Positions 1-64,000 of a stretch of DNA of 64,000 nucleotides are shown here, one piece after another. How positions within the stretch are numbered: position 1 is the stretch's first letter; every line of letters starts with the position of its first letter. The position numbers and the translations under genes are program-made. Location: positions 107,302-171,301 of the forward strand of contig CAZNUP010000002.1 in assembly GCA_964576435.1 (NCBI GenBank), read 5' to 3'. Under the pieces are notes generated by a model. That model saw nothing but the letters and a program-made list of their open reading frames with translations. It made no database searches and was not told the DNA's origin. This DNA comes from an uncultured Gammaproteobacteria bacterium (GTDB lineage: Bacteria > Patescibacteriota > Microgenomatia > JAMCZE01).

Positions 1-311
1 CTACCATCTGATTCAAAAAGACCAATGATGCCTTGATAGTTTTTGCCGTCAATGGTTTCTTGCTTTCCCACAATATGGCAAACCTCAACTATGCCACTGG
101 GACTCATTTCGACCCGGCGTCTCCAAATAAGTCTTTGTCCTTTTTTAAACCTTAGGAAAAAGAGTCTATTTCCTCCCTCCCACATTTCAAAAGCCGCCAG
201 TTTATTCCGGTCAATGTTTTTGTAGGCGTTTAAGGTGCCATCGGGTTCGATTTGACTTAAGGAAGACCCATCTTCATACTTTGCTACCCAGTGATATCTT
301 TGTCCTGGCAT
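1..311 (-). CDS. Hypothetical protein, 3'-truncated by the window edge. N-terminus MPGQRYHWVAKYEDGSS...; the ATG at 309-311 overlaps the stop of the upstream gene.
   Basis: Manual translation of the minus strand gives an open frame from ATG 309-311 to position 1 with no stop. It is directly coupled to the 312..566 ORF. It is absent from the ORF track because it is partial. Confidence 0.35.
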   Translation of the reverse strand, partial: MPGQRYHWVAKYEDGSSLSQIEPDGTLNAYKNIDRNKLAAFEMWEGGNRLFFLRFKKGQRLIWRRRVEMSPSGIVEVCHIVGKQETIDGKNYQGIIGLFESDG

Positions 312-566
312 TTAGATGGCAATTATTTCTACATTATCTTCACGAGTCCACCAGCCTTTGCCGACAGTAATGCCTCTCGTGGGGTCAGTTTTCTCCTCGA
401 CCAATTTGTCTAGAGAGTGGGCATAATCTGTGAAGTGTTCAAGTTCAATGCCTAGAGTTTTTCCAGGAACGTTTTGAACCACTTTGACGATCCCTTCGGT
501 AGGGACTCCGCCTGGAGGATCAATTATTATCTTTACTTTTTGGCCAGTAGTTAGTTTTTGAGCCAT
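312..566 (-). CDS. Small hypothetical protein (84 aa). Possibly a KOW/Tudor-like small beta-barrel.
   Basis: ORF track. GQKVKIIIDPPGG...GIVKVV pattern. Tightly packed with flanking minus-strand ORFs. Confidence 0.35.
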   Translation of the reverse strand: MAQKLTTGQKVKIIIDPPGGVPTEGIVKVVQNVPGKTLGIELEHFTDYAHSLDKLVEEKTDPTRGITVGKGWWTREDNVEIIAI

Positions 567-571
567 AGGTT

Positions 572-1129
572 TTAAGCACTAGTGTCATCGTATTTCCAGG
601 TAAATGTTTCTTGAGCTGTAGCTCCACTTTGAGCACTACTTCCAACCTCTATCTGATAAACCATGAAATTGCCGATATCTCCAGTTGTTGAAGCGCTTCC
701 TGGAATTGATTTCGGGGAAGAGGAGGTAAAAGAAAATACATCTACTGGTGTGCCACTTAGACTAGGATATGTTCCTTGAGTTAACTGAGTTCCTGTTTGA
801 CCTGGGGTGCCAGTTGCTTGGACATAGGCGGAAGCTGTATTTCCAATACAAGTTACGCCAGTTCCAAAATTATTTGTACCATCGGTGTACCAGCGTAAAT
901 TATCAACTGTGCCTTGGTTTATCGCAGTTATGCCTAGCCTCGTTGAGACCCAGTAGGAATAGTTGAAGCCAACAGCTGGGACCAAAATAGAGTTTGTTGT
1001 GCCTGACAGAGAGTGCACATCTTCGGCATTAGCTCTTGTATTTATGCCAGTAATGTTGGTTTTGGTTGGACTGGCGCCATTTCCTGTCCAACGCATGATT
1101 ATCACAGATGCTGCCATACGTTTAATCAA
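572..1129 (-). CDS. Hypothetical Gly/Thr/Ser-rich protein (185 aa). Fibre- or surface-like composition.
   Basis: ORF track. Low-complexity T/G/S-rich sequence. First gene of a three-gene minus-strand string. Confidence 0.4.
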   Translation of the reverse strand: MIKRMAASVIIMRWTGNGASPTKTNITGINTRANAEDVHSLSGTTNSILVPAVGFNYSYWVSTRLGITAINQGTVDNLRWYTDGTNNFGTGVTCIGNTASAYVQATGTPGQTGTQLTQGTYPSLSGTPVDVFSFTSSSPKSIPGSASTTGDIGNFMVYQIEVGSSAQSGATAQETFTWKYDDTSA

Positions 1130-1170
1130 TGTAATTTACAGGTTAATACCTTGTCAAGAGGAAAAGACCA

Positions 1171-1192
1171 TTTTGGGGTTGAACCCCTAAAA
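1171..1192. repeat. Perfect hairpin ttttGGGGTTgAACCCCtaaaa, 25 nt upstream of the IS200-like tnpA. Candidate subterminal IS200/IS605 end or REP-like hairpin.
   Basis: Palindrome read directly from the sequence. IS200/IS605 ends and REP elements are hairpins recognised by Y1 transposases. Confidence 0.35.
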
Positions 1193-1216
1193 TAGATTGT
1201 ATAGAATGGTATTTCT

Positions 1217-1843
1217 ATGCCACTCAAATTTGTAACTCGAAATCTTAAAAGTAACGCTTATTACCATGTTTATAACCAAGGACTTGGGAAAAGGGAGATT
1301 TTTCTTGATTCAGAGGATTACAAGATGTTTTTGTACTATTTAGATATATATACGAGTAGTTTAGTGGAAGTGGAGGCGAGGTATCCGGAGTTACCTCATA
1401 GACTTAAGAGTAATAATTTGAGCTCCGAAATTAAATTAATTGCATACTGCTTGATGCCAGATCACTTTCATTTGCTTGTTAAACAACAAACTCCAGATGC
1501 ACTTCCTAAACTTATGAAGCAGATTACGAATGGGTACACAACTTACTTTAATGCAAAATATAAACGGGCTGGGGGAGTTGTGCAGGGAAGATACCGTGCT
1601 GTTATTATTGAAAGTGAATTCTTGGTTTTGGAGATGGTTAGATTTGTACATTTAAATCCGCAAGCTTCTGGGCTTTCTTCTGACCCCCGAAACTATACGT
1701 GGTCTAGTATGAATAACCATGGACCATCTAACGAGCTTTTAAATAGGTTTGGATCAGTTGAAGAGTGGGAGAGGTTTCATTTAGACCGTGAGAGCTATGA
1801 ACGAGGAAAAGAAAAGATAAAACACTTGATGATTGAGATTTAA
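1217..1843 (+). CDS. tnpA: IS200/IS605-family Y1 (HUH) transposase, TnpA/RAYT-like
   Basis: YHVYNQG N-terminal motif. HUH motif HFHLLV. Tyr-containing helix GYTTYFNAKYKR. Transposase_17-like length of about 200 aa. Confidence 0.7.
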   Translation: MPLKFVTRNLKSNAYYHVYNQGLGKREIFLDSEDYKMFLYYLDIYTSSLVEVEARYPELPHRLKSNNLSSEIKLIAYCLMPDHFHLLVKQQTPDALPKLMKQITNGYTTYFNAKYKRAGGVVQGRYRAVIIESEFLVLEMVRFVHLNPQASGLSSDPRNYTWSSMNNHGPSNELLNRFGSVEEWERFHLDRESYERGKEKIKHLMIEI

Positions 1844-1856
1844 AAGGTAAGACCTC

Positions 1857-2642
1857 TTAGAAGGCAGAATCGTATAGTCCGTAGACAAGGTTGGCTCTAT
1901 TTTTCCAATTCTTAGTGAAGTTTTCTTCGCCTCTTGCGTAGCGGAAAGATCCCGTGTCAGTTTCTTTCATAATGTACCACCTACCGGTTCTATCTATATA
2001 GCCAAAGTAAGTGGGATTAGAGTCATCAATTTCTGAAATCTTATAGCCTAGTGTGGAGTCACTAACAGCAGTGGCTGCATTTTGGGTTGTTCCTTCAGGG
2101 AGGGCTCCAACATTTGCGTTTCCAAAGAAGGTGTTTTCTACCTTTTTAGTAAAGAGTGAGAGAAAAAAGACGCCAACTCCAACTGAACCAACAAGTTTGA
2201 TAAATGTTCTTCTGTCCATGTCGAAGTCTTTTTCGATGGTTGGTTCTTCTTTAGTTTCTGATACAACTTCTGGTGCTTTTTCTTCAGTTTTAGCCTCGAC
2301 AAAATCCTGATCAAGTTTTTTACCCCTTTTTGGGAGAACAAGTATCCAGAAATATGCAGCAAGGGGAATAAAAAGAGCTGCACTAATTAGTTCTGCTGTG
2401 TTTGTGGCTCCAAGAAACCCAGATATTGCCATGATATTTACAATAATGAAATCGTAGTAGAGAAGTAGCTTGTGACCCTTATTGGGACGAAAAACCACTA
2501 AGCCAAAATGAATGACGACTGGTAGGAAGAGGAGGAAGACGAGTGGATTACCAGTTTCAAGTGTTTGACTAGCAGCTCCAATAGTAATAAAGATGGAGAG
2601 TAGAGAAACGTAGAACAATAATATGATGCGGGCAATTCTCAT
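1857..2642 (-). CDS. Hypothetical membrane protein (N-terminal multi-TM, C-terminal soluble domain)
   Basis: ORF track. Hydrophobic N-terminal half. Confidence 0.4.
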   Translation of the reverse strand: MRIARIILLFYVSLLSIFITIGAASQTLETGNPLVFLLFLPVVIHFGLVVFRPNKGHKLLLYYDFIIVNIMAISGFLGATNTAELISAALFIPLAAYFWILVLPKRGKKLDQDFVEAKTEEKAPEVVSETKEEPTIEKDFDMDRRTFIKLVGSVGVGVFFLSLFTKKVENTFFGNANVGALPEGTTQNAATAVSDSTLGYKISEIDDSNPTYFGYIDRTGRWYIMKETDTGSFRYARGEENFTKNWKNRANLVYGLYDSAF

Positions 2643-2651
2643 TTATGGAAT

Positions 2652-3290
2652 TTAATATAAGACCTCTTTGACCATAGAACTTTCAATATAGCCTTCTTTG
2701 TTGTTTTCGTAGACTAGATACCAACTATCATCTTTGCTTAGGAATATATAAGGTTTGCCAAATTCTGCGGTTCCTACTACTTCTGAAGATGTGCTTTTCT
2801 CTTTATAGATGTTGACTGGAGTAGTTTCAGGTTTTTCTTTTAAAGTAATTGTATTTATCTTTTGATCGCTTTGACCTAAAATGGCCTTGGCTGGTACCGG
2901 TTGAACAGGTTTAGTGGACAATTTTTCTACTTCTTGTGTGAGATTGTCTAGTCTCTGAGTAACTCTATCACTCGAATATTCTGTTTGGATTGTCTTTACT
3001 TGTTTTTGGGATTTGTTTGAATAGGAAATCACGCCGGAATAGATGAGCGCACTAAGTGAACTAGCCAAAAGCGCCATTAAGAAAAATGGCACAGTTTTAG
3101 TCATGTTGTCTTTTGAAAAGTCAGCTTTAATGATTCCAGCGGCAGTTGCCCAGAAATATATGCCGCAAGGGATAAAAAGGAGAGCTACAAGAAAGCTTTC
3201 TGGTCTGGAACTTACAAAGATAGCCCAAATTAGAAGTGCTGTTGAAACAATTAATGTGTAATAAGCAAGAATGATCTGAAATTTCTTCAT
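2652..3290 (-). CDS. Hypothetical membrane protein
   Basis: ORF track. Several predicted TM helices. Confidence 0.4.
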   Translation of the reverse strand: MKKFQIILAYYTLIVSTALLIWAIFVSSRPESFLVALLFIPCGIYFWATAAGIIKADFSKDNMTKTVPFFLMALLASSLSALIYSGVISYSNKSQKQVKTIQTEYSSDRVTQRLDNLTQEVEKLSTKPVQPVPAKAILGQSDQKINTITLKEKPETTPVNIYKEKSTSSEVVGTAEFGKPYIFLSKDDSWYLVYENNKEGYIESSMVKEVLY

Positions 3291-3365
3291 ATGTGTCTAA
3301 CTATTCAGTATAGCAAAAATTATTGCTTGACAAGGATATAATTATGTTATAACATATGTACTAAC

Positions 3366-3608
3366 ATGATGTTAACAATTTTTAGAGCTGGGAATAGTGA
3401 TGTTGTTGCTTTAAATCCTATTTTGAAAGAGAAATACGGGTTTAAAACTGGTGTAAAAATTATTCAAGAAGATTCGGAAAACGGAATCTTAATTAGACCA
3501 CTTAAACCTAAAACAAAAAAAAAGGAAAGTAAGGTCAATAAAGATTTTAATAACTGGCTTAAGGGAGCTTTGGAAGAGGATAGCCTTTTATTAGATGAAC
3601 TAAAGTAA
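3366..3608 (+). CDS. Phd/AbrB(SpoVT)-like antitoxin partnered with Doc
   Basis: 80 aa. Stop is 2 nt before the doc start. Small swapped-hairpin-like N-terminus and a basic C-terminus. Confidence 0.5.
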   Translation: MMLTIFRAGNSDVVALNPILKEKYGFKTGVKIIQEDSENGILIRPLKPKTKKKESKVNKDFNNWLKGALEEDSLLLDELK

Positions 3609-3610
3609 AA

Positions 3611-3997
3611 GTGACAAAATTTGTTCCAATTGAAGAAGTTTATGAGATCCACGAAGCAATAATTAAACAAGTTGGAACGAAGGCTTCAGTTAGGGATTTT
3701 ACACTTCTACATTCAGCAGTTGAAAGACCAAAGGCTACATTTGATGGAAAAGATCTCTATCCTACAATTTTTACTAAAGCAGCAGCTCTTCTTCAATCGA
3801 TTTGTTTAAATCACCCTTTTACAGATGGGAATAAACGTTCTGCTTGGTTATCTACCAAAAGGTTCCTATTTATTAACGGGTATCATTTAAGAGCTGAACC
3901 CAAGGAGGGAGCTAATTTCATGGTTTATGTGGATAATAGTAAGCCGGAACTCTTGGAAATTGCTCGTTGGCTTAAAGATCACTCCAAAAAGAACTAA
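3611..3997 (+). CDS. doc: Doc (death-on-curing) toxin, Fic-fold kinase
   Basis: Diagnostic Doc/Fic motif HPFTDGNKRSA. 128 aa. Immediately follows the small antitoxin ORF. Confidence 0.8.
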   Translation: MTKFVPIEEVYEIHEAIIKQVGTKASVRDFTLLHSAVERPKATFDGKDLYPTIFTKAAALLQSICLNHPFTDGNKRSAWLSTKRFLFINGYHLRAEPKEGANFMVYVDNSKPELLEIARWLKDHSKKN

Positions 3998-4028
3998 AAA
4001 ACCCGCTTGCGCGGGGTTTTAGTTTTAA
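3996..4028. terminator. Bidirectional rho-independent terminator shared by doc (+) and rplL (-)
   Basis: aaaaaaCCCGCttgcGCGGGgtttt: a GC stem flanked by an A-run and a T-run. Confidence 0.5.
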
Positions 4029-4042
4029 ACTTAAGTTTAAAG

Positions 4043-4429
4043 TTATTTGAGTTCAACTTTAGCTCCTGCAGCTTCAAGCTTTTTCTTTGCTTCTTCTGCG
4101 GTTGCCTTGTTTGCTCCAGTTAGAACTTCTTTAGGAGCGGATTCGACGAGAGTTTTGGCTTCGGCGAGTCCAAGAGTTGGAACGACTTCACGAACGGCTT
4201 TAATTACACCGATCTTGTTGTCTCCGGCTGCGGCGATTACTACGTTAAAAGAAGTTTGTTCTTCTTTTGGACCTTCATCGGCTGCGGCTGCGGCTTGTGG
4301 AGCTGCTTGTGCCATTGGGGCTGCAGAAACTCCAAACTTTTCTTCCAAAGCTTTAACGAGTTCAGAAAGTTCCAATACGGAAAGTTCTGAAATTGCGTCA
4401 ATTAATTCGTCTTTTGTCATTTTTGCCAT
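4043..4429 (-). CDS. rplL: 50S ribosomal protein L7/L12
   Basis: [34 protein letters not shown]...; Ala-rich hinge; typical C-terminal domain. Confidence 0.9.
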
Positions 4430-4447
4430 TAGTACTCACCTCCAATT

Positions 4448-4936
4448 TTAGTCTTTCTTAATTTGAGAAAGCACATAAACTAATTTGTTGAGATTTGCAT
4501 TTAGTGTGTAAACAAGTCCGTAGATTGGTCCATTGAGGCGGCCAACTACCATTCCTTGTAATTCTTGTTTTCCAGGAAGTTTTGACATTGCCTCAGTTTG
4601 TTTATCGTCATATCTGACTCCAGAAAACATACTGAATTTTATTTTTGGAAGGGAAGTGGTTTTTGCGAATTTAGCTAGATCCTTAAGTGGGGCTAGTTCG
4701 TCTTCATAGGCAAGAAGAATAGCTGTTGGACCAGTTGATTCAATGCCATCAGAGGCAATTTTTAGGAGAGAATTTTTGACAACCATGTATTCGCCGCCAG
4801 ATAACTTGACTGTTTTGTGAAGATCTTCGGCTTGTTTGTGAGTTAGACCTTGATAGTCGGTAACGACAATGGATTTGGACTTTGCGACTTTGTCTTTTAA
4901 CTCAGAAACTACGGTAATGTTTTTTGTTTTTGGCAT
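4448..4936 (-). CDS. rplJ: 50S ribosomal protein L10
   Basis: MPKTKNITVVSELKDK...SIVVTDYQGLTHKQAEDL. The track ORF starts at an upstream TTG at 4972; the ATG at 4936 (MPKTKN) is preferred. Confidence 0.8.
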   Translation of the reverse strand: MPKTKNITVVSELKDKVAKSKSIVVTDYQGLTHKQAEDLHKTVKLSGGEYMVVKNSLLKIASDGIESTGPTAILLAYEDELAPLKDLAKFAKTTSLPKIKFSMFSGVRYDDKQTEAMSKLPGKQELQGMVVGRLNGPIYGLVYTLNANLNKLVYVLSQIKKD

Positions 4937-4940
4937 ATTT

Positions 4941-4970
4941 TTAAAATAAAAAAACTCGCCAAAGCGAGTC
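4941..4970 (-). terminator. Hairpin plus U-tract on the minus strand between ORF 5082..5483 and rplJ. Terminator or attenuator immediately 5' of the rplJ start.
   Basis: CTCGC-caaa-GCGAG stem followed (minus sense) by TTTTTTTATTTT. No Shine-Dalgarno (SD) sequence precedes rplJ. Confidence 0.35.
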
Positions 4971-5081
4971 AAAATAAGAAAATCTATTTTTGCCTCGGTA
5001 GGTCTTTTGCTATTTCTAGCTGCCTACTGTCTTTGGTGGATTTATTATAAATGATTCGAAATGGGTTTGCAACAGGTTGTG

Positions 5082-5483
5082 TTACTGCAAAGAAGAGATG
5101 ATTAACCCACATGCAGCCATTCCTAGGCCAGATATCGTAAGCCAGAATATCGTCTTTTGCGTCACTGAAATCCTAGGTGGGTTGTTTTCGAAATTTATCA
5201 TGTCATATTTTATACCAGTGGTTCGAGCGATGTCTAAGCCCATTCCACTAGTTTCCTCAAGACGGTTCAAAACATCTGAAACCATTTGTTTGGTTGCGTG
5301 CGGATCATCCGCTAGCAGTTTTAATTGCTCTAAAGATGCCCTTGAAGCTTCATAAGAAGTGGATTCATACCCTCTGGGAACATCATTTCCGTCTAATACT
5401 GGAGGGTTTGCACCTAGTCTGAGACTTTCTCTTTCTGCTTTGTTGAATGGTCCTTCTCCTCGAAAAATTGTTTTTAATGACAT
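5082..5483 (-). CDS. Hypothetical tail-anchored protein (C-terminal TM), inserted between rplA and rplJ
   Basis: ORF track. Single C-terminal hydrophobic segment. Confidence 0.35.
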   Translation of the reverse strand: MSLKTIFRGEGPFNKAERESLRLGANPPVLDGNDVPRGYESTSYEASRASLEQLKLLADDPHATKQMVSDVLNRLEETSGMGLDIARTTGIKYDMINFENNPPRISVTQKTIFWLTISGLGMAACGLIISSLQ

Positions 5484-5532
5484 GTTTTATATTATAGGGT
5501 ATTATGTCTTAAAACGCAAGCTTGAAATTTTA

Positions 5533-6375
5533 TTAGAGGGAGATTTTGATGGAGGGACCCATGGTTGCTTTTGTAAATGCTGATTTCACTCTGTCTTTAC
5601 CAATTGATTTAAAGAGAGCTTGGTAGTTTTCTTCAAGTTTCTTTGTATCAAAACTCACTTTTCCAATGATTGTATGGATAATTGGGAGGTCGTTTTGAGT
5701 TTTCCATTGAACTTGACCTTGGGAAAGATCTTTAACTAGTTTGTCTGTGTCAGTTCCAATTGTGCCTGTTTTTGGATTTGGCATTAGTCCTTTTGGACCT
5801 AGGATTTTTGCTACTTTAGCGAGTTTTGGCATCATTGATGGATCGGCTACTAAGATGTCGAAATTTATACCGCCACCAGAACTAATTGAGCTAATTAATT
5901 CGTCAGTTGCAACTACGACTCGAACTTGTTTTCCGGTTCCATGGGGGAGAGCTACTGTGCCTCTAATGCCTTTTTCAGTGACATTTAAATGAAGTTCAAC
6001 GGAGCCGTCAAATTTGGAATAACTGGTTTTTTTGACGAGTTCAAGTGCATCCTTAAGTGAATAACTCTTATTTTTATCAACCATTTCACTTGAAGCGGTG
6101 GCCTTTTTACCAGTTTCAAAGTGATATTGATCATTTAAGGAAGTCTTTTTTGATTTGGATTTCTTTTTGCCGGTTTCTTTTTCACCTTCAAGATCGCCAT
6201 CATCAATGATTGGGTGAGTAGCTACTTCTTCAACGGTTGCGGAAGGATTAGTGTCTTCTTTATGTTTAGTAGCTTCTTTTTGAGCTTTCTTTTGCTCACG
6301 TTTAATTTCAGCCTTTTTCTTGGCTGCTTCTTCCGCTATTTCATCTCCGATGACTACTGTTTTAACTTTTCCCAT
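5533..6375 (-). CDS. rplA: 50S ribosomal protein L1 with a Lys/Glu-rich N-terminal extension of about 90 aa
   Basis: The L1 core (...VELHLNVTEKGIRGTVALPHGTGKQVRVVV...GLMPNPKTGT...) begins near residue 100. The start sits 6 nt after the rplK stop. Confidence 0.8.
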   Translation of the reverse strand: MGKVKTVVIGDEIAEEAAKKKAEIKREQKKAQKEATKHKEDTNPSATVEEVATHPIIDDGDLEGEKETGKKKSKSKKTSLNDQYHFETGKKATASSEMVDKNKSYSLKDALELVKKTSYSKFDGSVELHLNVTEKGIRGTVALPHGTGKQVRVVVATDELISSISSGGGINFDILVADPSMMPKLAKVAKILGPKGLMPNPKTGTIGTDTDKLVKDLSQGQVQWKTQNDLPIIHTIIGKVSFDTKKLEENYQALFKSIGKDRVKSAFTKATMGPSIKISL

Positions 6376-6381
6376 ATATTT

Positions 6382-6807
6382 TTATTCAACTTTAACTCCC
6401 ATTGATCTTGCAGTCCCAGCGACTACTTTACTTGCGGCATCAATATCTCCGTTAGCATTTAAATCTGGCATCTTTGCTTCGGCGATTTTTTTGACTTGAT
6501 CTTTAGTTATGGTTCCAGCTGATTCGCGTCCTGGTTTTTGTGAACCCTTTTCAAGCTTAGCTTCTTTCTTGATAAGTTCAGATACAGGGGGAAGTTTGGT
6601 GATAAATGTAAAAGTTCTGTCTTCAAAAACAGTGATAACGGCAGGAATTACTTGGCCTTTTTGCGCAGCTGTCTTTTCGTTATAAGCCCTTACGAAGTCC
6701 ATGATAGGAATACCCTGAGGACCTAGTGCAGTGCCTACTGGTGGTGCTGGAGTTGCTTCACCTGCGGGGAGATTAATTTTAATGACTGTTTTGATCTTTT
6801 TTGCCAT
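6382..6807 (-). CDS. rplK: 50S ribosomal protein L11
   Basis: [33 protein letters not shown]... canonical L11. Confidence 0.9.
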
Positions 6808-6861
6808 ATGTTTCGTCAGTTAGACTCCCATTTATTCAATGGTACGGTGATTATAGCAAAA

Positions 6862-7056
6862 TTAAAGTTCTTCTGCAATCTCTGCAGTACGTAGAGGTGC
6901 TTTTTCTGTTACACCATTTAAAAGTGGATAACGACGTATAACAGGATTACCATCTAAGTCTGTTCCCTGAACTTCAAAGTATTCAACTGGTTTTGGTGCA
7001 GGGTTAGGTAAATTAATTGTTATTACTTCTATTTTTTCGGATTCGCTTTTAGCCAT
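6862..7056 (-). CDS. Small hypothetical protein (64 aa) inserted between nusG and rplK
   Basis: ORF track only. Confidence 0.35.
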   Translation of the reverse strand: MAKSESEKIEVITINLPNPAPKPVEYFEVQGTDLDGNPVIRRYPLLNGVTEKAPLRTAEIAEEL

Positions 7057-7102
7057 ATGAAAAGTTTAAATTGTCAACTTCTTACAAACAAGAGTTTTTC
7101 GT

Positions 7103-7684
7103 TTAGTCAAGCTGTGTAACTGTGACCTTGTCGTAGTGGACTGGTTGGGGAGAGTTTTGGGTTATAACTGCTGAAACTTTAAAACTAGATGAGTTACATA
7201 CTAAGGTCTGCTTTGTCCAATTTCTTTCAGTTTGGGGAACGGTAAATTTTTCGCTGCAGAGAGTATTGCCTTTATAGCCTAAAAGCTCCAGCGCCCCACG
7301 AGTTTCAGCTAAGGTTGAAGTTGGTTTTACCCACACTATTAATTTGAGGGGTTTTAGATCAGTGGTGTAGTTGTCCACATAGAAGAGGTGACTCCTAATA
7401 CTTACCGCTTTTGGACTTGTTGATTCAGGAACAGTTGTTTTGTTGGGTGTTAACTCCAAGGAATAGACACCATCTAATAGATCTTGTGAGCGTCTAATTT
7501 GTTTTTCAGGATTAGTTGCTTGAATTATTATCCAATCATTGGGTAGAAGAGAACCATTTTGGAGAGACCAAGATTCAAAGCTGTAATTTGATGGATAACT
7601 TTTTTCTTCAGGAGTAGCTATCGCTTGCTTTGGAAAGAAAGTTAAAAAAAGGAGCAGGAATAGTGGAATAAATAGTTTAACCAC
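7103..7684 (-). CDS. Hypothetical secreted protein (signal peptide) inserted between nusG and rplK
   Basis: N-terminal MVKLFIPLFLLLFLTFFPKQAIA. Confidence 0.45.
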   Translation of the reverse strand: MVKLFIPLFLLLFLTFFPKQAIATPEEKSYPSNYSFESWSLQNGSLLPNDWIIIQATNPEKQIRRSQDLLDGVYSLELTPNKTTVPESTSPKAVSIRSHLFYVDNYTTDLKPLKLIVWVKPTSTLAETRGALELLGYKGNTLCSEKFTVPQTERNWTKQTLVCNSSSFKVSAVITQNSPQPVHYDKVTVTQLD

Positions 7685-7696
7685 TAAGTTTGTAAA

Positions 7697-8278
7697 TTAT
7701 AGTTTGGATACTTGTAAGAAATCCAATTCGACCGGTGTTTCGCGACCAAAGATTGAAACGAGTACTTTTAGTTTACCGTGGGCTTCGTCAATTGAATCTA
7801 CAGTTCCTAAAAAGTCAGCAAATGGACCGTCAATGATCTTAACTGCTTCGCCATTTGAAAATGCAGCTTTGAATTTTGGCGCCTGTAATTGACTAAATTT
7901 AACAATTGCATCAACTTCTTTTTCAGAAAGGGGAGTTGGGCGGTTTCCAATGCCTACAAATGCTGTGACACCTGGTGTTGTTCTAACAACTAACCATGAA
8001 TCATCTTCTAAAACCATTTGGACAAGGATATATCCTGGGAAGATCTTTTCTTTGACATCTTCTTTTTTGCCTCTTTTGACAGTGACGGTGTCTCTAGTTG
8101 GAACAACGATTTCAAAGACTTTGCCACCAATATTCATGGCGTCAGCTCTTTGCCTAATAGCTGCAGCGACTTTGTTTTCGTGACCAGAGTAGGTGTGCAA
8201 GACAAACCACTTGGCATTATCTGGTGCTTTTGGAGTTTCTTCGATAACTGGTGTTTGTGCTTGTGCTTGGTCGTCCAT
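7697..8278 (-). CDS. nusG: Transcription termination/antitermination factor NusG
   Basis: [18 protein letters not shown] domain. C-terminal KOW ([18 protein letters not shown]). Confidence 0.85.
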
Positions 8279-8279
8279 A

Positions 8280-8516
8280 TTATTTTCTTGCTAAAACTAA
8301 TTCAATTGCTTTTGCGAAAATTAAATCTAAAGCGCCTAAATAGAGTCCAACTAAAGCTGAGACTGCTATTACTACTATTGTATATTTAACAACGTCGCTT
8401 CTTGTTGGCCATGTAACTTTTTTAAGTTCAACTCTAACTTCTTTGAAGAAGTTAACTGGATTTTTACCAAAATCTGGTGCTGTAAATTGAAATGAACTTG
8501 TTTGTTCGTCGGCCAT
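8280..8516 (-). CDS. secE: Preprotein translocase subunit SecE
   Basis: 78 aa. [17 protein letters not shown] followed by one TM helix. Canonical position upstream of nusG. Confidence 0.75.
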
Positions 8517-8600
8517 AATTTACTTAGTATAAAGGTTCTTTCCAACAAAAAACAGTCTCTTTGCGGACTGTCAAGTCTTTTTACTATATCAGATTTGACA

Positions 8601-9059
8601 TCATCTGTAAAGACCCTTTTCTACAGGGCTTCTTTGGTCTTTTTTGCAAGCTCTTAGATTGAAACCTTGTTTGTCTGTTAGGAATATGATTTCTCCACCG
8701 GTTCGACTTTGATCAAGGATAGTTTTTCCATCTGGGTCGTTTTCTGTATAGAGGAGTGTGGTTATTCCTGTTCTTGAGGTCCCAAACCTGTCTGCTTTGA
8801 CACAGCCATCTTTGGGTTTTTCAGTGGGTGCGGTTGGCTTGGTTTCAAGAGGTTTTGTGTTTTCTTGTGTTAGACCTGGAAGACTTATTGGTATACCGCC
8901 TATTGGCGGTAGGTCAAGATTAATGCCTCTGAAAGTCATTTCAGGTTGGACTATGGTTGTAATCATACAAGCAGGAACTATACAAGCAGTAACTAGTAGA
9001 CCGCTAATTAGGACACTTCTTCCGCTAATTTTATATGTTGGTTTGGCTTTTTCTGACAT
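8601..9059 (-). CDS. Hypothetical membrane-anchored protein
   Basis: ORF track. N-terminal TM, Pro-rich linker. Confidence 0.35.
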   Translation of the reverse strand: MSEKAKPTYKISGRSVLISGLLVTACIVPACMITTIVQPEMTFRGINLDLPPIGGIPISLPGLTQENTKPLETKPTAPTEKPKDGCVKADRFGTSRTGITTLLYTENDPDGKTILDQSRTGGEIIFLTDKQGFNLRACKKDQRSPVEKGLYR

Positions 9060-9105
9060 GAATTTGTGATTTTAGATTTTTGAAATAAATTGTCAACAAG
9101 CTTTA

Positions 9106-9927
9106 TTAATCTGCTTTAGATTTGGAATTTTGGAGGGACATATTTACCCAAGCATTTTTAGCACTTAGTAATAGAGCTGCATCACGGCTATTTAGAGTTA
9201 AATAATTAGTGGCTTCTTCAAACGTTACTCCGATAGAAAGAGTTGGAATAAATCCCGTATATTTGAAATTCATGTGTATAGTAGTCAGTCCAGTTAATGA
9301 GTTTGCTTCTGCGGAAAGATTTTGAGAATTGGTTGTTGGTTCTTTCTCGATGCCATGCGATTCGATACCTAGCCCGTTATCATTTAATTCTGTAAGAGTT
9401 TTAAAACGAGAGCCAGGGAATCCATATTTTAGTGCAGTATGGAAATCATGAAGCCTATGATCATTTGTAACATTTGATGGCTCCCATAGAAGACCAAAGG
9501 CATTGGCTAATATTTTCCCGTCATTAGAAACTTTTTGATCTGGAACAAGCAAAAACTTGGTTTCACTTTTGTTGAAAAAAATCACTGATTGATCTTGTTG
9601 AGGCATTCTTAGCCAGTCAGAGTCGTTAAATTCTGAGACCTTATTAAAAGTGAGTGTGCCTGTAGGAATAGGCTCATTAAAAGCGTCGTGGTTATACGAG
9701 TCAATTATTATGCCCTGAAGACCGGGTTTTATAGAGATAATTCCAAAACTATTGTTTTGAGGGCTGTTTTCAGATGTGCCACAGGCTGAAAGTGCAAAAA
9801 TTCCTAAAATTCCTACGCCCGCATTAAGACTGTGTTTTAAAAAATCTCGCCTGCTAAGAGGTTGCGAATCCCAAAGACTTGTTGGATCTTTTATTAGATT
9901 TGATAACTCTAAGTTTGTTGATTGCAT
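9106..9927 (-). CDS. Hypothetical exported protein with a twin-arginine (Tat)-like signal
   Basis: SRRDFLKHSLNAGVGILGIFALSAC: an RR motif with a lipobox-like Cys. Confidence 0.5.
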   Translation of the reverse strand: MQSTNLELSNLIKDPTSLWDSQPLSRRDFLKHSLNAGVGILGIFALSACGTSENSPQNNSFGIISIKPGLQGIIIDSYNHDAFNEPIPTGTLTFNKVSEFNDSDWLRMPQQDQSVIFFNKSETKFLLVPDQKVSNDGKILANAFGLLWEPSNVTNDHRLHDFHTALKYGFPGSRFKTLTELNDNGLGIESHGIEKEPTTNSQNLSAEANSLTGLTTIHMNFKYTGFIPTLSIGVTFEEATNYLTLNSRDAALLLSAKNAWVNMSLQNSKSKAD

Positions 9928-9979
9928 AGTCTATATTATAGGATAATAAGTTAAGAAATTCAAAGCAATTATACTAACC

Positions 9980-10519
9980 TTATGGGCAATTTGGATTGGC
10001 TTGGTATGAACCGTCCTTTTGTCTGTAAAGGCCAAATTGACCTTCCTGACCTTTTTTATAGGCAGCTTCTAGAGCATGTTTGACTAATGACATACGTGAA
10101 CCCTTTTTGTCTTTAGGTACTTGAATGTCTAAAAGGTATTCAAGTGGCTTGTTGGTATCTACATCAATGCAAAACTCATAGGTTCCACTCAAGCTTTCCT
10201 TCTTTTGTTCAGAAGATTGGGGAGTAAAAATACCGGTGGAATAGATTGCGGCCAGTACAATTATTCCGGAAGCAACTAGAAGTGTGTTTCTAAGTGGAAA
10301 TCCAGATTCATAAATATATTTTTTGTATTCTTCTTTTTTCGGTCGGAATCTTTTTCGATATTCTGGGTGATATGATAACCATATAAAGTAAGCAGCATCG
10401 TCTTTTGATACTCTTTGAGAGCGCAAATTTTTAAAGATGGATTTGTCGGACTGGCCGCTGTCCCGGGCCTCTATAACGCTTGCTGCTGTTTCTTTGTCTA
10501 ACCTGGTGCCTTGTGACAT
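9980..10519 (-). CDS. Hypothetical protein with a central TM segment
   Basis: ORF track. Confidence 0.35.
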   Translation of the reverse strand: MSQGTRLDKETAASVIEARDSGQSDKSIFKNLRSQRVSKDDAAYFIWLSYHPEYRKRFRPKKEEYKKYIYESGFPLRNTLLVASGIIVLAAIYSTGIFTPQSSEQKKESLSGTYEFCIDVDTNKPLEYLLDIQVPKDKKGSRMSLVKHALEAAYKKGQEGQFGLYRQKDGSYQANPNCP

Positions 10520-10560
10520 AATAAACCATTATATCTTATAGTATTAATATAATCAATTTT

Positions 10561-11208
10561 ATGATCAGAAGAAAGAAAACCTTACCGAGTTTTGAGTTTG
10601 AGATGTCTTTAGATGATGGTTTTGTGGTGATTGGGGTTGATGAAGTTGGTAGGGGTGCTTTGGCAGGGCCTGTTGTAGCTGGGGCGGTTTGCTTATTGGG
10701 TGACCGTGGTTTTTGGTTAAAACAGGGGATTGATGACTCAAAAAGATTATCAGCTATAAGGCGTGAAGAATTGTCTAAAATTATTTGGAAAAATGCAGCG
10801 TGTGGGATCGGAGGGGTGAGTGTTGCATATATAAATAGTCATGGAATTGTTAAGGCAACTGAGAAAGCAATGCGCCAAGCAATAAAAGCAGTGCAAGGAA
10901 AAATAGCTAGTAATCAAGGTCAATTTTTGCTTATTGATGCCTTTAATTTAATGTTTGTGCCTAAAATAGGACTCAAACAACAAAAAGCGATTATAAAAGG
11001 TGATCAGAAGTCGATATCTATTGCTGCTGCTTCAATAATTGCAAAAGTTTATAGGGACAAACTGATGGATGAGTTAGCTTATAAACAGACGAGGTATGGT
11101 TTAGATGGAAATAAAGGGTATGGCACGAAATTACATATAGAGGCTATCAAACATCATGGAGTTTCTAAAATTCACAGGAAACTTTTTGTCAGAGGTTTCA
11201 TTATTTGA
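10561..11208 (+). CDS. rnhB: Ribonuclease HII
   Basis: VIGVDEVGRGALAGPVVAGAV...DDSKRLS...GDQKSISIAAASIIAKVYRD. The true start may be the internal Met at 10603. Confidence 0.85.
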   Translation: MIRRKKTLPSFEFEMSLDDGFVVIGVDEVGRGALAGPVVAGAVCLLGDRGFWLKQGIDDSKRLSAIRREELSKIIWKNAACGIGGVSVAYINSHGIVKATEKAMRQAIKAVQGKIASNQGQFLLIDAFNLMFVPKIGLKQQKAIIKGDQKSISIAAASIIAKVYRDKLMDELAYKQTRYGLDGNKGYGTKLHIEAIKHHGVSKIHRKLFVRGFII

Positions 11209-11306
11209 CAAACATTGATATACTGTTTTTAGTGTTAAAAAAGCTTTTCGAGTTTGGTCTTTTGGGAAGATGGCCAAGCCTAGTTGGTTTGGATTGAGTT
11301 TATATT

Positions 11307-11330
11307 AACTCCGCAAAAGCGGAGTTTTTT
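11307..11330 (+). terminator. Rho-independent terminator after rnhB
   Basis: aaCTCCGCaaaaGCGGAGtttttt. Confidence 0.55.
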
Positions 11331-11379
11331 GTGGGTGGTTGAGTTTGACAAACCTATAGTTAGTTGATAGAATGAAATT

Positions 11380-12627
11380 ATGAGCTTAGTTACTAAAGAT
11401 AACGAGCGCGGCATCGGAGTTGAACCGGTTAATTCTGTTGTGCTGGAGGGCCTAACAGGTAGACAATATAAAAAATTGGGAATTACACTTTTGGCAATCA
11501 TTGCTGCAAGTTGTAGTAGTGCCCCCCGAACTACTAATGCTATGGAGCCGGATCGGGAATTGGGTATTTCAAATTCGCCAGCAGAGTTAGTTACGCAAAC
11601 TCCTGCAGCTCATTATGGGGTAGATTATTCTAATAAAAATTTGATGCCGGTTGTAGGAATACAGGTTCCTACTGGGTCTGCGTTGGAGACTGTCGTGGCA
11701 ATAGAAACTAGGGGCATACCCGGTTTACCTACTGCAACACCTGAATCTACAAAAACTCCAGAGCCTAGTGTGACACCATTTCCCACAGAGACAGTTGCTC
11801 CCACTGAAACAGATTTGCCTACTAATACGCCTACCTTAGAGGTGACAGCCACTGATGTGCCAACTGATACTGCTGTGGTAGTGGCATCTCCTACAGATGT
11901 TCCACAACCAACGGAGATAGCAACCGCAACAGATATTCCAACTGTAGTTTTAGAACCAACCGTGGTTTCAACTTCCACGCCCGATATTCCACCCACAGTG
12001 GTTTCTCCTGATGCAAAATTTGAAGCTATCGCAAATTCAGTGGAGATGAGATTTGCAAATCCAGATGATGCTGCAAAAGTAAGAAAAGCTATAGTAGAAA
12101 TAGGCAAAAAGGGACCTCATAAGGATTGGGTAGTTGATGATTTTGATCCTGAATTTCAAGCTAAATGGGCAGAAAATTTCCCAACTATTCCTCTTGAAAT
12201 CGCTGTTAAAACAATTAATGAAGATGTGATGAAACTTTTGGTTGGAAAAGACTCCGCTACTGGTGTGAAGTGGGTAAGTTATATTGGTGACAGAGTAACT
12301 TGTTCAGCAACTTGCTTTTCTATAGATTCTTCCAAAGGAATAAATTTCATCGAGATCGATAGATCTTATCTGGACGGAGCTAATATGAAGAAACCTGAAA
12401 TCGGGCTAGAAAGTGCTATCCAAAAGGAAACACAGGCTTTTCCAATCGTGTTTGGTCTATGGCGTCATAACTCTACATTAAGTGCAGAGCAACTTGGCAG
12501 GGCGGCTGATACTTTGGGGTTGATGCAGTCTTATTACTACATTTTGAATTACAGCCCTGAAGATACAGAAGCTGCAAACTTTTTAAGGCAGCGAGCTCTG
12601 GAAGGTGGATCACTTGCATCTAATTAA
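11380..12627 (+). CDS. Hypothetical lipoprotein-like surface protein with a Pro/Thr-rich linker
   Basis: N-terminal TM/lipobox-like AASCSS. Then about 120 aa of PT/VPT repeats. Then a globular C-terminal domain. Confidence 0.45.
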   Translation: MSLVTKDNERGIGVEPVNSVVLEGLTGRQYKKLGITLLAIIAASCSSAPRTTNAMEPDRELGISNSPAELVTQTPAAHYGVDYSNKNLMPVVGIQVPTGSALETVVAIETRGIPGLPTATPESTKTPEPSVTPFPTETVAPTETDLPTNTPTLEVTATDVPTDTAVVVASPTDVPQPTEIATATDIPTVVLEPTVVSTSTPDIPPTVVSPDAKFEAIANSVEMRFANPDDAAKVRKAIVEIGKKGPHKDWVVDDFDPEFQAKWAENFPTIPLEIAVKTINEDVMKLLVGKDSATGVKWVSYIGDRVTCSATCFSIDSSKGINFIEIDRSYLDGANMKKPEIGLESAIQKETQAFPIVFGLWRHNSTLSAEQLGRAADTLGLMQSYYYILNYSPEDTEAANFLRQRALEGGSLASN

Positions 12628-12694
12628 GTAACAATAGTCGAGTCTTCTCTTCCCCTAATTGCTTTAAGACATAACATCCAGTTATCATGATTGA

Positions 12695-13105
12695 ATGTCC
12701 AAGTTGGATTCTCGTCAAAAAAGAAAAAAAATAATAACTATTTGCTTAGTGCTTCTGTTATTGGCTGCTGGAGTGGTAATAAAATCTAAACCTCTTTTTT
12801 CTGATGTACCTAAGCAGGAGATTCGAGGTCCGAGAGGGCAAATAATAAACAATGGACTTAATATTTATGTCAGGGAACCAATTGATGGGGCGGTTGTAAT
12901 ACACAATCAGGTTGTTATAAGTGGGGAGATATCTGAACCGACCGATTTTAAGATTAACGGTAAGTCTTATAACACAAATGCGGCGGGTATTTTCAAAGAA
13001 ATTATTGAGCTAAGCCCTGGATTAAATTCTGTTGATATTGTTGCGTCTAAGGGTGGAAGGAGTGGTATTAAAAAAATGTCAATTACATACGAACCGATCA
13101 ATTGA
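12695..13105 (+). CDS. Hypothetical membrane-anchored protein
   Basis: ORF track. N-terminal TM. Confidence 0.35.
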   Translation: MSKLDSRQKRKKIITICLVLLLLAAGVVIKSKPLFSDVPKQEIRGPRGQIINNGLNIYVREPIDGAVVIHNQVVISGEISEPTDFKINGKSYNTNAAGIFKEIIELSPGLNSVDIVASKGGRSGIKKMSITYEPIN

Positions 13106-13146
13106 CTTGATTCTCAAGACTAATGTGAACTATATTTAAAAGACAG

Positions 13147-15171
13147 GTGAAAAAATATTTTTTTGGTTTTGCTATTTTTATAGCAATTAATATTATTGGG
13201 GCTATTATTGTTCAAAACTTTAATGTTGCTTATGCTGGGTGTGAGCCTAGGGAGTGTTCGAGCGCCAGTCAATGTGGTGGAGGTGGGTGGAAATGCCAAT
13301 CTTTTTGTTGTGTACCACCTGCTCCGTCTGGTGGTGGTGGGGGAACAGCTAGTCTTCCTCCATCGACATCGGGTACTCAGCCCAATGTTCCACAGACTAA
13401 TGCATGTCAAGGGTGTGGATGTTGTAATAATTCTGGAACAGGATGTGCTGCGTGTGCTGGTGGGGGACCTGGGATAATTAGAAGAATTGTACATATTAAC
13501 TATCCTGGCCCAAGTGGTGCCTTTACAATTGGAGATTCGCCGGCGTGTGGTAATTATATTTTTGATTATGGATTTTCTGTTAATATGCCAGGTGCAACTG
13601 TGGAAGGGGGATGCGGGACATATACAATTACGGTTGCGACTCCTCCTGTTGGAGAAACGATTAATTGGAATTTCACAGTTACAGCTCCTTCAGGATATGA
13701 ATTTCCTACAGTTAATGCATATAGTGATAACTTTGGAACCCCGTTTGGAACCAGGAACTATCAAGATACTTCGACTGTAAACTACACATATAGTACTATT
13801 CAGGATGGTAATACATCTTTTGTTTTATATTTACCAACATTTGTTTGTAAGAACACTAAGACGAAAGTGTATTACAAAACATCAAGTACAAGTACTAATT
13901 GGACGGAAGTAACTTCCAATGATCAAGTAGTTGTGGACCCAAATGGTTCACCGATTTTTGTTGCAGCAACAGTGACAAATTCAAGTAACCAAAATTTACA
14001 TCCCACTGATATTGCTGACTATATCAATGGGAATATATCCATTGTCAGAGACGCTTCAACACCTGTTTCAGGACTTACAAATATTAATGCAGATACAAGC
14101 TATTTGTGGGAATATAATTTTACGGGTCCACGAACTTATCGAGCAGTTTTTACCAAAGCATCAAATAATCATCCATGGTGTTCATCTTCTAGTTTTAGAT
14201 TTATTCTAAGCCCAGCTGTAGTATCTCCAAGTCCAAGTCCAAGTCCTTCCCCAAGTCCAAGTCCTTTGCCAACTCCTTCTTCCGTAAATACAAGTTATTT
14301 CAAAACCTTTGGGGGTGGAGTGGTTGCTGCTGGCATAACTGGTAAGGTGGTTGATGCTAAATTGCCATTTATTACGGATTTTATTTCGGCCAATTTATCA
14401 GGAGCACAAACGACAAGTGCTGGGCCAGTTTCTGCTAAATCCGATATTCAGAGTGGTACTGGAAAATTTTCTCAGCAACCAAATGGCAGCTTATCTAAAG
14501 GGTGGAATCTTCTTGGATATCAGACTGGGAGCTCGGCTCTTGGTGGGGGCGACTATGTGAAATTCAAGGAATCATTTTTCAAACTTGGTAATGTCTCAGA
14601 CATTAACTATTGTGACACAACTGGTCCACTTTCTGGGGGTCAAACATTTAAAGTCTTCTGTTACACAAATGGAGGTACAAGTTTACGCGCCACAATTAGC
14701 AATGCTTTAACTGATTCATCAGGGGCGCAATTTGTTGTTTTGTTGCCTGATCCACTGATGACTAATTTTAGTACTGCAAGCCTTGGTGTTCCTGTTGGCG
14801 GAGTTAACGGTAAGCACCTCTTAGCTTTTTTACCTATGGGTTTAACAATCACCAACGACGTGTTGGTTAGTTCTTCAACTAATTCTACGGCAACATTTAT
14901 CGTAGATGGAAATATTGATGTTGCTCCTTCTGTTGGAGTAGTGGATGGGGCTTATTTACTTAGTGGGAACTTTAATACGGGAATTAACACGTCAGCGGTT
15001 ACAGGTCGAGGAATGGTATTTGCCATTAGTGATAGCTCACAAATAAACTTCCAGAGAAGTCCAACTAACGCTATTGGTGAGAGTTGGTTATATGAACCCA
15101 AATATTTGTCTGTTTTGTCAAGAATGCTTACCAAACCTGCAGTCCAGTGGAGTGAGCTTGCTCCTAAATAA
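13147..15171 (+). CDS. Large secreted/surface protein (674 aa) with a Cys-rich N-terminal module and an (SP)n linker
   Basis: Signal/TM at the N-terminus. CEPRECSSASQCGGGGWKCQSFCC...CQGCGCC. SPSPSPSPSPSPSP encoded by a hexanucleotide repeat. Confidence 0.5.
   Translation: MKKYFFGFAIFIAINIIGAIIVQNFNVAYAGCEPRECSSASQCGGGGWKCQSFCCVPPAPSGGGGGTASLPPSTSGTQPNVPQTNACQGCGCCNNSGTGCAACAGGGPGIIRRIVHINYPGPSGAFTIGDSPACGNYIFDYGFSVNMPGATVEGGCGTYTITVATPPVGETINWNFTVTAPSGYEFPTVNAYSDNFGTPFGTRNYQDTSTVNYTYSTIQDGNTSFVLYLPTFVCKNTKTKVYYKTSSTSTNWTEVTSNDQVVVDPNGSPIFVAATVTNSSNQNLHPTDIADYINGNISIVRDASTPVSGLTNINADTSYLWEYNFTGPRTYRAVFTKASNNHPWCSSSSFRFILSPAVVSPSPSPSPSPSPSPLPTPSSVNTSYFKTFGGGVVAAGITGKVVDAKLPFITDFISANLSGAQTTSAGPVSAKSDIQSGTGKFSQQPNGSLSKGWNLLGYQTGSSALGGGDYVKFKESFFKLGNVSDINYCDTTGPLSGGQTFKVFCYTNGGTSLRATISNALTDSSGAQFVVLLPDPLMTNFSTASLGVPVGGVNGKHLLAFLPMGLTITNDVLVSSSTNSTATFIVDGNIDVAPSVGVVDGAYLLSGNFNTGINTSAVTGRGMVFAISDSSQINFQRSPTNAIGESWLYEPKYLSVLSRMLTKPAVQWSELAPK
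14225..14266 (+). repeat. Hexanucleotide tandem repeat (agtcca/agtcct, about 7 units) encoding the (SP)n linker
   Basis: ccaagtccaagtccaagtccttccccaagtccaagtcc read directly from the sequence. Confidence 0.5.
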
Positions 15172-15225
15172 AATGGGTGTTTCAGGTTGTTGCAATTTAT
15201 TTAGATTTTGATTTAAACTTCAAGT

Positions 15226-16524
15226 ATGGCCTTTGGAAAAAGACAGATAATTGCGGCTTTTTTAGAAAAAGATAATGTCAAACTTCTTGCGTTTGAAATC
15301 TCTGGTAAAAGTGTATCAAGAATTTTTGGAGGCCAGGTAAGTTTTGGAGAAGATACTTTAAGAGATGCTTTTATTGCCGATCCAGTTAAGTTTTCTACTC
15401 AAGTTAAGGGGGTTCTAGCTCAAAAACCGCCACTATCAGAAATAACTGAAGGATATCTATTTTTGCATCCTGATAAGACTTTCATTAAAGCTTTACCACC
15501 AGCTGAATCAGTTGATGCGTTTGTTAGGTCATTACCTTTTTTCAAAGAAGAATTAGTTATTCAGGAACCGGCAGTTCAAACTGGAGCTCCTGTTTCAGGT
15601 CAAGTTAATTATGTGGCTTTTGAAAAAAAGCTAGTTGAAGATTTTGAGAGACCATTTCTTGAATCTGGGAAAAAGATTTTAACTGTTAATTCGGCAGTTA
15701 GCCTTCTTGTTAAGAAGTTTCCGCAGACAGGAAGGTATCTTTTGGTTTTGCCATTTGAGAAGGATGTTTGTGTTGCGGCTTGTCAGGACGGAGTAATCTT
15801 GGACATTGCAACATTTCCAAAAGATGTGTGGGTGGGAAGACTTAATGAATTTAGAATGGGGAAGGGTTTTTCAGATATATCCAATGTGTTTGTAGTAGGA
15901 GCTTTGGAAATGGGTGCGGGGGATAAATTGCGAAATGAGCAACACTTAAACGTTACTGAAAATATTCCAGGAGATGTTTACGACCTGTCAGTTCAATCTG
16001 TGCTTTTGGGAACTGGTGCAACACCAAGTGCTACTGGTTCAGGTCCAAAATTTCAGATGCCAAAGATTCCTGGTGGAAAATTTGTGTTTCTGATTTTGGC
16101 AGCGATCATTGGTTTTGTTTTAGCGTTTCTTATTCTTAAGAGTCTGCTTGGTGGAAAGATTCCAGGTACGCCGATTGGTCAAACGCCAAGTCCAACACCA
16201 AGCATGCAAGAACCAACTCCATCTCCTACACCAGAAGCAAAGCCTGCCGACTTTAAGGTGATAGTTTTAAATGGAACTACAGTTCCTGGAGAGGCAGGAG
16301 CCCTTGGAGAGACTTTGACTGGACTTGGGTATGATGTTATTGAAACTGCAAACGCAACAACGTCGGGATTTGTGGCAACGAGATTGAGAGTTACGCAAGA
16401 TGTTCCAGAAAGCATAATTACACAGCTTAAAGAAACTATTCTTGAGACATACAAAGAAGTGACGCAAGAAGAACTTACTGACAGTGATGCGCAGGTTGAG
16501 ATAATTATTGGAGAGAAGAAATAG
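15226..16524 (+). CDS. Membrane protein with a C-terminal LytR_C-like domain
   Basis: Central TM. The C-terminal FKVIVLNGTTVPGEAGALGETLTGLGYDV resembles the LytR C-terminal domain. Confidence 0.4.
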   Translation: MAFGKRQIIAAFLEKDNVKLLAFEISGKSVSRIFGGQVSFGEDTLRDAFIADPVKFSTQVKGVLAQKPPLSEITEGYLFLHPDKTFIKALPPAESVDAFVRSLPFFKEELVIQEPAVQTGAPVSGQVNYVAFEKKLVEDFERPFLESGKKILTVNSAVSLLVKKFPQTGRYLLVLPFEKDVCVAACQDGVILDIATFPKDVWVGRLNEFRMGKGFSDISNVFVVGALEMGAGDKLRNEQHLNVTENIPGDVYDLSVQSVLLGTGATPSATGSGPKFQMPKIPGGKFVFLILAAIIGFVLAFLILKSLLGGKIPGTPIGQTPSPTPSMQEPTPSPTPEAKPADFKVIVLNGTTVPGEAGALGETLTGLGYDVIETANATTSGFVATRLRVTQDVPESIITQLKETILETYKEVTQEELTDSDAQVEIIIGEKK

Positions 16525-16551
16525 TTTGCTTCTAGTTAAATTTGATCCATC

Positions 16552-16587
16552 AAAAAACCCCAGGCTTCCCTGAGGTTTTTTGTTTTT
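16552..16587. terminator. Hairpin terminator between convergent genes
   Basis: aaaaaaCCCCAGGcttcCCTGAGGttttttgttttt. Confidence 0.45.
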
Positions 16588-16600
16588 CTAAGGTCTAGAT

Positions 16601-17413
16601 TTAGAAATTAGAATTTTGTGCAAAGTAGGCTTTTGGAAGCAAATTGAAATCTGCTCCATTTGCTACATAAACATACCCTGGTTTGGAAGTAATTGGGTTA
16701 TTAGCCCCTATTTTCCTCCAGTTAGTTTGAATGTTTGGTTTGTTTGTTTCTTTTGGATAGAAACATTGTAAAACCTTAGCTTTTCTATCTTCATCTGCGC
16801 CAATGAAATAGACATAGTCAGCACCTTCTCTAAGTTTTGGTTGTCCAGCGATCCAGTGAGTTCCTGTTGGATGACTCACATCGGGAGTTTTACCATCCCA
16901 TCTTTTTCCTGGTGCATTAAGCGCAGCACCTGGAGTTGGGCATGGGGCATAACCATCATCACAGTCACTTCCTGTGTAAGCAAAACCCCAGAAAGCGCCT
17001 TGAGTTGATCCATCAGTTAAATCTTTAACGTGGAAATCGACTTGTGCTGTTCCGCAGTCTTCTCTAGGAGTGTTTTGTGAAAGGGTTCTTGTAATTGACT
17101 CCTTGGGTTTAAGTGTCAATTTTTCAGTTCCTGATTTTTGGTTATTTCTGTTATTGCTGCATGGTTTTGCAACTTCACCGTAATCGCAAGTAAAAGCACC
17201 TTTTCCGATTTCGATATTTTTATTCACAGAACTTGTGTTCTTTACTTTGATTGTGGTTTCTGCCACGGTACCGATGTAACCAGAAAGGGTGGGGTAGCCG
17301 TTTTTGAGTCCGCTCCATTCGACCTTAATGTCACTTGCGGCGGAAACTTGTGAAGCTCCAAAAGTTAATGCTATAGCAAAAACAGTTAGTGTTAAGAGTG
17401 ATTTTTTAAACAT
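16601..17413 (-). CDS. Hypothetical secreted protein
   Basis: Signal peptide MFKKSLLTLTVFAIALTFGASQVSA. Confidence 0.45.
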   Translation of the reverse strand: MFKKSLLTLTVFAIALTFGASQVSAASDIKVEWSGLKNGYPTLSGYIGTVAETTIKVKNTSSVNKNIEIGKGAFTCDYGEVAKPCSNNRNNQKSGTEKLTLKPKESITRTLSQNTPREDCGTAQVDFHVKDLTDGSTQGAFWGFAYTGSDCDDGYAPCPTPGAALNAPGKRWDGKTPDVSHPTGTHWIAGQPKLREGADYVYFIGADEDRKAKVLQCFYPKETNKPNIQTNWRKIGANNPITSKPGYVYVANGADFNLLPKAYFAQNSNF

Positions 17414-17458
17414 TAATTTTCACCTCCTAAACGTATTGGATTTTGTTAGTGTATAACA

Positions 17459-18067
17459 ATGGATCTAATTATATCATATATTGAGTTGTTTTTTGCTTGT
17501 AGATATACTGAAATTATGGATATTCCACTGTCTGCATATTTAATGATGGACCTTAGAGGCTATACAAAATTTTTGATGCATGAAGATTTAAAAAATGTGC
17601 TTAGCAACGTGCATACTTACTACACAGAATTTGATAAGTGCGTGGAAAGAGGAGGGGGAGTGTTTTGTTCAGTGCTTGGTGATGCGGTGGGTGCAGTATT
17701 TCATGGAGAAGGTTGTGCTGATCGCGCTCTTAGAGCGGCTGGTGAGACCCTAGAGAGACTTAGGGAAATAGAATTTAGGTTTAAGGCAAATGCGGGGATA
17801 GATGTTGGACAAGTCATTGTAGATGGTTACAAATATTCGAAAGCTGAATTTATTTACCCTGTAGGAAAACCCGTTGTAATTGCATACAGACTTGAAGATT
17901 TAGCAGCTGACGTGGGAAGCGATGTGTTAATTACTGAGACTACGCTTGGAAAGTTGTCTGAAAAATTTAAGAAAAAATTTATTTCTGTGGGTGCTTTTCC
18001 AATAAAAGGCGTTGACGGAAATATTAATGTGTGGGGTGCTCAAGCAAGTGCTTTGATAACGGCCTAA
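17459..18067 (+). CDS. Class III nucleotidyl (adenylate/guanylate) cyclase catalytic domain protein, standalone
   Basis: MMDLRGYTKF (metal-binding Asp). GDAVGAVF (second Asp). GGG...RAL...Rxx pattern typical of cyclase homology (CHD) domains. The true start is probably the Met at about 17516. Confidence 0.5.
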   Translation: MDLIISYIELFFACRYTEIMDIPLSAYLMMDLRGYTKFLMHEDLKNVLSNVHTYYTEFDKCVERGGGVFCSVLGDAVGAVFHGEGCADRALRAAGETLERLREIEFRFKANAGIDVGQVIVDGYKYSKAEFIYPVGKPVVIAYRLEDLAADVGSDVLITETTLGKLSEKFKKKFISVGAFPIKGVDGNINVWGAQASALITA

Positions 18068-18070
18068 ATT

Positions 18071-18619
18071 TTAAGAAGTCCAGTTAGCGACATTCCACCA
18101 ATTTTTTATATAGTCAGCGCGAACGTTTTTGTATTTTAAATAGTAGGCGTGCTCCCAAACGTCTAAACCTGTAATTATGGACACTTTTGGATTTCTCATT
18201 AGCGGATTGTCCTGATTGGGAGTTGTTTCAATTTTAATTACACCATCTTCTTCAATTAACCATGCCCACCCGGAACCAAAAATACTTAGAGCTGCTGCAT
18301 TAAATGGTTCAATAAATTCTTGATATTTTTGTGGAACTTCCTCTTTGGCGGGGGACATTAAAGTCCAAAATAGGGAATGATTAAAGTGTCCGCCGGCATT
18401 GTTTCTGACTTTTTGTCTTATGTCTTCTGGAACTTGATCAAGACTTGTTACAAGTTTTGAAATATCCATATTTAAAAGCGTGTCGTTCCCAGCTAGTAGT
18501 TTATTTAGATTATCTACATAAGTTTGGTGATGTTTGTCGTGATGGAGATGCATAGTTTCTTCATCAATCCATGGTTCTAAAGCGTTATATGCGTAGGGAA
18601 GTGGGGGAAGAGTAAACAT
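18071..18619 (-). CDS. sodA: Superoxide dismutase (Fe/Mn)
   Basis: LPYAYNALEPWIDEETMHLHHDKHHQTYV...DVWEHAYYLKYKNVRADYI. Confidence 0.9.
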   Translation of the reverse strand: MFTLPPLPYAYNALEPWIDEETMHLHHDKHHQTYVDNLNKLLAGNDTLLNMDISKLVTSLDQVPEDIRQKVRNNAGGHFNHSLFWTLMSPAKEEVPQKYQEFIEPFNAAALSIFGSGWAWLIEEDGVIKIETTPNQDNPLMRNPKVSIITGLDVWEHAYYLKYKNVRADYIKNWWNVANWTS

Positions 18620-18666
18620 GGTTTTAATATAGTACTTTTTAAACCTCAGTCAAGTGTGTTGTTGGT

Positions 18667-19254
18667 TTACTTCTTAATAAATTTGTCGTCACGGTCTGTG
18701 TAGTAACCATTTCTTTTTGTTAAATCTTTCATTTGTTCTTCTAGCCAATCTGAAAAGTCTGAGAGATTTAGGGAGTTTTTATTTAGTGACTTTTTTAGTT
18801 CCTCAGATGGGCTACCGGGATTGATTAATCTTCTTGCTACGACTATATCAAAGTTGTCGCCCACACTACGTTTTAGCTGGTCGCCTTTTTTTGCCATGTC
18901 TGTTAGGTCTAGCCTTTTGTGATTGTAAAATTCTTCAGTTCCGTGCGTTTGTTTTCCAATATCGATTCCGGTTACTTTTGCGCCATAGTATGAGGCTGCT
19001 AGGGCAAATGCTGGTAAGGCCTCCTGTTCAAAAATAAAAGCAGTATCAGCAGTATCTGTCCCACCACAACCTATATCAAGGATTTTTTTATTTTTTATTT
19101 TTGATAGAGAACCATTACCGCCATTTAACTGATCAATTGATTGAAGTGTATTAATTGCAGCCAACCAATTGGAAAATGGAATCTCCAAATCTTCGTAAAT
19201 ATTTGGGATTTCCAAGAAATTTCCAATATCGTCGGACAAGCTAATTTCTGGCAT
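18667..19254 (-). CDS. Putative SAM-dependent methyltransferase-like protein
   Basis: ILDIGCGGTDTAD glycine-rich motif I, followed by acidic motif II-like GIDIG. Confidence 0.35.
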   Translation of the reverse strand: MPEISLSDDIGNFLEIPNIYEDLEIPFSNWLAAINTLQSIDQLNGGNGSLSKIKNKKILDIGCGGTDTADTAFIFEQEALPAFALAASYYGAKVTGIDIGKQTHGTEEFYNHKRLDLTDMAKKGDQLKRSVGDNFDIVVARRLINPGSPSEELKKSLNKNSLNLSDFSDWLEEQMKDLTKRNGYYTDRDDKFIKK

Positions 19255-19301
19255 ACGGTCAAAGTATATATGTTCATCTAAAAATTTGATACGATAAATT
19301 T

Positions 19302-19847
19302 ATGTCTGCCCAAAAAGGATTTACTAAGATCGAGATTTTGATTGTGATTCTACTTGTTGGTGTTTTGATTGGAGTTTTAGTTTATGGATCTGGGACAATT
19401 CAAAAGAGACTTGGCGATGATCAACGGGTGAGATTTATGAAGGAGATTACAGTAGCTTTAGAAACTTATAGGGATGAGTTTGGGCATTATCCATATACAG
19501 GAGACAAGATTCCTAGTGGGACTGTAGTCTCTGGCAATGATAGTTTTAAGTCAATGATGACCGCTCTTGGTCAGGGGGGATTTTTGGAGGTGTCTAAACT
19601 TGTGGATCCCTCTTATGGGTCACTTTTTACGGAATTTGATGGGGTTGACTCATACGGGGATGGAGCCAAATTTAGTGAAGCAAATGGGCGATGTGATGGA
19701 AACAACGTGCTTGTTCAGAAGGTAAATAAGGGAGATGTTTTTTACGCATACTTTAGTCCTGACGGAAGAACTTATGTGATGTGTGTTGGTAAGGAAAATG
19801 GGGAAACTGGCGTATTTGTGAGTCCAAAATTTGACAAGCTTAATTAA
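19302..19847 (+). CDS. Type IV pilin-like / pseudopilin (prepilin N-terminal methylation motif)
   Basis: MSAQKGFTKIEILIVILLVGVLIGVL: G-F-T-x-I-E followed by a hydrophobic helix. Confidence 0.65.
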   Translation: MSAQKGFTKIEILIVILLVGVLIGVLVYGSGTIQKRLGDDQRVRFMKEITVALETYRDEFGHYPYTGDKIPSGTVVSGNDSFKSMMTALGQGGFLEVSKLVDPSYGSLFTEFDGVDSYGDGAKFSEANGRCDGNNVLVQKVNKGDVFYAYFSPDGRTYVMCVGKENGETGVFVSPKFDKLN

Positions 19848-19865
19848 ATTTTAGAAACTGGATAT

Positions 19866-20216
19866 ATGAAGATTGTTAGTTTGCTTTCGATGGTAATGAT
19901 TGTTGGGATTTTAGGGATGGCTGTGTTTTTTGTATCTAATAGACAGACCAGTGTTGGACTGAATGTTAAGGCGTCTCCGAGCGTAACTATTACAGGAACA
20001 GTTGTTTCAAGTGATCCACAAGGGTGCGCGAAGAATTTTTACCTTGGGTGCTATGTGTTATTTGCTTCTAAGGGAGAGAAATATTTCTTAGTTGAAGAAT
20101 CGGTGCCTGTTAATTTGTCCACGTTGGTTGGTAAAGAGGTTCAACTTACGGGGAAGGTCGCTGCACTTAAGGGTAGGGATGTGTTGATGGTTGGATCGGT
20201 GAAGTCTGTCCGCTAA
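19866..20216 (+). CDS. Hypothetical membrane-anchored protein
   Basis: ORF track. N-terminal TM. Confidence 0.35.
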   Translation: MKIVSLLSMVMIVGILGMAVFFVSNRQTSVGLNVKASPSVTITGTVVSSDPQGCAKNFYLGCYVLFASKGEKYFLVEESVPVNLSTLVGKEVQLTGKVAALKGRDVLMVGSVKSVR

Positions 20217-20376
20217 CTTAACTGTTTGTAGTTTACTTTTCTGCTGACTAAATAGCTCTTCCACTAATTCCGTGCTAATAGCTTATCGACATAGTAAAAA
20301 AGTTTTATGGACTTTTATTTCTAAAACTAAAGTTCTATTATTGTAATTAGAAAATATGTTTCTGAGGAGGTGAATT

Positions 20377-20760
20377 ATGACAGGTTTTGTTGGGAACATA
20401 GAGCAATTAACTTTATCCAACAACGACTTCCGACGGGTTTTGTTTACAGGTCAACATGCTCAATTAGTTTTGATGAGTCTTTTACCCAACGAAGAGATTG
20501 GTCTAGAGGTTCATGAAATCGTGGACCAGTTTTTAAGGATTGAGAAGGGGAAAGCTAAAGTTATTATGAATGATGAAGAGTATGTTGTTAATGATGGCGA
20601 TGCGTTTTTAGTTCCTGCCGGGACAAAACATAACGTCGTTAATCTTTCTAATACGGAAACGTTGAAGCTCTATACAGTTTATTCACCGCCTCATCACAGA
20701 GATGATACAGTTCACAAAACTAAGGGTGATGCGGAAATTGATAAGGCGGACCATCTCTAG
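20377..20760 (+). CDS. Cupin-domain protein
   Basis: G(x)5HxH-like EVHEI... and later P-G-x2-H-x3-N (PAGTKHNVVN). Strong SD GAGGAGGTG 5 nt upstream of the ATG. Confidence 0.6.
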   Translation: MTGFVGNIEQLTLSNNDFRRVLFTGQHAQLVLMSLLPNEEIGLEVHEIVDQFLRIEKGKAKVIMNDEEYVVNDGDAFLVPAGTKHNVVNLSNTETLKLYTVYSPPHHRDDTVHKTKGDAEIDKADHL

Positions 20761-20763
20761 TTC

Positions 20764-21234
20764 TTAGTTAAGAAGGACAATTGCTAAATTAAGAATGCTT
20801 GCAAAGCTTACCCACAACAGGTAGGGGATGAGGAGAAGAGATGCGGTTTTAGATATAGGGCGAAATTTTTTGATTGTAAAAAAAATGGCTAGCCATAGAA
20901 TAAAAATTTCTATGAGCGCTAATGTCGGTAAATGAAGATAGAAAAATAGAAATGACCATAAAAAGTTAAGAAGAAGTTGAATGCCAAAGAAAGTTATAGC
21001 CACCCTGGTTTTTTTAGTTTGTTTTTCTCTCCAAACAAGGAAAAGTGAGATCCCCATTAAAGAATAAAGTAATAGCCATACTGGACCAAATATCCAATTA
21101 GGAGGATTAAATGAAGGTTTCGTTAAAGCTTGATACCATGAATTTATCGAGGGAGTGGTGATTACAGAACCAGCAAAAGCGACCAAAAAACAAAAGCTAA
21201 GAGAAATGACCAGTTTTAACCATGATGATTTCAT
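20764..21234 (-). CDS. tspO: TspO/MBR tryptophan-rich sensory protein
   Basis: WYQALTKPSFNPPNWIFGPVWLLLYSLMG; five TM helices, Trp-rich. Confidence 0.75.
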   Translation of the reverse strand: MKSSWLKLVISLSFCFLVAFAGSVITTPSINSWYQALTKPSFNPPNWIFGPVWLLLYSLMGISLFLVWREKQTKKTRVAITFFGIQLLLNFLWSFLFFYLHLPTLALIEIFILWLAIFFTIKKFRPISKTASLLLIPYLLWVSFASILNLAIVLLN

Positions 21235-21489
21235 TAATATTTAGTATAACATTAAAAATATCTATTATTTCTGCACTATGATAAACGGGCCTAGTGAGTT
21301 GTTAAACATTCAAAGAGCTGCTGCATATTATTTATTTCCAGGTTATCGAGAAAAGATTCAGAAACACGGGTTTTTAGGAATTAAATTAGTAGACCCTAAA
21401 TTGTTATAAAAAATTAGTCAAAAAGTTTTATTTTTGGACGCATGATTTTGGGGCATTTTATGCTAAATATTAGCTATTTATAAGAATTT

Positions 21490-21515
21490 AAAACTCCGGC
21501 TTATGCCGGAGTTTT
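21490..21515. terminator. Hairpin terminator downstream of hsp20 (minus), possibly bidirectional
   Basis: aaaaCTCCGGCttatGCCGGAGtttt. Confidence 0.5.
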
Positions 21516-21529
21516 GGAATAGATCCAGT

Positions 21530-21940
21530 TCAACTTGTCTTTACTAAAATTTCCTTCGGCTTTTCCTCGGGAACCTTGTCAAAAGAGACTTCAATCATGC
21601 CATTTTTAAATTTTGCTGACGGATCTTTGGACAAGTTGATTTCGCCAGGAACAGCAATTTTATAATAGTAGTTTTGATATGACTTTTGATAATATTTCTT
21701 ATCTTTGTCTTCTTCTTGCTCTTCGGCGGCAATTGTCAAAACGCCTTTGTGAAATGTGACTTTAACTTTTGAAGGGTCAATTCCAGCAACGTTGGCATTA
21801 ACAACAACTGAATCGTCGGTTTCATAGACGTCTAGTGATTGGCTGGAACCTGAGAAATCCTCATCCAGAAGACTTGGCCAGCGAAGAATGCTTGGCATTT
21901 GAGAAAAAGGCTCGTATCTGATTATAGCCATTTTTGTCAC
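21530..21940 (-). CDS. Hsp20/alpha-crystallin family small heat-shock protein
   Basis: DVYETDDSVVVNANVAGIDPSKVKV...GVLTI: alpha-crystallin domain. Confidence 0.8.
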   Translation of the reverse strand: MTKMAIIRYEPFSQMPSILRWPSLLDEDFSGSSQSLDVYETDDSVVVNANVAGIDPSKVKVTFHKGVLTIAAEEQEEDKDKKYYQKSYQNYYYKIAVPGEINLSKDPSAKFKNGMIEVSFDKVPEEKPKEILVKTS

Positions 21941-21997
21941 CTCCTTTCAAAATTTATTAGCACTGTTGTATCACGAGTGCTAATTTATGTCAAGGGG

Positions 21998-23683
21998 TTA
22001 TATGCTTTTACTTCTGAGGATTGAAATTAACAGCAAAAAGGTGAGGACGAGGGATAGGATGAAGCCGATTGCTGCAAATGTTGGAATGCCATAAAGTTTT
22101 GATGTGTCGACATCTCGCAGCAGAAGGGAAGTGCCAAGGATTACCGACGATAAAAGAAGTGCATATATTATTCTGTTTGAAATCGTTTCAAGCTTTTTGA
22201 AAATGTAGTCAATGTGTAATCTTAAATCAGATAGGTTAGCGTTGACTGTGAATTTGCCTTGTTGCAAAAGTTGAAGCAGGCTTCTTAGTTCTCCCGGAAA
22301 CTCTTTAATCAAGTTGATGGCATCACTTGATGACATGTATAGTTCTTTGGCGAAATTGACTGGCGAGAGATTTTTTTGAATTAGGGTTGTTGCATATTTT
22401 TTCGCGTTGGTGGCAAGTTCAAAATCCGGATTTAGGTGTCTGCCGATGCCCTCAAAGCTGGTGACGGTTTTGATTAGAAGATAGATATTAGAGGGAAGAC
22501 TTATATTATATTTATTGAGAAATCCTAGAATGTTTGTCAGCAACTCGCTAATTTTTATGTCTTTCAGGTTTTTGTCGTAATAGGTGGCCATGAGACTGGC
22601 TACATCAAACTCAAGGTAATTTGCGTCAATAACGGTGTCTTTTGCTGTCATGTTTTGTATTATTCTGGTGATTTTTTGGGCGTTTTGTTGCGAAAAAGCG
22701 ATGACAAGTTCATTGAAATTTTTTTGTTGTTTGGCTGTCATGTAGCCCATGAGCCCAAAGTCAATAAAGCATATTCTTCCATCTGCAAGGAGCAAGATGT
22801 TTCCGGGGTGGGCGTCACCATGGAAGAAGTTGTGTTCAAATATTTGTCTGAAGCCAACCTCAAGTAAGTCATCCGCGACTTTGACGGGATCGAAACCAGC
22901 TCTGATTATTTTTTCTTTGTCAGTTATTTTGATGCCCTCAACAAAGTCCATAACAAGAACTTTTCGAGTGCTAAAGTCGGGGTAGACAGTTGGAACATAG
23001 ACCTTTTTTTCTTGCTTGAAGTTGCTTTTGAAACGCAGAATGTTTCTTTCTTCATTTTTAAGATCCACTTCTTTTTCAAGTTCTTGGCGGAGTTCCTTGA
23101 TGGGGTTTCTGTCTTTGAATTGTTTTTTAAACTTAGTGAATTTTGAGATGTGACTTGAGGCATAAACTAGGACGTCAAAGTCTATTTTTATTTGTTCTTC
23201 AATATCAGGGCGCTGGATTTTTATAACAACAGGCGTGAGGTCGGCAAGCACTGCCCGGTGGACTTGTGCAATTGACCCGGAGGCTAGGGGCTCTGGGTCA
23301 AACATAAGAAAGACGTCTTTTAATTTGCAGTCTAATTCTGTTTCAATAATTTCGACTGCCTGTTCGGACGAGAATGGGGGAATGTTGTCCTGAAGTTTTT
23401 CGAGTTCTTTAATAATATCTTCAGGAAGAAGATCGGGGCGGTTACTTAAAAGTTGACCAATTTTAACAAATGCCCCACCCATGTCTTCAAGAGCTAGTCT
23501 GATTCTTTCTCCTCTGGTCAGAGTGGTGATGGGATCTTTCTTGAGTTTAAATCTGTTTATCAGGGGGATGCCTTGAAATCGTTTAATGCTTAAGACTTCA
23601 TCAAAACCGTATTTGCTGATGGTTGATAGGAGAAGTTTGTACCTGTTTCGATGTGCTCGTCCTAGTAAATGAAGGCTGTCCAT
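21998..23683 (-). CDS. ubiB: UbiB/ABC1 family atypical protein kinase
   Basis: MGGAFVKIGQLLSNRPDLLPEDIIKELEKLQD. Kinase core HGDAHPGNIL, DFG. Two C-terminal TM helices. Confidence 0.8.
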   Translation of the reverse strand: MDSLHLLGRAHRNRYKLLLSTISKYGFDEVLSIKRFQGIPLINRFKLKKDPITTLTRGERIRLALEDMGGAFVKIGQLLSNRPDLLPEDIIKELEKLQDNIPPFSSEQAVEIIETELDCKLKDVFLMFDPEPLASGSIAQVHRAVLADLTPVVIKIQRPDIEEQIKIDFDVLVYASSHISKFTKFKKQFKDRNPIKELRQELEKEVDLKNEERNILRFKSNFKQEKKVYVPTVYPDFSTRKVLVMDFVEGIKITDKEKIIRAGFDPVKVADDLLEVGFRQIFEHNFFHGDAHPGNILLLADGRICFIDFGLMGYMTAKQQKNFNELVIAFSQQNAQKITRIIQNMTAKDTVIDANYLEFDVASLMATYYDKNLKDIKISELLTNILGFLNKYNISLPSNIYLLIKTVTSFEGIGRHLNPDFELATNAKKYATTLIQKNLSPVNFAKELYMSSSDAINLIKEFPGELRSLLQLLQQGKFTVNANLSDLRLHIDYIFKKLETISNRIIYALLLSSVILGTSLLLRDVDTSKLYGIPTFAAIGFILSLVLTFLLLISILRSKSI

Positions 23684-23706
23684 TTTTATATATTTTGGAC
23701 AGTTAT

Positions 23707-24033
23707 TTAGATCGCCTTGGTCTTTTTGGTGGCGGATTTAGGAGTGGGGTCTTTGTCGATATCAGATTCCTTAATTATTAACACTTCTAGATCTTTTTTA
23801 GTGACAATATCCATTTCGTCGAGTGATTCTTTAACCAAGGTTTTGATTTTTGCGTTCAGCTTTGCTTTAGATTCTTCAGATTGGAGAAGGAGGTCGTCGA
23901 CGAGCTTTTTGCCCTCATCTTCGGATAGTTTGCTTTCCTCAGCGATTTTTTTGCCAATGCGTCTTATAGAATTAGCACTCATGGCGGCGAGGCCGAGACT
24001 GACAAAGGCTGACTTTTTTACAAGTTCTAACAT
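23707..24033 (-). CDS. Phasin-like coiled-coil protein (PHA-granule/regulator-like, COG3937-like)
   Basis: LVKKSAFVSLGLAAMSANSIRRI...EEGKKLVDDLL: pattern typical of small phasin-like proteins. Confidence 0.4.
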   Translation of the reverse strand: MLELVKKSAFVSLGLAAMSANSIRRIGKKIAEESKLSEDEGKKLVDDLLLQSEESKAKLNAKIKTLVKESLDEMDIVTKKDLEVLIIKESDIDKDPTPKSATKKTKAI

Positions 24034-24167
24034 AAGGTTATGGGTACTATAACATAGTTAAGTGTAGAGTCAAGTTATAGGATGATTTCAAAGCCCTGAT
24101 GGAAGTTTACCCCGATATCCATCGGGGACGTTTGAACTTTTTATGCTCAAAATTCATAAATGGTCTA

Positions 24168-24202
24168 TTGACAAGTGTTTTTGCTAATGGTGATATTAAT
24201 AT
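24168..24202 (+). promoter_or_regulatory. Candidate sigma-70 promoter for ORF 24203 (TTGACA-17-TGATAT). It ends 6 nt before the ATG, so the mRNA would be leaderless.
   Basis: ttgacaagtgtttttgctaatggtgatattaatatATG. Confidence 0.3.
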
Positions 24203-24544
24203 ATGTTCGATCCAGTTAAAAACGCAAAGGTTGTTGGATTCTTAATTGTTTTATTAACATTGCTTGGGGTTGCTGCAATTTATGGTTTTGGTGAGGGAGT
24301 ATCGTTTACACCTTTAGCAATCGTACTTACTTTGGCTAGTTTAGTAGTTGCCTATGGTTTGATTAAAACTAAGTTATGGGGAGTTTATGGCCTTGGATTA
24401 TTGGGATTAATTTCGTTAGTGCAAATGCTAATATCATTTTCTTCAGGAGAACAGGTAACAGTTGGTTCATGGGTGACATTAGCTTTTTATGCAGCGTTAT
24501 TTTTTTGGTTCTTCTCTTCAAGAAACAAATTTTCAAAGAAGTAG
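24203..24544 (+). CDS. Hypothetical small membrane protein (3-4 TM)
   Basis: ORF track. Hydrophobic throughout. Confidence 0.4.
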   Translation: MFDPVKNAKVVGFLIVLLTLLGVAAIYGFGEGVSFTPLAIVLTLASLVVAYGLIKTKLWGVYGLGLLGLISLVQMLISFSSGEQVTVGSWVTLAFYAALFFWFFSSRNKFSKK

Positions 24545-24584
24545 TTTCTAGGTGCTGTAATTTGTTCAATATAACTTTGCAGGG

Positions 24585-24640
24585 GCGGGTGCGTGGCGCG
24601 CCGCCAAATCCCGTTCCTCTTTCTCTTCAAGTGCAGGAAG
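24585..24640 (+). repeat. Short GC-rich copy of the 3' part of repeat B' (see 28712..28827)
   Basis: gggcgggtgcgtGGCGCGCCGCCaaatcccgttcctctttctcttcaaGTGCAG. Compare gcgcgcggatcGCCGCCccttcttgtgagtctgtgtctctctGTGCAG at 28775-28826 and the tRNA-Tyr copy. Confidence 0.4.
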
Positions 24641-24688
24641 CCGTAAGTGATGTTAAAACTTTTTACGTTTAAAAAAGTTCAAGTTATA

Positions 24689-25426
24689 TTAACTACTTAA
24701 AGATTTGAAAAATCTGGCCCAATCATAAGCGATCAGTGGAACTAAAAACGGAAGTGAGTTGAGGATTATATGAGCGCTGATTGGATAAAAGATATTTTTT
24801 GTTTTTAAATAGATCCATCCAAGAAATAAACCTAAAACAAATGTATTAATTATAAGTACAGGATAAACATGTCCCAGTGCAAACAGGCATGAGCTAATAA
24901 CTAGTCCTGGAATTATTCCCAGCTTTGCTTTGAAGCTGTTTAAAAGTATCCCCCTTGCGAAAAGCTCCTCGATAATCGGAACTAAAAAAACAATCGTTAT
25001 TAAAGAAATAATATATTGGCTCCAGGTGTTACCTGTTCCCAGACTAAGGTATTTGGTTTGCTCATTAAATGCAGATGTTTGGTTTACGGAGTTAAATATA
25101 AGCCCTGATACAGCTGTCGCAATTAGACTGATAAGAATAACAATTGGAATAATTATTAGAATAATTTTAAAGTTGAATCTTTTGTGATTTAGTTTGGCAA
25201 ATGTTTTTTTAATGTAAAGATTAAAAATAATTATTAATAGACTAAGACTTACTAGGTTTTGGAGTAAAAAAATTATTTCCGGATAAACTTTTGGGTTAAG
25301 GAGAGTTGTTACTTTGCCGATGAGGAAGAAAGAAAATAATTGAGCCAGAAAATAAATAATGATTTTCCTTAAAAGAGGTTTATTGAAAGGTTTGTCTGGA
25401 TCGAAAGTTTCCGAGGTTTTTAACAT
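24689..25426 (-). CDS. CPBP (CAAX) family intramembrane metalloprotease
   Basis: EELFARG (EExxxR) and FALGH (FxxxH) motifs; multi-TM. Confidence 0.7.
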   Translation of the reverse strand: MLKTSETFDPDKPFNKPLLRKIIIYFLAQLFSFFLIGKVTTLLNPKVYPEIIFLLQNLVSLSLLIIIFNLYIKKTFAKLNHKRFNFKIILIIIPIVILISLIATAVSGLIFNSVNQTSAFNEQTKYLSLGTGNTWSQYIISLITIVFLVPIIEELFARGILLNSFKAKLGIIPGLVISSCLFALGHVYPVLIINTFVLGLFLGWIYLKTKNIFYPISAHIILNSLPFLVPLIAYDWARFFKSLSS

Positions 25427-25499
25427 TAGATTAGTTTATCAAAATTCGACTCATGTCAGAGGAGAAGACGATTAATAGAGTAGTAATACTGGAGAATTT

Positions 25500-25613
25500 A
25501 TGCAGAGGTTTACCAACAAATTCGAACGTGTTTTCGTAGAAAATGTCTTTATGTTGGCTCGCTCCGCTCGCCTCTATCTTAGTGTCGACCCGCTGCGGCG
25601 GGGGCCTCCGCTT
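25500..25613 (+). repeat. Repeat A, left arm of inverted-repeat pair A/A' (about 113 bp, GC-rich)
   Basis: The reverse complement at 27045..27156 matches with a handful of mismatches and one 2-nt indel, as read by eye. Confidence 0.6.
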
Positions 25614-25763
25614 TAACGAATTTTTTGCGCGCGCGACACAGCACAGGAGCTTCCCGGCCAATTTGGGCGAAATTGGCCGCAATCGGCCGGAATGGTGGTA
25701 TTCGGCCGCTTGGGTTCATTGTGTGATTGCACAACAGGGATTTTGGTTTAGTGAAGTCATGTT

Positions 25764-25813
25764 AGCATAGTGCTATGCTGTAATGCGAGTATTCGTTCCA
25801 CAAATGTTATAAT
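25764..25813 (+). promoter_or_regulatory. Perfect palindrome AGCATAGtgCTATGCT (25764-25779), a candidate operator, plus an extended -10 TGtTATAAT (25805-25813) 9 nt before the ATG of ORF 25823
   Basis: Read directly from the sequence. Upstream are GC-rich hairpins: CGGCCAATTTgggcgAAATTGGCCG and CGGCCGGAAT...ATTCGGCCG. Confidence 0.35.
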
Positions 25814-25822
25814 TGAAGCGTT

Positions 25823-26227
25823 ATGGCAACACCTGAAGAAAAGCTACTTAATTGGGCTAGGGAAAGGGAAGCTAATCCTCCTTCTCCATCTGTTCCAAAA
25901 CCTCCACTTGGTCAAGCCAAGGACGTTTTGATGCATTTTTTGGGAGGCTCGATTGGTTCCAGGAAGGTTACTTTAAGCGAAGGAAAGCCAACTTCAAAGA
26001 CTGCGGATGAGTTGAGGACAGAATTAAAAGAGGCACTTGGAGAATTTGACACGACAACTTTACCGGAAGATCGAGCTAGACAATATCAACAGATTGTTGG
26101 AGAACTAGATGGAAATCTGGATGATTTAACTCATTTGAATTTGATTGTAAAACACTATCACAATTTTGCCGCAGATCGTCCCCTGGATGCTCCTGAAATT
26201 AAAAAAGTGCGAAGAAAGCAAAAATAA
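25823..26227 (+). CDS. Hypothetical protein (134 aa), cargo of the A/A' segment
   Basis: ORF track. No family recognised by eye. Confidence 0.4.
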   Translation: MATPEEKLLNWAREREANPPSPSVPKPPLGQAKDVLMHFLGGSIGSRKVTLSEGKPTSKTADELRTELKEALGEFDTTTLPEDRARQYQQIVGELDGNLDDLTHLNLIVKHYHNFAADRPLDAPEIKKVRRKQK

Positions 26228-26237
26228 TATGTATTTC

Positions 26238-26903
26238 TCATGTTGTCACTTTTCTAGCGCGGTATGCTTCAATTCGTTTTGGAAGATCGTATAAATATTC
26301 GAGCAAGTAGTCTAGAAATTCAGTAATGTCGTTTGCGTCTTTAGGGTCGACACCGGAATCATTTGGGTCAGAGTGAGTTGCCTCATTCCCCAACAATCTA
26401 ACTTCATTGGACCAGTCAATCATTAGTGGGGGTAATAAACCCTGTTTTCCTAGATATTCAATTTCCTCCAAAAGATTTGCGCCTTTTGCCTTTTTATCTC
26501 GAAGCGCTGATTGCATCGAACTACGTGCCATTACCGAAGCTGCATCCCAATTCTCGTCAGTGAGGGATTTATGAGCTTGTAGCCAGTTTCTGCCAACGGC
26601 CGGTGGCCAGTGATCGGGGGATTTCGTGTATTTTAATGGAAAAGGAAGGACGCGATAATCATGGAGACTGTGACTACCACTGTATTCGCTTGATGACCAT
26701 AACACCATCACATAGCCAGCACAATTGCCGCATTTTAATGTGTCAAAATTAAGAACCTTACGGTTATTTGATTTTTTCTTTTCAGAATGATGTGCTGTTG
26801 AAAAATTACCTCTTTCCCCACAGAATGCGCATTCAATTCGATATATTGCAAGCGAGTCACCGGATTCTCCAATATGTTCACCGAGATCCCACCAACTGTT
26901 CAT
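26238..26903 (-). CDS. Zinc-ribbon protein with a C-terminal DUF4145-like domain, cargo of the A/A' segment
   Basis: CAFCGERGNF...CGNCAGY Cys pairs at the N-terminus. C-terminal LLGNEATH...LLEYLYDLP fits the DUF4145 GNxxAH pattern as recalled. Confidence 0.45.
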   Translation of the reverse strand: MNSWWDLGEHIGESGDSLAIYRIECAFCGERGNFSTAHHSEKKKSNNRKVLNFDTLKCGNCAGYVMVLWSSSEYSGSHSLHDYRVLPFPLKYTKSPDHWPPAVGRNWLQAHKSLTDENWDAASVMARSSMQSALRDKKAKGANLLEEIEYLGKQGLLPPLMIDWSNEVRLLGNEATHSDPNDSGVDPKDANDITEFLDYLLEYLYDLPKRIEAYRARKVTT

Positions 26904-27044
26904 AGCGGCATTTTACCAGAATTTTTGTGTCGGTTTGTATTGTTTTGTCTTCTTGAAAACTTCTTGACTTAAGACGACACTGAAAAAAAATCGCGAAAAT
27001 TTTTGCGTTTTCTTTCACACACAGGATTCGAGCCGACCTTTTTC

Positions 27045-27156
27045 AAAGCGGAGGCCCGCCGCAGCGGGCCGACACTAAGATGACGGCGAGCGGAGCGAGC
27101 CAACATAAAGACATTTTCTACGAAAACACGTTCGAATTTGTTGGTAAACCTCTGCA
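27045..27156 (-). repeat. Repeat A', right arm, inverted copy of A. Similarity to the tRNA-Tyr locus copy extends left to about 27020.
   Basis: Reverse complement of 25500..25613. 27022-27038 cgagccgaccttttt is the reverse complement of aaaaaggtcggctcg found in B' and at 40878. Confidence 0.6.
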
Positions 27157-27257
27157 CAGAGAGACACAGACTCACAAGAAGGGGCGGCGATCCGCGCGCC
27201 CGCAACCGCGCGGAGCGCCGCAAAGGGCTGTTTCAAAACCGCGCTGAGCTGCCGATT
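27152..27257 (+). repeat. Repeat B, left arm of pair B/B'. It overlaps the end of A' by 5 nt (ctgca).
   Basis: ctgcacagagagacacagactcacaagaaggggcggcgatccgcgcgcccgcaaccgcgcggagcgccgcaaagggctgtttcaaaaccgcgctgagctgccgatt. Its reverse complement lies at 28712..28827. Confidence 0.6.
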
Positions 27258-27329
27258 AGAAAATTAAAAAGCAGGAAAGAAAACGCAAAAATTTATTTAG
27301 GAACAGGAAAGTTACTCAAAACTGCACAA

Positions 27330-28949
27330 ATGAAATATATTGGCTATTGCCGAAAATCAACAGACGAAAAAGACAGACAGGTTTTGTCGATTGACGCACA
27401 AATTGCAGAACTCAAAGAATTTGCTCAGCGTGAACGCTTAGATGTTGTGGATTTTGTTGTTGAGGCAAAGACTGCCAAAGAACCGGGCAGGGAAAAATTT
27501 GCCGAAGTCTTGAAAAGAATTGAAAAAGACGAAGCACAAGGTATCCTTAGCTGGCATCCAGACAGACTTGCAAGGAATTCCGTGGATGGTGGGAGAGTGA
27601 TCTATCTTTTGGACACCGGGAAACTTTTGGATCTCAAATTTCCTTCATTTTGGTTCCAGAACACCCCTCAAGGCAAATTCATGCTCGGAATGGCCTTCAA
27701 TCAGAGCAAATATTATGTGGATTCCTTATCTGAAAATGTCAAAAGGGGAATCAGACAAAAACTTCGGCAGGGAATTTGGCCCAAACAAGCGCCGCTTGGC
27801 TACAAAAACAATCCCAAGACTAAAGGAATTGACATTGACTCCGAAACTGCACCTGTTGTCAAAAGAGCTTTCGCTCTTTTTGCCCAAGGCAACAAATCTT
27901 TCACTGAAATTGCCGATTTTTTCTTGAAGCATGGGATCACAGGAAAAACCGGGAAGAGATTACATTTGTCCGAAACCAAGAGACTACTGGGGAAAACTTT
28001 CTATATTGGCCATTTCAAATTTGGTGGTGAGCTTTATCAAGGAAGCCATAAGTGTTTTATCTCAAAATCCACTTTTCAAAAAGTTCAAGAGAGGCTGAAG
28101 AAAATTGAGCGACCAAGAAGGAAAGGCCACAATTTTCCTCTCGTTGGAATCGCTAAGTGTGGAGAATGTGGTGGTGCAATAACTGCCGAATCTCATCCCA
28201 GATTCTATCCCCGAACGGGAAGAAAAGTGGATTTTGTCTATTACCGCTGCACGAAAAAATTTGGCACATGCTCTCAGCGCTACACTCCGGCAGTAGATTT
28301 TGAGTCACAACTTGAAGAGTTGTTGTTTTCTGCATCTCTGCCAAATTCCTGGCAGAAAAAATGGAAAGATTGGTTGGATCGGGATGAAAAACTGGCGAAA
28401 GAATCCGCAGAGAAAAACCTGGCTGGTTATCAAGTCAGGATTGCTGACTTAGACAAAAAACAAAATCTACTGCTAGATACTTTCTTAGAGGGGACAATTG
28501 ATGAGGGAATGTTCAAAACGAAAAAGAACGAAATGTTTGAGAGAAAACAGAAACTTGAAGAAGAACTTTTGCAAGTGAAAGCTAGTGGCGCAGGTTGGCT
28601 CGAACCAATGAAAGACTTCATGGAAACGGCTTCACAGCTGGAAAAAATCGCGCGCGCAAAAAATTCCAGCGAAGATTTGCGAAACTTCGCCAAAAAGGTC
28701 GGCTCGAACTACTTTTTACAGGATCAGCAGCTCAGCGCGGTTTTGAAACAGCCCTTTGCGGCGCTCCGCGCGGTTGCGGGCGCGCGGATCGCCGCCCCTT
28801 CTTGTGAGTCTGTGTCTCTCTGTGCAGGGGCGGAAAGAATCGAACTTTCGTTGCGGGTTTTGGAGACTCGCGTCCTACCACTGAACGACGCCCCTTTATC
28901 CTGTTATTTTATCATTTTTATATGTTGGTGGTATAATCTATTTGTTTAA
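27330..28949 (+). CDS. Large serine recombinase (resolvase/invertase N-domain, recombinase domain and zinc ribbon)
   Basis: MKYIGYCRKSTDEKDRQVLSIDAQ (catalytic Ser region). ...ILSWHPDRLARN. Zinc ribbon CGECGG...YYRC. The track ORF opens at 27138 (no upstream stop); the Met at 27330 is preferred. The last ~80 codons read through repeat B' and the antisense tRNA-Trp before the first stop at 28950. Confidence 0.8.
   Translation: MKYIGYCRKSTDEKDRQVLSIDAQIAELKEFAQRERLDVVDFVVEAKTAKEPGREKFAEVLKRIEKDEAQGILSWHPDRLARNSVDGGRVIYLLDTGKLLDLKFPSFWFQNTPQGKFMLGMAFNQSKYYVDSLSENVKRGIRQKLRQGIWPKQAPLGYKNNPKTKGIDIDSETAPVVKRAFALFAQGNKSFTEIADFFLKHGITGKTGKRLHLSETKRLLGKTFYIGHFKFGGELYQGSHKCFISKSTFQKVQERLKKIERPRRKGHNFPLVGIAKCGECGGAITAESHPRFYPRTGRKVDFVYYRCTKKFGTCSQRYTPAVDFESQLEELLFSASLPNSWQKKWKDWLDRDEKLAKESAEKNLAGYQVRIADLDKKQNLLLDTFLEGTIDEGMFKTKKNEMFERKQKLEEELLQVKASGAGWLEPMKDFMETASQLEKIARAKNSSEDLRNFAKKVGSNYFLQDQQLSAVLKQPFAALRAVAGARIAAPSCESVSLCAGAERIELSLRVLETRVLPLNDAPLSCYFIIFICWWYNLFV
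28712..28827 (-). repeat. Repeat B', inverted copy of B. It ends 3 nt inside the 3' end of tRNA-Trp.
   Basis: Reverse complement of 27152..27257 at about 95% identity by eye. Direct similarity to the tRNA-Tyr flank (40878..41011) starts at 28684. Confidence 0.6.
28825..28895 (-). tRNA. tRNA-Trp (anticodon CCA)
   Basis: Manual fold. Acceptor AGGGGCG/CGCCCCT. D-stem GTTC/GGAC. Anticodon loop CU-CCA-AA. T-arm GAAAG-TTCGATT-CTTTC. No encoded CCA. Confidence 0.8.
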
Positions 28950-28997
28950 TAGAAAGAGAAAGTAAGCTTCTTTTAAATTTTTACTTCTTTTGAATAT

Positions 28998-29804
28998 ATG
29001 GATAGTGGAAAAGTTTCAGCAGAACTTTTTGTTCCTGTTGATGGAAATGAAATTTTAAAACAAACGCTTGAGAGAGTTAATACTTCTGTTGAAGTTAAGA
29101 CTTTATGGCGAATCATGAATGTCAATGCAATTGAAAGACTAGGGATGACAGATCATGGTCAGGTGCATTTTCAAATTGTTGCTAATTCAGCCCTTCGAAT
29201 TTTAAGACTTCTTAGGAACCACCACATAGAAGCATCAATAACAAAGAATTTTGAGCTTGATTTTAGATATGCCGAGGTCGTAGTCTTTCTTGCTAGTGTT
29301 TGCCATGATCTGGGGATGTCTGTTTCAAGAGAGGGACATGAAGAATTTAGTCTTTTTTTGACAAATGAGATTTTACACAAACTTTTGGATTTTTTACCAG
29401 AAGAAGAAAGAACAATTGTGATTTCAGAAACACTGCATGCAATTATTTCTCATAGAGCAGGGGGCAGGCCTTTGACAATTGAAGCTGGGGTGGTTCGGAT
29501 TGCTGACTCACTTGATATGACAAAGGGTAGGACAAGAGTATCTTATGAAGCCGGGAAATTTGATATTCATAGTGTGTCAGCTAATGCGATTGAACAAGTT
29601 GATATTGGGGAAGGGAAAGAATTTCCGATTGAAATTAAAATTATGATGACAAATCCAGCGGGGATTTTTCAAGTGGATGAGCTGATGGGATCAAAACTTG
29701 CTAAGAGTGGAATTGAGAGCTATGTGCATGTAAATGTATTTTTGGAAAACGATGGGAAGAGGAAATTGTTTAAGAGTTATGGTGATCCTGTATCGCCAGC
29801 TTAA
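28998..29804 (+). CDS. HD-domain phosphohydrolase family protein
   Basis: HGQVHFQIV ... CHDLGM ... (H..HD..D pattern). Confidence 0.55.
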   Translation: MDSGKVSAELFVPVDGNEILKQTLERVNTSVEVKTLWRIMNVNAIERLGMTDHGQVHFQIVANSALRILRLLRNHHIEASITKNFELDFRYAEVVVFLASVCHDLGMSVSREGHEEFSLFLTNEILHKLLDFLPEEERTIVISETLHAIISHRAGGRPLTIEAGVVRIADSLDMTKGRTRVSYEAGKFDIHSVSANAIEQVDIGEGKEFPIEIKIMMTNPAGIFQVDELMGSKLAKSGIESYVHVNVFLENDGKRKLFKSYGDPVSPA

Positions 29805-30792
29805 TCAATTCGTCTACTAGTTTCTCTTGTGATAGACCACTTGCTTCCCAAAGTTTTGGATACATGCTGGAGTTTGTGAACCCAGGGATTGTATTTAATT
29901 CATTTACTAATATTTTCCCATTTGGAGTTAGGAAGAAATCAACTCTCGCCATTCCTTCACAGCACAGGACTTTGAAGACTTTAATCGCAAGGTTCTGAAA
30001 TTCCTTTATTTTTTCTTTAGATAACTTTGCAGCAGGAATATCTATTTTTAGACTTTTACCGTCAATATATTTAGCTTCATAGTCATACCAATCGTGGGAG
30101 GTTATGACCTCCCCAGGAAGTGAGGCCTTAGGGTCTTTATTGCCCACGACTGAAACTTCAATTTCTCGACCTTTGATTTCCTCTTCAATAATTATTTTTC
30201 GATCATAGGAAAAAGCCGATTTTAAAGCTGAATTTAGCTCTTTTATATCTTCCACTTTAGAAACACCGACTGACGAACCCATGTTGGCTGGTTTAACAAA
30301 AATAGGGAAGGGTATATTAATTTTTTCTTTTATATGTGTTATTGTTTGGAATTTGGCAATTGGTAAACCAGCTTCTTTTAAAAGACGTTTTTGGACATCT
30401 TTATCCATTCCAATAGCAGATCCCAGGACACCTGCTCCCACAAATGGGATACCTGTGAGTTTTAGGAGGCCTTGAACAGTTCCATCTTCGCCATTCGGAC
30501 CATGGAGTATTGGAAAAACTACATCAACAGCAGCACCTTTTTTAGATGACAACTCTTGGGGATCGAATTTTAGTGAATTTGAAGTTACCACTGCTTTGAA
30601 GTCGGATTTTTGCTCTAGTAACTTTGAGGAGTCCAATTTGTGCCATGATCCAGATTTATCAATTCCTATAAGAGTGATTTCATATTTATCTTTTCTTAAG
30701 GAAAAAAAGATATTTTTCGCTGATTGGATAGATACTTCGTGCTCTGCTGATTTGCCACCAAAGAGAAGTGCCACTTTGATTTTTGACTTCAC
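29770..30792 (-). CDS. ddl: D-alanine--D-alanine ligase
   Basis: VALLFGGKSAEHEVSIQSA...ILHGPNGEDGTVQGLL...ATP-grasp...NELNTIPGFT. The 3' end overlaps the convergent HD gene by 35 nt. Confidence 0.85.
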   Translation of the reverse strand: MKSKIKVALLFGGKSAEHEVSIQSAKNIFFSLRKDKYEITLIGIDKSGSWHKLDSSKLLEQKSDFKAVVTSNSLKFDPQELSSKKGAAVDVVFPILHGPNGEDGTVQGLLKLTGIPFVGAGVLGSAIGMDKDVQKRLLKEAGLPIAKFQTITHIKEKINIPFPIFVKPANMGSSVGVSKVEDIKELNSALKSAFSYDRKIIIEEEIKGREIEVSVVGNKDPKASLPGEVITSHDWYDYEAKYIDGKSLKIDIPAAKLSKEKIKEFQNLAIKVFKVLCCEGMARVDFFLTPNGKILVNELNTIPGFTNSSMYPKLWEASGLSQEKLVDELIKLAIQDHHNS

Positions 30793-30829
30793 AGAGAGAA
30801 AGTATAGCGCTTTTGCTAGAATTGAACAA

Positions 30830-32008
30830 ATGAAGAAATTTGGAATGAAATTGCTTTTGGGCTATCTCAGGCTTTTATCTGATTTTCAGCTTTGGAAGAT
30901 GGACCATAAACATATAATTGGAATTACTGGATCAGCGGGGAAGTCATCTGCAAGGGAAGCAATTTATGCTGTTTTAAAAGATAAGTATAAAGTTAAGTCT
31001 GGTCACAAAAGTTTAAATACGGAAATTGGATTACCGACTGATGTTCTGGGATTTGATGAATTTTCCTGGAAGGTTGTTATTTTTGCCCCATTTAAAATTC
31101 TCTTCGATTGGAAAAAATATGATGTGTATATAGCTGAAATGGGAGTTGATAAGCCAGGGGATATGGATTATTTGATTTCAATTGTGCTTCCAGATATTGG
31201 AGTGTTTTTGAATGTCTTACCTGTGCACACTTTTAATTTTCCAGATGGTCTTTCTGGAATCTCCAAAGAGAAAGGGAAACTTGTTATGGCATCTAAGATT
31301 GATGTTTTAAATGCCGACGATCCAAACGTAATTAAGTTTAAGGATAGTCATTCGATTACGTTTGGTAAACAGGGTCAAATTAAGCCGTTTGTAATTAAAA
31401 AAGATGGCTTTTTATTTACTGAAGATTATGGATACACCTTTGCGGCTGCGGCTGCGGTAGGTGAGATTCTTGGAATAAGTTTTGAACAATCTAAAAAGAA
31501 CTTAGAAAAAAATTTGGTCTTGCCTCCTGGTCGGATGAGTGTTTTTGAAGGAATCAATGGGAGTACAATTATTGACTCAACATATAACTCTAGTAGGGTG
31601 CCAGCAATTGCTGCTTTGAAGGCTCTTAAAAAGTATCCTGGGAAGCGGAAAATAGCAGTTCTTGGGGATATGAGGGAGCTTGGGGATTTAGCGGAAGAGG
31701 AGCACAAACTGGTTATAAAAGAAGCACTTTTGGATGCTGATTTAATTTATAGTTTTGGGCCGCTTACAGAAAAATATTTCCCTTTGAATGAAAAAATAAA
31801 GAAGTTTAATAAGATGGGAGAGTTAATTGAAGAAGTAAAACAGCAAGTAAAAGATGGAGATGTAATTTTAGTTAAGGGGTCGCAAAATACAATATTTTTA
31901 GAAAGATTGGTGGAGGCACTTTTAAAAGATAGGGAAGATGAGAAAAGACTAGCAAGAAGGGGTAAGTTTTGGGAAGAAAAAAGAAATCAAACTCCTAAAG
32001 TCCTATAG
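30830..32008 (+). CDS. murF: UDP-N-acetylmuramoyl-tripeptide--D-alanyl-D-alanine ligase (MurF)
   Basis: GITGSAGKSS P-loop, NTEIGLP, Mur ligase C-domain. The Met at 30830 (MKKFGM...) is preferred over the track start at 30596, which would overlap ddl. Divergent from ddl. Confidence 0.8.
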   Translation: MKKFGMKLLLGYLRLLSDFQLWKMDHKHIIGITGSAGKSSAREAIYAVLKDKYKVKSGHKSLNTEIGLPTDVLGFDEFSWKVVIFAPFKILFDWKKYDVYIAEMGVDKPGDMDYLISIVLPDIGVFLNVLPVHTFNFPDGLSGISKEKGKLVMASKIDVLNADDPNVIKFKDSHSITFGKQGQIKPFVIKKDGFLFTEDYGYTFAAAAAVGEILGISFEQSKKNLEKNLVLPPGRMSVFEGINGSTIIDSTYNSSRVPAIAALKALKKYPGKRKIAVLGDMRELGDLAEEEHKLVIKEALLDADLIYSFGPLTEKYFPLNEKIKKFNKMGELIEEVKQQVKDGDVILVKGSQNTIFLERLVEALLKDREDEKRLARRGKFWEEKRNQTPKVL

Positions 32009-32034
32009 TTAGGTTAATTTGATATAATCACTTC

Positions 32035-32454
32035 ATGAAATATATTCCTGGTCCAGAGATGGCTGTTTTTTATGATTCTAGCTATTCTACAATTTGTTAC
32101 GGTTCTTTTTCCTTGGGTTCCGGGACAGAGGAGAGAGAAGTTAAGTTTTTTCCGGAATCCAGACGATTGGTTGTTTGGGGTGGAGGAACAGTTGAGGGGG
32201 ATATTGTTGATCAGAACGGAGCGGTTAGTGATAGGGTTATCCTAGAAGATCGAAAAGAAAAGCCTCGAAAAGAGCAAAGGGAACATGGATTGGTCCGCTT
32301 AAATACTAATCCTTATAATGGACAGGGATTGAATAATCCTGGTGTATGGGAGGAATGTTCATTTCTTCCTGGGGTACGTGTCATGTGGTTACCTAATGGT
32401 GAATTCGATAAAAATAAGATTGACGGATATTTTGATAGCGAGAGGTTTATTTGA
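32035..32454 (+). CDS. Hypothetical protein
   Basis: ORF track. Confidence 0.3.
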   Translation: MKYIPGPEMAVFYDSSYSTICYGSFSLGSGTEEREVKFFPESRRLVVWGGGTVEGDIVDQNGAVSDRVILEDRKEKPRKEQREHGLVRLNTNPYNGQGLNNPGVWEECSFLPGVRVMWLPNGEFDKNKIDGYFDSERFI

Positions 32455-32470
32455 GATCAAGAGAAGTGGG

Positions 32471-32644
32471 CTATTTAAGCTTTTCGTTTTCTTTGTGTTC
32501 AGTGTGCTTTTTGCAGTGTTTGCAATACTTCTTGCGAGTTAGTTTGTCCTTATTCTCAATCTTATTTTTAGTCGTGACATAATTGCGGTTTCCACAAACC
32601 GTGCAGATGAAGCCAAACTTGATTGTCGCGTCTTTTGCTGCCAT
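32471..32644 (-). CDS. rpmG: 50S ribosomal protein L33
   Basis: [28 protein letters not shown]...[15 protein letters not shown] (C4 zinc ribbon). The start is taken at the internal Met (MAAKD...). Confidence 0.8.
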
Positions 32645-32692
32645 GTGACTTGAATTATACCTGATTATGGTCCGGAAATCAAAGATGGTAAA

Positions 32693-33148
32693 ATGCGTCC
32701 CATGACGCATTTGACTAATCTAAGAGTAAACTTGGAAACTGAAAAAAATCGCCTTTTGCAGAAACTTAAACAGGAAGAAGAAATTCGGGATTCGGCTCCT
32801 TCAGCCATGGAATCACATTCCGATACGACAAGGCACAGATATGAGGAGTCTGTGCGCAATCTAAAAAATAAAATTGATGAAATAGACCAGTGTTTAAAGA
32901 TTGTTCCGAAGAGTATTCACTCTAATGCTGTCGCTGTTCTTTGGAGTAAAGTAATTTTGGAAACTAATAATCAAAGACAGGAATTTATTCTGGTACCAGA
33001 TGGTATTGGAGGAAGAAAACTTGATAATGGCATTGTTCTTCTTTCAACCTCATCTCCACTTGGAAAGGTGGTATTAGATAAACGATTAGGTGACACATTT
33101 ACTTTTAATCAGAAGAAATTCACTGTACTAGCGGTGACTGATGAATGA
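32693..33148 (+). CDS. GreA/GreB-family-like protein (coiled-coil N-terminus, FKBP-like C-domain)
   Basis: C-terminal [22 protein letters not shown] matches the GreA C-domain motif S.SPlGkALlGk..GD. Confidence 0.5.
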
Positions 33149-33839
33149 TTTCTTCGGTAATTGAGCTGGCTAAAGAATCCATGTATTGACCTATTTTTTC
33201 TCGAGGCATACTTTCAATTTGTAATTCGTGCCAGTTAATACTGCGTCCATATGCTTGTTTGAGTTTGTTTACTGTTTTTATATAACAATTAATCCTGGTT
33301 TCGTTTGCAGCGACTGTCTTTGGGTCATTGGTCGAATCAAGTCCTCTTTTTATAAGTCTAGCATGTAAATCTTCTGCTGAGGATTTAAGGACTATTTGAT
33401 TTCTTGGGATTACATTTGCATTAAGCACTCCTGATAATATTAATCTTTCTGTCATTTCATAAACTTTGCTCGATCTTTCGGCTAAACAAAAAGCGATTGG
33501 GCGTATTTGAGACGAATTCATGATAACCCATTTACCTTCCTGAAGTGCTGGAAGAATTATTTCTGAAAAGTTTCTTCTGAAAGCTCCGAGATAGAACTTG
33601 TTTATAATTTCAGGGTCAAGTGAGTATCCACCTATTTTTTTGAACCTATCATAAAGATTCCCAGCACTATGACTGGTTTCGAATAAATTTGGAGCACATA
33701 CGACAACCCTCTCGTTTGTTTTGTACTGTAGGTTTCTTGCTAAGTGTGTTGATAAAGTGTCTTTTCCGGACCCATCGGGTCCATCGATACCAATTAATTT
33801 ATTATGGGGATAAACCGAAATTTCCGCTGTTGTGTTCAT
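33120..33839 (-). CDS. P-loop nucleoside/nucleotide kinase (deoxynucleoside kinase / dTMP-kinase-like)
   Basis: LIGIDGPDGSGKDTLS Walker A in the dNK/Tmk style. The ATG overlaps the stop of the upstream radical-SAM gene (ATGA). Confidence 0.5.
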   Translation of the reverse strand: MNTTAEISVYPHNKLIGIDGPDGSGKDTLSTHLARNLQYKTNERVVVCAPNLFETSHSAGNLYDRFKKIGGYSLDPEIINKFYLGAFRRNFSEIILPALQEGKWVIMNSSQIRPIAFCLAERSSKVYEMTERLILSGVLNANVIPRNQIVLKSSAEDLHARLIKRGLDSTNDPKTVAANETRINCYIKTVNKLKQAYGRSINWHELQIESMPREKIGQYMDSLASSITEEIIHQSPLVQ

Positions 33840-34927
33840 GGGTAAATATTGGTGGACATGTTTTTATATGATTGAGATATTTCATGTGGGACGCTGCCAG
33901 GTTTATCGGTCAAGAGAAGGAACTCGTCGATGGAAAATCTCGTTTTTCCCTCAGTGGCTACATCTAAACATGTTCCAACCTGGCCGTTTTCGATTCGTAG
34001 TCCGTAGAATTTCTCTCGACACTCATCGGTCCCTTTTAATGGGCATTGATCGCACATGTTTGGTATATAAATCTCTCCGAACTCTTTCACTCTAAAATTG
34101 CCGAAATTTGATATATAATTTTTTCCAGAGCCACTGCTGTCGCCGATGGCTTTGTCTATTGAAATGAGTTGTGCTCCTGACCGTGTTATTACTTCACCAA
34201 GGACTATGTCAGAGGCATCTTTGTGATTCAAATTTCTTTGTAGGCGGCATTTTATACCTAGTTTGTGACATAGTTTTATGATGTTGATTGTTGTATCTGC
34301 ATCGCGTACGACGGTATTGGCTGCTATTTTTAGTGAGGATGTCGCGCTGTATTCTGCAGCTGCTTCTAGATTCGTTTGCTTGTTTTTTAAGCGGGTAGCT
34401 GCATAATTAAGTGCAATATCATGTGAGTTATTTCTAGCTAGCCCTTGAGCAATCAAGTCCATTGCTAAATATTCTTCACACGTTAATGCGTGTAAGGAAA
34501 AGTTGATTTTATCGATACCGGAGGTCATGATATTTTTGAATATTTTGGGGGCAATTTCTCCGTTAGTTGTCATCCCTACAACAACACCAGATTGCTTAAA
34601 TGCCGAAATTATTTCGACAATTTCAGGATGAATGGTTGGTTCACCTCCAGTCAAATGAACATGTGAGTTTCCTATTTTTTTAGCAACCTCAGCCACTTTT
34701 GGTACATCAGTAACTCTGAAGGGGTGGGTCAAGCGTTCAACAAGGGGAAGACTTTTGGATCTTTTCATCCAATCACTGAGAATGGGATTTAGGGTTCCAT
34801 CTTTATCTTTTGCTGTGTTGCCTTCAAGATGACAAAAGTCGCATCCAGATTGGCAGGATGTTGTCATGATGAGTCTAATATCTCCGCCGGATTTGTACCG
34901 CATTGTGGGATTGAATTCGGCATTCAT
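33836..34927 (-). CDS. Radical SAM enzyme, MoaA-like architecture (CxxxCxxC plus a C-terminal auxiliary Cys cluster)
   Basis: TTSCQSGCDFCH. HLTGGEPTIHPEI. MTTNGE. GIDKINFSLHAL. C-terminal CDQC...C...C. Confidence 0.7.
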   Translation of the reverse strand: MNAEFNPTMRYKSGGDIRLIMTTSCQSGCDFCHLEGNTAKDKDGTLNPILSDWMKRSKSLPLVERLTHPFRVTDVPKVAEVAKKIGNSHVHLTGGEPTIHPEIVEIISAFKQSGVVVGMTTNGEIAPKIFKNIMTSGIDKINFSLHALTCEEYLAMDLIAQGLARNNSHDIALNYAATRLKNKQTNLEAAAEYSATSSLKIAANTVVRDADTTINIIKLCHKLGIKCRLQRNLNHKDASDIVLGEVITRSGAQLISIDKAIGDSSGSGKNYISNFGNFRVKEFGEIYIPNMCDQCPLKGTDECREKFYGLRIENGQVGTCLDVATEGKTRFSIDEFLLLTDKPGSVPHEISQSYKNMSTNIYP

Positions 34928-34963
34928 ATAAATATAATATCCTATAGTTTTAAATATGTCAAT

Positions 34964-35413
34964 TTATTCTACTTTTAGAATTTTGATCTTTTTATCCGGG
35001 ATTATGTCTCCTTGCTTTTTCCCCTGGATGGCTTTACCTATAGGTGATTCAGGGGTGACAAGTGTAATGCCGTGAAGATCGACCATTGTATTTGTAAAGT
35101 AGAATGTGAGGGTGTCTCTATCTTTCCCAATACCTTGTTCAATTTCAACATAACAGATGGGTGAAACTGTTTCTGAGACCTCGTCAGTAGTGGCATCTAA
35201 AGAAGTATGGAGGAGCTGTAAGCGTTTATGTCTTGCCTCATTTAATGCAGCATGAAGCTCTGTTGATTCTCGGTCGCCAGAAGAAGATTTAGAGGTGGAA
35301 GCTGCATTAGAAAATTCATTAGCTTCTAGGCGTGCTCGGGTCGACCCAGTTGATGACCTGTCAAGTGCAGCCGCCACTATCCTTTGTAAAGTTTTTTTCC
35401 TTTCTGAATCCAT
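34964..35413 (-). CDS. GreA-family-like protein, second paralog
   Basis: C-terminal ITLVTPESPIGKAIQGKKQGDII...KILKV matches the GreA C-domain. Confidence 0.5.
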   Translation of the reverse strand: MDSERKKTLQRIVAAALDRSSTGSTRARLEANEFSNAASTSKSSSGDRESTELHAALNEARHKRLQLLHTSLDATTDEVSETVSPICYVEIEQGIGKDRDTLTFYFTNTMVDLHGITLVTPESPIGKAIQGKKQGDIIPDKKIKILKVE

Positions 35414-35504
35414 AAGAAGAGAAATTATATAAACTTTTATTTAAAAAGACTAGTTTTAATAAAATATCAACCTTTAGTCCGTAGTCACTTTTTTTGCACA
35501 ATAA

Positions 35505-35521
35505 AGCCCGGTTTCCCGGGC
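35505..35521 (-). terminator. Hairpin AGCCCGG-ttt-CCGGGCT immediately after the stop of ORF 35527..35742
   Basis: Read directly from the sequence. The following U-tract is weak. Confidence 0.3.
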
Positions 35522-35526
35522 TAAGT

Positions 35527-35742
35527 TTAGCTATTTCTTCTCAACCTAGATCTTCGGGGAGTATGCTCATTGTCTTTCCTTTGATGTGTAGCCTTGTGAA
35601 TGGCCCTGTCGGCTAGTAGTGCTCGATCAAAAACACCAACTCTTCTACGAGGAGTGTTTTGCGTTGTAATTCGATCTTTATCTTCAGATCGAACAGTCGT
35701 GGTTGGAGTTGCTCCGCTTCTTTCGCGAGTGAAATTAAACAT
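35527..35742 (-). CDS. Small Arg-rich basic protein (71 aa), hypothetical
   Basis: SD AGGGTGGTGA 6-8 nt upstream. Hairpin after the stop. Composition like a nucleic-acid-binding or ribosomal-type protein, but no family recognised. Confidence 0.3.
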   Translation of the reverse strand: MFNFTRERSGATPTTTVRSEDKDRITTQNTPRRRVGVFDRALLADRAIHKATHQRKDNEHTPRRSRLRRNS

Positions 35743-35890
35743 TACTTATCTCACCACCCTTCTGAAATAATAAAAAAACCGTAAAGTTTTTACGATTTTA
35801 TCGACATGTTTTACAAGTCGAACTTATTAGTTTAACTATGGGGAGTTTAGACCCTGAGAAGAATATGTGTCAAGGCTTAAATCAAAATAA

Positions 35891-35965
35891 TGGAGCCTGA
35901 GAAGGGAATCGGACCCTTGACCTCTTCCTTACCAAGGAAGCGTTCTGCCACTGAACTACCCAGGC
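35891..35965 (-). tRNA. tRNA-Thr (anticodon GGT), CCA encoded
   Basis: Manual fold. Acceptor GCCTGGG/CTCAGGC. Anticodon arm CTTCC-TTGGTAA-GGAAG. T-arm AAGGG-TCCGATT-CCCTT, with C at position 55. Confidence 0.8.
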
Positions 35966-35993
35966 GTTTAATGCACATTATCTGGGAAAGTCA

Positions 35994-36395
35994 TTACTTT
36001 GGCAAGGTAGCTTGACGAGGTAACGCTGTTTCGGGGTGATCAAGGATTCTAGAGATGACTATTTCTGTTAGCTTGTCTTGAAATTGATAAGGAGAGTGGT
36101 CAGTTATAGCTCTCCCCAATAGTGTTTTATATGCATAATCTTTTGGATGGAGTGCAATATATTCAGTCGAGTTCTCGGGTGGCGCTTTATTTTCTGGACA
36201 CAGGAAATATTTTTTAATGCCTAATATCGAACCTGAAGTAGGGTCAATTATTGTTAATTCAATAAAGTCTCCAGGTTTTATTTCAAGAGAACGGTTAACA
36301 TCTGCTTTAATATCTGGGGGTCCATCATTCTTAACCCCTCCGGAGGCTATTAGTTTGGCACGTCTTTCTGACTCACTAAGTCGTCTACGTGGCAT
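35994..36395 (-). CDS. Hypothetical protein (possibly a third, divergent Gre-like paralog)
   Basis: ORF track. Weak resemblance (IALHPKDYAYKTLLGRAITD) to the Gre C-domain. Confidence 0.3.
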   Translation of the reverse strand: MPRRRLSESERRAKLIASGGVKNDGPPDIKADVNRSLEIKPGDFIELTIIDPTSGSILGIKKYFLCPENKAPPENSTEYIALHPKDYAYKTLLGRAITDHSPYQFQDKLTEIVISRILDHPETALPRQATLPK

Positions 36396-36457
36396 TTATT
36401 TTTACTTACATAATTATACCTCTTTGGGTCAAGAGATTTTTCAGGTAGAATTAGAGC

Positions 36458-38209
36458 ATGGATATTAAAACTGAGTGGAATTTGAATTTAATTTTGAAAC
36501 CGGATCAATTTGCTTCGGAAAAAGATAGAGTTATTTCTGAATCTTATAAATTCATTGATAAGTGGAAAAATAGAGAAGACTATTTAACTGACCCAAAAGT
36601 TTTAGCAGAAGCTTTGTTTGAATACCAAGAATGGGAAAGGGGAACAGGACTTGCTGGAAGACTGTGGTATTTTTGGAGCTTATCCAGTTCTTTAGATCAA
36701 ACTAATCCAGAAATTAAAGCCAAGCTTAATCAAGTAATTGAACTTTCAAATAAAATTCAAAATGATATTCAATTCTTCGAGCACAAGGTGTCTCGGATGA
36801 AACCAATTGAAGCGCCTGAACTTCTTCCTTATAAACACTATCTAGAGAGATTGTGGGCAAATGCTAAATACCTTCTTTCTGAACCAGAAGAAAAACTGAT
36901 GAATTTGAAAGCCGATTCTTCTTATGGAGCGTGGGAAAGAATGACATCGGGACTAATTTCCAAAGAAGAAAGAGAGGTCATGGGTCGGAAAAAGAATTTC
37001 TCAGAGATTTATAACATGATTAATGATCCTGATAAGAAAACTCGTGATAGTGCAGCTCTTGCTATGAATGAAGTTCTTTCTAGGTGGGTTGATGTCGGGG
37101 AGGCGGAAATGAATGCAATCCTAAATGATAAAAAAGTTAATGATGAACTGCGGGGAATGAAAAGACCTGATGAAGGACGACATGTGAGTGATGATGTAAG
37201 TTCTCCTATAGTTGATGCGTTAACAAAAACTGTTTCCGAAAATTTCAAACTACCAGCTAGATTTTTTGAACTTAAAGCAAAACTTTTAGGACTTCCTAAA
37301 CTCGAATACTATGAGCGGGCAGTGCCTTATGGGAAACTTGATAAGAAATATAGTCTGGATGAAGCTGTTAGTTTAGTGGCTGGGGTTTTTGAAAAACTGG
37401 GTCCAGAATTTAAAGAAATTTTTGAAAGACTTCTTTTAAATGGACAGGTTGATGTCTATCCAAAAAAGGGGAAGCGGGGAGGGGCATTTTGTTCACACAA
37501 CCTTGTTGTAGAACCAACATATGTGCTTATGAACTTTAATGACAAATTGGAATCAGTTTTAACACTTGCTCATGAATTTGGTCATGCAATTAATAATGAA
37601 CTAATGAGAGGGCAAAGTGCATTCTATTTCCATACAAGTTTAGCGACAGCTGAAGTAGCTAGTACTTTTTTCGAAGGATTTGTTCTTTCTGAACTTTTAA
37701 AAGAAGCTGATGATGAATTACGACTTGCCTTAATGGTCAAACAACTTGACGACGATATGGGAACAATCTTTAGACAAGTTGCGATGTACAACTTTGAAAA
37801 AGAACTCCACAATGCCTTTAAAGAAAAGGGGTATTTAGCAAAAGAAGAAATTGGAAAGATGTGGCTTGATAATGCGATTTCTTCAATGGGGCCATTTGTG
37901 AATGCAACGCCGGGATCTGAAAATTGGTGGCTATATGTTCCTCACATTAGAGACTTTTTTTATGTCTATTCTTATGCATCTGGTCAACTAATTTCTAAGG
38001 CAATGCAAAAGAAGGTTAAAGAGAAACCGGAATTTATATTGAAAGTAAAAGAATTTTTAGCATCAGGTACATCTAAGTCACCAAAAGATCTTTTTATGGA
38101 CATGGGAATAGATGTTTCGGATCAAAAGTTTTGGGAAGAGGGAATTATGGAGATAGAAAATGAACTAGGTCAGATTGAAGAGTTGGCCAAAAATATGGGA
38201 AAGATTTAA
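36458..38209 (+). CDS. pepF: Oligoendopeptidase F (M3B family metallopeptidase)
   Basis: HEFGHAINNE (HExxH) with a downstream Glu. About 580 aa, typical of PepF. Confidence 0.85.
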   Translation: MDIKTEWNLNLILKPDQFASEKDRVISESYKFIDKWKNREDYLTDPKVLAEALFEYQEWERGTGLAGRLWYFWSLSSSLDQTNPEIKAKLNQVIELSNKIQNDIQFFEHKVSRMKPIEAPELLPYKHYLERLWANAKYLLSEPEEKLMNLKADSSYGAWERMTSGLISKEEREVMGRKKNFSEIYNMINDPDKKTRDSAALAMNEVLSRWVDVGEAEMNAILNDKKVNDELRGMKRPDEGRHVSDDVSSPIVDALTKTVSENFKLPARFFELKAKLLGLPKLEYYERAVPYGKLDKKYSLDEAVSLVAGVFEKLGPEFKEIFERLLLNGQVDVYPKKGKRGGAFCSHNLVVEPTYVLMNFNDKLESVLTLAHEFGHAINNELMRGQSAFYFHTSLATAEVASTFFEGFVLSELLKEADDELRLALMVKQLDDDMGTIFRQVAMYNFEKELHNAFKEKGYLAKEEIGKMWLDNAISSMGPFVNATPGSENWWLYVPHIRDFFYVYSYASGQLISKAMQKKVKEKPEFILKVKEFLASGTSKSPKDLFMDMGIDVSDQKFWEEGIMEIENELGQIEELAKNMGKI

Positions 38210-38506
38210 TCTTGGCGAAGACTCGGCATCTTCTACAGTTAAAATTGTTCTAACGGTAAATTGCTCGGCCCCCTCTGGATAAAATATTTGAGTTTTAGGC
38301 TTATTTGTTAGAGGGTCAACTTGTCCTCTTACAGTCAAACATTTATCTCCACCAAGAAGAAAAAATGCTCCATGTTCGTTATTAGCTAATATCACTCTGG
38401 TGCCAATACCAATTGCTTTTGCAGTGTCTTGTTCACTGTTATTTGGGAAGATGGCATATCCAAATGGTACCCCGCCTCGGGTTATTTCAACTAATCCTGA
38501 ATTCAT
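38165..38506 (-). CDS. Hypothetical protein (113 aa)
   Basis: ORF track. Overlaps the 3' end of pepF by 45 nt. Confidence 0.3.
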   Translation of the reverse strand: MNSGLVEITRGGVPFGYAIFPNNSEQDTAKAIGIGTRVILANNEHGAFFLLGGDKCLTVRGQVDPLTNKPKTQIFYPEGAEQFTVRTILTVEDAESSPRLNLSHIFGQLFNLT

Positions 38507-38531
38507 AATATGGTAATTATACTATTTAAGG

Positions 38532-39998
38532 TTATTTATTGTATTTTTCAAGAAGTTTTTTCAACTTTTCTTGTTGTTCTGTTTGCTGATAGAGGTTTGC
38601 TAGCGATTGTGCGGAAAAAAAGAAATTAGGATTTACCTCTAGGGCTTTTAAATAGTTTTTTTCTGCTTCTTCAACATTCCCTCTTGCTACTTCTGCATTT
38701 GCTAGATTGTGATAAAGATTTGGAACTGTCGGGTCTATCTTTATGCCTTTTTGGTAAGTTGAAATAGAATTATCTATATCACCATTTTCTGCATATGCCA
38801 TGCCTAGACCGTTAATAATTCTAATTGATTTGGGGGCGTGAATTAGTGTTTGGGTATAAAACCTAACTGAGTCGTTCCAATCAAATTGGCGGATAAAATT
38901 TCTTAGACTGAAAAGTATTAAAACTACATAAATTGTGTAAAGCACATATTTATTCTTTAGGTATTTTTCAGCCAAAATTAAAAGGAAAGCGAAGAAGAAA
39001 ACTAGTGGCAAATATAGGAAGTGTTCATAGAAAATACCGTTAATTAATAGAATTCCTGTATATGGAATAAAACAGATGAAGAAACCCAGGAAACAGAATA
39101 TTAAATTATTAAAATTTTCTTTACCCTTTTGTTTATAGAGAAGGAGTCCAATTAACGCTAAGAAAATAATAAAACCAAAAAGATATGGATTTAGAAAATT
39201 GGTTTGAATACTAATTGTGAAATCTCGTTCCATAAAAAGTTCAGCTGGGAAAAGCATGAGGGCAAAATAGAGATAAAGATTTTGAATAAAAGTTAGGAGC
39301 CTAACAATTAGTGAATTGGCATAAGGATTGTTTCCCCAAGCTGATTTAATATCAAATGAATTAATGCTTGTGAAGTGAAACCAAAGATAAAGTAACGATA
39401 TAGTTAATTGTGACCATAGCGTCTTCCAACTCTTATTTAAAATCCCCAAAACAATTAAAAGCGGTAGGAAAACTAGCCCCGTCTCTTTAGATAAAATTGA
39501 AAGAGTAAAAAATCCTAAACTCCACCAATTTTTTTTCTTTAGAAAAAAGATTAAAGATAAAAAACCAAATAAAACAAACATGGGGTCAGAAAGACCTGAG
39601 ATATAGCTAACTGCTTCTGTTTGGACTGGGTGAACTAGAAATACTAGAGATGTTAGGAGGGCAATGGTCTGGTTTTTTGTTAGCAGGTAGAAAAAATAGA
39701 ATATTGCACAAGCTGCTCCAATGTGGAATGCGATATTTAACAGGTGATACCAGAAAGGGGTGAAACCAAAAACTGCATGGGTTGTGGCATATGCAATTTG
39801 TGGGAGAGGGCGATAATAGTTGGAGTTTTTGTCTCTACCTGCGGTTTGAGATTCTGTAAAGAATTTGTCAACTCTAAATTCGGCTACATATTTATTGGCG
39901 TAAACAAAATCTTCGTCATCCCAAAGAAATGGGCCAAAAAGGGAGGGTAGATAAAGAATAATTCCAGCAAAAAAGAGTATGAGAAAATATTTCTTCAC
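38532..39998 (-). CDS. Polytopic membrane protein with C-terminal TPR repeats (putative glycosyltransferase-like)
   Basis: Ten or more TM helices followed by TPR-like repeats (YQKGIKIDPT..., AEKNYLKALEVNPN...). Confidence 0.5.
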   Translation of the reverse strand: MKKYFLILFFAGIILYLPSLFGPFLWDDEDFVYANKYVAEFRVDKFFTESQTAGRDKNSNYYRPLPQIAYATTHAVFGFTPFWYHLLNIAFHIGAACAIFYFFYLLTKNQTIALLTSLVFLVHPVQTEAVSYISGLSDPMFVLFGFLSLIFFLKKKNWWSLGFFTLSILSKETGLVFLPLLIVLGILNKSWKTLWSQLTISLLYLWFHFTSINSFDIKSAWGNNPYANSLIVRLLTFIQNLYLYFALMLFPAELFMERDFTISIQTNFLNPYLFGFIIFLALIGLLLYKQKGKENFNNLIFCFLGFFICFIPYTGILLINGIFYEHFLYLPLVFFFAFLLILAEKYLKNKYVLYTIYVVLILFSLRNFIRQFDWNDSVRFYTQTLIHAPKSIRIINGLGMAYAENGDIDNSISTYQKGIKIDPTVPNLYHNLANAEVARGNVEEAEKNYLKALEVNPNFFFSAQSLANLYQQTEQQEKLKKLLEKYNK

Positions 39999-40145
39999 AA
40001 TCTAATTATACCCCGGGATTTTAATATTCTGATATATGAAAATCTTTGGTTTTTAAGAATTTCTTGAAGAGTTGAAGATAGTCTCCTAGTATTCCAATTG
40101 GCTTTTTGTGCAGATTAGTTGATTATATTGGAACTTACTTTAAAT

Positions 40146-40712
40146 CTATTTTATGAATTTGAAAGTTTGTAGTAAACTTTCAAAAGTGTCAAACATATCT
40201 GAGTCTTGGTTGTGCATAAGGCTAAGCCAGTAATAAGTTCCATTTCTGAATAAGTCGACTCTAGAAATGCGAACGGTAATGGGCGGATTGTAAACATTTC
40301 CTCTTTCCTCACTTATTTTTTCTTTAAGTTCGCACTTTTTTGCAGGAACAGAATCAAGTTGAATATCTTTACACGAAGTAAAACCTGGCAAGTTCATAGG
40401 TTTTTTGTTGGTAGTTTCTATCCAAATTTGATCTTCATTTGGTCCTCCATCGCTGAAGAGAACTCCATTTTCAAATGGCACGCCATACGGCAGAGGTTCT
40501 GGTTTAAGTTGTTCAGGATATTTTACAGAAAAATCATTTGTCCTGTCTGAATAGGTTTTCCAGTCAGATGTTACCGCTTCAAATGGGTTAATTTGGTTTT
40601 GCTGCTTTTTAGATTTAAAGATAAGATATACGTTGGCCGTTAATGAAAGCACTAGAAGTAGGACTAAGAAAGTAATTAAAATGTGGACAAATTTTTTGTT
40701 TTTCACCGTCAA
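40146..40712 (-). CDS. Hypothetical membrane-anchored exported protein
   Basis: ORF track. N-terminal TM. Confidence 0.35.
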   Translation of the reverse strand: MTVKNKKFVHILITFLVLLLVLSLTANVYLIFKSKKQQNQINPFEAVTSDWKTYSDRTNDFSVKYPEQLKPEPLPYGVPFENGVLFSDGGPNEDQIWIETTNKKPMNLPGFTSCKDIQLDSVPAKKCELKEKISEERGNVYNPPITVRISRVDLFRNGTYYWLSLMHNQDSDMFDTFESLLQTFKFIK

Positions 40713-40794
40713 ATTGTACGTTGATCATACCAAAACGTCAAAAATCGGTTCCAACGACGTTTTTAGTTTAAAGTCGAATCTAATTTCGTTGGTG

Positions 40795-41011
40795 CGGTGT
40801 TACGAACAAGCTAGAACGTTATGTCGCAGCTCGCTCCGCTCGCTGCTTTTATAGCGTCGGCCTGCGGTCTCTGCGTTGGAAAAGGTCGGCTCGATCTTCT
40901 TTTTGAAGGACCGGCAGCTAGCCGTCGAATATACTCAGGAATTCGCGGCGCTCCGAGCGGTTGCGGGCGCTTGGCGCGCCGCTACCAATTCTTCTGAAAA
41001 ATCCCTGTCTG
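40795..41011 (+). repeat. Degenerate composite copy (A-like + aaaaggtcggctcga + B'-like) of the tRNA-Trp element repeats, immediately 3' of tRNA-Tyr
   Basis: 40878-41011 aligns with 28684-28826, including gcggcgctccgAgcggttgcgggcgc versus ...cgCgcgg.... 40795-40877 aligns with repeat A (gctcgctccgctcgc...). Confidence 0.5.
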
Positions 41012-41096
41012 TGCTGAGACCTGGATTCGAACCAGGGTAGCTCTTTCGAGCACGAGATTTACAGTCTCGCTCATTTGTCCACTCTGATATCTCAGC
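41012..41096 (-). tRNA. tRNA-Tyr (anticodon GTA) with a long variable arm
   Basis: Manual fold. Acceptor GCTGAGA/TCTCAGC. Anticodon loop CU-GTA-AA. Variable arm GTGCTCGAAAGAGCTAC. T-arm CCTGG-TTCGAAT-CCAGG. Confidence 0.85.
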
Positions 41097-41691
41097 TAAT
41101 CAACTCAGATGATATTATACCAATGTCCGATAAAATCTGTTCAAGAAGTCTTTTGTCGTTGTATCTTACGTGTATAAGGCCGTGCGGCATTTTATCAACT
41201 TTTTTTTCATCGAAGTCTGTTCGTGTATAAGGTTTGGTAAAATTTGATTTTGAAATTTTTAATTTTTTAGACCAGAAATCTACCAGACTAGAGGCATTTT
41301 GATTTGAATAGCAATACAAAAATGCTCTTAGTCGCTTTTCGTCTATTTTATATATTTGTCTTAGTAATTTTGTGAAAATTACTACCATATTTTCATTTGA
41401 ATTGGCAAAATCCACAATTCCATGTGGGGCTTTTGCTCCTTCTGCCCAGTACAACATTAACCCGGCCTGTAATAGCATTTTCTCGCTTTTTGTTGTTGGT
41501 GTTTTCTTTTGATAGGAGAGTGGAGTTTTATTAAATCTTAATTTTAAGGAGAGCGCTATTTTTCTCCTTGGAATATTAAATTTCTTCATTATCGACAAAA
41601 CCTGCCATTGGCTGATTTTAAGAGTGTGAGCTATCTCACGGGTATTTAGTTGTTGGTTACAATAAAGATCTCTTATCTTGTCAATGTCCAT
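41092..41691 (-). CDS. Hypothetical HTH-containing protein inserted between tRNA-Thr(TGT) and tRNA-Tyr
   Basis: N-terminal LNTREIAHTLKISQWQVLSIMKKF looks like an HTH. The stop overlaps the tRNA-Tyr 5' end by 5 nt. Confidence 0.4.
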   Translation of the reverse strand: MDIDKIRDLYCNQQLNTREIAHTLKISQWQVLSIMKKFNIPRRKIALSLKLRFNKTPLSYQKKTPTTKSEKMLLQAGLMLYWAEGAKAPHGIVDFANSNENMVVIFTKLLRQIYKIDEKRLRAFLYCYSNQNASSLVDFWSKKLKISKSNFTKPYTRTDFDEKKVDKMPHGLIHVRYNDKRLLEQILSDIGIISSELIS

Positions 41692-41745
41692 GCATACTTA
41701 GTATATTACTTTTGTTGAAGAATTCTAGAAGAGAAATTTTATTTG

Positions 41746-41817
41746 AGCCACCTCTCGGATTTGGACCGAGGACCTTCGCTTTACAAAAGCGTTGCTCTAC
41801 CACTGAGCTAAGGTGGC
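41746..41817 (-). tRNA. tRNA-Thr (anticodon TGT)
   Basis: Manual fold. Acceptor GCCACCT/AGGTGGC. D-arm GCTC-AGTGGTA-GAGC. Anticodon loop UU-TGT-AA. T-arm CTCGG-TCCAAAT-CCGAG, with C at position 55. Confidence 0.8.
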
Positions 41818-41821
41818 TTGT

Positions 41822-41860
41822 TAAAGGATATTATACAGGAGTTGTTGGGGACAAATAAAG
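41822..41860 (-). promoter_or_regulatory. Candidate promoter for the tRNA-Thr / ORF / tRNA-Tyr transcript. A -10 TATAAT (plus-strand 41827-41832) lies about 10 nt upstream of the tRNA 5' end.
   Basis: Minus strand: ...gctttatttgtccccaacaactcctgTATAATatcctttaa-[tRNA]. Confidence 0.3.
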
Positions 41861-42056
41861 CTCCCCAAGGAACTGGCAGAAAAGAAGCGTTTTCCCCGAA
41901 ATATTTGGGTCCCGAAAAGTTTCTGACTTTAGCTTGTGGCATGGCCAAAAAACATTTCGATGTGGTTAGCCCTTTCAAGTAGAACGCTGTCAGGGAAAAA
42001 TACTCCTTTTGCCAATGTTCTTCAGGGAACCTATGTGTATATTATAAACCCTTTCG

Positions 42057-42656
42057 TCAATGGATCAAAAAGGAAGTTATGTTGAAAATTATTGGATCAA
42101 TTATGCCAAAAATCAGAGGGCGAAAGAGATATATTGCACCAAAAACGAGAAGAAAACTAAATCTTTCGAGAGACAAATAGATTCTACTTATGTTGTCTGG
42201 TAAAACTCCCGCCAAGATTTTTGAACCATCAAGTGGAGGAATTGGTAAAAGGTTGAAAATAGCTAATGTTACATTTAAATAGATACCACTTGTTAGGATA
42301 TTTGTGACAATTGGTCCAAGATTTAGAAAGAGGAGGAGTGAGAAAAGTCCGGCAATTAAGAGATTGGTTGCTGGACCAGCTAATGAAACTATTGCCATAT
42401 CTCGTTTTGGATCCTTCAAATTAAACGGATCTACTGGCACTGGCTTAGCGGCTCCAAAGATAACGCCGGCATTTAAGATGAATAGAATTAGGGGAAGGGC
42501 GATAGTCATAATAGGGTCAATATGGGGGATAGGATTTAGGGTCAAACGTCCGTGGACTCTGGCTGTTGGGTCTCCTAATTTGTCGGCTACATAGCCATGA
42601 GCAATCTCGTGGAGGATGATTGAATAGATCAGAACTAGAAAATCGACAACAAACAT
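42057..42656 (-). CDS. Site-2 protease (M50) family zinc metalloprotease
   Basis: HEIAHGYVADKLGD (HExxH in a TM helix); multi-TM. Confidence 0.65.
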   Translation of the reverse strand: MFVVDFLVLIYSIILHEIAHGYVADKLGDPTARVHGRLTLNPIPHIDPIMTIALPLILFILNAGVIFGAAKPVPVDPFNLKDPKRDMAIVSLAGPATNLLIAGLFSLLLFLNLGPIVTNILTSGIYLNVTLAIFNLLPIPPLDGSKILAGVLPDNISRIYLSLERFSFLLVFGAIYLFRPLIFGIIDPIIFNITSFLIH

Positions 42657-42672
42657 GGTAAAATTCTAACAT

Positions 42673-42903
42673 ATGACTCAATGTGACATTTGCGGAAAAG
42701 GCGTTATGGTTGGCCACAATGTGCGCCATACTCATTCTGGGCAATGGGAAAAAAGAGCAACAAAAACTCGCAGAGTCTTTTTGCCAAACGTTCAAACCGG
42801 TAAAGTAATGATCAACGGCGTTTCTAAAAGGGTTAAGGCTTGTGCATCATGTCTTGCGATGTACAAAGTGAAATACACTCCAAAAGCTGCTACACTGGCT
42901 TAA
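42673..42903 (+). CDS. rpmB: 50S ribosomal protein L28-like
   Basis: 76 aa. HNVRHTHSGQWEKRATKTRRVFLPNVQ matches the L28 core pattern (N.SHA....R.F.PN). Extra Cys residues. Confidence 0.65.
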   Translation: MTQCDICGKGVMVGHNVRHTHSGQWEKRATKTRRVFLPNVQTGKVMINGVSKRVKACASCLAMYKVKYTPKAATLA

Positions 42904-43160
42904 TGAGCCAACAAGGATACGTGTCTCCGCTATTTGTAATTATCTCAGGGGTTTTTATCATTGTCTTAGTGGCGACTGTAGCTTTGAACGCAAAATCACT
43001 GGACTTTGGTTCAAGAGCTAGCGAGACAGTCAAAAAAGTTAACTTATTACCCTCTGAAAACGTAGATATTTCTTGTGGAAATGGGGGAAAACTTAAGGTT
43101 GTAAAAAGTGGAGATTCCGCTTATCAACTTAGCTGTACCGGGTTTTTGCCTTCAAATTGA
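42840..43160 (+). CDS. Hypothetical membrane-anchored protein
   Basis: ORF track. One TM. Confidence 0.3.
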   Translation: MCIMSCDVQSEIHSKSCYTGLMSQQGYVSPLFVIISGVFIIVLVATVALNAKSLDFGSRASETVKKVNLLPSENVDISCGNGGKLKVVKSGDSAYQLSCTGFLPSN

Positions 43161-43894
43161 ACGATATCCAGGACTAGTTTTTCATTTTCTAAATGACATT
43201 TTCTAATTAGCATCCGTTTTCCTTCTTTTATGGTCCAAAGACCTGGCCAGGGAGTCATTGCCCTATATTTGTTATATGTCTCAACTTTTTCTAAATCCTC
43301 GTATTTTACAAAACCATCATCTTTAGTGAGCATTTTGGTAAAGGTGGCTTTTTGGTGGTCTTGGGGGGTCAGTTTGCCTGAAAAGTCAATATTGGGCAGT
43401 TCTTTGGCGACTTCTATAAACAATCTTGTATAAAGAGTGTTTGTGGTGTCATCTGGAAAGATAGGGTAATCTTTTTGCCAGAGGATTGGACCAGTGTCCA
43501 AGGTTTTTTCGAGCTTAAAAATGGTGACCGAGGTTTTATTCCTGCCTTCTAGTAAAGCATATTGGACAGGGGAGGCGCCTCTTAATTCTGGTAGCTTGGA
43601 AAAGTGGATATTAAAAGTGCCGATTTTAGCTCTGTTAAAGACATCTTCTTTAATGATCTCTCCAAAATCGGCAACGATTCCTAAATCATAATCTAAGTCA
43701 TTTAACTCTTTAATAGTTTTTACTAAAATTTTGTGTTCATTTGCCCATGTTTTGGTTGCTGAAGGAGTCAAAACTTTTTTTCTCCCCACTGGCTTATCAG
43801 GGCGAGTTACTACCATTTTTAGGTCGAAATTGACCTTTAATGATTCTAAGATTGGTATGCAGTAGTTGGATGTGCCGAAAAAGATTGTTGTCAT
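43124..43894 (-). CDS. fmt: Methionyl-tRNA formyltransferase (short form)
   Basis: MTTIFFGTSNYCIPILESL...VVTRPDKPVGRKK...HFSKLPELRGASPVQYALLEG. C-terminal domain shortened. Confidence 0.75.
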   Translation of the reverse strand: MTTIFFGTSNYCIPILESLKVNFDLKMVVTRPDKPVGRKKVLTPSATKTWANEHKILVKTIKELNDLDYDLGIVADFGEIIKEDVFNRAKIGTFNIHFSKLPELRGASPVQYALLEGRNKTSVTIFKLEKTLDTGPILWQKDYPIFPDDTTNTLYTRLFIEVAKELPNIDFSGKLTPQDHQKATFTKMLTKDDGFVKYEDLEKVETYNKYRAMTPWPGLWTIKEGKRMLIRKCHLENEKLVLDIVQFEGKNPVQLS

Positions 43895-43953
43895 ATTTTC
43901 TATTCTAACATTTCAGACTTGACATTTTTATATTTTGCCTTATAATTAATACT

Positions 43954-44139
43954 ATGAGTGATCGTAATGAACAGTCAAAAGTTTCCATTGGGGACGTTTC
44001 ACCAGAATTGGCTAAAATATTAGCGAAATTTGCAGCTAGGGGTCAAACACCGGATGCTGATACAGTTGCAATGTTTTTAAAAGCTGCAGCACCAAGGGCG
44101 GTCGAGCTTCTAGATAAGAAGGGTAAAAAACAGGGTTAA
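43954..44139 (+). CDS. Small hypothetical protein (61 aa)
   Basis: ORF track only. Confidence 0.25.
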   Translation: MSDRNEQSKVSIGDVSPELAKILAKFAARGQTPDADTVAMFLKAAAPRAVELLDKKGKKQG

Positions 44140-44681
44140 ATTTCTACCTCATCCCACTCTTCTTCACTTTTGTTTTTCGTGATTTTATAGAGTTTTCCCT
44201 GCTGTTCTAGAATTCTTTCAATAAAAAGTTTACCGTCTAGATGGTCCATCTCGTGCTGAATCACAGTTGCTGCAAAGCCTTCAAATGTTTCTTCTTTTGT
44301 TTCTCCGGTTTCTGTTTGGTATTTTAGTTTCAAATTGGTCCATCTTTTAACTACACCGTAATAGTCGGGTTTTGACAAGCAACCTTCGAGAGGGGATTTC
44401 TTGGTTGTTTTATTTGGTTGAAGTTCTTCACTATGACTTAATATTTGAGGGTTAATAAAAACACGGACCTCGTCTGTTTTTTTTGTTCCAAATCTGGCCA
44501 CAAATATTTTCCATGGGAGATTTACTTGATTTGCAGCAAGACCAACCCCTTCTGGATCCTTTTGAGCAAGCATTGTTTCAATCATTTCTGAAACGATTTT
44601 TTTAAGTTTATCGTCAAAGAAATAGACATCTGTGGCGCTAGTTCTCAATATTTCATTTGGCGCTTGAACAATAGTGTACAT
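44136..44681 (-). CDS. def: Peptide deformylase
   Basis: GVGLAANQV, EGCLS and HEMDHLDG motifs. Confidence 0.85.
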   Translation of the reverse strand: MYTIVQAPNEILRTSATDVYFFDDKLKKIVSEMIETMLAQKDPEGVGLAANQVNLPWKIFVARFGTKKTDEVRVFINPQILSHSEELQPNKTTKKSPLEGCLSKPDYYGVVKRWTNLKLKYQTETGETKEETFEGFAATVIQHEMDHLDGKLFIERILEQQGKLYKITKNKSEEEWDEVEI

Positions 44682-44703
44682 ATGTTAATTATACCGTATA
44701 TAA

Positions 44704-45405
44704 TTGACTTTCATGACAAAAGATACTCCGAAACATATTGCGATTATTATGGATGGTAACCGGAGGTGGGCTAAGAAAAAAGGGCTTCCTTCCTCAGAAG
44801 GACATAAAGCAGGGTCTGATGCTTTGGAAAATATTGTGGAATCAGCCTCCAAACTAGGGGTTAGAACAGTTACAGTTTATGCGCTTTCTACTGAAAACTT
44901 GCATGAGAGGACGAAAGGTGAAATCTCTTCGATCTTTGAAATTATTAAAATGAGCTTTGAAGTTAAATTTTCAAGGATGATGAAAAATGGAGTCAAAATT
45001 GAAATTCTTGGAGAGCTTGATGGACTTCCAAGGTTTATTCGAAATATTATCGCAAAGACAAACAGATTCGATGTTGATAACGAGAAAATTAAATTGAATG
45101 TAGCATTCAATTATGGGGGGAAAAAGGAAATAATTGTTGCAATTCAAAAACTTCTTAAAGATGGAATTACTGCGGAGGCAGTTACTGAAGAAGAGATAAG
45201 GCAGAGATTATATGCTGGAAATTGTGATGACCCTGATCTTGTTATAAGGACAGGCGGAAAGATGAGACTTTCAAATTTTCTTTTGTGGCAAACAGCTTAT
45301 TCAGAGCTATATTTTTCAAAAAAGATGTGGCCCGACTTTAAAGATAAAGACTTGAAAGAGGCGGTGTCCTGGTTTCAAAAACAAAAGAGGAACTTTGGAA
45401 GATAG
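44704..45405 (+). CDS. uppS: Undecaprenyl (isoprenyl) diphosphate synthase
   Basis: HIAIIMDGNRRWAKKKGL...RTGG..RLSNFLLWQTAYSELYF. Confidence 0.85.
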   Translation: MTFMTKDTPKHIAIIMDGNRRWAKKKGLPSSEGHKAGSDALENIVESASKLGVRTVTVYALSTENLHERTKGEISSIFEIIKMSFEVKFSRMMKNGVKIEILGELDGLPRFIRNIIAKTNRFDVDNEKIKLNVAFNYGGKKEIIVAIQKLLKDGITAEAVTEEEIRQRLYAGNCDDPDLVIRTGGKMRLSNFLLWQTAYSELYFSKKMWPDFKDKDLKEAVSWFQKQKRNFGR

Positions 45406-45408
45406 ACC

Positions 45409-46095
45409 TCAATTTACCCCTGGCCATCCGAAAATTGCAAGAGCTAAAAGCATGTAAATTATTGGCAGTGCAAATCCGGCTGTTAACTCTTTTGGGGTGT
45501 GTAGTTTCAGGTGCCACCTTGCCCAACCAATAGGAATTAAAAGTAGGAACAGCCAGAGGAAAGTTAAACCAAAAAGTAAATTTATATAGGCAAACGTAAT
45601 CGTAGCAACCGCCATGTGGCCACTAATTTTAAAATCAAATATAACCCAGATTGCTGACATTGTAAGTAAGATTGCAGACAGAAGTAGACCAAGGTGAAAA
45701 ATTGTCCAGTTTGTCAGAAAATATGTTAAGACGTTTAAAATAATTAGGGCAACAATGGTAAGGGGTAAAAGATACTTTTTCCTGTCATCAATATTTTTCC
45801 ATTCGATATCTGGAACGCGTTTTGTGGCATGAAGGAAAAGTGTAATTAAAAGAGGAATCAAAATTGTGGTAAAAAAAATAATCGGATAAACAACTAATGC
45901 CTTCCAAAAGCCAATCCCAGATGTTAGTGCAGTTAGAAGCCAGATAATTATTCCCATTGGGAGGGGGCCGAAAATTCGGGAAATTAGAAACGCTAATTTG
46001 TCTTCATTAGTTTTCAGTTCAATCTCTGCCTTGGTGTCCCTAAAAGCTAATAGTTTTTTTATGGAAGTAAATTTATTGGTTGGGTGAGAGCCCAT
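45409..46095 (-). CDS. Hypothetical polytopic membrane protein
   Basis: ORF track. 6-7 TM helices. The start overlaps the end of the UbiA-like gene. Confidence 0.4.
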   Translation of the reverse strand: MGSHPTNKFTSIKKLLAFRDTKAEIELKTNEDKLAFLISRIFGPLPMGIIIWLLTALTSGIGFWKALVVYPIIFFTTILIPLLITLFLHATKRVPDIEWKNIDDRKKYLLPLTIVALIILNVLTYFLTNWTIFHLGLLLSAILLTMSAIWVIFDFKISGHMAVATITFAYINLLFGLTFLWLFLLLIPIGWARWHLKLHTPKELTAGFALPIIYMLLALAIFGWPGVN

Positions 46096-46940
46096 ATCTG
46101 AAAAATCATTATGGCAATTAACATCATTGCTCCAATTGGAAATGAACGTTTGCCGATGCTATGTAATCGTTTTAAATCTGGTTGATAAATAGCAGCTCTT
46201 GCGTAACCAATAACAAGAAGTTGATATGCAAGAATAATAATTGTTGGATAAAGCCACCAGCTTTCGTGTCTATAGACCATGTAGGCAAAAGCAAGAAGCC
46301 CTAGGATCGCAACTTTATCAAGAATTCTTAGAAAATTGTGATAACCAAGGACTGTGGCCCAAGTGTTAAGCCCTGCCTTTTTATCAGCTTCAGCATCAGC
46401 TAATTCGTGGATTCCTTGGAAACAAAAGCCAAGACAAGCAAGAACAATAAAACCGCTTGTGAGCATGACGTCGTAAGGTAAATTGTTTAAATTAAACCCA
46501 AGAGAATAGGGGACAAAACCGGCAGCAATTAGATTTGCTACCATGTCCCACGGGAAACGTCCCTTGAATCTGACTGGTGGAATTGAATAGAGGAAGCCAA
46601 AAATAAGAAGCAGAATTAGAGCGACAAAAAGCTCGTAATAGATAAAGATTAAACCACCCATTATTCCAAAAAATGTGGCAATTCCTAAAATTGGTAGCTT
46701 GTATTTTTTGAAATCTAAAGGTGCTTTGTTTCGGTCATTTTCAGAATCTGTGTCGAAAGAATCTATATATTCATTTACCATAAAGGCGCTAATTCCAAGA
46801 AAAACGAGGCCAAGTCCTACATAAAAAATCGTTTGGTAGTCTCTAAAATTAGAAGCGAGGATACCAAAGAGATATGGGACAATATAGATCACCTGTTCGG
46901 GAATTCTCATTATTCCTATGAAACCTTTTAATGTTTTCAT
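46059..46940 (-). CDS. UbiA-family prenyltransferase
   Basis: NEYIDSFDTD (NxxxDxxxD-like) and HELADAEADKKAG second Asp-rich motif; multi-TM. Confidence 0.6.
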   Translation of the reverse strand: MKTLKGFIGIMRIPEQVIYIVPYLFGILASNFRDYQTIFYVGLGLVFLGISAFMVNEYIDSFDTDSENDRNKAPLDFKKYKLPILGIATFFGIMGGLIFIYYELFVALILLLIFGFLYSIPPVRFKGRFPWDMVANLIAAGFVPYSLGFNLNNLPYDVMLTSGFIVLACLGFCFQGIHELADAEADKKAGLNTWATVLGYHNFLRILDKVAILGLLAFAYMVYRHESWWLYPTIIILAYQLLVIGYARAAIYQPDLKRLHSIGKRSFPIGAMMLIAIMIFQIWALTQPINLLP

Positions 46941-48013
46941 TAGACGTCTCTATTTACCATGTACTCTGCAATTCCTTGAATATAGTCGATTGAATCGACA
47001 TTTAGTCCTCTAATGTCTCGAAGCTTTGAAGCTGTCATTGCAGCATTTTTGGCAAGGCTAACTGCAGTTTTTTTAGAATAGTCGTAGGAGCCTGAATCTT
47101 TAATCGCTTGTTTAGCGTCGTCCAGTTCTTCTTTTGTGGCATTTAAGTTTCCCCACACCTTTTTTAATGATTCTTTTTGTTTTTGTGTGCCGTTTTCTAA
47201 CAGATATAAAATTAAGAGAGTGCATTTGCCCTGCTTTATGTCAGAGTCGGCTGATTTTCCAGTTTTTTCCGGAGTCCCAAAGATGCCTAATATATCATCT
47301 TGAAGTTGGAAGGCAACTCCACCATCCATGGAGTAGCTGTCTAGAATATCGTAAACTTTTTTATCTTCAATTCCAGCTAAATAGGCGCCGACGAAGAGTG
47401 GATTTTTATATGTGTAGATGGCGGTTTTTGCTTTATGAAGAGTCATGACATCGTCTTCGGTCCACTTGGTAAAAAATTCAAGGGTGACATCATAGGATTG
47501 ACCAAAGGCAGTATGGGATATGCCCCTAAGCATCTGTTCGGACGCTTTGATGCTCCCTGTTTTAATAAGGAGTTCTAATCCTAAGAAAATAGCAAGGTCA
47601 CCCGCGTTTATTGCCATAGAGTGGCCAAAGTGTTCACTTTGTTCATACTTTTTTTCAAAAAATTTATGTGTTGTTGGAGCACCTCTTCTGGTTTCGTCTC
47701 TATCCATAAAGTCGTCGTGAATTAATAACCCAGTATGGACTAGTTCCACACCAAGAGCTGCATTCCATACTTTCTCAGTTACTTTTTCTCCGGTTAACAT
47801 ATAGGCATAGTTAACAAATGAACCACGAAGCCTCTTTGACGGTCTTAGGTTGTGTTCTTTGGTATGTTCTAATATGACCTTCACCATATCTTTTTGGCGT
47901 TGGTTATAACCAAAGTTTTGGTTTATTTCCTGATCCCAATATTTGGAAAGTTTTGGGTCGATTTCTAAAACATAGTCAGTCAGGTTCTTTTTTGCTTTTA
48001 ATCCAAGATCCAT
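46940..48013 (-). CDS. Polyprenyl (e.g. geranylgeranyl) diphosphate synthase
   Basis: LLIHDDFMD (first DDxxD) and FQLQDDILG (second DDxxD). Confidence 0.8.
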   Translation of the reverse strand: MDLGLKAKKNLTDYVLEIDPKLSKYWDQEINQNFGYNQRQKDMVKVILEHTKEHNLRPSKRLRGSFVNYAYMLTGEKVTEKVWNAALGVELVHTGLLIHDDFMDRDETRRGAPTTHKFFEKKYEQSEHFGHSMAINAGDLAIFLGLELLIKTGSIKASEQMLRGISHTAFGQSYDVTLEFFTKWTEDDVMTLHKAKTAIYTYKNPLFVGAYLAGIEDKKVYDILDSYSMDGGVAFQLQDDILGIFGTPEKTGKSADSDIKQGKCTLLILYLLENGTQKQKESLKKVWGNLNATKEELDDAKQAIKDSGSYDYSKKTAVSLAKNAAMTASKLRDIRGLNVDSIDYIQGIAEYMVNRDV

Positions 48014-48021
48014 AAGTTAAA

Positions 48022-48984
48022 TTATAGCCTATTGGTAACATAATCGCAGGAGTTTTTGAGATGAACTTGAGCAGTGCTTAAGACTTTGTTTCTTAAAAGG
48101 TTGATTTTTCCTACAGCTAGAGCTGTGTGTAAATAGGCGAGAATGTGTTCCTTTTTACCAATTGCACCATGTACTTCTAATGTAATTTTGTGGGAATAGT
48201 CTTTCTCGTATAAGAAATTAATGAAGTCAACAATTTTTGGATCGTTTACTTCCATCGCGTCATCTATGAAACCAATTTTATTGGTCGCAAGGTGTACATG
48301 AATTATTTGATCATAAATTGGCTTTATACTTTCCAAAATATCTAGGTCGGCACACATAAGCGATGCAGTGTCAAAACAAATACCAAATTTTTTCCTTGGA
48401 AGCAAGGCGCTCAGTGCCTGTGACATTATTTTGGGATTTATTAGCCAATCATAGGAGCCTTGATATTTTTGATAAAAAACACCCTTTTTTAATGATTTGT
48501 AGATATAAGGAGCATCGTGTTCAATTGCGATTGGGATTTTGTAATGACTTTCAAGTTTTGCAAATTGCTCTAGTTGTTTTTGTAAATTGTGGTGATCAAA
48601 AAACGTTATATGAGAGATAATGACTCTAGCTCCAATTTTTTTGGCAAAAATTAATGATTCTTCGGTCCGTTTAATTAAATCGTTAGAAAGTTCACGTTTT
48701 TTTAAAAGAAAAAAGTTAGCTGGGCCCTTTATTACCTTTGGTAGGGAAGCTGTGGGGATGAAAGTTTGCCAAGGTGAGTGGAGTACATATATTTTATCTG
48801 CCAAAACAGTGGAATTTATATCATTAAAATTTTGACCAAGAATGTAAAAATATTCGAAACCCTTAATTCCTAATTCATTCCTAGTATTTTCATAGATTTT
48901 GAAGTCCTCCAGATTAATTGTAGGAGGGAGAAAGCCAACTGGAAGGAGAGTGCGATCTAGAAACCAGGTTTGTTTTTTGCTCAT
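48022..48984 (-). CDS. TIM-barrel protein (xylose-isomerase-like / AP-endonuclease-2-like fold), uncertain
   Basis: Weak motif resemblance (HSPW..., IAIEHD...). Confidence 0.3.
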   Translation of the reverse strand: MSKKQTWFLDRTLLPVGFLPPTINLEDFKIYENTRNELGIKGFEYFYILGQNFNDINSTVLADKIYVLHSPWQTFIPTASLPKVIKGPANFFLLKKRELSNDLIKRTEESLIFAKKIGARVIISHITFFDHHNLQKQLEQFAKLESHYKIPIAIEHDAPYIYKSLKKGVFYQKYQGSYDWLINPKIMSQALSALLPRKKFGICFDTASLMCADLDILESIKPIYDQIIHVHLATNKIGFIDDAMEVNDPKIVDFINFLYEKDYSHKITLEVHGAIGKKEHILAYLHTALAVGKINLLRNKVLSTAQVHLKNSCDYVTNRL

Positions 48985-49013
48985 GGATTTTTATTATATA
49001 CTGAATTTAGGAC

Positions 49014-49946
49014 ATGATTAACAACTTACAGAAATTTTTCTTCAGGCATAATTATGTGGAAATTGTTGTCGGATTGATTTTTTTTGTTTTAATGACGATA
49101 TGGGCTGTCTTTTTTAACTTCCCGTATTTTTACAGTGTCTTTGTCGTTGGTCTTTTTTTAATTTTTGATGGTTTGGAGCACAGGCTTAAAAAGTTTTCTA
49201 ATTTAGATGGGGTAGTCAGCAAGTTTAATCCAAGAAGAATATTTGTCGTTCTGGTGTTTATTTTGGTTACAGATTTAATCGCCGGACAGATTGTTTTTAA
49301 AGTATGGTATTACCCCTATTACAATAGTATTTTTAATTGGATATTACTTTATCTCGTAATATATCCGATTGGAGGTCTTTCTCTTCTTGTAATGTTTAGG
49401 GTTTTTAAAATAATTATTGATAATCAGATAGAGGATCAAAGATTTTATATCGTCAAAAATCCCATGAGATGGGAAAAGATTTTAATTCATATAACTTTTT
49501 GGACTTTGCCTATTTCCATTGTTGTTCCCTTGCTACTTTTTGCCACTGGCAATTTGGAAATTGTTATGAGATCAAGGATTTTATATTCAATTTTGGCTTT
49601 GTTTCTTTTGTACCAATGGGTATTTTGTTTTGATATAGTAACTTTTGCTTATCATGGCAAAACTTTAATGTATGACTTTCTGAGGGGAGAAAAGAAGACT
49701 ATTATTGCGCTTGTTATTACTGGTCTTGTGGGGGCTTCGTTGCATGAAATTGTAAACACCTTTGCTTACGAATGGAGATATGTTCCCGAGAGATTACCGT
49801 TTAGCAGTGAGGGTATTTTGGGAGTTCCGTTTACAATTTTCTTGGGATGGATTTTTATGACAGCTGTTTGTGTGGCTGCTTATAGAATGTTTAAGGCAGT
49901 TTACAGTCATCACGTAAATAGAGCTCTGGAAAAAGAATATTTTTAA
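49014..49946 (+). CDS. Hypothetical polytopic membrane protein
   Basis: ORF track. Eight or more TM helices. Confidence 0.4.
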   Translation: MINNLQKFFFRHNYVEIVVGLIFFVLMTIWAVFFNFPYFYSVFVVGLFLIFDGLEHRLKKFSNLDGVVSKFNPRRIFVVLVFILVTDLIAGQIVFKVWYYPYYNSIFNWILLYLVIYPIGGLSLLVMFRVFKIIIDNQIEDQRFYIVKNPMRWEKILIHITFWTLPISIVVPLLLFATGNLEIVMRSRILYSILALFLLYQWVFCFDIVTFAYHGKTLMYDFLRGEKKTIIALVITGLVGASLHEIVNTFAYEWRYVPERLPFSSEGILGVPFTIFLGWIFMTAVCVAAYRMFKAVYSHHVNRALEKEYF

Positions 49947-52018
49947 AGAGTTTGTTTGTTTTCTTCAAGCCATTTTTTGGCACGATCGTCATTCCCAATT
50001 TTATTTAGCATGTATTCCATTTCTGCTCTTGCCTTTTCTTTATCTCCCTTTTGGTCATAATAGGTACCGAGTGCAAAATGGGCGTCAGCATAATCAGGTT
50101 TCATTTGAGTGACTCTTTTGAGAACTACGATGCCGCCATTTATGTCACCTGTTTGACCTAGGAGAAGGCCGTAGTTATAGTTAACTTTGGCGTCAGTTGG
50201 AGCAAGTTCGGCTGCTTTTTTAATTGAGTTTAAAGCTTCAAAAAGATATCTTTTGTCGATATTTGCTAGATTGTAAAAGAGTCTCGTCCTTGTTTTCCAG
50301 AACGAGAGAATACTTGGGGAAGAGCTTACTACTTCGTTACTGTTTTTAATTGCCTCATCTGTTAAGAATTTTGCTTCAGCTGAAGTTGAGGACTGCCCAA
50401 AATAGGCGAGAGCTAAGACAGATTCATTGTAGGCAAGTTCGTCACGATAGGTGGGTTCACCTGGACTAGTTTCTACAGCTTCTGCAAGGTATTTATAGCC
50501 TGCTTGGTATTGCTGAACACCGTCTAAATTTTTACCATATGCATAGGATTTATCTGCTTGCCACATGCTCCAAAGTTTTAGGATCCCAATTAGGGCAACT
50601 ACTAAAACTATGCTAATAAAAACCCAAGACCAGAGGGTTAATGGTTTGGTTGGGTGAGTTTTAATTTCTTCTTCTGGTTCTTTCAAAATTAAGGAGAAAG
50701 CTGGAATTAAGAAGAAGAATAGACCAATGATGACTACACTAAAGCCAAAGAAGTTAGTTACTAATATAGTAGTCCAGCCAGCATACAGAGCAATAGTTAA
50801 AACATCTTTTTTAGATTTCAAGAACCACCAGGTGTAGACCCCCAGAATTGATAGGTAGGCGAGTGTGCCGACTAGACCAGTGGTAGCCAAGATATTTAAA
50901 TATTCGTTGTGTGCCTTGTTGTATAAAAAGTCCCATTCTGAGACTAAATTGTGTGCAACTGGGCGATCTTTGTAATAGGAATAGGCAAATGTTTCCACTC
51001 CTGAACCAAAGACTGGATATCTTTGCCAAACTTTTAGGGCACCTTCCCAAACAATGTTTCTAATGTCACCAGATTCAGTAATAGAAATGGTGGGGTCAAC
51101 AGTTTTTGTAACTGGTTGAATTGATTTTTGGGAGGTTATTCTTTCAAGGGACCAATTTTCTGTTTGAGCAAAGGGGAGGCCAAATAGGACAGTTAGAACT
51201 AAAAGTGCTCCTAGGACTATTAGGAGTGGTTTAGTCAGTAATTTTTTAAAGTTTAAGTCTTTACGATTTGTGTAAATATAGAAACCGGCAAAAACACCTA
51301 AACCTAGCATTAAACCTAAAATGCCAGATCTAGATCTGGTAAAAAGAAGGGCGGCAAAAAAGAGCGGGGTAAATATTAAAAAGTATGGTTTTACCTTTTT
51401 GGCTTGTACTATGAGTCCTAATGATATGAGAATTAGCACATCTAGATAGGCTGCCATCCAATTTGGTTGGCCAAGAGTGGCAAAGACACGGGATTTAACA
51501 TCTTGGATCCAGCAATCAACTCCGCCACTGCCTGTTATGAACCAACAGGAAGGGGAACTACCAAAGTGTTCAAGAATTCCCCAGAGTGAAACAATTGTTC
51601 CCGATGCTAGGGAGACGTAGAAAATACGCATGATGTCTTGTTTTTTGAGATTGGAGACAACAGCAAAATAGAGAATTAAGTAGCAAGTTGTTGCTACTAG
51701 TCCTTCATGGAACCTCGAATAGTATCCCCAAATTGATGTTTGGACATCAATACTGAAGATGGTTGAAAGAATATGGGAACCTAGATAGAGAGCCAGTGGA
51801 ATTATTAGGTAAGTTTTTTGGAAGTTAATTTTGTGGTTTACTACAATTTTAATTAGCCAGGCTGCCCCTACAACTAAGGTGAGTGCATAAGTTAACATCA
51901 TCTTGTTGTATTCAAAAAGCTCAAAGGAACCTGAGAAGAAAATTAAAGGAACAAAGAAAAAAAGAAGATAGAAACTCCAACGAATTATGAGATCTGCCCA
52001 CTTAGCCATGTGTTTCAT
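49943..52018 (-). CDS. O-antigen-ligase-like (Wzy_C) membrane protein with C-terminal TPR repeats
   Basis: Polytopic N-terminal part with a TRSRSGILGL loop. C-terminal TPR-like repeats. Confidence 0.5.
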   Translation of the reverse strand: MKHMAKWADLIIRWSFYLLFFFVPLIFFSGSFELFEYNKMMLTYALTLVVGAAWLIKIVVNHKINFQKTYLIIPLALYLGSHILSTIFSIDVQTSIWGYYSRFHEGLVATTCYLILYFAVVSNLKKQDIMRIFYVSLASGTIVSLWGILEHFGSSPSCWFITGSGGVDCWIQDVKSRVFATLGQPNWMAAYLDVLILISLGLIVQAKKVKPYFLIFTPLFFAALLFTRSRSGILGLMLGLGVFAGFYIYTNRKDLNFKKLLTKPLLIVLGALLVLTVLFGLPFAQTENWSLERITSQKSIQPVTKTVDPTISITESGDIRNIVWEGALKVWQRYPVFGSGVETFAYSYYKDRPVAHNLVSEWDFLYNKAHNEYLNILATTGLVGTLAYLSILGVYTWWFLKSKKDVLTIALYAGWTTILVTNFFGFSVVIIGLFFFLIPAFSLILKEPEEEIKTHPTKPLTLWSWVFISIVLVVALIGILKLWSMWQADKSYAYGKNLDGVQQYQAGYKYLAEAVETSPGEPTYRDELAYNESVLALAYFGQSSTSAEAKFLTDEAIKNSNEVVSSSPSILSFWKTRTRLFYNLANIDKRYLFEALNSIKKAAELAPTDAKVNYNYGLLLGQTGDINGGIVVLKRVTQMKPDYADAHFALGTYYDQKGDKEKARAEMEYMLNKIGNDDRAKKWLEENKQTL

Positions 52019-52050
52019 TCTATCAGGCTGATTGCTATACTTGCAAACGT

Positions 52051-53103
52051 ATGTTGGATTACCTTTTTGGCCTAGTCTCTCATGACATGGGAATTGATTT
52101 GGGCACAGCTAATACTCTTGTCTTTATAAAAGGCAAGGGGATTATGATCCGCGAACCTTCGGTTGTTGCGATGAATAAAAAAACTAAGGCAGTTGTTGCT
52201 GTTGGCGGGGAAGCTAAAAAAATGTACGGGAGAGCTCCTTTAAATCTTACAGTAGTTCGTCCGCTTCGTGATGGAGTTATTTCAGATTTTGATGCAACGG
52301 CTGCTATGCTTTCTCACTATGTTAAAGAAGTGCACCAAACACCAGGGATTATTCCTAAAATTCCAAAACCCAAAGTCGTTGTTGGAATTCCATCTGGGGT
52401 CACTGAAGTGGAAAGAAGAGCAGTTGCTGGAGCGGCTCTTGCGGCTGGAGCTCGGAAGGTTTACTTAATTGAAGAACCAATGGCTGCAGCAATTGGAATT
52501 GGGTTACCAATTGATGAATCTCATGGAAGTATTATTGTTGATATTGGCGGGGGCACAACTGAAATTGCAGTGGTGTCTTTGGGAGGGGTAGTTGTAAACA
52601 AATCGGTGCGAGTTGCGGGGGACGAACTGGATGAAGCAATTATTTCTTATGTCCGACTTAAATATAATGTTTTAATTGGTCAGCCAACAGCCGAAGAGGT
52701 CAAACTAACTATTGGGAATGCCCATCCATTTAATAATAATGAAGAAATGTACTCAGTTATTCGTGGACGGGATTTAGAGACAGGACTTCCACGGTCTTTA
52801 AAGATATCTTCGTCAGAAATTCGCGAAGCTTTGATGCCAGTTGTTCAGCAAATCATTGAAGCAATTAAAGACTTAATTGAAGAAACACCACCAGAACTTG
52901 TATCTGATATTTTAAATAGGGGAATTGCTCTTGCTGGAGGAGGCTCACTTCTTAAAAACATGGATAGAGCTGTCTCAGAAGCCACTAAAATGCCTGTGTG
53001 GGTAGCTGATGAACCACTTACTGCTGTTGTTCGGGGAACAGGGAAGGTTCTTTTGGATCCTAAGCTTCTTGATAGAGTTAAAGTGACTGGAGGTTTGAAA
53101 TAG
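52051..53103 (+). CDS. mreB: Rod-shape-determining protein MreB
   Basis: DMGIDLGTANTLVF...actin-fold ATPase...DEPLTAVVRGTG. Confidence 0.9.
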   Translation: MLDYLFGLVSHDMGIDLGTANTLVFIKGKGIMIREPSVVAMNKKTKAVVAVGGEAKKMYGRAPLNLTVVRPLRDGVISDFDATAAMLSHYVKEVHQTPGIIPKIPKPKVVVGIPSGVTEVERRAVAGAALAAGARKVYLIEEPMAAAIGIGLPIDESHGSIIVDIGGGTTEIAVVSLGGVVVNKSVRVAGDELDEAIISYVRLKYNVLIGQPTAEEVKLTIGNAHPFNNNEEMYSVIRGRDLETGLPRSLKISSSEIREALMPVVQQIIEAIKDLIEETPPELVSDILNRGIALAGGGSLLKNMDRAVSEATKMPVWVADEPLTAVVRGTGKVLLDPKLLDRVKVTGGLK

Positions 53104-54577
53104 GGATTAGGTTTGGTATTTCAGAAAAAAGCCTAACTTGAACTCTGGTTGAGATTTTTCCTTGTCTTTCACTAAACGACGTAATTTTTTCTCCTAATTC
53201 TTGCTCTGACAATTCTGGGTTGAAATAATTTATTGCATATCTTGAACTTATGTTTTCAGTCATTTTATTTATGCTTTCAAAATCCACAGAATGGAATTTG
53301 CCGTTTTTTAAGTATAAATGGTTTTTAGTAAACAATTGATTCCACAACCAATAATCAGCACTGCTATAAACACCTCCATAGGTTTTTATATCTTGTGGCT
53401 CGTTGTGAATATTTTTTAGTGATTCCAAGAGCTTTGCCATTACTGCATATGCTTCAGGATTTGGAATGCCCATTTTTCTTAAACATCTTGCGACAACCGA
53501 GACGGCTATAGCATCGGCCGCAATTTCTTCTATCGACTCATTTGTATTGGAAATAACTAGTCCCGTTTCTTCATCAAGTCCAGCCAAAAAATGTTTGATT
53601 TTTTTTGATCTGTCTCCCATCCCTAGATATATTAAATGCGCTGGCTCATGTGCAGCAAATAATAGCCAATTGGCGAGATCTAAGTAATTGGGATTAAGGG
53701 ATTTACCTACGGTAAAAGTGTCCAACCATATCTTAGATTGTTCCTCAAATCTTTTTCTGACTTGATTAATATTTACGATTGCAACCCGATCAGAACTTAT
53801 TCCTTGCGCACGAGAAACTATGCCGTAGCCTGCGGAACTTACTAGCATTTGCAAAATTATTTCTATTATTCTGCCGTTTGTATTGTCAATTGAATTTGAC
53901 TTTTCTCTTAATGTTGATCTAACCAATTCTTTAAGTGGAGCTAATTTTTTTATTTCTGGAGTAATTATTCCAAATAATATTTCTCCTATATCTTCATCTG
54001 TAAATCCAGATTTAACATATGGGTTTACTGTATCTTGGCTTGAAATATGGATCTGAAATGGGCTATCAATTTGTTTTCTTTCAACTTTTTGAAAATGTGA
54101 GAAAGTTTTTTTTCTCTCGTCATGATTTTTGGAACAAATATAAGCTCTTAAAGCATTTGAAATGTGGTGTAAACTAAGGCGGTCTTCTGATTGTTCAACT
54201 TGATTTGCTTGCAATGACTCTTCAATTGCTTCACTAATTAATAAAGACCTGTGTTTAAATTCTACTTGTACACTCTTAGGAGGATGAGTCGGTCCAAAAA
54301 GCATGGCCGATTTTTGGTATAAGACATTTTGATTAATTGCTTGTGTGGTTATTGTTGCGATGTCAAGAAAATTCGTTACGATTCTTGGTGATAGTCCCGA
54401 CTCCGTAATCCATGTTTCCCTTGTAGTTTTTGAGGTCAAATTTTCAATAGCTTGATCACTAGATAATTTGAGAATTTCTAGCCAATGTAACTTATCTCTA
54501 GTTGTGCCAGTTTCTAAATATTGATATATGCCAGCATTGCCAGAGGAAATTTCTTTAAATTCAGATGATGAAATCAT
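53078..54577 (-). CDS. Hypothetical 499-aa protein with an HExxH motif, encoded antisense between mreB and mreC
   Basis: AAHEPAHLIYLGMGD contains HEPAH. No signal peptide seen. Confidence 0.4.
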   Translation of the reverse strand: MISSSEFKEISSGNAGIYQYLETGTTRDKLHWLEILKLSSDQAIENLTSKTTRETWITESGLSPRIVTNFLDIATITTQAINQNVLYQKSAMLFGPTHPPKSVQVEFKHRSLLISEAIEESLQANQVEQSEDRLSLHHISNALRAYICSKNHDERKKTFSHFQKVERKQIDSPFQIHISSQDTVNPYVKSGFTDEDIGEILFGIITPEIKKLAPLKELVRSTLREKSNSIDNTNGRIIEIILQMLVSSAGYGIVSRAQGISSDRVAIVNINQVRKRFEEQSKIWLDTFTVGKSLNPNYLDLANWLLFAAHEPAHLIYLGMGDRSKKIKHFLAGLDEETGLVISNTNESIEEIAADAIAVSVVARCLRKMGIPNPEAYAVMAKLLESLKNIHNEPQDIKTYGGVYSSADYWLWNQLFTKNHLYLKNGKFHSVDFESINKMTENISSRYAINYFNPELSEQELGEKITSFSERQGKISTRVQVRLFSEIPNLIPISNLQSL

Positions 54578-54640
54578 AGAATTTGGATTTTAACATCTCT
54601 TGAATTTGAGTAGTGGAAATGTATACTGTTTCATTACAGT

Positions 54641-55420
54641 ATGGAGAAGGTTGGAATTAGGGTTTTTTTGGTATTCATTTTTTTAAGTCTCCTTTTTATG
54701 TTCTTAGATTCCCGGGGAAGTTTAGTGTTCTTAAGGAATGGTTCTAGTTATATTATTAGTCCTTTTGCGTCATTTTCTTCAAATGGAAGAACAGCTTTTA
54801 ATGAGACATTTTCATTTTTAACATTTTGGAAAAGTGGAGAGTCAAGAATCAGAAATTTGGAACAAATTAATTTGGAACTTCTTGTCAAAGCCGGAAGGAC
54901 TGATGCTCTTGAAAGAGAAAATAAGATACTTAGGCAACAACTGGGTGTGACTAGTTTAGTTGAGCACAAAATGTTGCCTGTTAGAGTTCTTGGGAGAGGG
55001 AGATTTTTGATTGTTGGGGCCGGGTCAAATGAAGGAGTTAAAGTTAATCAAAATGTGGTTTATAAAAATGGACTAGTTGGAAAGGTTAGTAAAGTTACTT
55101 CTAAACTTACTTATGTTTTACTGCCAACAGATCCAGATTCGAAGATTCCAGTTGTGGTTGGTCCTTCTGAAATGGTTCGAGGAATTGTTATTGGTCAATT
55201 TAATTCTTCGATTATATTAGATCAGATTGTTCAAACCGAGCATATCTCGTCAAATGAGTCGATTTTTACATCAGGGGAAAGTGAAGACTATTTGCAAGGA
55301 CTGTTAATTGGAAAAGTCGGAAAAACAATTTCGCAAGAAACTGATCTTTTTAAGAAGACGTCAGTTGTTCCAGTTTTTGATTACAACAAATTAACAACTG
55401 TTTTTATTGTTTTAGATTAA
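54641..55420 (+). CDS. mreC: Rod-shape-determining protein MreC
   Basis: N-terminal TM, coiled coil, then beta-rich LPVRVLGRG...GLVGKVSKVT...PTDPDSKIPVVV. Confidence 0.7.
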   Translation: MEKVGIRVFLVFIFLSLLFMFLDSRGSLVFLRNGSSYIISPFASFSSNGRTAFNETFSFLTFWKSGESRIRNLEQINLELLVKAGRTDALERENKILRQQLGVTSLVEHKMLPVRVLGRGRFLIVGAGSNEGVKVNQNVVYKNGLVGKVSKVTSKLTYVLLPTDPDSKIPVVVGPSEMVRGIVIGQFNSSIILDQIVQTEHISSNESIFTSGESEDYLQGLLIGKVGKTISQETDLFKKTSVVPVFDYNKLTTVFIVLD

Positions 55421-55423
55421 AAT

Positions 55424-55759
55424 ATGCAGAAGTTTTTATTTATCACCCTTTGGACTGTTGGAATAATTCTTCTTACGAGTATTGTGGGATTTGTTTTGTG
55501 GTCACTCATTGCAGTTTCCATTGTATTTTTGAAAGCTAAGAGTTTTTGGAGAGTATATGGGGCAGCGTTTGGGTTTGGGATTGTTAGTGATTTAGTGCTT
55601 GGATTTCCTTTGGGGTTTTCATCGCTTTTCCTGTTAGTCTTTTCGCTATGTCTTTTTGCATTGTCAGTCAGATTTAGAGCTGATCTTAGGATAGTTATTT
55701 TAACTGCACTGGCTTTTGAGGTGATGTATTTCTTGAGTTATTATCTTTTACCAATCTAG
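55424..55759 (+). CDS. mreD: MreD-like small membrane protein
   Basis: Position after mreC and before PBP2. 3-4 TM helices. Confidence 0.4.
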   Translation: MQKFLFITLWTVGIILLTSIVGFVLWSLIAVSIVFLKAKSFWRVYGAAFGFGIVSDLVLGFPLGFSSLFLLVFSLCLFALSVRFRADLRIVILTALAFEVMYFLSYYLLPI

Positions 55760-55766
55760 TCTGAAT

Positions 55767-57503
55767 ATGTCTATTGGAGATAATTTATCCGATTTTATTT
55801 CGAACCCAGTTTCTAAAACGAGGAGGAAATCTGGCGTTGATCTTAGTAAAAGGGATTTTTCTGTGCGCATGCTTTCTGTGAGACTAGTTGGACTTGGGGT
55901 GTTTTTTGTTCTTCTTGCTGGACTTGCAAGGACACAGGTTTTGGAAGGAGCTTATTATAGAGATTTATCTAATGGAAATAGGGTGCGAGAGGTTTTCCTT
56001 CCAGCTCCTAGGGGAATTATTTATGATCGGAATGGAAAACCATTAGTTTCTAATATTCCAGCATATAGATTAGTTCGGTGCACAGATCAGGGGAGAAAGT
56101 GTGAAGCTGATACAATTTCCCGTGACCAGGCGATTGACTTTCAAACCTCTTCACAAAACAGCAGTGAGAAAGTTGATTTGGTAGTCGATTCATCAAGAGA
56201 ATACTTGGAAAGGGAAGCCACAGCTCATGCTCTTGGATACGTAAGTGAAATCTCGGCCCAAGAACTAACTGATAATCCAGAATATGTTCCTGGAGATAAA
56301 ATAGGGCGTGGAGGGATTGAAGAGAGCTACGAGGTACCACTTCGTGGGGAACGAGGCAAGGAGCTTGTGGAAGTGGATGCGCTGGGTAGGAGACTTAAGG
56401 TGCTGTCTGCAGTTTTACCAAAACCCGGTAATAATTTAAAACTGGGGCTGGATATTAATTTACAAAAGACTGCTTATGAAGCAATTAAAGAAAAATCTGA
56501 GGGGGCGGCGATTATTGCTACAAATCCAAAAACGGGAGAGGTGTTAGCAGTTGCAAGCAATCCATCGTTCGATCCCAATATATTCACAGATTTTTCTATT
56601 GATTCAAGCGAAAGGAATAGAGTAATTAATTCTCTCTTTAGTGATAGTTCGAGGCCGTTATTTGATCGAGCAATTTCGGGAACTTACCCACCAGGGTCTA
56701 CGTTTAAAGTTATTACATCAACGGCGGGACTTGAGAATAAAAAGATTGATGAGGATTTTACGATTGAAGATACTGGGATTATTGTGATTGGTCCTTATAA
56801 GTTTGCAAACTGGAAGTTTTTACATGATGGAGGAACGCAAGGGGTTCTAAATGTGGTTGGGGCACTTAAGGTTAGTAATGATATTTTCTTTTATAAACTT
56901 GGGGAGAAAGTTGGGCTTGATGGTTTAGTTTCGTGGATGCAGAAGTATGGACTTGCTCGGAAAACAGGAATTGATTTACCGGGAGAGATGTCGGGGGTTG
57001 TGCCAACAAAAGATTGGAGATCAAAATTTGCCCCTGAGTGGTATTTAGGGGATACATTCCACTTAGCTATTGGACAAGGAAAACTTCTTGTTACTCCAGT
57101 TCAAATTAATGCGTGGACAAATGTGGTCGCTAATGGGGGAAAGTTGTGTAAGCCACATGTGGTTCAAGGAGTTTCAGATTGTTCAGATCTTGGAATTAGT
57201 AAAAAAACACTTGGACTTATAAAGGAAGGGCTTATTGAAGCTTGCTCAGCTGGTGGAACTGCTTATCCACTTTTTAACTTTAAAGATCCGAAAGACAAAG
57301 ATAAAACGATTCAAATTGCCTGCAAAACTGGAACTGCGGAAATAGGAGACTTAGATAATAAGACACATGCTTGGCTCACTGCTTATGCGCCCGCTAATAA
57401 TCCAGAAATTTCCGTTACTGTGCTTGTTGAAAAGGGGGGAGAAGGGTCTGATACGGCTGCACCAATTGTAAAAGATGTGTTGACTAAGTATTTCTCTCTT
57501 TGA
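55767..57503 (+). CDS. mrdA: Penicillin-binding protein 2 (class B transpeptidase)
   Basis: STFKVIT (SxxK), KVSND (SxN) and KTGTA motifs. N-terminal TM. Confidence 0.85.
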   Translation: MSIGDNLSDFISNPVSKTRRKSGVDLSKRDFSVRMLSVRLVGLGVFFVLLAGLARTQVLEGAYYRDLSNGNRVREVFLPAPRGIIYDRNGKPLVSNIPAYRLVRCTDQGRKCEADTISRDQAIDFQTSSQNSSEKVDLVVDSSREYLEREATAHALGYVSEISAQELTDNPEYVPGDKIGRGGIEESYEVPLRGERGKELVEVDALGRRLKVLSAVLPKPGNNLKLGLDINLQKTAYEAIKEKSEGAAIIATNPKTGEVLAVASNPSFDPNIFTDFSIDSSERNRVINSLFSDSSRPLFDRAISGTYPPGSTFKVITSTAGLENKKIDEDFTIEDTGIIVIGPYKFANWKFLHDGGTQGVLNVVGALKVSNDIFFYKLGEKVGLDGLVSWMQKYGLARKTGIDLPGEMSGVVPTKDWRSKFAPEWYLGDTFHLAIGQGKLLVTPVQINAWTNVVANGGKLCKPHVVQGVSDCSDLGISKKTLGLIKEGLIEACSAGGTAYPLFNFKDPKDKDKTIQIACKTGTAEIGDLDNKTHAWLTAYAPANNPEISVTVLVEKGGEGSDTAAPIVKDVLTKYFSL

Positions 57504-58126
57504 TGCAAAGTATTAAAACAATTAAAAGAGGAGACAAAGATTATCCAGAATCTTTAGAAAATATCTCTGATCCGCCAGAGATTTTATATTATTTGGGAAA
57601 TTTAAGTATACTTGGCAAAAATATTGGAGTTGTCGGAACAAGGCAAATTACAAAGTTTGGACAAGAGGTAACGGAAAAAATAACAAAGGAACTTGTTGAA
57701 GAGGGATTTGTGATTGTCTCAGGGATGGCGCTTGGTGTGGATGCGGTTGCTCATTGGACCGCGCTTAAGAATGGTGGAAAAACTGTGGCAGTACTTGGTG
57801 CTGGGGTCGATGTTATATATCCACGGGAAAATACCCACTTATATAATAGTATCCTTGAAGCCGGTGGGCTTATTATTTCTGAAGTGGCTCCCGGAAGAAC
57901 GGTTCAAAAAGAAATGTTTCCAGCAAGGAATAGAATAATTTCTGGGTTATCAGAAGCTGTTGTCGTTACAGAAGCTGCTTTAAAATCCGGAAGTTTAATT
58001 ACAGCGAGACTTGCTCTAGAACAAGGGAGAGAGGTGTTTGCAGTTCCTGGTTCACCTGGACCTGACTATTTGATTGAACAAGGTGCCAGTTTGATTCTAA
58101 AATCTGAAGATAAAATTTCTTTTTAA
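57500..58126 (+). CDS. dprA: DNA-processing protein DprA (Rossmann domain only)
   Basis: IGVVGTRQITKFG...VSGMALGVDAVAH...VLGAGVD..YPREN...VTEAALKSGSLITAR. Confidence 0.8.
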   Translation: MMQSIKTIKRGDKDYPESLENISDPPEILYYLGNLSILGKNIGVVGTRQITKFGQEVTEKITKELVEEGFVIVSGMALGVDAVAHWTALKNGGKTVAVLGAGVDVIYPRENTHLYNSILEAGGLIISEVAPGRTVQKEMFPARNRIISGLSEAVVVTEAALKSGSLITARLALEQGREVFAVPGSPGPDYLIEQGASLILKSEDKISF

Positions 58127-58581
58127 AAAAATAAATTACCCAGACTAGACAGTACTATTATTGCAGTTAGAGCTTCTAGCCTATTATTGTCATCTATAAA
58201 CTGGAACTCCGAGGCACTGATGCTCTTTAGTTTTGCAAGCTCATAGACTGCTAATCCACATTTTTGTTTTCCGTGCGTTGAATGCTCGTCAACATATCTT
58301 TCCACTAAGTAATCTGTCCCTGCAACTAGCTTTTGTACATTAGGATTATATTCACAACAGAATATGGAATTAGGTTCAAGTTCTGGGTTTCGTCTGGTAG
58401 CTATTCTATAGGTTCCTGTCTTTTTTAAGTAATCTAAATTGCGAATGGGAAACGCACTAAAAACATGACTCCCTTTAAGTAGAGATGGGTTTATTTGTTG
58501 GATGTTTTTAATCAGTAAATCGTCTGGGTCTCCATGTTGGTATTTGTCGACGTTTCTAAAACTTATTTCATACTCTTGCAT
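58123..58581 (-). CDS. Hypothetical protein (152 aa)
   Basis: ORF track. Confidence 0.3.
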   Translation of the reverse strand: MQEYEISFRNVDKYQHGDPDDLLIKNIQQINPSLLKGSHVFSAFPIRNLDYLKKTGTYRIATRRNPELEPNSIFCCEYNPNVQKLVAGTDYLVERYVDEHSTHGKQKCGLAVYELAKLKSISASEFQFIDDNNRLEALTAIIVLSSLGNLFF

Positions 58582-58670
58582 GGTTAAATTTTAAATCTAC
58601 ACAACCCTATAGTCAATATTTGACATTACTGATAGAATTGACGAGCAGTGTTTTTGATACACTGATAAAC

Positions 58671-60623
58671 ATGGACCTAATTATTGTTGAATCACCAACT
58701 AAAGCTAAAACATTGGCCAGATTTTTGGGCGATGAGTTCAAAATTGAGGCCTCAATGGGTCATATCCGAGATCTTCCTGAAAGGAAGATTGGTGTTGATG
58801 TTAAGCACGATTTTAAGCCTGACTATGAGGTTCCAGCTAAAAAAGCAGAAAAAGTTAAGGAACTTCAGGCTTTAGCTTCTAAAGCAGATAAGATTATTCT
58901 GGCGACTGATCCGGACCGAGAAGGGGAAGCAATTTCGTGGCATATAGCATCACTTCTTCCTGAAAAGAAAAGAATTGAACGAATTACATTCCATGAAATT
59001 ACAGAGTCAGCCATTAAAGAAGCTTTAGGAAAGCCTGGAAAAATTAATATGCAGCTTGTTGATGCGCAACAAGCAAGAAGAATTCTCGATAGATTAGTCG
59101 GTTATAAACTGTCACCCCTTCTTTGGAGGAAAATAAGAAAAGGACTTTCTGCGGGACGTGTTCAGTCGGTTGCAGTTCGCCTTATTGTTGAAAGGGAAAG
59201 AGAAATTGTGGCATTTAAACCTGTGGAATATTGGGAAATTCTTGCTGATCTTAAGGCAAAGGGTGGAGAATTTCAGGCAAAGCTTGTTAAAACAGAAGTT
59301 AATAACGGGGAGGAATCCTCTAAAATTGTATCGGAGCTTGAAAAGGCGAAATTTATAATTACTGATATTTCAAAGAGAGAAGTTAGAAGAAATCCATATC
59401 CTCCATTTACGACATCAACTCTTCAACAAGCCGCTTCTAATTTAATGGGATGGAGTGCAAAACGAACTATGCAGGTAGCTCAAAGTCTATATGAACAAGG
59501 TGCTATTACTTATCACCGAACTGATTCCACAAATCTTGCCACGGAAGCAATTAGTATGGTCAGAGGTTATATTAGTAATGTTTATGGAGCTAAATATTTG
59601 CCTTCTGAACCTAGACTTTTTAAGACTAAGTCAAAAGTTGCCCAGGAAGCACATGAAGCAATTAGACCAACAAGTGTTGAAAAAACACAAGGGTTTGGAC
59701 TAGATAGAGACCAGCAAAGACTCTACGATCTTATTTGGAAAAGGTTTGTTGCCTGCCAGATGACAGAAGCACTTTATGAACAAATGGGAGTTGACATCAA
59801 AGCTTCTGATTATGCACTTCGAGCTAATGGAAATAAGATGCTTTTTGATGGATGGAAGAATTTATATCAAAAGCTTGATGATAATAGTGATGATCAGGAG
59901 CAAAGTTTACCTGATTTAAGTGTTGGAGAGCCTTTGGACCTTTTAAAGATACTTCCGTCGCAGCACTTTACGGAGCCGCCGCCAAGATATACGGAAGCCG
60001 GACTTATTAAAGCGTTGGAGGAACATGGAATTGGTAGGCCATCAACGTATGCGCCAATTATTTCCACTATTCAAGAGAGACAATATGTTGAGAAGGCTGA
60101 TAAAAAATTAATTCCAACAAATCTCGGGTTTGCAGTTAATGATTTTTTGACTACAAACTTCCAAAAGGAATTTGACTATCAGTTTACAGCCAATATGGAA
60201 AATGAACTTGACGCGGTTGCTAACGGAGATAAACAGTGGGTGCCAGTAATTAGAGAATTTTATGATCCATTTTCAGCAATATTAGACAAAGTTCAAGAAA
60301 CATCCGCTCGGGTTAAGGTGGAAGTGGAAACAACTGATGAAGTCTGTCCAAATGATGGGTCACCACTTGTTGTGCGAATTGGAAAGTTTGGGAGATTTTT
60401 AGCTTGTTCAAAGTTTCCTGATTGTAAATTCACTAAACCATATCTTAAAAAGGTGGACGTTAAATGCCCAAAATGTTTAATTGGTGATGTCATACTTCGT
60501 AAAACTCGCAGTAAGAGAACGTTTTATGGATGTAGTAGATATCCAGAATGTGATTTTGCATCATGGACAAAACCTAAGGCTCCTGGGGAAATAACAGAAC
60601 CTACTCCAACTGCTACTGTTTGA
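58671..60623 (+). CDS. topA: DNA topoisomerase I
   Basis: MDLIIVESPTKAKTLARFLG (Toprim), ...GHIRDL. C-terminal C4 zinc ribbons (CPNDGSPL..C; CPKC...C..C). Start at the Met at 58671. Confidence 0.9.
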   Translation: MDLIIVESPTKAKTLARFLGDEFKIEASMGHIRDLPERKIGVDVKHDFKPDYEVPAKKAEKVKELQALASKADKIILATDPDREGEAISWHIASLLPEKKRIERITFHEITESAIKEALGKPGKINMQLVDAQQARRILDRLVGYKLSPLLWRKIRKGLSAGRVQSVAVRLIVEREREIVAFKPVEYWEILADLKAKGGEFQAKLVKTEVNNGEESSKIVSELEKAKFIITDISKREVRRNPYPPFTTSTLQQAASNLMGWSAKRTMQVAQSLYEQGAITYHRTDSTNLATEAISMVRGYISNVYGAKYLPSEPRLFKTKSKVAQEAHEAIRPTSVEKTQGFGLDRDQQRLYDLIWKRFVACQMTEALYEQMGVDIKASDYALRANGNKMLFDGWKNLYQKLDDNSDDQEQSLPDLSVGEPLDLLKILPSQHFTEPPPRYTEAGLIKALEEHGIGRPSTYAPIISTIQERQYVEKADKKLIPTNLGFAVNDFLTTNFQKEFDYQFTANMENELDAVANGDKQWVPVIREFYDPFSAILDKVQETSARVKVEVETTDEVCPNDGSPLVVRIGKFGRFLACSKFPDCKFTKPYLKKVDVKCPKCLIGDVILRKTRSKRTFYGCSRYPECDFASWTKPKAPGEITEPTPTATV

Positions 60624-60667
60624 TAGTCTTGTCACAGCTTCTTAGCTCTGTTAAGTTTTAAAACATT

Positions 60668-62335
60668 GTGAAGTTTATCTTTGTTTCAGGCGGAGTCATC
60701 TCCGGACTAGGTAAGGGAATTATTACAGCTTCGACGTCCCTACTTCTTAAAAATTTAGGAATTAAAGTTGCCCCAGTTAAAGTTGATATGTATTTAAATG
60801 TTGATGCTGGAACGATGCGCCCTCAGGAACACGGGGAAACATTTGTTATGACAACGGGTCTTGAAACTGATCAAGACATGGGCAATTACGAGAGATTTTT
60901 GGGAGAGGATTTACCATCTGTTAATTACATAACTGCTGGGCAAATCTACACTGAGGTAATTCGCAAGGAACGTGCTTTTGAATATGAAGGATCAACTGTT
61001 GAGGCTATACCACATGTGACTGATGAGATTGTTCGGAGAATCAAACTGGCTGGGGAGAGCTCTAAGGCTGACGTAGTAATTGTTGAGTTTGGCGGAACAA
61101 TTACTCTTCAGGAAATTCACAACCGTGTGTTTTTGGAAGCCGCCAGAATAATGAGACTTAAGAACCCCCAAGATGTTGTACATGTTCACGTAACATATTT
61201 ACCATTTGTTAAAAGTGTCGGGGAACTTAAAAGTAAACCGGCACAAACAAGTGTTTATATTTTAAATTCTTGGGGGATTCAACCTGATTTTGTGATTGCG
61301 AGAAGTGAAGTTCCAGTTGATAAAAAGCGGGCTGATAAAATTGCACTTTTTTGCAATATAAATCCTAATGAAATGGTTTTATCTCCGGATGTGGATTCAG
61401 TTTATAAAGTGCCAATGATTTTAGATGAGCAAGGATTTGCGGAGAAAATTGTAGATAGACTTGGACTTAAAAACAAAAGGAAAAATGGAGTTTTAAAGGA
61501 ATGGAAGAAAATGGTTGAAAAGTCTGGGAAAGCTAAAAAGGAGATAACAATTGGGATCGTTGCTAAATATTATAAATCTGGGGATTACGATCTTTCAGAT
61601 TCATACGTGTCTGTTTTAGAAGCAATTAAACATGCAAGTTCGGAACTAGGGATAAAAACAAATTTGAAATGGATTAATTCAGATGGACTGGAAGAGAGAA
61701 AAGATCTAGAAAAAGTTTTTGAGGGGATTTCAGGAATAATTGTTCCACAAGGTTGGGGAAGTCGGGGAGTGGAGGGAAAAATCAAAGCTATTCAATATGC
61801 GAGAGAAAACAAAGTTCCATATCTTGGACTTTGTTTTGGGATGCAAATGGCTGTTATTGAGTTTTCAAGAAATGTAGCCCTTATGAAAGGAGCTAATTCT
61901 GAAGAAGCAGATCCTAAAACAAAGTTTCCTGTAATCCACATAATGCCTGATCAAAAAGCATATCTTGCTAAGAAGCAATATGGGGGGACAATTAGACTTG
62001 GGCAGTGGCCGACAAAATTTTTGAAAAATTCTAAGATTGAGGAAATATATAAGAAATATAAAGATTTTGATAGTGGATACTTTGATGGAAAAGTGGCACT
62101 TGAAAGACATAGACACAGGTATGAAGTGAATAATAAACTTGTTAAACAGTTAGAAAAAAATGGAATGATTTTTTCCGGTGTTAGCCCTGACGGAAAACTT
62201 GTGGAAGCAATTGAACTTAAAGATCACCCATTTTTTGTGGGAACTCAATATCATCCCGAACTTCAATCAAGGCCATTAACACCACACCCGTTATTTATCA
62301 GTTTTTTGGAGGCAAGTTTGGATAAAAACAAATGA
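60668..62335 (+). CDS. pyrG: CTP synthase
   Basis: MKFIFVSGGVISGLGKGIITAS..., glutamine amidotransferase C-domain (GLCFGMQ). Confidence 0.9.
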   Translation: MKFIFVSGGVISGLGKGIITASTSLLLKNLGIKVAPVKVDMYLNVDAGTMRPQEHGETFVMTTGLETDQDMGNYERFLGEDLPSVNYITAGQIYTEVIRKERAFEYEGSTVEAIPHVTDEIVRRIKLAGESSKADVVIVEFGGTITLQEIHNRVFLEAARIMRLKNPQDVVHVHVTYLPFVKSVGELKSKPAQTSVYILNSWGIQPDFVIARSEVPVDKKRADKIALFCNINPNEMVLSPDVDSVYKVPMILDEQGFAEKIVDRLGLKNKRKNGVLKEWKKMVEKSGKAKKEITIGIVAKYYKSGDYDLSDSYVSVLEAIKHASSELGIKTNLKWINSDGLEERKDLEKVFEGISGIIVPQGWGSRGVEGKIKAIQYARENKVPYLGLCFGMQMAVIEFSRNVALMKGANSEEADPKTKFPVIHIMPDQKAYLAKKQYGGTIRLGQWPTKFLKNSKIEEIYKKYKDFDSGYFDGKVALERHRHRYEVNNKLVKQLEKNGMIFSGVSPDGKLVEAIELKDHPFFVGTQYHPELQSRPLTPHPLFISFLEASLDKNK

Positions 62336-62874
62336 TTATAGGAACAAAAATATTATTGGATCTAGTTAAAAAACAAAATTTGGTTTCAGATCTTTCAGAA
62401 AGGGAACTAACAAATCCTGAAGGAGCGGGTTTTGATTTGCGACTGGGTGAAGTTTATGAGCTTTCTGGTAAAGGTTTTTTAGGAATTGATGAAAGACAAA
62501 CTCCTAATGCAAAGTTAGTTGCAAGGTTTGACCCCAAAAAACGAAGTTCATTTATTTTCAAACCACATAAATATTACATTGTTAAGACCATTGAGAAAAT
62601 AAGTGTGCCAGATGATATGGCAGTGTTATTTAGAACAAGGGGGACTGTTTTTCGTTGTGGGGTGGCGATTTATACTGGCGTTGCGGATCCTGGATATTCG
62701 GGAGAATTAAATTTCGCGATGGTGAACCACAGTGAGCTAGATTTTGAAGTAGAACTGGGAGCCAGAATAGTTTTTGCAATGTTTTATGAAGTTAAAGGTG
62801 GAGTGGTTTCCAAATATCGAGGACAGTGGCAAGGTGGTCGCACGGATGCAAAGAAGAAAGAAAAGCAAGTTTAA
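62332..62874 (+). CDS. dcd: dCTP deaminase / dUTPase-superfamily protein, paralog 1
   Basis: ...GAGFDLRLGEVYE... beta-barrel dUTPase-like. The start overlaps the pyrG stop (ATGA). Confidence 0.55.
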   Translation: MIIGTKILLDLVKKQNLVSDLSERELTNPEGAGFDLRLGEVYELSGKGFLGIDERQTPNAKLVARFDPKKRSSFIFKPHKYYIVKTIEKISVPDDMAVLFRTRGTVFRCGVAIYTGVADPGYSGELNFAMVNHSELDFEVELGARIVFAMFYEVKGGVVSKYRGQWQGGRTDAKKKEKQV

Positions 62875-62897
62875 TTATTTAATGATGGGTTTATATT

Positions 62898-63608
62898 ATG
62901 GCAGTTTTATCCAAACCTCAGATTATTAAACATTTAAAAGCGGGCAATATTTTTATTGATCCATTTAATGAAGCGAATTTAGCCAACACTAGTTATGATG
63001 TAAGACTTGGAAAATATTTCTATCGCCAGTCTCCAATGGATCATACTCAAACTCTTAATCCTTTTTGGGAAAAGTCTGTGCGAAAAATGTATCCTCTCGT
63101 TGAGGAAGCTCAGTCTGTTAAAAGATATAAATCTGATAGAAATCCGTTTTATGGTTTAACTGAGAAAGACTTAATAATCTTAGTTGCCCCCGGTGAAACT
63201 ATCCTTGCTCATACAATTGAATTTATTGGCGGAAGAAATGGTGATAAAAAAAATAATTTGCCTGCAGTAACTACAGAAATGAGGGCTAGAAGTTCAATTG
63301 GAAGAATTGGTCTTGCTGTTTGCAAATGTGCTGGGTGGGGAGACATTGGTTATATAAATAGATGGACTATGGAAATAACAAACTTTAGTAGTTCAATTAT
63401 CCCGATTCCTGTTGGAATGAGAGTTGCACAGATTATCTTTCATGAAGCAGAACCAGTTGAAGAAGCTGATAAATATTACAAGAAGGGAAAATATCAAACT
63501 GCAGGGGATTTGAAAGAGTTAAAAAAACTCTGGAAGCCTGAACTTATGATACCGAAACTTTATAAAGACCCAGACCTTGGGAAATTTGAAAAATTTGCTA
63601 AAGAGTAA
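62898..63608 (+). CDS. dcd: dCTP deaminase-family protein, paralog 2
   Basis: LSKPQIIKHLKAGNIFIDPF...SYDVRLGKYFY...ARSSIGRIGL. Confidence 0.6.
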   Translation: MAVLSKPQIIKHLKAGNIFIDPFNEANLANTSYDVRLGKYFYRQSPMDHTQTLNPFWEKSVRKMYPLVEEAQSVKRYKSDRNPFYGLTEKDLIILVAPGETILAHTIEFIGGRNGDKKNNLPAVTTEMRARSSIGRIGLAVCKCAGWGDIGYINRWTMEITNFSSSIIPIPVGMRVAQIIFHEAEPVEEADKYYKKGKYQTAGDLKELKKLWKPELMIPKLYKDPDLGKFEKFAKE

Positions 63609-64000
63609 TGAAAAATAAAAAAGGAATTTATATTGTTTTTGAAGGAATGGTTGGTGTCGGTAAATCAATCCAGTCGGCTTTAGTTGTTGAAAGATTAAAA
63701 AAAGATTTTCCAAGAAAACTTGTAATATATACAAAAGAACCAGGTGGAACTGAGATCGCACAGGAAATTAGGCGTGTGGTTCAAGGTATGATTTTTAAGG
63801 AAGAGATGGATCCTATTTGTGAACAATACTTATATGCTTCCTCGAGAGCGCAGTCTTTAAGAATGATTGTAAAACCCACTTTGGCTAAAGGAGGGATAGT
63901 TTTATCTGACAGGTCTTTTGTAACCAGTTTGGCTTATCAAGGTTTTGGTAGGGGTTTAGGGATGCCTAAGGTTTTGGAAATCAATAAAGCTGCGGTAGAT
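63607..64000 (+). CDS. tmk: Thymidylate kinase, 3'-truncated by the window edge
   Basis: MKNKKGIYIVFEGMVGVGKSIQS (P-loop) ... DRSFVTSLAYQG. The start overlaps the stop of the preceding gene. No stop before the window end. Confidence 0.7.

What the first reader, a model, noticed from the sequence alone, without database searches (positions are those of the whole stretch)
28600..28949. Serine recombinase frame runs through repeat B' and the antisense tRNA-Trp with no stop
The recombinase frame stays open for about 80 codons through the GC-rich repeat and the opposite strand of tRNA-Trp (...AVLKQPFAALRAVAGARIAAPSCESVSLCAGAERIELSLRVLETRVLPLNDAPL...). The same repeat sequence sits non-coding at the tRNA-Tyr locus. 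Either the true C-terminus depends on the recombination state, with the C-terminal coding region supplied by the att/IR, or the gene is a fusion artefact of an old rearrangement. In some integrases the 3' end is reconstituted across an attachment site.
Basis: seen in the sequence. Interest (0 to 1): 0.5.

Follow-up and report, generated by a model that had tools for sequence, protein, structure and literature searches.

The report
Recombinase gene ending across its attachment site
The recombinase gene of a small mobile element parked behind a tRNA gene has no stop codon of its own, so its last amino acids come from whatever DNA lies across the integration junction; the same design recurs in hundreds of related, apparently undescribed elements in Patescibacteria.

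Summary
The 539-codon large serine recombinase (LSR) frame (27330-28949) crosses repeat B' (28723-28827) and reads tRNA-Trp antisense to a stop at 28947.

It is not an artefact. In 63 of 64 related loci the frame stays open to the element's end. The other two frames carry stops in 60 and 64 loci.

The gene belongs to a 3.3-kb element (25501-28827) integrated at the 3' end of tRNA-Trp. Three junctions share a core (TGCAG) and behave as attL, attR and an internal inverted attP-like copy. The element-side arm X' carries a pseudo-T-loop 4-5 nt further from the crossover than a real T-loop.

When B' is joined to X', the frame ends 10-15 codons later in most loci, with a conserved peptide (VYEKIRTxFK). 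In the integrated state the tail is antisense tRNA of variable length.

Relatives (at least 523 loci, in Microgenomates-group Patescibacteria where named) sit behind at least 11 tRNA types and carry a different cargo in almost every locus. Simple, recombinase-less, miniature, tandem, nested and flipped forms exist. The tRNA-Tyr repeat is a miniature relic.

What the tail swap and the perfect inverted repeats do remains inferred.

The parts
25501..25505 (.). Left junction core (TGCAG): attL-like site, host left flank | core | X'
   Evidence: The same 5 nt are shared with the internal site and the right junction.
25501..25614 (.). Left arm X'-A2' (IR2-left). It holds a pseudo-tRNA 3' end (AAATTCGAAC) and GC-rich hairpins.
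   Evidence: I2: 25501-25602 vs 27055-27156, 96 %. (114 nt, 94.7 %).
25618..25636 (.). c': short inverted partner of motif c, which lies inside the recombinase 3' end
   Evidence: -1712..-1694 vs +1318..+1336, 19 nt, 100 %. The same pair is found in at least 15 loci.
25823..26227 (+). Cargo ORF, 134 aa, no Pfam match
26238..26903 (-). Cargo ORF, 221 aa, DUF4145
   Evidence: PF13643, E 3.8e-12. Cargo differs in almost every related locus.
26997..27016 (.). e: copy of the family-invariant motif AAATTTTTGCGTTTT, inverted partner of e'
   Evidence: -333..-314 vs -55..-36, 100 %. (invariant columns; covariation in the extension).
27027..27037 (-). A1 (= d'): inverted copy of motif d (GTCGGCTCGAA)
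   Evidence: 4 matches in the window vs 0.39 expected. Reading the sequences by eye, it changes together with d in individual loci.
27045..27156 (.). A2-X (IR2-right). X carries the pseudo-T-loop GTTCGAAT (27130-27137), placed 16 nt from the position matching the tRNA discriminator.
27152..27156 (.). Core (CTGCA) of the internal, intact, inverted attP-like site X|core|B
   Evidence: S2r = B'|core|X', compared with S1 and S3.
27149..27256 (.). B: left arm of IR1, upstream of the recombinase gene. It contains a GC palindrome.
   Evidence: I1, 108 nt, 98 %. (101 nt, 100 %). (palindrome covaries between loci).
27275..27294 (.). e': invariant motif AAAACGCAAAAATT in the recombinase leader
27330..28949 (+). 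Large serine recombinase ORF (539 codons as integrated)
   Evidence: Resolvase residues 4-149, Recombinase 172-258, Zn ribbon 270-330; invariant R8, S10, C277, C280, C307, C314; closest solved structure is SPbeta SprA.
28648..28666 (+). c: motif inside the ORF (codes KIARAKN), inverted partner of c'
   Evidence: One search shows the c-d region has low divergence without third-position bias, which points to DNA-level constraint.
28698..28708 (+). d: GTCGGCTCGAA (codes VGSN)
28723..28827 (+). B': right arm of IR1, equal to the last ~35 element-encoded codons (residues ~465-499). The inner part is folded protein. The outer part is the P-type half-site of attR.
28823..28827 (.). Right junction core (TGCAG), overlapping the last nucleotides of tRNA-Trp (attR-like)
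28824..28895 (-). tRNA-Trp (CCA anticodon), intact; this is the integration target
   Evidence: ARAGORN. (Rfam, 57.3 bits).
28828..28949 (+). Host-encoded tail of the ORF (about 40 codons of antisense tRNA-Trp and spacer) plus the stop codon
   Evidence: pLDDT is below 50 from residue 499.
40792..41014 (.). Miniature relic element X'-A2'-d-B' (223 nt) at the 3' end of tRNA-Tyr (41011-41096, minus strand). The core GTGC is present at both ends.
   Evidence: frame 0 reads a recombinase C-terminal relic, KVGSIFFLKDRQLAVEYTQEFAALRAVAGAWRAA.

Best explanation
SHOWN BY SEQUENCE COMPARISON
- The frame belongs to the large serine recombinase (LSR, integrase-type) of a compact integrative element (window 25501-28827, 3.3 kb). 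The element sits immediately after the 3' end of tRNA-Trp.
- Its right junction (attR) lies inside the recombinase reading frame, because the gene has no stop codon of its own.
- Residues up to about 480 form the folded protein. This includes the first ~16 codons of B'.
- The next ~18 codons are the outer part of B', which is the element-side half of the attachment site.
- The frame then crosses the crossover core (TGCAG) into host DNA. It reads tRNA-Trp antisense until a fortuitous stop.
- In the attP configuration, B' is joined to X'. X' is an element arm that mimics a tRNA 3' end, with its T-loop-like motif 4-5 bp further out than in a real tRNA. In that configuration the same frame ends 10-15 codons past the crossover in most loci, with a conserved peptide. 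In this window a TAG>TGG change extends it to 25 codons.
- An intact, inverted copy of that B'|X' junction lies just upstream of the gene (27045-27256). This copy is why the gene is bracketed by near-perfect inverted repeats.

INFERRED
- The LSR recombines attP (B'|X') with the 3' end of a tRNA gene, recognising the T-arm.
- The window element is a composite: an autonomous recombinase module nested in a cargo module of the same family, with the recombinase segment flipped across B/B'. That flip places the gene convergent with the tRNA and exchanges its native tail for antisense-tRNA residues.
- The tail swap, the orientation change, or both, probably damp or alter recombinase activity in the integrated state.
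For: 1. LSR identity.
- Pfam Resolvase, Recombinase and Zn_ribbon_recom domains.
- Invariant R8, S10 and four Cys.
- Closest solved structure is SPbeta SprA, E 4.5e-23.
- Predicted coiled-coil helices at residues 339-419.

2. Conserved position next to tRNAs.
- In about 60 of 80 loci from different genomes an antisense tRNA starts about 1490-1515 nt after the ATG (in most at +1489 to +1497).
- The tRNA types are Pro, Trp, Lys, Leu, Glu, Val, Gln, Arg, Gly, Tyr and Ile.

3. Junction logic.
- In the window and in each of the roughly two dozen other loci where all three junctions could be read: S1 = host|core|X', S2 = B'|core|X' (inverted), S3 = B'|core|tRNA'. The shared core is 2-9 nt.
- X' follows B' in every further locus with enough upstream sequence.
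- Reading those junctions by eye, the core matches the 3' terminus of the tRNA that each lineage targets.
- Some elements are inserted between adjacent tRNA genes of a cluster.

4. Half-site offset.
- The pseudo-T-loop in X' lies 16-17 nt from the crossover, against 12 nt in real tRNAs. The offset is +4 in 27 loci and +5 in 7.
- From my own knowledge, this echoes the outward shift of the zinc-ribbon motif in attP relative to attB, known from the A118/LI integrase.

5. Open-frame statistics and the negative control on the left arm.

6. Conserved tail.
- The attP-form tail and its stop position are conserved.
- F and K/R are kept through different codons, by my reading of the sequences.
- Natural proteins and contigs carry this tail: P0030, P0084 and P0102, in loci L082, L083 and L085.

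7. Codon-position test.
- Recombinase core: 68 % of differences at third codon positions.
- c-d region: 41 %, with low divergence.
- Outer B': 40 %, with high divergence.

8. AlphaFold pLDDT is 85-92 up to about residue 480, 53-59 for 481-500, and below 50 from residue 499.

9. Signs of mobility.
- Cargo is different in nearly every locus.
- Several copies occur per genome.
- Tandem and nested insertions exist (L084; L081).
- A simple element exists (L063).
- Recombinase-less elements exist (L133, L137, L150, L155).
- Flipped states exist (L090, L097, L099, L110; L082 and L083).
Against: - No empty target site and no unambiguous circular junction was recovered for this element. L083 is only compatible with a circle.
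- No recombination directionality factor was found. How or whether the element excises is unknown.
- The outer-B' residues are not conserved as protein. What selection keeps the frame open is therefore inferred, not shown.
- The conserved X'-encoded peptide overlaps a conserved DNA site, so part of its conservation is DNA-level.
- In the window itself the attP-form stop has moved by 11 codons.
- The function of the 200-bp internal inverted copy, and the cause of the 97-100 % identity of the repeat arms, are unexplained.
- Most flipped examples are on short or disrupted contigs.
- All statistics rest on related loci, not independent ones.
Confidence: 0.8

Rival explanations
1. Fusion or annotation artefact. 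An old rearrangement or decay removed the true stop codon, so the 75-codon extension is meaningless read-through in a dead gene.
For: The tail beyond residue 499 is antisense tRNA with pLDDT below 50. Outer-B' residues show no protein-type conservation. In the window the attP-form stop is displaced.
Against: The frame is open to the element end in 63 of 64 loci, against 60-64 of 64 with stops in the other frames. The gene-to-tRNA distance is nearly constant across about 60 loci and 11 tRNA types. The recombinase core is under purifying selection, with 68 % of differences at third positions. All catalytic and zinc-binding residues are intact.
Confidence: 0.03
2. Invertible-gene switch. B/B' are inversion sites, as in Hin/Gin-type systems where the recombinase gene lies inside the invertible segment. 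The element toggles the gene between two orientations and two C-termini, and the tRNA adjacency is secondary.
For: Inverted repeats of about 103 nt and 97-100 % identity bracket the gene in 65 of the 82 recombinase genes examined in the 80 loci and the window. The opposite orientation occurs in nature, with the gene's 5' end next to e-B'-tRNA' in L090, L097, L099 and L110. In L082 and L083 the gene reads into X'. Contigs often break inside B/B'.
Against: Whether the gene flips is secondary to the finding: an inversion does not explain the three-junction core logic, the many tRNA targets, the cargo turnover, or the simple element L063, which has no inverted repeats. Every GTDB locus in which an adjacent tRNA was found shows one orientation. 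The protein is a large integrase-type recombinase, not a small invertase. Inversion is best seen as an added layer on an integrative element, possibly driven by homologous recombination.
Confidence: 0.12
3. The GC-rich repeats (A2, X, B with their hairpins, closed by e/e') encode a structured non-coding RNA. This could be a guide or regulatory RNA in the recombinase leader, and the frame overlap with B' would be incidental.
For: GC-rich hairpins covary between loci. The leader region folds to about -110 to -130 kcal/mol, and the sense strand is the more stable one in 30 of 38 loci.
Against: There is no Rfam match even at E up to 1. Stem mismatches show no wobble bias, with G:T 3 against A:C 5. 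The long repeat pairs are interleaved rather than nested. Both orientations of each repeat are present. The near-perfect 100-nt arms exceed what RNA folding requires. None of this explains the open frame.
Confidence: 0.05

Closest known systems
Large serine integrases of phages and ICEs (phiC31, Bxb1, A118/LI, SPbeta SprA)
   Same: The domain order is the same: catalytic, recombinase, then zinc-ribbon with a coiled coil. The attP-like site is an imperfect ~50-bp dyad next to the gene. P-type and B-type half-sites differ in the spacing of the outer motif by +4/5 nt. attL and attR are hybrid junctions with a short shared core.
   Different: The target here is the 3' end of many different tRNA genes rather than one protein-coding gene. 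attP mimics the tRNA T-arm. The gene lacks its own stop and is completed across the crossover. The element is tiny (1.7-5 kb) with no phage or conjugation genes and no recognisable RDF. An intact inverted attP copy is kept inside the integrated element.
Serine-recombinase transposons and cassettes: TnpX (Tn4451/3), TndX (Tn5397), CcrAB (SCCmec)
   Same: A large serine recombinase is the only mobility gene of a small cargo-carrying element. There are weak NCBIfam hits to CcrB, CcrC and CcrA. From my own knowledge, these elements have a circular intermediate, and in Tn4451 expression is coupled to the joined ends.
   Different: Those elements use short GA-type or rlmH targets. They have no tRNA mimicry, no 100-nt inverted repeats, and no ORF that runs across the junction.
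SSV1-type archaeal integrases, with attP inside the int gene
   Same: Integration changes the integrase reading frame because the attachment site lies within it.
   Different: SSV1 uses a tyrosine recombinase and the gene is split into two large parts. Here only the last ~13 codons are exchanged, and the enzyme is a serine recombinase.
tRNA-targeting genomic islands and tycheposons (mostly tyrosine integrases)
   Same: Integration is at tRNA 3' ends, with tandem accretion at the same tRNA (L084). Cargo is highly variable and of 'ordinary' type. The host genomes are small.
   Different: The recombinase family differs. The tRNA 3' end is not duplicated as a direct repeat. Instead, a degenerate T-arm mimic sits in attP.
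Hin/Gin/Pin invertible segments and the yeast 2-micron plasmid
   Same: A recombinase gene is bracketed by inverted repeats, both orientations occur, and the repeat arms evolve in concert.
   Different: The arms here are halves of integration sites plus extra palindromes. The recombinase is of the large integrase type. There is no evidence that the inversion is catalysed by the recombinase itself.

Membership tests
Large serine recombinase (serine integrase) | N-terminal resolvase-type catalytic domain with the nucleophilic Ser and conserved Arg | tested here: met
   PF00239 at residues 4-149, E 3.2e-20. R8 and S10 are invariant in 98 homologues.
Large serine recombinase (serine integrase) | Recombinase domain followed by a zinc-ribbon domain with four Cys | tested here: met
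   PF07508 at residues 172-258 and PF13408 at 270-330. C277, C280, C307 and C314 are invariant.
Large serine recombinase (serine integrase) | Long coiled-coil motif inserted in the zinc-ribbon domain | tested here: met
   The AlphaFold model has helices 339-386 and 392-419 with pLDDT of about 87-95. The profile aligns to SPbeta SprA over positions 5-461.
Large serine recombinase (serine integrase) | Catalyses attP x attB recombination with a 2-bp staggered double-strand exchange | not testable with these tools
   Only junction sequences are available. The shared cores are 2-9 nt.
Site-specific integrative element (attP x attB -> attL + attR) | Hybrid junctions: each end combines one element arm and one host arm around a common core | tested here: met
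   The S1/S2/S3 comparison holds in the window and in each of the roughly two dozen other loci where all three junctions could be read. In the remaining loci only S2 and S3 were compared.
Site-specific integrative element (attP x attB -> attL + attR) | The same element family occurs at different chromosomal targets, with the target gene left intact | tested here: met
   There are 11 tRNA types, all still recognised by ARAGORN. tRNA-Trp scores 57.3 bits in Rfam.
Site-specific integrative element (attP x attB -> attL + attR) | An empty site and/or an excised circular form has been observed | tested here: inconclusive
   L083 is a 2.6-kb contig whose two ends overlap B and A2 by 55 nt each. That fits a circle with two inverted copies, or a flipped integrated copy. 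No empty tRNA-Trp site was found. Contigs of the same strain break inside B'.
Site-specific integrative element (attP x attB -> attL + attR) | A recombination directionality factor for excision | tested here: not met
   No small gene is conserved between loci. Cargo is different nearly everywhere. This feature is not obligatory for TnpX- or Ccr-like enzymes.
Serine invertase switch (Hin/Gin/Pin) | Small (~190 aa) recombinase with a C-terminal helix-turn-helix, ~26-bp sites and a Fis-dependent enhancer | tested here: not met
   The protein has about 510-540 residues and an integrase-type C-terminal half. The repeats are about 103 nt.
Serine invertase switch (Hin/Gin/Pin) | Both orientations of the bracketed segment occur in nature | tested here: met
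   The standard orientation is seen in about 60 loci. The opposite orientation is seen in L090, L097, L099 and L110 and in L082 and L083.
Guide or structured RNA-associated recombinase (IS110 bridge-RNA type) | Conserved ncRNA with RNA-type covariation next to a DEDD/Tnp recombinase | tested here: not met
   There is no Rfam hit at E up to 1. There is no G:U bias. The recombinase is a canonical LSR.
SSV1-type partitioned integrase | attP lies inside the integrase ORF, so integration alters the ORF | tested here: met
   The crossover core lies at about codon 499, and the tails differ between the two states.
SSV1-type partitioned integrase | Tyrosine recombinase fold | tested here: not met
   The domains are those of a serine recombinase.

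The most novel reading that the evidence does not exclude
These are members of an undescribed, modular mobile-element system of Microgenomates-group Patescibacteria.

A minimal recombinase module (about 1.8 kb) has an attP that imitates a tRNA 3' end. It can integrate behind many tRNAs. It can mobilise recombinase-less cargo modules that carry the same arms. It can also nest inside such modules at a second conserved site (AAAACGCAAAAATT).

The recombinase gene is deliberately left without a stop. Its native C-terminal peptide (VYEKIRTxFK) exists only when B' is joined to X', that is, in the free form or the 'unflipped' orientation. In that orientation the gene also lies downstream of, and co-oriented with, the tRNA gene.

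Flipping across the perfect repeats, or integration itself, replaces the tail and turns the gene against tRNA transcription. This would give a built-in on/off and directionality control that stands in for an RDF.
Probability: 0.3. Interest if true: 0.85.

Novelty: new variant of a known kind. Interest (0 to 1): 0.66.

Why it matters
- Patescibacteria have few described mobile elements. This family is abundant, with at least 523 loci among genome representatives of different species, and it carries ordinary metabolic, transport and defence-type genes. It may therefore be a main route of gene flux in these reduced genomes.
- A serine integrase that recognises the universal T-arm and picks its tRNA through a short core would be a natural example of semi-programmable, multi-target integration. 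That is of interest for genome engineering.
- A recombinase whose C-terminus is written by the recombination state is a simple, testable design for coupling enzyme form to element state.
- For annotation, many database 'proteins' of 505-600 aa, and the 865-932-aa fusions, carry tails that are antisense tRNA or a second disrupted recombinase.

Tried and rejected
- **Structured RNA.** The Rfam gathering and E up to 1 scans found only tRNAs. The mismatch-type test showed no wobble bias. RNAalifold recovered only the e/e' stem and the B palindrome. The idea was rejected as the main explanation.
- **Intrinsic terminator in B'.** None was predicted.
- **Phage association.** Only 1 relative was found in IMG/VR.
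- **Exact look-up of the window recombinase.** It is not on record. Look-up of the neighbouring HD protein found two contigs of the same strain, both starting 31 nt inside B'. That gave neither an empty site nor an alternative junction.
- **Protein search with only the C-terminal 62 residues of an X'-tailed homologue.** It returned just 22 short ORFs and was not informative.
- **Two independent transposons with terminal inverted repeats that merely abut.** Rejected, because the three sites share single cores and X always precedes B.
- **N-terminal extension through the left arm B.** Rejected, because stops occur there in 38 of 48 loci.
- **Literature.** Three searches found no description of such elements.
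- **Single-stranded DNA fold-back that would rebuild a double-stranded attP from the inverted arms.** Considered, but no test was available.
Full report
**1. The observation**

The window is low in G+C (about 38 %). A 539-codon ORF runs from the ATG at 27330 to the stop at 28947-28949. It encodes a large serine recombinase (LSR).
- Pfam places the Resolvase domain at residues 4-149, the Recombinase domain at 172-258 and the zinc ribbon at 270-330.
- The frame crosses the right arm of a 108-nt, 98 % inverted repeat, B at 27149-27256 and B' at 28723-28830.
- It then crosses the opposite strand of tRNA-Trp at 28824-28895.
- A diverged copy of the repeat (75 %) lies beside tRNA-Tyr.

**2. The arrangement is a family trait, not an accident**

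Homologues of 505-545 aa cover 93-98 % of the query. They share the segment FAKxVGSNFFLxxRQLSAxxKxGFAAL. Beyond it they run into sequences such as GIEPS or RIELQPHGPQPRILPLNYTP, which are antisense tRNA.

A genome scan found at least 523 related loci. The record titles that name a taxon are Microgenomates-group Patescibacteria.
- In about 60 of the 80 loci fetched, a tRNA on the opposite strand begins about 1490-1515 nt after the ATG (in most at +1489 to +1497).
- Eleven tRNA types occur. The stop falls inside or beyond the tRNA at variable positions.
- Between +1300 and the element end the recombinase frame is open in 63 of 64 loci. The other two frames have stops in 60 and 64 loci.
- In the last ~17 element codons the counts are 0, 18 and 18 of 54.
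- The mirror copy of the repeat upstream of the gene is not kept open; 38 of 48 loci have stops there.

**3. What the repeats are**

In 65 of the 82 recombinase genes examined, an inverted repeat of about 103 nt (IR1) brackets the gene. Its arms lie at about -155..-50 and +1392..+1497. They are 97-100 % identical within most loci, although the recombinases of these loci are only about 50-58 % identical to the window protein.

Thirty loci also show a second repeat (IR2, 75-120 nt). Its right arm abuts IR1-left. Its left arm lies 0.6-3.3 kb further upstream.

Comparing the three repeat ends gives a simple rule.
- The outer end of IR2-left reads host|core|X'.
- The IR2-right/IR1-left boundary, read in reverse, reads B'|core|X'.
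- The outer end of IR1-right reads B'|core|tRNA'.
- The shared core is 2-9 nt. In the window it is TGCAG at 25501-25505, 27152-27156 (as the reverse complement) and 28823-28827.

These are the signatures of attL, of an intact but inverted attP-like site, and of attR. By my reading of the junctions, the core corresponds to the last nucleotides of the tRNA (discriminator, with or without CCA) and differs between lineages in step with the tRNA they occupy.

X' always carries a T-loop-like AAATTCGAAC. It lies 16-17 nt from the crossover, against 12 nt for the real T-loop. The offset is +4 in 27 loci and +5 in 7. From my own knowledge, this resembles the outward shift of the zinc-ribbon binding motif in attP relative to attB in serine integrases.

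Some elements lie between adjacent tRNA genes of a cluster. The material between the arms is therefore an insertion.

**4. The element in the window**

It spans 25501-28827. In order it contains:
- X'-A2' and motif c';
- two cargo ORFs (134 aa with no family, and DUF4145);
- e, A1, A2-X|B and e';
- the recombinase gene, which contains c, d and B'.

In other loci the cargo differs almost everywhere. Examples are an MFS transporter, an EamA transporter, a CN-hydrolase, peptide deformylase, an aldo-keto reductase, an ABC1 kinase, an EEP nuclease and a reverse transcriptase.

**5. The C-terminus in two states**

If B' is joined to X', as in the internal copy read backwards, the frame ends 10-15 codons past the crossover in most loci. 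This is usually at the TAG of a conserved GTTAGCTC. The tail motif is [NEL]V[YF]E[KQ]IRTxF[KR].

The IRT residues are the pseudo-T-loop read in frame. By my reading of the sequences, F and K/R are retained through different codons (TTT/TTC; AAA/CGC/CGT) and Arg through CGA/AGA. That suggests some protein-level constraint on top of the DNA site.

In the window a TAG>TGG change lengthens this tail to 25 codons (EVYQQIRTCFRRKCLYVGSLRSPSS).

In the integrated state the tails are antisense tRNA (G[IFLV]EP...) and end 2-87 codons beyond the element. Database proteins with the X'-type tail exist: P0030, P0084 and P0102. Their contigs show the gene followed by B'|X'-A2'.

**6. How much of B' is protein**

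The AlphaFold model was built from a 98-sequence alignment. Confidence stays at 85-92 through a beta-hairpin (458-472) and a short helix (474-479). It falls to 53-59 for residues 481-500 and below 50 from residue 499.

The codon-position test agrees.
- In the recombinase core, 68 % of differences fall on third positions.
- In the c-d region the figure is 41 %, with very low divergence, indicating DNA-level constraint.
- In inner B' it is 46 %.
- In outer B' it is 40 %, with high divergence.

So the outer tail is not conserved as sequence, yet it is never interrupted. The simplest reading is that translation has to reach the conserved end encoded across the crossover.

**7. Variants that explain the architecture**

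- L063 is a simple element with no inverted repeats: host|X'-A2'-d-e'-recombinase-c-d-B'|tRNA-Gly.
- A metagenome scan for e-B'-tRNA' found many recombinase-less elements, with the order host|X'-A2'-c'-cargo-e-B'|tRNA'. Examples are L133, L137, L150 and L155.
- The same scan found loci where the recombinase 5' end lies next to e-B'-tRNA', that is, the gene in the opposite orientation. These are L090, L097, L099 and L110.
- L082 and L083 show the matching far side, with the gene reading into X'-A2'-A1'-e'.
- L084 is a tandem array in which a second element used the attR of the first. It also has a nested insertion into another recombinase gene near codon 118.

The composite seen in the window can therefore be read as a recombinase module lodged in a cargo module of the same lineage, at the conserved motif e. 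The gene segment would then be flipped across B/B'. This decomposition is an inference.

The tRNA-Tyr repeat (40792-41014, core GTGC at both ends) has the order X'-A2'-d-B'. It still reads a relic of the recombinase C-terminus. It is what a simple element becomes after deletion between its two direct d repeats.

**8. What remains open**

Several questions are unresolved.
- Why the arms are nearly perfect.
- Whether the recombinase or homologous recombination flips the gene.
- Whether the internal attP-like copy has a role, such as a reserve site, an operator, or the carrier of the native 3' end.
- Whether the tail swap changes activity.

No empty site or proven circle was recovered. An RNA explanation was tested and not supported. 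No description of such elements was found in the searchable literature.

**9. Verdict**

The finding is real. It is the visible tip of a widespread, compact, tRNA-targeting serine-integrase element family with an unusual design: a stop-less recombinase gene that is completed across its own attachment site.

Noticed in passing
P0001-P0018; L084:342-6151; L110: About 15 % of the best homologues are 865-932-aa read-through fusions. One element of the family is inserted inside another element's recombinase gene at codon ~118-127. In L084, and in the fusion compared, the first frame runs on into the second gene. In L097's intact gene a T-loop-like TCAAA lies 12 nt after the equivalent position, so the recombinase gene itself seems to hold a pseudo-target.
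   Followed up: partly
window:40792-41014: A 223-nt miniature element (X'-A2'-d-B') sits at the 3' end of tRNA-Tyr, with the core GTGC at both ends. It has no recombinase and no cargo, and it retains a relic of the recombinase C-terminal frame.
   Followed up: yes
L157:3400-5250: A recombinase module is flanked by two inverted copies of tRNA-Ile. The inverted repeat is 179 nt at 98 % and covers B plus the whole tRNA. It lies next to the 3' end of a 16S rRNA gene, so this is an insertion in the rRNA spacer with a duplicated or inverted tRNA.
   Followed up: partly
window:26997-27016 and 27275-27294; all loci in alignment A2: The motif AAATTTTTGCGTTTT / AAAACGCAAAAATT is invariant across the family. 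It flanks both the cargo and the recombinase gene, with a weaker copy at c/c'. It looks like a second recombination or regulatory site. Recombinase-less elements end with it directly next to B'.
   Followed up: partly
L081:7400-7560: In a 122-kb contig, the right flank of B' is not a tRNA but the X'-like pseudo-tRNA arm of a different element. The mimic can therefore itself serve as an integration target. The same contig carries a second family member behind tRNA-Lys.
   Followed up: partly
L105, L137, L147, L150; L003, L028; L084: A conserved inverted motif TTAATGGCCGC...GCGGCCATTTAAG lies just left of motif e, at the cargo boundary, in many loci. It is not present in the window. Its function is unknown.
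   Followed up: no
L035:5658-5733: ARAGORN calls a tRNA with anticodon CTA (labelled tRNA-Pyl) in a tRNA cluster next to one element. It may be an amber-suppressor-like tRNA or a miscall.
   Followed up: no
L087:1-31 and L088:1-31: Two public assemblies of the same strain (SRR14271336, SRR14271332) both break exactly 31 nt inside B'. This shows how these repeats fragment short-read assemblies of such genomes.
   Followed up: yes

Follow-up and report, generated by a model that had tools for sequence, protein, structure and literature searches.

Sugar-modified nucleotides made by radical-SAM (rSAM) enzymes include antivirals, such as the viperin products, and antibiotics, such as albomycin and 4'-thiothymidine. 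Pairing with a kinase is typical of the prokaryotic viperins (pVips) and of eukaryotic viperin, whose partner is CMPK2. The auxiliary [4Fe-4S] cluster of MoaA is held by three cysteines (CX2CX13C), leaving one iron free for GTP, and the protein ends in Gly-Gly. The transcript-cleavage factors GreA and GreB carry an acidic tip, formed by D41 and E44 in E. coli. Among the closest described systems, the twitch rSAM enzyme AbmM and its partner, a nucleoside/nucleotide kinase, act on the sugar moiety of a cytidine nucleotide, and the minimal cluster of ThmA (rSAM), ThmB (nucleoside kinase) and ThmC (an NTPase providing self-resistance) from Photorhabdus produces 4'-thiothymidine (PMC12691670).

A locus with genes of related kinds was found in the window, which is the whole 64-kb stretch of DNA that was analysed. 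Its features were as follows:

32693..33148, plus strand: Gre-like protein A, 151 aa, convergent with the kinase
33120..33839, minus strand: divergent P-loop kinase of the thymidylate-kinase fold, 239 aa
33836..34927, minus strand: twitch-type radical-SAM (rSAM) gene, 363 aa
34934..34962, minus strand: candidate sigma-70-like promoter, TTGACA-17-TATTAT, 11/12 consensus match
34964..35413, minus strand: Gre-like protein D, 149 aa, 5' of the rSAM gene on the same strand
35505..35522, minus strand: terminator-like hairpin 5' of D, AGCCCGGGAAACCGGGCT followed by a T-rich tail

The coordinates of the four open reading frames agreed with those of the earlier note, and the ATGA overlap between the rSAM stop and the kinase start was present at 33839..33836. 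The note had also described an operon bracketed by Gre-like genes. D, the rSAM and the kinase were indeed co-directional, but A was on the opposite strand, and its 3' end overlapped that of the kinase by 29 nt. The predicted promoter was located between the D stop and the rSAM ATG, with the -10 element ending 6 nt before the ATG, and would allow a separate, almost leaderless rSAM-kinase transcript; it is a consensus match only, as the count of sigma-70-like matches in the region was not above that in shuffled sequence. The terminator-like hairpin is the probable 5' limit of the cassette. No riboswitch or other Rfam element was found 5' of the cassette, and no att-like repeats or compositional island signal were found around it. 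The surroundings in the window were housekeeping genes (ddl, murF, rpmG, and a pepF-like gene), not a defence island. No CYTH or other hydrolase gene was found within the 64 kb, and a candidate hidden CYTH gene was rejected.

All of the motifs previously noted in the rSAM were confirmed in the protein: the cluster motif C25xxxC29xxC32 (in CQSGCDFCHLEG), LTGGEP at residues 92-97, TTNGE at residues 120-124, and the C-terminal motif C292-x2-C295-x7-C303-x16-C320 (in MCDQCPLKGTDECREKFYGLRIENGQVGTCLD). The protein matched PF04055 at 53 bits. Its four auxiliary cysteines (CX2CX7CX16C), located within the C-terminal 72 residues, were invariant across the family. The top folds for the structure model (pLDDT 91) were MoaA, BlsE, and AbmM, and viperins, DesII, SuiB, SkfB, and ChlB were further neighbours. 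In the model, the rSAM core is followed by a short C-terminal domain predicted to hold one auxiliary Fe-S cluster, as in twitch-domain enzymes. AbmM was also the top PDB sequence match, with 31.8 bits for the single sequence and 54.6 bits for the family profile, and the closest characterised rSAM relatives all target the sugar moiety of nucleotides or nucleosides. A sister family aligned to the window rSAM family with an hhalign score of 345 over 327 columns, compared with 183 for MoaA. The window rSAM is neither MoaA nor viperin and belongs to a rare, unstudied family, within a superfamily whose hallmarks are FCH(N/L)EG and the four-Cys twitch domain. A metagenome search with a family-specific DNA pattern returned only 5 loci, and the matches listed in a profile search of genome contigs belonged to the distant sister family, with no close members among them.

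The P-loop thymidylate-kinase-like gene reported as coupled to the rSAM was substantiated, since the protein scored 33.9 bits against Pfam Thymidylate_kin (PF02223; gathering threshold 27). The best folds for its model (pLDDT 95) were thymidylate kinases with TM values of 0.65-0.8, and the dNK similarity was weak. Thymidylate kinases were tested by the TIGR00041 score, the GxxGxGK[ST] P-loop, and the DR[YHF] motif. The TIGR00041 score of the kinase was 30.3 bits, below the cut-off of 83.25, and its P-loop, GPDGSGKDT, contained GSGKDT instead of the canonical GxxGxGK[ST]. The signature GK[D/N]T together with the absence of the near-invariant Asp108 distinguished the rSAM-linked subgroup, comprising the window kinase, which has Asn at this position, and its two closest relatives; normal phosphoryl transfer thus cannot be taken for granted in these proteins. 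The kinase family was small, with 87 relatives among 1.84 billion representatives, and a word-indexed search with the kinase gave no match beyond the kinase itself. The protein is an extra, divergent paralogue of the thymidylate-kinase fold. Its assignment as the housekeeping tmk was rejected because the true tmk lies from 63602 on, where a canonical fragment (63602..64000) scored 101 bits against a cut-off of 83 (TIGR00041).

The two flanking open reading frames had been called Gre-like, and a family HMM built without either window protein upheld this, giving 87.8 bits for A (E 2e-26) and 33.2 bits for D (E 1e-9). The Pfam model of the GreA_GreB C-terminal domain (PF01272) gave 25.3 bits for A and 17.2 bits for D, both below the threshold of 26.9, and 33-41 bits in relatives, several of which passed it. 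With TIGR01462 (cut-off 139), A scored 23.4 bits, D 18.4 bits, and one relative 32 bits, and the Gre N-terminal domain PF03449 had no match in the family. A was composed of an N-terminal coiled coil with a conserved non-canonical tip (type i), matching the coiled-coil family over residues 5-90, and a Gre-type C-terminal domain. The C-terminal domain of D reads TPESPIGKAIQGKKQGD, and its coiled-coil tip was degenerate and Ser-rich (ASTSKSSSGDRE); D shared 57% identity over 37 aa with the rSAM-adjacent Gre-like protein of locus L008. The catalytic acidic tip was not conserved in the family. The tips were not acidic and fell into three conserved, subfamily-specific types, including SSETWHDNAPAE and MTSRYDTQRE, the remaining one being that of window A. 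The two window proteins belong to this small family with conserved non-canonical tips and, as judged from their sequences, are Gre-like proteins and not GreA/GreB transcript-cleavage factors; their binding to RNA polymerase is assumed from the family resemblance. In the two other occurrences of window-A-type proteins that were sampled (L099 and L100-102), an rSAM gene was absent from the vicinity. A possible third paralogue at 35994..36395 was rejected, as its hhalign probability was 0.5% and it had no HMM, Pfam, or NCBIfam match, leaving two Gre-like proteins only.

Gene neighbourhoods were compared across 12 independent loci from the family to which the window rSAM belongs. P-loop kinases were neighbours in five of them (the window, L001, L094, L008, and L093), CYTH proteins in four (L001, L004, L009, and P0026), and Gre-like proteins also in four, whereas Nuc_deoxyrib_tr-like (deoxyribosyltransferase-like) genes and NDP-sugar genes occurred in two each (L091/L098 and L096; L007 and L092). 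The pairing of rSAM and kinase recurred in L001, L094, and the phage contig L103, and a different P-loop kinase was present in L008 and L093. The gene-neighbourhood signature of nucleotide modification proposed for this pair held in relatives, where every neighbourhood examined pointed to nucleotide chemistry. L001 contained the rSAM, kinase, and CYTH together, whereas the window contained only the rSAM and kinase. In the sister family, CYTH was directly downstream of the rSAM in about 47 of the 49 loci, in many cases with the stop codon of one gene overlapping the start codon of the next, and the CYTH partners retained the ExExK motif. The rSAMs of clade II were located in NDP-sugar clusters with NTP_transferase, dTDP_sugar_isom, DegT, and epimerase genes (L092 and L007), whereas in clade I, which includes the window, no sugar genes lay beside the rSAM in any of the 8 loci, and kinases, CYTH, and Gre-like genes were found instead. 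The placement of two family clades in NDP-sugar clusters suggests that substrates may differ between clades. Across the superfamily, whose hosts included Streptomyces, bacteria of the Streptococcus mitis group, Saccharibacteria, and uncultured bacteria, the neighbours were CYTH, kinase, NDT-like, NUDIX, or NDP-sugar genes. Gre-like genes adjoined rSAMs of the superfamily in at least nine independent loci: the window (two copies), L001, L008, L093, L029/L046/L066/L069 of Saccharibacteria, and L103, in which Tmk, rSAM, and Gre-like genes formed, in this order, a single overlapping operon. Among viral sequences, nothing beyond L103 or weak similarities to phage Tmk came up, whether the query was the Gre-like profile, the kinase profile, or the phage rSAM.

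Our preferred reading, which we hold with evenly balanced confidence, is that the locus is a compact cassette for modifying nucleotides at their sugar, with an uncharacterised twitch rSAM at its core, resembling viperin/CMPK2, AbmM/AbmG, and ThmABC, and with a new link to RNA polymerase. From the observed genes, families, folds, and recurrent neighbourhoods, we infer which class of substrate is used, in what order the steps occur, and what the Gre-like proteins do at RNA polymerase; a nucleotide substrate is suggested by the distant homologues (16-19% identity) and the gene neighbourhoods. The N-terminal [4Fe-4S] cluster would reductively cleave SAM to form a 5'-deoxyadenosyl radical, which would remove a sugar hydrogen from a phosphorylated nucleoside, either an NDP or an NTP. 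The second [4Fe-4S] cluster, held by the four cysteines, would aid the radical in giving a sugar-modified nucleotide, and the thymidylate-kinase-fold paralogue would either supply the phosphorylated substrate or phosphorylate the modified NMP. In relatives, the product may be trimmed or detoxified by a CYTH triphosphate-tunnel enzyme, a deoxyribosyltransferase/N-glycosidase-like protein, or a NUDIX hydrolase. The Gre-like pair would most likely be lodged in the secondary channel, through which NTPs enter RNA polymerase, where it could protect against the modified nucleotide or make the polymerase respond to it. The lack of a hydrolase in the window, the deviant site of the kinase, the degenerate tip of D, the family clades in NDP-sugar clusters, and the window-A-type proteins found away from any rSAM are counterpoints to this reading.

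The rSAM had been described as MoaA-like in architecture, and this stood at the level of the fold but failed on scores, auxiliary cysteines, and C-terminus. An ordinary MoaA (GTP 3',8-cyclase) serving molybdenum-cofactor synthesis, with irrelevant neighbours, would agree with MoaA being the closest solved fold, with the top NCBIfam matches of the rSAM, which were MoaA models, and with two metagenome annotations that call relatives MoaA or cPMP synthase. However, the scores were far below all three cut-offs (54.7 versus 284, 78.4 versus 325, and 67.6 versus 231 bits; TIGR02666, TIGR02668, and NF001199 tested), the model matches spanned only rSAM residues 16-156, and true MoaA sequences aligned only over about 140 N-terminal residues. 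The rSAM has four invariant auxiliary cysteines where MoaA has three, it ends in ...STNIYP without Gly-Gly, and its family is far nearer to the CYTH-linked sister family. In addition, MoeA was not found in the 64-kb window, and neither the window nor the 12 related loci showed genes for the molybdenum cofactor (Moco) alongside the rSAM. The MoaA reading is largely refuted and very improbable, and because the rSAM is not a MoaA-type GTP cyclase, the paradox of a MoaA without a Moco pathway, raised in the earlier note, disappears. The viperin-like system also mentioned there was not borne out either. In a pVip-type anti-phage module, the rSAM would make a 3'-deoxy-3',4'-didehydro-NTP chain terminator from substrate supplied by the kinase. 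Matches to the PADLOC pVip models (46 bits) and NF038283 (42.5 bits), the viperins among the structural neighbours, and the kinase pairing are consistent with such a module, and chain terminators built into the cell's own RNA might in theory be removed by Gre factors. The NF038283 score, however, fell far short of the cut-off (180), only the rSAM core was matched, and the four-Cys auxiliary-cluster domain is lacking in viperins, whose architecture comprises a single cluster and a C-terminal NTP-binding extension. A housekeeping context in the window also argues against an anti-phage module, which we consider unlikely, and the copy of the same trio on a phage lends no weight to a simple role in host defence.

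The remaining alternatives assign other products to the rSAM. Like DesII or BlsE, it might modify an NDP-sugar, destined for a surface glycan or a sugar natural product, with the kinase and Gre-like genes incidental. The clade II clusters (L092 and L007) and the presence of BlsE and DesII among the structural neighbours point in this direction, but the 8 of 8 clade I loci without rSAM-adjacent sugar genes do not, and the ATGA coupling of rSAM and kinase argues for a shared function of the two; a sugar pathway is improbable here. By analogy with ppGpp/DksA, the rSAM and kinase, joined in relatives by CYTH, might instead make a modified, possibly cyclic signalling nucleotide with the Gre-like proteins as RNA polymerase co-receptors. 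The CYTH partners most resembled class IV adenylate cyclases (TIGR00318, 35-41 bits, below the cut-off of 58), CYTH follows the rSAM gene as MoaC follows MoaA, the Gre-like tips were strongly conserved and non-catalytic in three subfamilies, and the phage has the trio. This proposal is purely inferential, however, CYTH is absent from the window, and a Streptococcus rSAM-CYTH pair was located in an apparent biosynthetic cluster that also encodes ATP-grasp ligases and an MFS exporter, which favours a secreted metabolite; a signalling role appears quite unlikely. SuiB, SkfB, and ChlB among the fold neighbours, together with an upstream ORF of 71 aa (35527..35742), could suggest a SPASM/twitch maturase acting on a small neighbouring peptide (RiPP). 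This is highly improbable, as a conserved precursor gene and an RRE domain were absent, the ORF was seen in the same organism only and is divided from the cassette by the terminator-like hairpin, and the conserved neighbours were nucleotide enzymes throughout.

Returning to the proposed nucleotide-modifying cassette, the superfamily of its rSAM is delimited, no curated model covers it, and no paper on it was found in the literature; it is therefore a well-defined target for new nucleotide chemistry. The recurrent pairing with Gre-like proteins of non-canonical tips, phage included, suggests that a modified nucleotide is connected with the secondary channel of RNA polymerase. No description of such a connection was found, and literature searches on rSAM with CYTH, the triphosphate tunnel, or GreA yielded nothing relevant. 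More specifically, the locus may represent an unrecognised system in which the rSAM, with kinase and/or CYTH, makes a modified nucleotide and the Gre-like secondary-channel proteins sense or neutralise its action on RNA polymerase. This proposal is tentative and unlikely; if true, it would constitute a new small-molecule/RNA-polymerase-cofactor axis in uncultured small-genome bacteria, Saccharibacteria, and at least one phage.

Compared with known systems, the Gre-like proteins share with GreA/GreB, Gfh1, and Rnk the Gre C-terminal domain following an N-terminal helical coiled coil some 80 residues long and a size of 135-200 aa, but the acidic DxxE(N)AEY tip of those proteins is replaced, and PF03449 is missing. 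MoaA (PDB 1TV7/2FB2), which acts on a nucleotide ribose, shares CxxxCxxC, GGE, TTNG, and an auxiliary Fe-S domain of similar length with the rSAM. It differs in that the identity is 16-19%, the cut-offs of the curated models are missed by a factor of 3 to 5, and behind the cluster motif the rSAM family carries roughly 25 inserted residues that are conserved (LNPALxGWK...PLxxRL). Viperin or pVip with a CMPK2-type kinase is similar in joining an rSAM acting on the NTP ribose to an NMP kinase, with weak HMM and fold similarity. AbmM (PDB 8WM2), which acts with AbmG on the albomycin thiofuranose, shares C-x3-C-x-FCH(N/L)EG and a four-Cys C-terminal CX2CX5-7C...C; at 32-55 bits it is clearly of another family, the other albomycin genes are absent here, and AbmG is by description a nucleoside kinase, whereas the partner kinase here has a Tmk-like fold with weak dNK similarity. 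ThmABC has no counterpart of the Gre-like partners, and the hydrolase in relatives of the window locus, which itself has none, is CYTH, NDT-like, or NUDIX. Compared by description only, the likeness to ThmABC across the superfamily is the combination of an rSAM, a nucleoside or nucleotide kinase, and a nucleoside-triphosphate hydrolase.

The rSAM and its coupled P-loop kinase formed an operon in the window together with one of two flanking Gre-like genes. All four reading frames claimed by the earlier note were confirmed, and two elements found as consensus matches only lay beside them:

35522-35505, minus strand: terminator-like hairpin upstream of Gre-like D (consensus match only)
34964..35413, minus strand: Gre-like D, 149 aa
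34934..34962, minus strand: sigma-70-like match TTGACA-17-TATTAT (11/12) between Gre-like D and the rSAM ATG (consensus match only)
33836..34927, minus strand: rSAM, 363 aa
33120..33839, minus strand: kinase, 239 aa
32693..33148, plus strand: Gre-like A, 151 aa

Gre-like D, rSAM, and the kinase shared one orientation, and the proposed translational coupling was found at 33839..33836, where an ATGA served as both rSAM stop and kinase start. Gre-like A, on the opposite strand, converged with the kinase gene with a 29 nt overlap of the 3' ends and was therefore outside the operon. The promoter-like -10 element ended 6 nt upstream of the rSAM ATG, a position which suggests that the rSAM-kinase transcript is leaderless or nearly so. 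Just upstream of the cassette were a tRNA-Thr (GGT; 35891..35965, minus strand), a 71-aa Arg-rich ORF (35527..35742, minus strand) with no homologues beyond the same organism, and then the terminator-like hairpin; neither an integrase nor att-like repeats turned up around the tRNA-Thr and the cassette. On the other side, rpmG (ribosomal protein L33; 32471..32710, minus strand) was listed as an over-extended 79-aa ORF. Its true start probably lies around 32644, some 48 nt away from the Gre-like A start on the opposite strand, because the family models began matching at Met23. Two orphan ORFs had no family match, one at 32035..32454 (plus strand, 139 aa) and one at 35994..36395 (minus strand, 133 aa). 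The latter had been suggested as a third Gre-like gene and was rejected, with no hit in Pfam, NCBIfam, or the Gre-like profile search and an hhalign probability of 0.5%. An ordinary housekeeping element, the ribosomal protein L10 leader, was found at 4939..5054 (minus strand; RF00557, 61 bits, gathering score 44).

The cluster, TGGEP/TTNG, and C-terminal Cys motifs reported for rSAM were all present (C25xxxC29xxC32, LTGGEP, TTNGE, and C292-x2-C295-x7-C303-x16-C320). Pfam matched the generic Radical_SAM domain only (53 bits). The top NCBIfam matches were MoaA models, confined to residues 16-156, and scores of 78.4, 67.6, and 54.7 bits, far under the cut-offs of 325, 231, and 284, together with this partial coverage ruled out MoaA as the family. 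Viperin, the other label put forward, was ruled out at 42.5 bits against a cut-off of 180, and the PADLOC pVip models gave 46 bits. Searching 5.8 billion clustered proteins yielded just 32 family members (37-51% identity), followed by a gap and then by genuine MoaA at E ~1e-6. The family alignment (A1) contained 41 invariant columns, including both cluster motifs, GGE, and the basic residues K183, R228, K281, and R311; an insertion after the first cluster motif, specific to the family, was among the invariant features. The AlphaFold model built from A1 was confident (pLDDT 91.4, pTM 0.90), and MoaA, BlsE, viperin, and AbmM were among its closest folds. The best solved sequence relative was AbmM (8WM2; 54.6 bits by profile, 31.8 by single sequence), which has in common with the family both the 'FCHNEG' after the cluster motif and the four-Cys C-terminal motif. 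The rSAM is MoaA-like in fold, yet neither MoaA nor viperin; the proposed MoaA-like architecture held for the fold and failed for the family.

A genome scan revealed, among the matches listed, a sister family with 22-28% identity over nearly the full length and the hallmarks of the window's family ('C-x3-C-x-FCHNEG' and 'CxxCx7CxEx(F/Y)YGxR...C'), in Streptomyces, Nocardiopsis, Nocardia, Thermoactinomycetaceae, Saccharibacteria, and the Streptococcus mitis group. Profile-profile scores of 345 (327 columns) against the sister family and 183 (257 columns) against MoaA place the window's family much closer to the former. A CYTH gene directly followed the sister rSAM in about 47 of the 49 loci listed, its start codon often overlapping the rSAM stop codon (L010-L069; rSAM at ~8001-9050 and CYTH at ~9050-9600 in locus coordinates). 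No NCBIfam curated model reached its cut-off for any sister-locus rSAM or CYTH partner. In L023, a single 551-aa ORF may be an rSAM-CYTH fusion. The Saccharibacteria operons ran rSAM, Gre-like, CYTH (L029, L046, L066), rSAM, CYTH, Gre-like (L069), or rSAM, CYTH, NDT-like (L025, L038). A NUDIX gene was near the sister rSAM in 11 Actinomycetes loci among those listed, and nearby relaxase genes point to mobile regions for the Actinomycetes loci. In the Streptococcus mitis cluster (L013 5327..14755; same arrangement in L014-L017 and L037), the rSAM-CYTH pair lay between an Rgg regulator on one side and, on the other, a weakly AlaRS-like protein of 407 aa, two ATP-grasp ligases, and an MFS exporter. 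Its gene content resembles that of a biosynthetic cluster for a small molecule, which could be a peptidyl-nucleoside.

Neighbourhoods of the window's own family were sampled at 12 independent loci, and at least one nucleotide- or NDP-sugar-handling neighbour was found at every one.

Gene order at loci of the window's own rSAM family (L, loci from other genomes, metagenomes or viral contigs; P, protein)
Window: Gre-like D, rSAM, kinase; Gre-like A convergent
L001-3: rSAM, kinase (34% identical to the window kinase), GreA_GreB, CYTH
L094: rSAM, kinase of the window type
L004-6, L009, P0026: rSAM, CYTH; L009 additionally with genes for NTPase_I-T and NUDIX/NrtR
L008: rSAM facing two genes, one Gre-like and one for another kind of P-loop kinase
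L093: gene set of L008, rearranged
L091/L098, L096: rSAM, Nuc_deoxyrib_tr-like protein (30.6 bits, threshold 28.8)
L007, L092: rSAM within NDP-sugar clusters

No CYTH gene was detected across the 64 kb of the window (HMM search, best E-value 1.2). The pairing of kinase and rSAM was kept in relatives (L001-3, L094), with a different P-loop kinase in L008 and L093, and on one phage contig. The phage copy was on L103 (IMGVR_UViG_3300017593_001448), a 62.7 kb IMG/VR viral contig carrying a portal gene (phrog_113, 229 bits) and an exonuclease. There, a Tmk-like kinase, rSAM ('CAWACKWCHNEGTG'), and type (iii) Gre-like protein ('MQSRYDTQREEW') formed one overlapping operon (5453..7357), the same three genes as in the window.

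The window kinase passed Pfam Thymidylate_kin (33.9 bits against 27) and failed the Tmk equivalog (30.3 against 83). A canonical tmk at 63602..64000 (plus strand, cut by the window end) scored 101 bits against 83 with TIGR00041 and 88 bits with PF02223, which ruled out a housekeeping role for the rSAM-linked kinase; the latter is therefore an extra paralogue. Exhaustive phmmer against 1.84 billion representatives recovered just 87 relatives. Thymidylate_kin matched 47 of the 49 members scanned, none strongly (best E 8e-11), and dNK matched 10 of the 49. The closest superpositions of the predicted model (pLDDT 95) were with thymidylate kinases (TM 0.65-0.8) and a deoxyadenosine kinase. Active-site positions 27, 108, 111, 148, and 161 of the kinase family alignment (A4) were compared. 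A subgroup made up of the window kinase and the two relatives nearest to it (P0035, P0109, P0110) had GK[D/N]T, not GK[S/T], and N, A, or I in place of Asp108, which was kept by 46 of the 49 members. One of the two relatives was of the same length as the L001 kinase (240 aa) and equally identical to the window kinase (34%). Judged from the alignment, this is a common signature of the subgroup, not random decay; the change may reflect a relocated metal ligand or altered activity.

The Gre-like profile search returned 73 proteins, with canonical GreA (PF03449 N-terminal domain) solely at the weak end; a leave-one-out profile scored Gre-like A at 87.8 bits and Gre-like D at 33.2 bits. Three types of coiled-coil tip were distinguished: (i) a conserved 13-residue tip in short proteins, including Gre-like A; (ii) 'SSETWHDNAPA[ED]' in longer proteins, including the copies from Saccharibacteria; and (iii) 'MTSRYDTQRE' in L001, L008, L093, and phage L103, in all four of which rSAM adjoined. 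The C-terminal domain of Gre-like D resembled type (iii) (57% identical to its L008 counterpart across 37 aa), but the tip was degenerate. The association with rSAM is not obligatory, and proteins of this family may be associated with nucleotide hydrolases more generally. When two type (i) proteins were looked up from the Gre-like side, no rSAM was near them. One of the two, P0075, which is present on many contigs, directly followed a NUDIX gene on L100-L102 (5239..6435).

MoaA, BlsE, viperin, and AbmM abstract hydrogen from a nucleotide or nucleoside sugar. Because the closest characterised relatives in sequence and several of the closest folds act on such sugars, the conserved neighbours handle nucleotides or NDP-sugars, and parallels are known, we infer that the rSAM and kinase form a cassette modifying the sugar of a nucleotide. 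The kinase would either feed the rSAM or activate its product, and the Gre-like proteins would connect the cassette with the RNA polymerase NTP-entry channel for protection, proofreading, or sensing. Its substrate, product, step order, and biological role, whether in defence, antagonism, or regulation, are likewise what we infer. The cassette is assembled from uncharacterised families, and the literature searched made no mention of rSAM associated with either CYTH or Gre-like proteins. The earlier note was largely correct, with the MoaA and viperin labels wrong as family assignments, and its proposal of a module that modifies nucleotides and has a transcription-factor link, reaching well beyond the window, is supported by comparative genomics. 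Viperin works with the kinase CMPK2. Likewise, the radical-SAM enzyme AbmM acts with AbmG, and ThmA (radical-SAM), ThmB (kinase), and ThmC (NTPase, self-resistance) jointly make 4'-thiothymidine (PMC12691670). Viperin/CMPK2, AbmM/AbmG, and ThmA/ThmB/ThmC are thus parallels to the rSAM and kinase pair of the window.

What the first reader, a model, noticed from the sequence alone, without database searches (positions are those of the whole stretch)
40795..41011. Degenerate copy of the element's repeats downstream of tRNA-Tyr, and a third fragment at 24585-24640
The 3' flank of tRNA-Tyr carries a composite, degenerate copy of the same sequences. 40878-41011 aligns with 28684-28826, which is the C-terminal coding region of the recombinase and includes the 26-mer with one mismatch. 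40795-40877 aligns with repeat A. A shorter B'-tail copy (GGCGCGCCGCC...GTGCAG) lies at 24585-24640, on the other side of the CPBP protease gene. The same GC-rich module therefore sits next to the 3' ends of two different tRNA genes. That fits either recombinase attachment or recognition sites, a remnant of a lost sister element, or a family of structured tRNA-trailing elements. Because the tRNA-Tyr copy includes what is recombinase coding sequence at the Trp locus, a deleted second copy that left a scar is the more likely explanation.
Basis: seen in the sequence. Interest (0 to 1): 0.7.

Follow-up and report, generated by a model that had tools for sequence, protein, structure and literature searches.

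The report
Relic of a tRNA-targeting mobile element
The GC-rich block beside the tyrosine tRNA gene is the collapsed leftover of a second copy of a small recombinase-driven mobile element whose intact copy sits beside the tryptophan tRNA gene; such a leftover is ordinary, but the element family it belongs to is large, oddly built, and not described in any paper my searches found.

Summary
The main observation holds. Window 40792-41014 is collinear (76% identity, 166 of 219 aligned bases) with two parts of the intact element at tRNA-Trp: its left arm 'A' plus a 17-nt motif 'R', then the last ~45 codons of its large serine recombinase (LSR) gene up to the tRNA junction. Profiles built only from relatives in other genomes also hit it (E=1.5e-18 and 2e-4). 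The third fragment (24578-24636) has only marginal support.

The intact element belongs to a large LSR family in Patescibacteria. In 53 of 57 loci scanned for tRNAs, the LSR's 3' end abuts the 3' end of a convergent tRNA or tmRNA gene. The crossover lies in the discriminator/CCA nucleotides. The layout recurs: X|A-cargo-A'|B-LSR-B'|tRNA, and the inner A'|B is an inverted copy of the element's own attP.

The Tyr block keeps only the two ends. It has correct attL and attR geometry, a 4-nt core (GTGC) at both ends, an open LSR reading frame and two mutated invariant motifs.

A second solo with the same A-R-B' layout exists in an unrelated contig (L084). Three relics break at or within three codons of R, which suggests a repeat- or site-mediated collapse rather than a random deletion.

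The relic is ordinary. The family architecture looks undescribed.

The parts
40792..40795 (+). Left junction core GTGC of the Tyr relic (attL-type: host flank | A)
   Evidence: The same 4-mer as at the right junction (41011-14). The A-arm motif lies 17 nt to its right, as in attP-type half-sites of intact elements (read directly from the sequence).
40796..40877 (+). A-like arm, the left end of the lost element. It has a 20-nt internal deletion, and the half-site motif is mutated to CTAGAAC (40811-40817).
   Evidence: BLAST to inner A' E=1.4e-8. A profile built from relatives E=2.3e-4. Composite alignment.
40878..40896 (+). R motif ('core'), ggaaaaggtcggctcgatc. The family-invariant GGCTCGAAC is mutated here to GGCTCGATC.
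   Evidence: (D9). Invariance of GGCTCGAAC in 16 of 16 aligned relatives.
40897..41010 (+). Remnant of the LSR C-terminal coding tail (g + B'), including the GC hairpin at 40945-40982. The frame is open: ...FFLKDRQLAVEYTQEFAALRAVAGAWRAATNSSEKSLSV.
   Evidence: 75% identity to 28693-28795. Profile E=1.5e-18. Translation. Hairpin in the predicted fold.
41011..41014 (+). Right junction core GTGC (attR-type: B' | tRNA). It overlaps the discriminator and the last acceptor bases of tRNA-Tyr.
   Evidence: The CGAAC of the T-loop lies 13 nt further on, as in all attB-type half-sites.
41012..41096 (-). tRNA-Tyr (GTA), the integration target. The gene is intact.
   Evidence: ARAGORN and Rfam.
25501..25614 (+). 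Outer A arm of the intact element at tRNA-Trp (attL, core TGCAG at 25501-05). It is followed by rc(L) at 25618-25636.
   Evidence: Inverted repeats I2 and I14.
25823..26903 (.). Cargo: ORF134 (25823-26227, +) and a DUF4145 / PD-T7-4-like defence gene (26238-26903, -).
26997..27294 (+). Inner block: Q' stem arm (26997-27016), rc(R) (27027-27043), A' (27045-27156), B (27149-27256) and Q stem arm (27275-27294). A'|B is an inverted copy of the element's own attP, B'|A.
   Evidence: Inverted repeats I1, I2, I10. The RNA fold has z=-6.55.
27330..28949 (+). Large serine recombinase ORF. There is no stop codon before tRNA-Trp, so the frame runs antisense through the tRNA. Its 3' part holds L (28648-28666), a palindrome c (28667-28691), R (28692-28709) and B' (28723-28830).
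28824..28895 (-). tRNA-Trp (CCA), target of the intact element. The attR core is TGCAG at 28823-28827.
24578..24636 (+). Possible third relic: a B'-tail-like 58-mer ending in GTGCAG. No right half-site follows it.
   Evidence: Not supported by the family profile.

Best explanation
The 223-bp block between a host gene and tRNA-Tyr is a 'solo' relic. It is what remains of a second integrative element of the same family as the intact 3.3-kb element at tRNA-Trp.

How the family works (shown unless marked otherwise):
- A large serine recombinase inserts a circular element at the very 3' end of a tRNA gene (the circle is inferred). The crossover falls in the last acceptor bases, the discriminator and the CCA/trailer, so the tRNA stays intact.
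- The right end of the element is the recombinase gene's own last ~45 codons (R-g-B'). This is why the recombinase gene always abuts the tRNA.
- The left end is arm A, whose start mimics a tRNA T-arm (TTCGAAC) placed 4-5 bp further from the crossover than in the tRNA.
- Intact elements also carry an inverted copy of their own attP (A'|B) upstream of the recombinase gene, with an R copy beside it.

What the Tyr relic keeps: host|GTGC|A-R-g-B'|GTGC-tRNA. These are attL and attR with only ~220 bp between them. The cargo, the inner block, the promoter and the first ~453 codons of the recombinase are gone.

How it formed (inferred): the A-R joint in the relic is the same joint that intact elements carry in inverted orientation. 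The simplest route is therefore two steps. First, an inversion between the two inverted 17-nt R copies places the inner block in direct orientation next to R-g-B'-tRNA. Second, a deletion between the now-direct ~100-nt A copies removes everything else.

The relic is decaying. Two invariant motifs are mutated and 20 nt are deleted from A. It is probably inert, apart from supplying the 3' flank of tRNA-Tyr.
For: Homology and collinearity with both ends of the Trp element. Independent family profiles.

The in-frame, stop-free translation matches the family C-terminal consensus (FAKxVGSNFFLxDRQLSAxxKxGFAALxAxxGARSA).

Family behaviour:
- The LSR domains and catalytic R8-K9-S10 are conserved.
- In 53 of 57 loci scanned for tRNAs, the LSR 3' end abuts a convergent tRNA or tmRNA of many kinds.
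- The double inverted-repeat layout is complete in 18 of 26 loci, and B is found in 25, at 77-100% identity between arms.

Classical LSR chemistry is shown by a natural insertion of one element into another's LSR gene (L051):
- attL ...caacaTC|ccgtt...
- attR ...aacccTC|gcatt...
- inner copy, equal to attP: ...aacccTC|ccgtt...
- The reconstructed attB restores the reading frame KFVLNIAFSQSKYY.

Junction geometry: CGAAC lies 13 nt from the core on the tRNA side and 17-18 nt from it in A. The Tyr relic keeps both spacings.

Decay: GGCTCGAAC is invariant in 16 of 16 relatives but reads GGCTCGATC in the relic.

Recurrence:
- A second solo with the identical layout A-c*-R-g-B' lies next to tRNA-Pro in an LSR-free 12-kb contig. 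It is preceded by a B' tail, exactly the intermediate the two-step route predicts (L084).
- A third relic starts exactly at R (L086).
- tblastn matches start at LSR residue 454, 454 and 457 in the three relics.

Solos are rare. None occurs at the other tRNAs in 646 kb of related loci, so the module is not a general tRNA-flanking sequence.

The relic is real and fixed: it is 100% identical in three assemblies.
Against: - No intact element of this subfamily has been seen at a tRNA-Tyr. The Tyr-site elements L023 and L027 are more distant from the relic than the Trp copy is.
- The flipped intermediate was not seen in any of the 13 loci where the R motif could be placed: R always sits by the inner A'. 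Ten contigs carrying one LSR all show a single gene arrangement. The two-step route is therefore inference, supported only by the layout of L084.
- The ORF remnant is still open over 57 codons, and the B' hairpin keeps its pairing through a C-G to A-T change plus G-U wobbles. This could mean a recent origin or continuing constraint, for example as the tRNA's 3' flank.
- Orthologous empty tRNA-Tyr sites could not be found, because synteny is lost in the nearest relatives.
Confidence: 0.8

Rival explanations
1. The block is a miniature non-autonomous element. A ~220-bp circle (A-R-g-B', with attP at the B'|A joint) was derived from the inner block or the circle junction, and a resident recombinase integrated it in trans at tRNA-Tyr.
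For: The reverse complement of the inner block (g-B'|A-c*-R) is an exact circular permutation of the Tyr module. The relic has clean attL and attR geometry with the same 4-nt core at both ends.
Against: - There is only one copy in the 64-kb window and none in 646 kb of related loci.
- The inner block is flanked by inverted repeats, not direct ones, so it has no obvious way to excise.
- R-g-B' in the relic is in frame and consensus-like, as in a real LSR gene, whereas g is frame-broken in inner blocks.
- The second solo (L084) is preceded by a B' tail, which a simple mini-circle insertion does not predict.
- Both recognition motifs in the relic are mutated.
Confidence: 0.1
2. The block is an unoccupied landing pad, an attB-like platform A|R. 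The recombinase-plus-cargo circle integrates at the palindrome c and completes its own gene from the pad's R-g-B'.
For: In intact elements the outer A is followed by rc(L) and the LSR gene holds L-c-R. This is what integrating a circle with a palindromic L-c-rc(L) site into an A-c-R pad would give.
Against: - Pads should be common at empty tRNAs, yet they are absent from the other tRNAs of 60-odd related loci and from both tRNA-Thr genes in the window.
- In L051 the whole unit, from A to B', was inserted in a single LSR event into a known continuous target. A and B' therefore travel with the element.
- The R-g-B' tail is conserved in every full-length homologue.
Confidence: 0.04
3. The block is a functional structured RNA or terminator co-transcribed with tRNA-Tyr, either a tRNA-trailing element or a relic taken over as one.
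For: It lies directly downstream of tRNA-Tyr on the tRNA's strand. It contains a GC hairpin whose pairing is kept by compensatory and wobble changes. GC hairpins of differing sequence occur at a similar place in most B' arms of relatives.
Against: - No Rfam family matches.
- The whole-module fold is no better than shuffles: z=-1.76 on the tRNA strand and -0.54 on the other.
- No U-tract follows the hairpin, and no terminator-like site is called there on the tRNA strand.
- Sequence homology to an LSR gene and to an element end explains its origin fully.
Confidence: 0.05
4. The similarity is compositional only: GC-rich low-complexity sequence in an AT-rich genome.
For: Both regions are GC-rich islands in a ~38% GC genome.
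Against: BLAST E=1e-14, profile E=1.5e-18, alignment score 151 against a shuffle maximum of 36, a preserved reading frame and preserved junction geometry.
Confidence: 0.01

Closest known systems
Large serine recombinase (serine integrase) integrative elements and prophages (phiC31, Bxb1, A118 / LI integrase type)
   Same: - Resolvase + Recombinase + zinc-ribbon domains with a catalytic serine.
- Conservative attP x attB exchange with a 2-nt core, shown by the L051 natural insertion.
- The attP half-site motif lies 4-5 bp further out than the attB one. This matches the published LI integrase-attP model (Rutherford et al. 2013, cited from memory).
   Different: - The target is the extreme 3' end of essentially any tRNA or tmRNA gene.
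- The recombinase ORF has no stop before the junction and reads into the tRNA.
- The element's right end lies inside its own recombinase gene.
- An inverted copy of attP, enclosed in the closest relatives by a 11-25-nt stem, is carried upstream of the gene in most relatives checked.
- No directionality factor is evident.
Tycheposons of Prochlorococcus (Hackl et al., bioRxiv 10.1101/2020.12.28.424599)
   Same: Small cargo-carrying (defence or adaptation) elements that integrate at tRNA genes, pile up in arrays, and leave degenerate remnants such as fragmented integrases. The Tyr block is that kind of remnant.
   Different: - Tycheposons mostly use tyrosine recombinases (910 of 937) and are separated by partial tRNA copies.
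- Here the recombinase is an LSR.
- Only 4-8 nt are shared at the junctions in the window.
- The architecture has two nested inverted-repeat pairs.
Solo relics of mobile elements (solo LTRs, orphan att scars, remnant integrase fragments next to tRNA genes)
   Same: Only the element's terminal sequences remain at the original target, produced by recombination between repeats within the element.
   Different: The repeats here are inverted in the intact element. A flip must therefore precede the deletion, or a site-specific event at R must be invoked.
Invertible-segment systems and the yeast 2-micron plasmid (recombinase gene flanked by inverted recombination sites)
   Same: The recombinase gene and the cargo are each bracketed by near-identical inverted repeats that contain the recombinase's own site. 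A flipped LSR cassette occurs in L077.
   Different: No alternative orientations were seen in 10 contigs of one element or in the 13 loci where the R motif could be placed. LSRs are not known to recombine attP with attP. Resemblance only; not tested.

Membership tests
Large serine recombinase integrative element (applies to the intact Trp element) | N-terminal resolvase catalytic domain with conserved serine, plus recombinase domain and zinc ribbon | tested here: met
   PF00239 E=3e-20, PF07508 E=8e-12, PF13408 E=3e-8. R8, K9 and S10 are invariant in 22 homologues.
Large serine recombinase integrative element | Hybrid attL and attR junctions from which attP and attB can be reconstructed, with a crossover core of a few nucleotides and no long target duplication | tested here: met
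   L051: TC core, and the reconstructed attB restores an intact LSR reading frame. Window: TGCAG is shared by attL, the inner attP and attR.
Large serine recombinase integrative element | attP-type half-sites longer than attB-type ones (recognition motif displaced by about 5 bp) | tested here: met
   CGAAC lies 13 nt from the core in tRNAs and 17-18 nt from it in A arms, read by eye in 10 of the 14 loci listed.
Large serine recombinase integrative element | Recombinase-catalysed integration and excision demonstrated | not testable with these tools
No circular junction was recovered unambiguously: L076 may be an alternative assembly path.
Active element of that family (applies to the Tyr block) | Encodes, or is linked to, a complete recombinase and carries intact recognition motifs | tested here: not met
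   Only LSR residues ~454 to the end are present. R reads GGCTCGATC and the A motif reads CTAGAAC. It is therefore a relic, not a member.
Solo relic of an integrative element (applies to the Tyr block) | Both element ends in native order and orientation at a bona fide target site, interior missing, signs of decay | tested here: met
   A second example with the same layout is in L084.
Tycheposon | Tyrosine recombinase (mostly) and partial tRNA direct repeats bounding the element | tested here: not met
   The recombinase is an LSR. No partial tRNA copy lies at the left ends in the window, only a 4-8-nt core. A 44-nt partial tRNA-Pro copy does occur in L084.
MITE-like non-autonomous element | Many near-identical copies; terminal inverted repeats; target-site duplication | tested here: not met
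   There is one copy in the window and none in 646 kb of relatives. The two ends of the module are unrelated to each other.
Known structured RNA family | Match to an Rfam covariance model, or a fold significantly more stable than shuffles | tested here: not met
   Only tRNAs and the L10 leader were found in the window. z=-1.76 and -0.54.

The most novel reading that the evidence does not exclude
The internal inverted attP, the extra L and R half-site copies beside the two A arms, and the Q stem are not passengers. They are working parts of a multi-site, recombinase-operated cassette system at tRNA 3' ends. On this reading, the recombinase and cargo segments are separately flippable or exchangeable cassettes that can form arrays, as in L077. 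Solos such as the Tyr block would then be programmed products of a site-specific collapse at R, leaving a tRNA-linked scar or pad, rather than accidents of homologous recombination. That would make this a new class of serine-recombinase element, widespread in Patescibacteria, with a reaction repertoire beyond attP x attB.
Probability: 0.2. Interest if true: 0.75.

Novelty: new variant of a known kind. Interest (0 to 1): 0.45.

Why it matters
The relic matters little on its own. It is a fossil showing that tRNA-Tyr was once occupied, and that such elements turn over in this small genome.

The value lies in what it points to. The search returned thousands of LSR homologues (7,277 at E<=1e-10). 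Where the 120 best are named, they come from Patescibacteria.
- These elements carry defence cargo: a PD-T7-4-like gene, restriction-modification systems and toxin-antitoxin pairs.
- They appear able to use almost any tRNA gene's 3' end by recognising the T-arm/acceptor geometry.
- They have a recurring double inverted-repeat design that standard serine-integrase models do not explain.

If the recognition rule holds (a CGAAC motif at 13 versus 17-18 nt from the core), it gives a simple, testable att-site grammar for a large natural set of serine integrases. That is of interest for genome-engineering toolkits. It would also explain how defence genes move in organisms with few known mobile elements.

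The recurrent breakpoint at the invariant GGCTCGAAC motif gives a concrete handle for testing whether the recombinase also acts at secondary sites.

Tried and rejected
- Rfam scan of the whole window: only four tRNAs and the L10 leader.
- RNA folding of the Tyr block on both strands: not better than shuffles. No terminator-like site on the tRNA strand.
- Orthologous 'empty' tRNA-Tyr site. The neighbouring 488-aa gene has a 100% match (the same genome in three Logan assemblies, with an identical locus), but the next relatives (58-64% identity) have lost synteny.
- Search for alternative isomers or circles. Ten contigs carrying the identical LSR P0035 all have the same arrangement. L076 (LSR followed by the B'|A joint and cargo) could be a circle, but is equally an alternative assembly path through the inverted repeat.
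- Word-indexed protein search with the 57-aa Tyr ORF: no candidates. The exhaustive phmmer search instead gave the short relic ORFs.
- IS110 / bridge-RNA-type explanation for the structured inner block. Rejected because the recombinase is a canonical LSR and the block is a full-length inverted copy of the ends, not short guide loops.
- Folded single-stranded integration, as in CTXphi or integron attC sites. It is attractive because the inner block is exactly complementary to the circle junction. By reasoning alone, concerted double-strand cleavage by a serine recombinase on such a stem would cap the chromosome ends with hairpins. It is kept only as an open idea.
- Tyr-site elements L023 and L027 as the source of the relic. 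They are more distant from it than the Trp copy is.
- Literature searches for this family in CPR/Patescibacteria: nothing found. The library is limited to open-access papers and bioRxiv.
Full report
**1. Setting**

The window is AT-rich (~38% GC). Its closest relatives among named genomes are Patescibacteria (Gottesmanbacteria / Microgenomates-type genomes). It holds four tRNA genes, all on the minus strand: Trp 28824-28895, Thr 35891-35965, Tyr 41011-41096 and Thr 41745-41817.

Next to tRNA-Trp lies a 3.3-kb GC-richer insert. It contains a large serine recombinase (LSR) gene starting at 27330 (Resolvase, Recombinase and zinc-ribbon domains). Its reading frame has no stop until 28949, so it runs antisense through the tRNA.

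**2. Checking the observation**

- 40880-40982 matches 28693-28795 at 75% over 103 nt without gaps (E=1.4e-14 within the window). 40819-40894 matches the inner copy of repeat A plus the 'core' at 73% over 83 nt (E=1.4e-8).
- A composite of [inner A + core] followed by [LSR tail up to the tRNA] aligns end to end with 40786-41016. It gives 166 of 219 identities and a score of 151, against 8.4 +/- 4.4 (maximum 36) for 300 shuffles.
- Profiles built only from related loci in other genomes find the block at E=1.5e-18 (recombinase tail) and 2.3e-4 (A arm). This excludes a purely compositional match.
- The 26-mer differs at one base between the two copies.
- The locus is identical in three independent assemblies.

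The third fragment (24578-24636) is weaker.
- BLAST gives E of about 0.01-0.04, and the family profile misses it.
- It is nonetheless the reciprocal best ungapped match of the Trp B' tail in the whole window (36 of 58 against a background maximum of 29-30), with the GTGCAG junction in register. The 11-mer TGCAGGGGCGG occurs only there and at the Trp junction.
- I treat it as a possible third relic and nothing more.

**3. What the intact element is**

The LSR search returned 7,277 homologues at E<=1e-10. Where the 120 best are named, they come from Patescibacteria.

Their C-termini share the consensus FAKxVGSNFFLxDRQLSAxxKxGFAALxAxxGARSA. They then read on into peptides such as GIEP, RLEL and GFEP, which are translations of antisense tRNA T-arms.

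In 53 of the 57 related loci scanned for tRNAs, the 3' end of the LSR gene abuts the 3' end of a convergent tRNA. The tRNAs include Trp, Lys, Gly, Glu, Gln, Leu, Pro, Cys, Tyr, Met, Thr, Arg, Ser, Phe and Val; in one locus the gene is a tmRNA.

One architecture recurs: host|A - cargo (1.1-5.6 kb, variable) - A'|B - promoter region - LSR - B'|tRNA.
- The pairs A/A' and B/B' are inverted repeats of about 55-170 nt. In most loci they are 90-100% identical (77-79% in the two most diverged).
- B is found in 25 of the 26 loci checked, and the full layout in 18 of them, across elements that share only 33-58% recombinase identity.
- Differences between related elements are mirrored in both arms. The arms therefore evolve in concert.
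- The inner joint A'|B is the exact reverse complement of the joint B'|A that circularisation would create. The element thus carries an inverted copy of its own attP.

**4. Proof of the recombination chemistry**

L051 is a natural experiment: one element has inserted into the LSR gene of another.
- The interrupted gene supplies a known continuous target.
- attL reads ...caacaTC|ccgttctacc..., and attR reads ...aacccTC|gcattttctc....
- The inner inverted copy reads ...aacccTC|ccgttctacc..., which is attP.
- Joining the outer flanks restores the reading frame KFVLNIAFSQSKYY.

This is classical serine-integrase exchange with a 2-nt core. It also shows that the mobile unit includes A, the inner block and B'.

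Across 14 tRNA-borne elements, the shared core covers the last acceptor bases, the discriminator and the CCA or trailer. Examples are TGCAG at Trp, GTGC at Leu, and TGGCTC, TGGTCG and TGGTGC where CCA is encoded.

The T-loop motif CGAAC lies 13 nt from the core on the tRNA side. An equivalent motif lies 17-18 nt from the core in A. This 4-5 bp offset matches the published attB/attP half-site rule for serine integrases (Rutherford et al. 2013, cited from memory).

I infer that the recombinase reads the acceptor/T-arm geometry common to all tRNA genes. That would explain the breadth of targets.

**5. Finer anatomy**

The 3' part of the LSR gene holds three features in a row:
- L, 19 nt, coding IARAKN;
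- a 25-nt palindrome, c;
- R, 17-18 nt (aaaaaggtcggctcgaa[c]), coding KKVGSN.

Copies of L and R sit beside the A arms.
- The outer A is followed by an inverted L, and the inner A by an R copy.
- The R motif sits by the inner A' in all 13 loci where it is found. The outer flank shows the inverted-L GC-run in most of those.

GGCTCGAAC within R is invariant at the DNA level in 16 of 16 aligned relatives, with no synonymous variation despite AT-rich genomes. A second copy lies 102 nt upstream, coding WLEP. It resembles the CGAAC half-site motif and is probably a cis-acting site (inference).

The inner block is enclosed by a stem of at least 11 nt (20-25 nt in seven loci) in 13 of 20 loci. The stem sequence differs between elements. 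With this stem, the window's inner block folds far better than shuffles (z=-6.55). Why elements keep an inverted attP is unresolved.

**6. What the Tyr block is**

Read against this anatomy, 40792-41014 is host|GTGC|A (40796-40877) - R (40878-40896) - g-B' (40897-41010)|GTGC-tRNA-Tyr.
- Both junction spacings are preserved: 17 nt from the core to the A motif, and 13 nt from the core to the T-loop CGAAC.
- The tail translates in the LSR frame without stops (EKVGSIFFLKDRQLAVEYTQEFAALRAVAGAWRAATNSSEKSLSV...). It is closer to the family consensus than the Trp copy is. It therefore derives from a distinct sister element.
- It lacks the cargo, the inner block, the promoter and the first ~453 codons of the LSR.
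- It shows decay: GGCTCGAAC has become GGCTCGATC, TTCGAAC has become CTAGAAC, and 20 nt are deleted from A.

It is a solo relic.

**7. How it formed (inferred)**

The A-R joint of the relic is not a new deletion joint. It has the same layout and sequence type as the A-c*-R joint that intact elements carry in inverted orientation.

A two-step route explains this.
- Step 1: inversion between the two inverted R copies (17-18 nt, 100% identical). This yields ...g-B'|A-c*-R-g-B'|tRNA.
- Step 2: deletion between the now-direct A copies (~100 nt, at least 95% identical). This leaves host|A-c*-R-g-B'|tRNA.

An exhaustive phmmer search with the relic ORF found independent support.
- L084 is a 12-kb contig without any LSR. 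It has [B' tail]|A-c*-R-g-B' next to a partial copy of tRNA-Pro, and an intact tRNA-Pro lies about 100 nt further on. This is the predicted intermediate layout after an imprecise deletion (A profile E=1.6e-9; B' profile E=1.6e-21).
- L086 has a relic that starts exactly at TCGGCTCGAAC, next to tRNA-Glu.
- The three relics begin at LSR residues 454, 454 and 457, so R is a recurrent breakpoint.

Whether homologous recombination or the recombinase itself acts at R cannot be decided here. Flipped isomers were not seen in any of the 13 loci where the R motif could be placed, nor in 10 contigs carrying one element. L077 does show a tandem array with one LSR cassette flipped.

**8. Rivals**

- A mini-element mobilised in trans, or an empty landing pad: both are disfavoured. 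The module is absent from the other tRNAs in 646 kb of related loci. L051 shows that A and B' travel with the element. The relic's recognition motifs are mutated.
- A functional tRNA-trailer RNA: not supported by Rfam or by folding. The conserved GC hairpin in B' could still serve the tRNA's 3' end. Most relatives have a GC hairpin of different sequence at a similar place.
- Composition alone: excluded for the Tyr block.

**9. Comparison and novelty**

In function, the elements are serine-integrase integrative islands carrying defence cargo.
- The window's cargo includes a PD-T7-4-like gene.
- L004 carries a cytosine methyltransferase, Vsr, a putative restriction enzyme and a LexA-like repressor, as judged from their sequences.
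- L077 carries a type I restriction-modification system.

Ecologically they resemble tycheposons: tRNA targets, arrays and degenerate remnants. Tycheposons, however, mostly use tyrosine recombinases, and their arrays are separated by partial tRNA copies.

I found no description of this LSR family or its double inverted-repeat design in the searchable literature. That library is incomplete.

The relic itself is an ordinary kind of object. The family is best rated a new variant of a known kind.

Noticed in passing
window 27330-28949 and the homologues: The recombinase ORF has no stop codon before the element's end. It reads antisense through tRNA-Trp, so its C-terminal residues depend on which tRNA it sits beside. 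Homologues end in GIEP, RLEL or GFEP peptides, which are translated T-arms.
   Followed up: partly
P0001-P0018; L051 4034-8634; L059 366-1470: About 900-aa 'fusion' proteins join a full LSR in frame to a second LSR that lacks its first ~120 residues. L051 shows that this is one element inserted into another element's recombinase gene, at a conserved codon (KF.L.IAFGQSKYY). It looks like a subfamily that targets and inactivates resident elements.
   Followed up: partly
window 26997-27294; Q stems in 13 of 20 loci: In the closest relatives, the inner inverted attP copy is enclosed by a 11-25-nt perfect stem whose sequence varies between elements. The whole ~300-nt block in the window folds with z=-6.55. 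Its function is unknown.
   Followed up: partly
window 28596-28604 and 28701-28709; relatives: GGCTCGAAC occurs twice in the LSR 3' region, exactly 102 nt apart, coding WLEP and GSN. The GSN copy shows no synonymous variation in 16 of 16 relatives. It resembles the CGAAC half-site motif and is probably a cis-acting DNA site inside the gene.
   Followed up: partly
window 40811-40817; L084 about 5285-5291: Both solos (Tyr here, Pro in L084) carry the same C-to-A change in the A-arm motif: CGAAC has become AGAAC. All 14 intact elements listed have CGAAC. This may be chance (n=2), or selection for solos that the recombinase can no longer bind.
   Followed up: no
L077 4467-17542: A tandem array at tRNA-Lys: tRNA|B-LSR_a-B'|A-cargo-A'|B-LSR_b-B'|A-like-type I restriction-modification cargo. 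The second LSR cassette is flipped relative to the standard layout. The B/B' arms flanking the flipped LSR are only 89% identical, so assembly collapse is unlikely.
   Followed up: partly
window 26238-26903 (- strand); L004 688-5409; L066 3872-4418: The cargo is defence or addiction genes. In the window it is a DUF4145 protein matching PD-T7-4 (E=2.6e-9). L004 carries Dcm-type methyltransferase-, Vsr- and LexA-like ORFs and a candidate restriction enzyme. L066 has a BrnT/CopG-like toxin-antitoxin pair upstream of its LSR.
   Followed up: partly
L029 7191-7576: In one locus the LSR abuts a tmRNA gene instead of a tRNA. This fits recognition of the tRNA-like acceptor/T-arm end.
   Followed up: no
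many loci (e.g. L019-L028, L035-L040); L079 end: Contigs often break a few hundred bases upstream of the LSR or inside B'. This is probably because the inverted repeats and multiple copies per genome defeat short-read assembly, so element counts in MAGs are likely underestimates.
   Followed up: no
L017 1697-1770: ARAGORN calls a tRNA with anticodon CTA (labelled Pyl) within a tRNA cluster of a Patescibacteria MAG. It may be an amber suppressor or evidence of a recoded stop codon.
   Followed up: no
L084 5469-5512 and 5612-5655: A 44-nt direct repeat of the 3' part of tRNA-Pro flanks ~100 nt of unrelated sequence between the solo and the intact tRNA. It looks like the footprint of a different, tyrosine-integrase-style event at the same tRNA.
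   Followed up: no
window 41092-41691 (- strand): A 199-aa ORF ends 5 nt inside the 5' end of tRNA-Tyr. It has only a weak, sub-threshold DUF7431 match (E=5e-4). Its function is unknown.
   Followed up: no
window 4939-5054 (- strand): Ribosomal protein L10 leader (Rfam RF00557, 61 bits).
   Followed up: no
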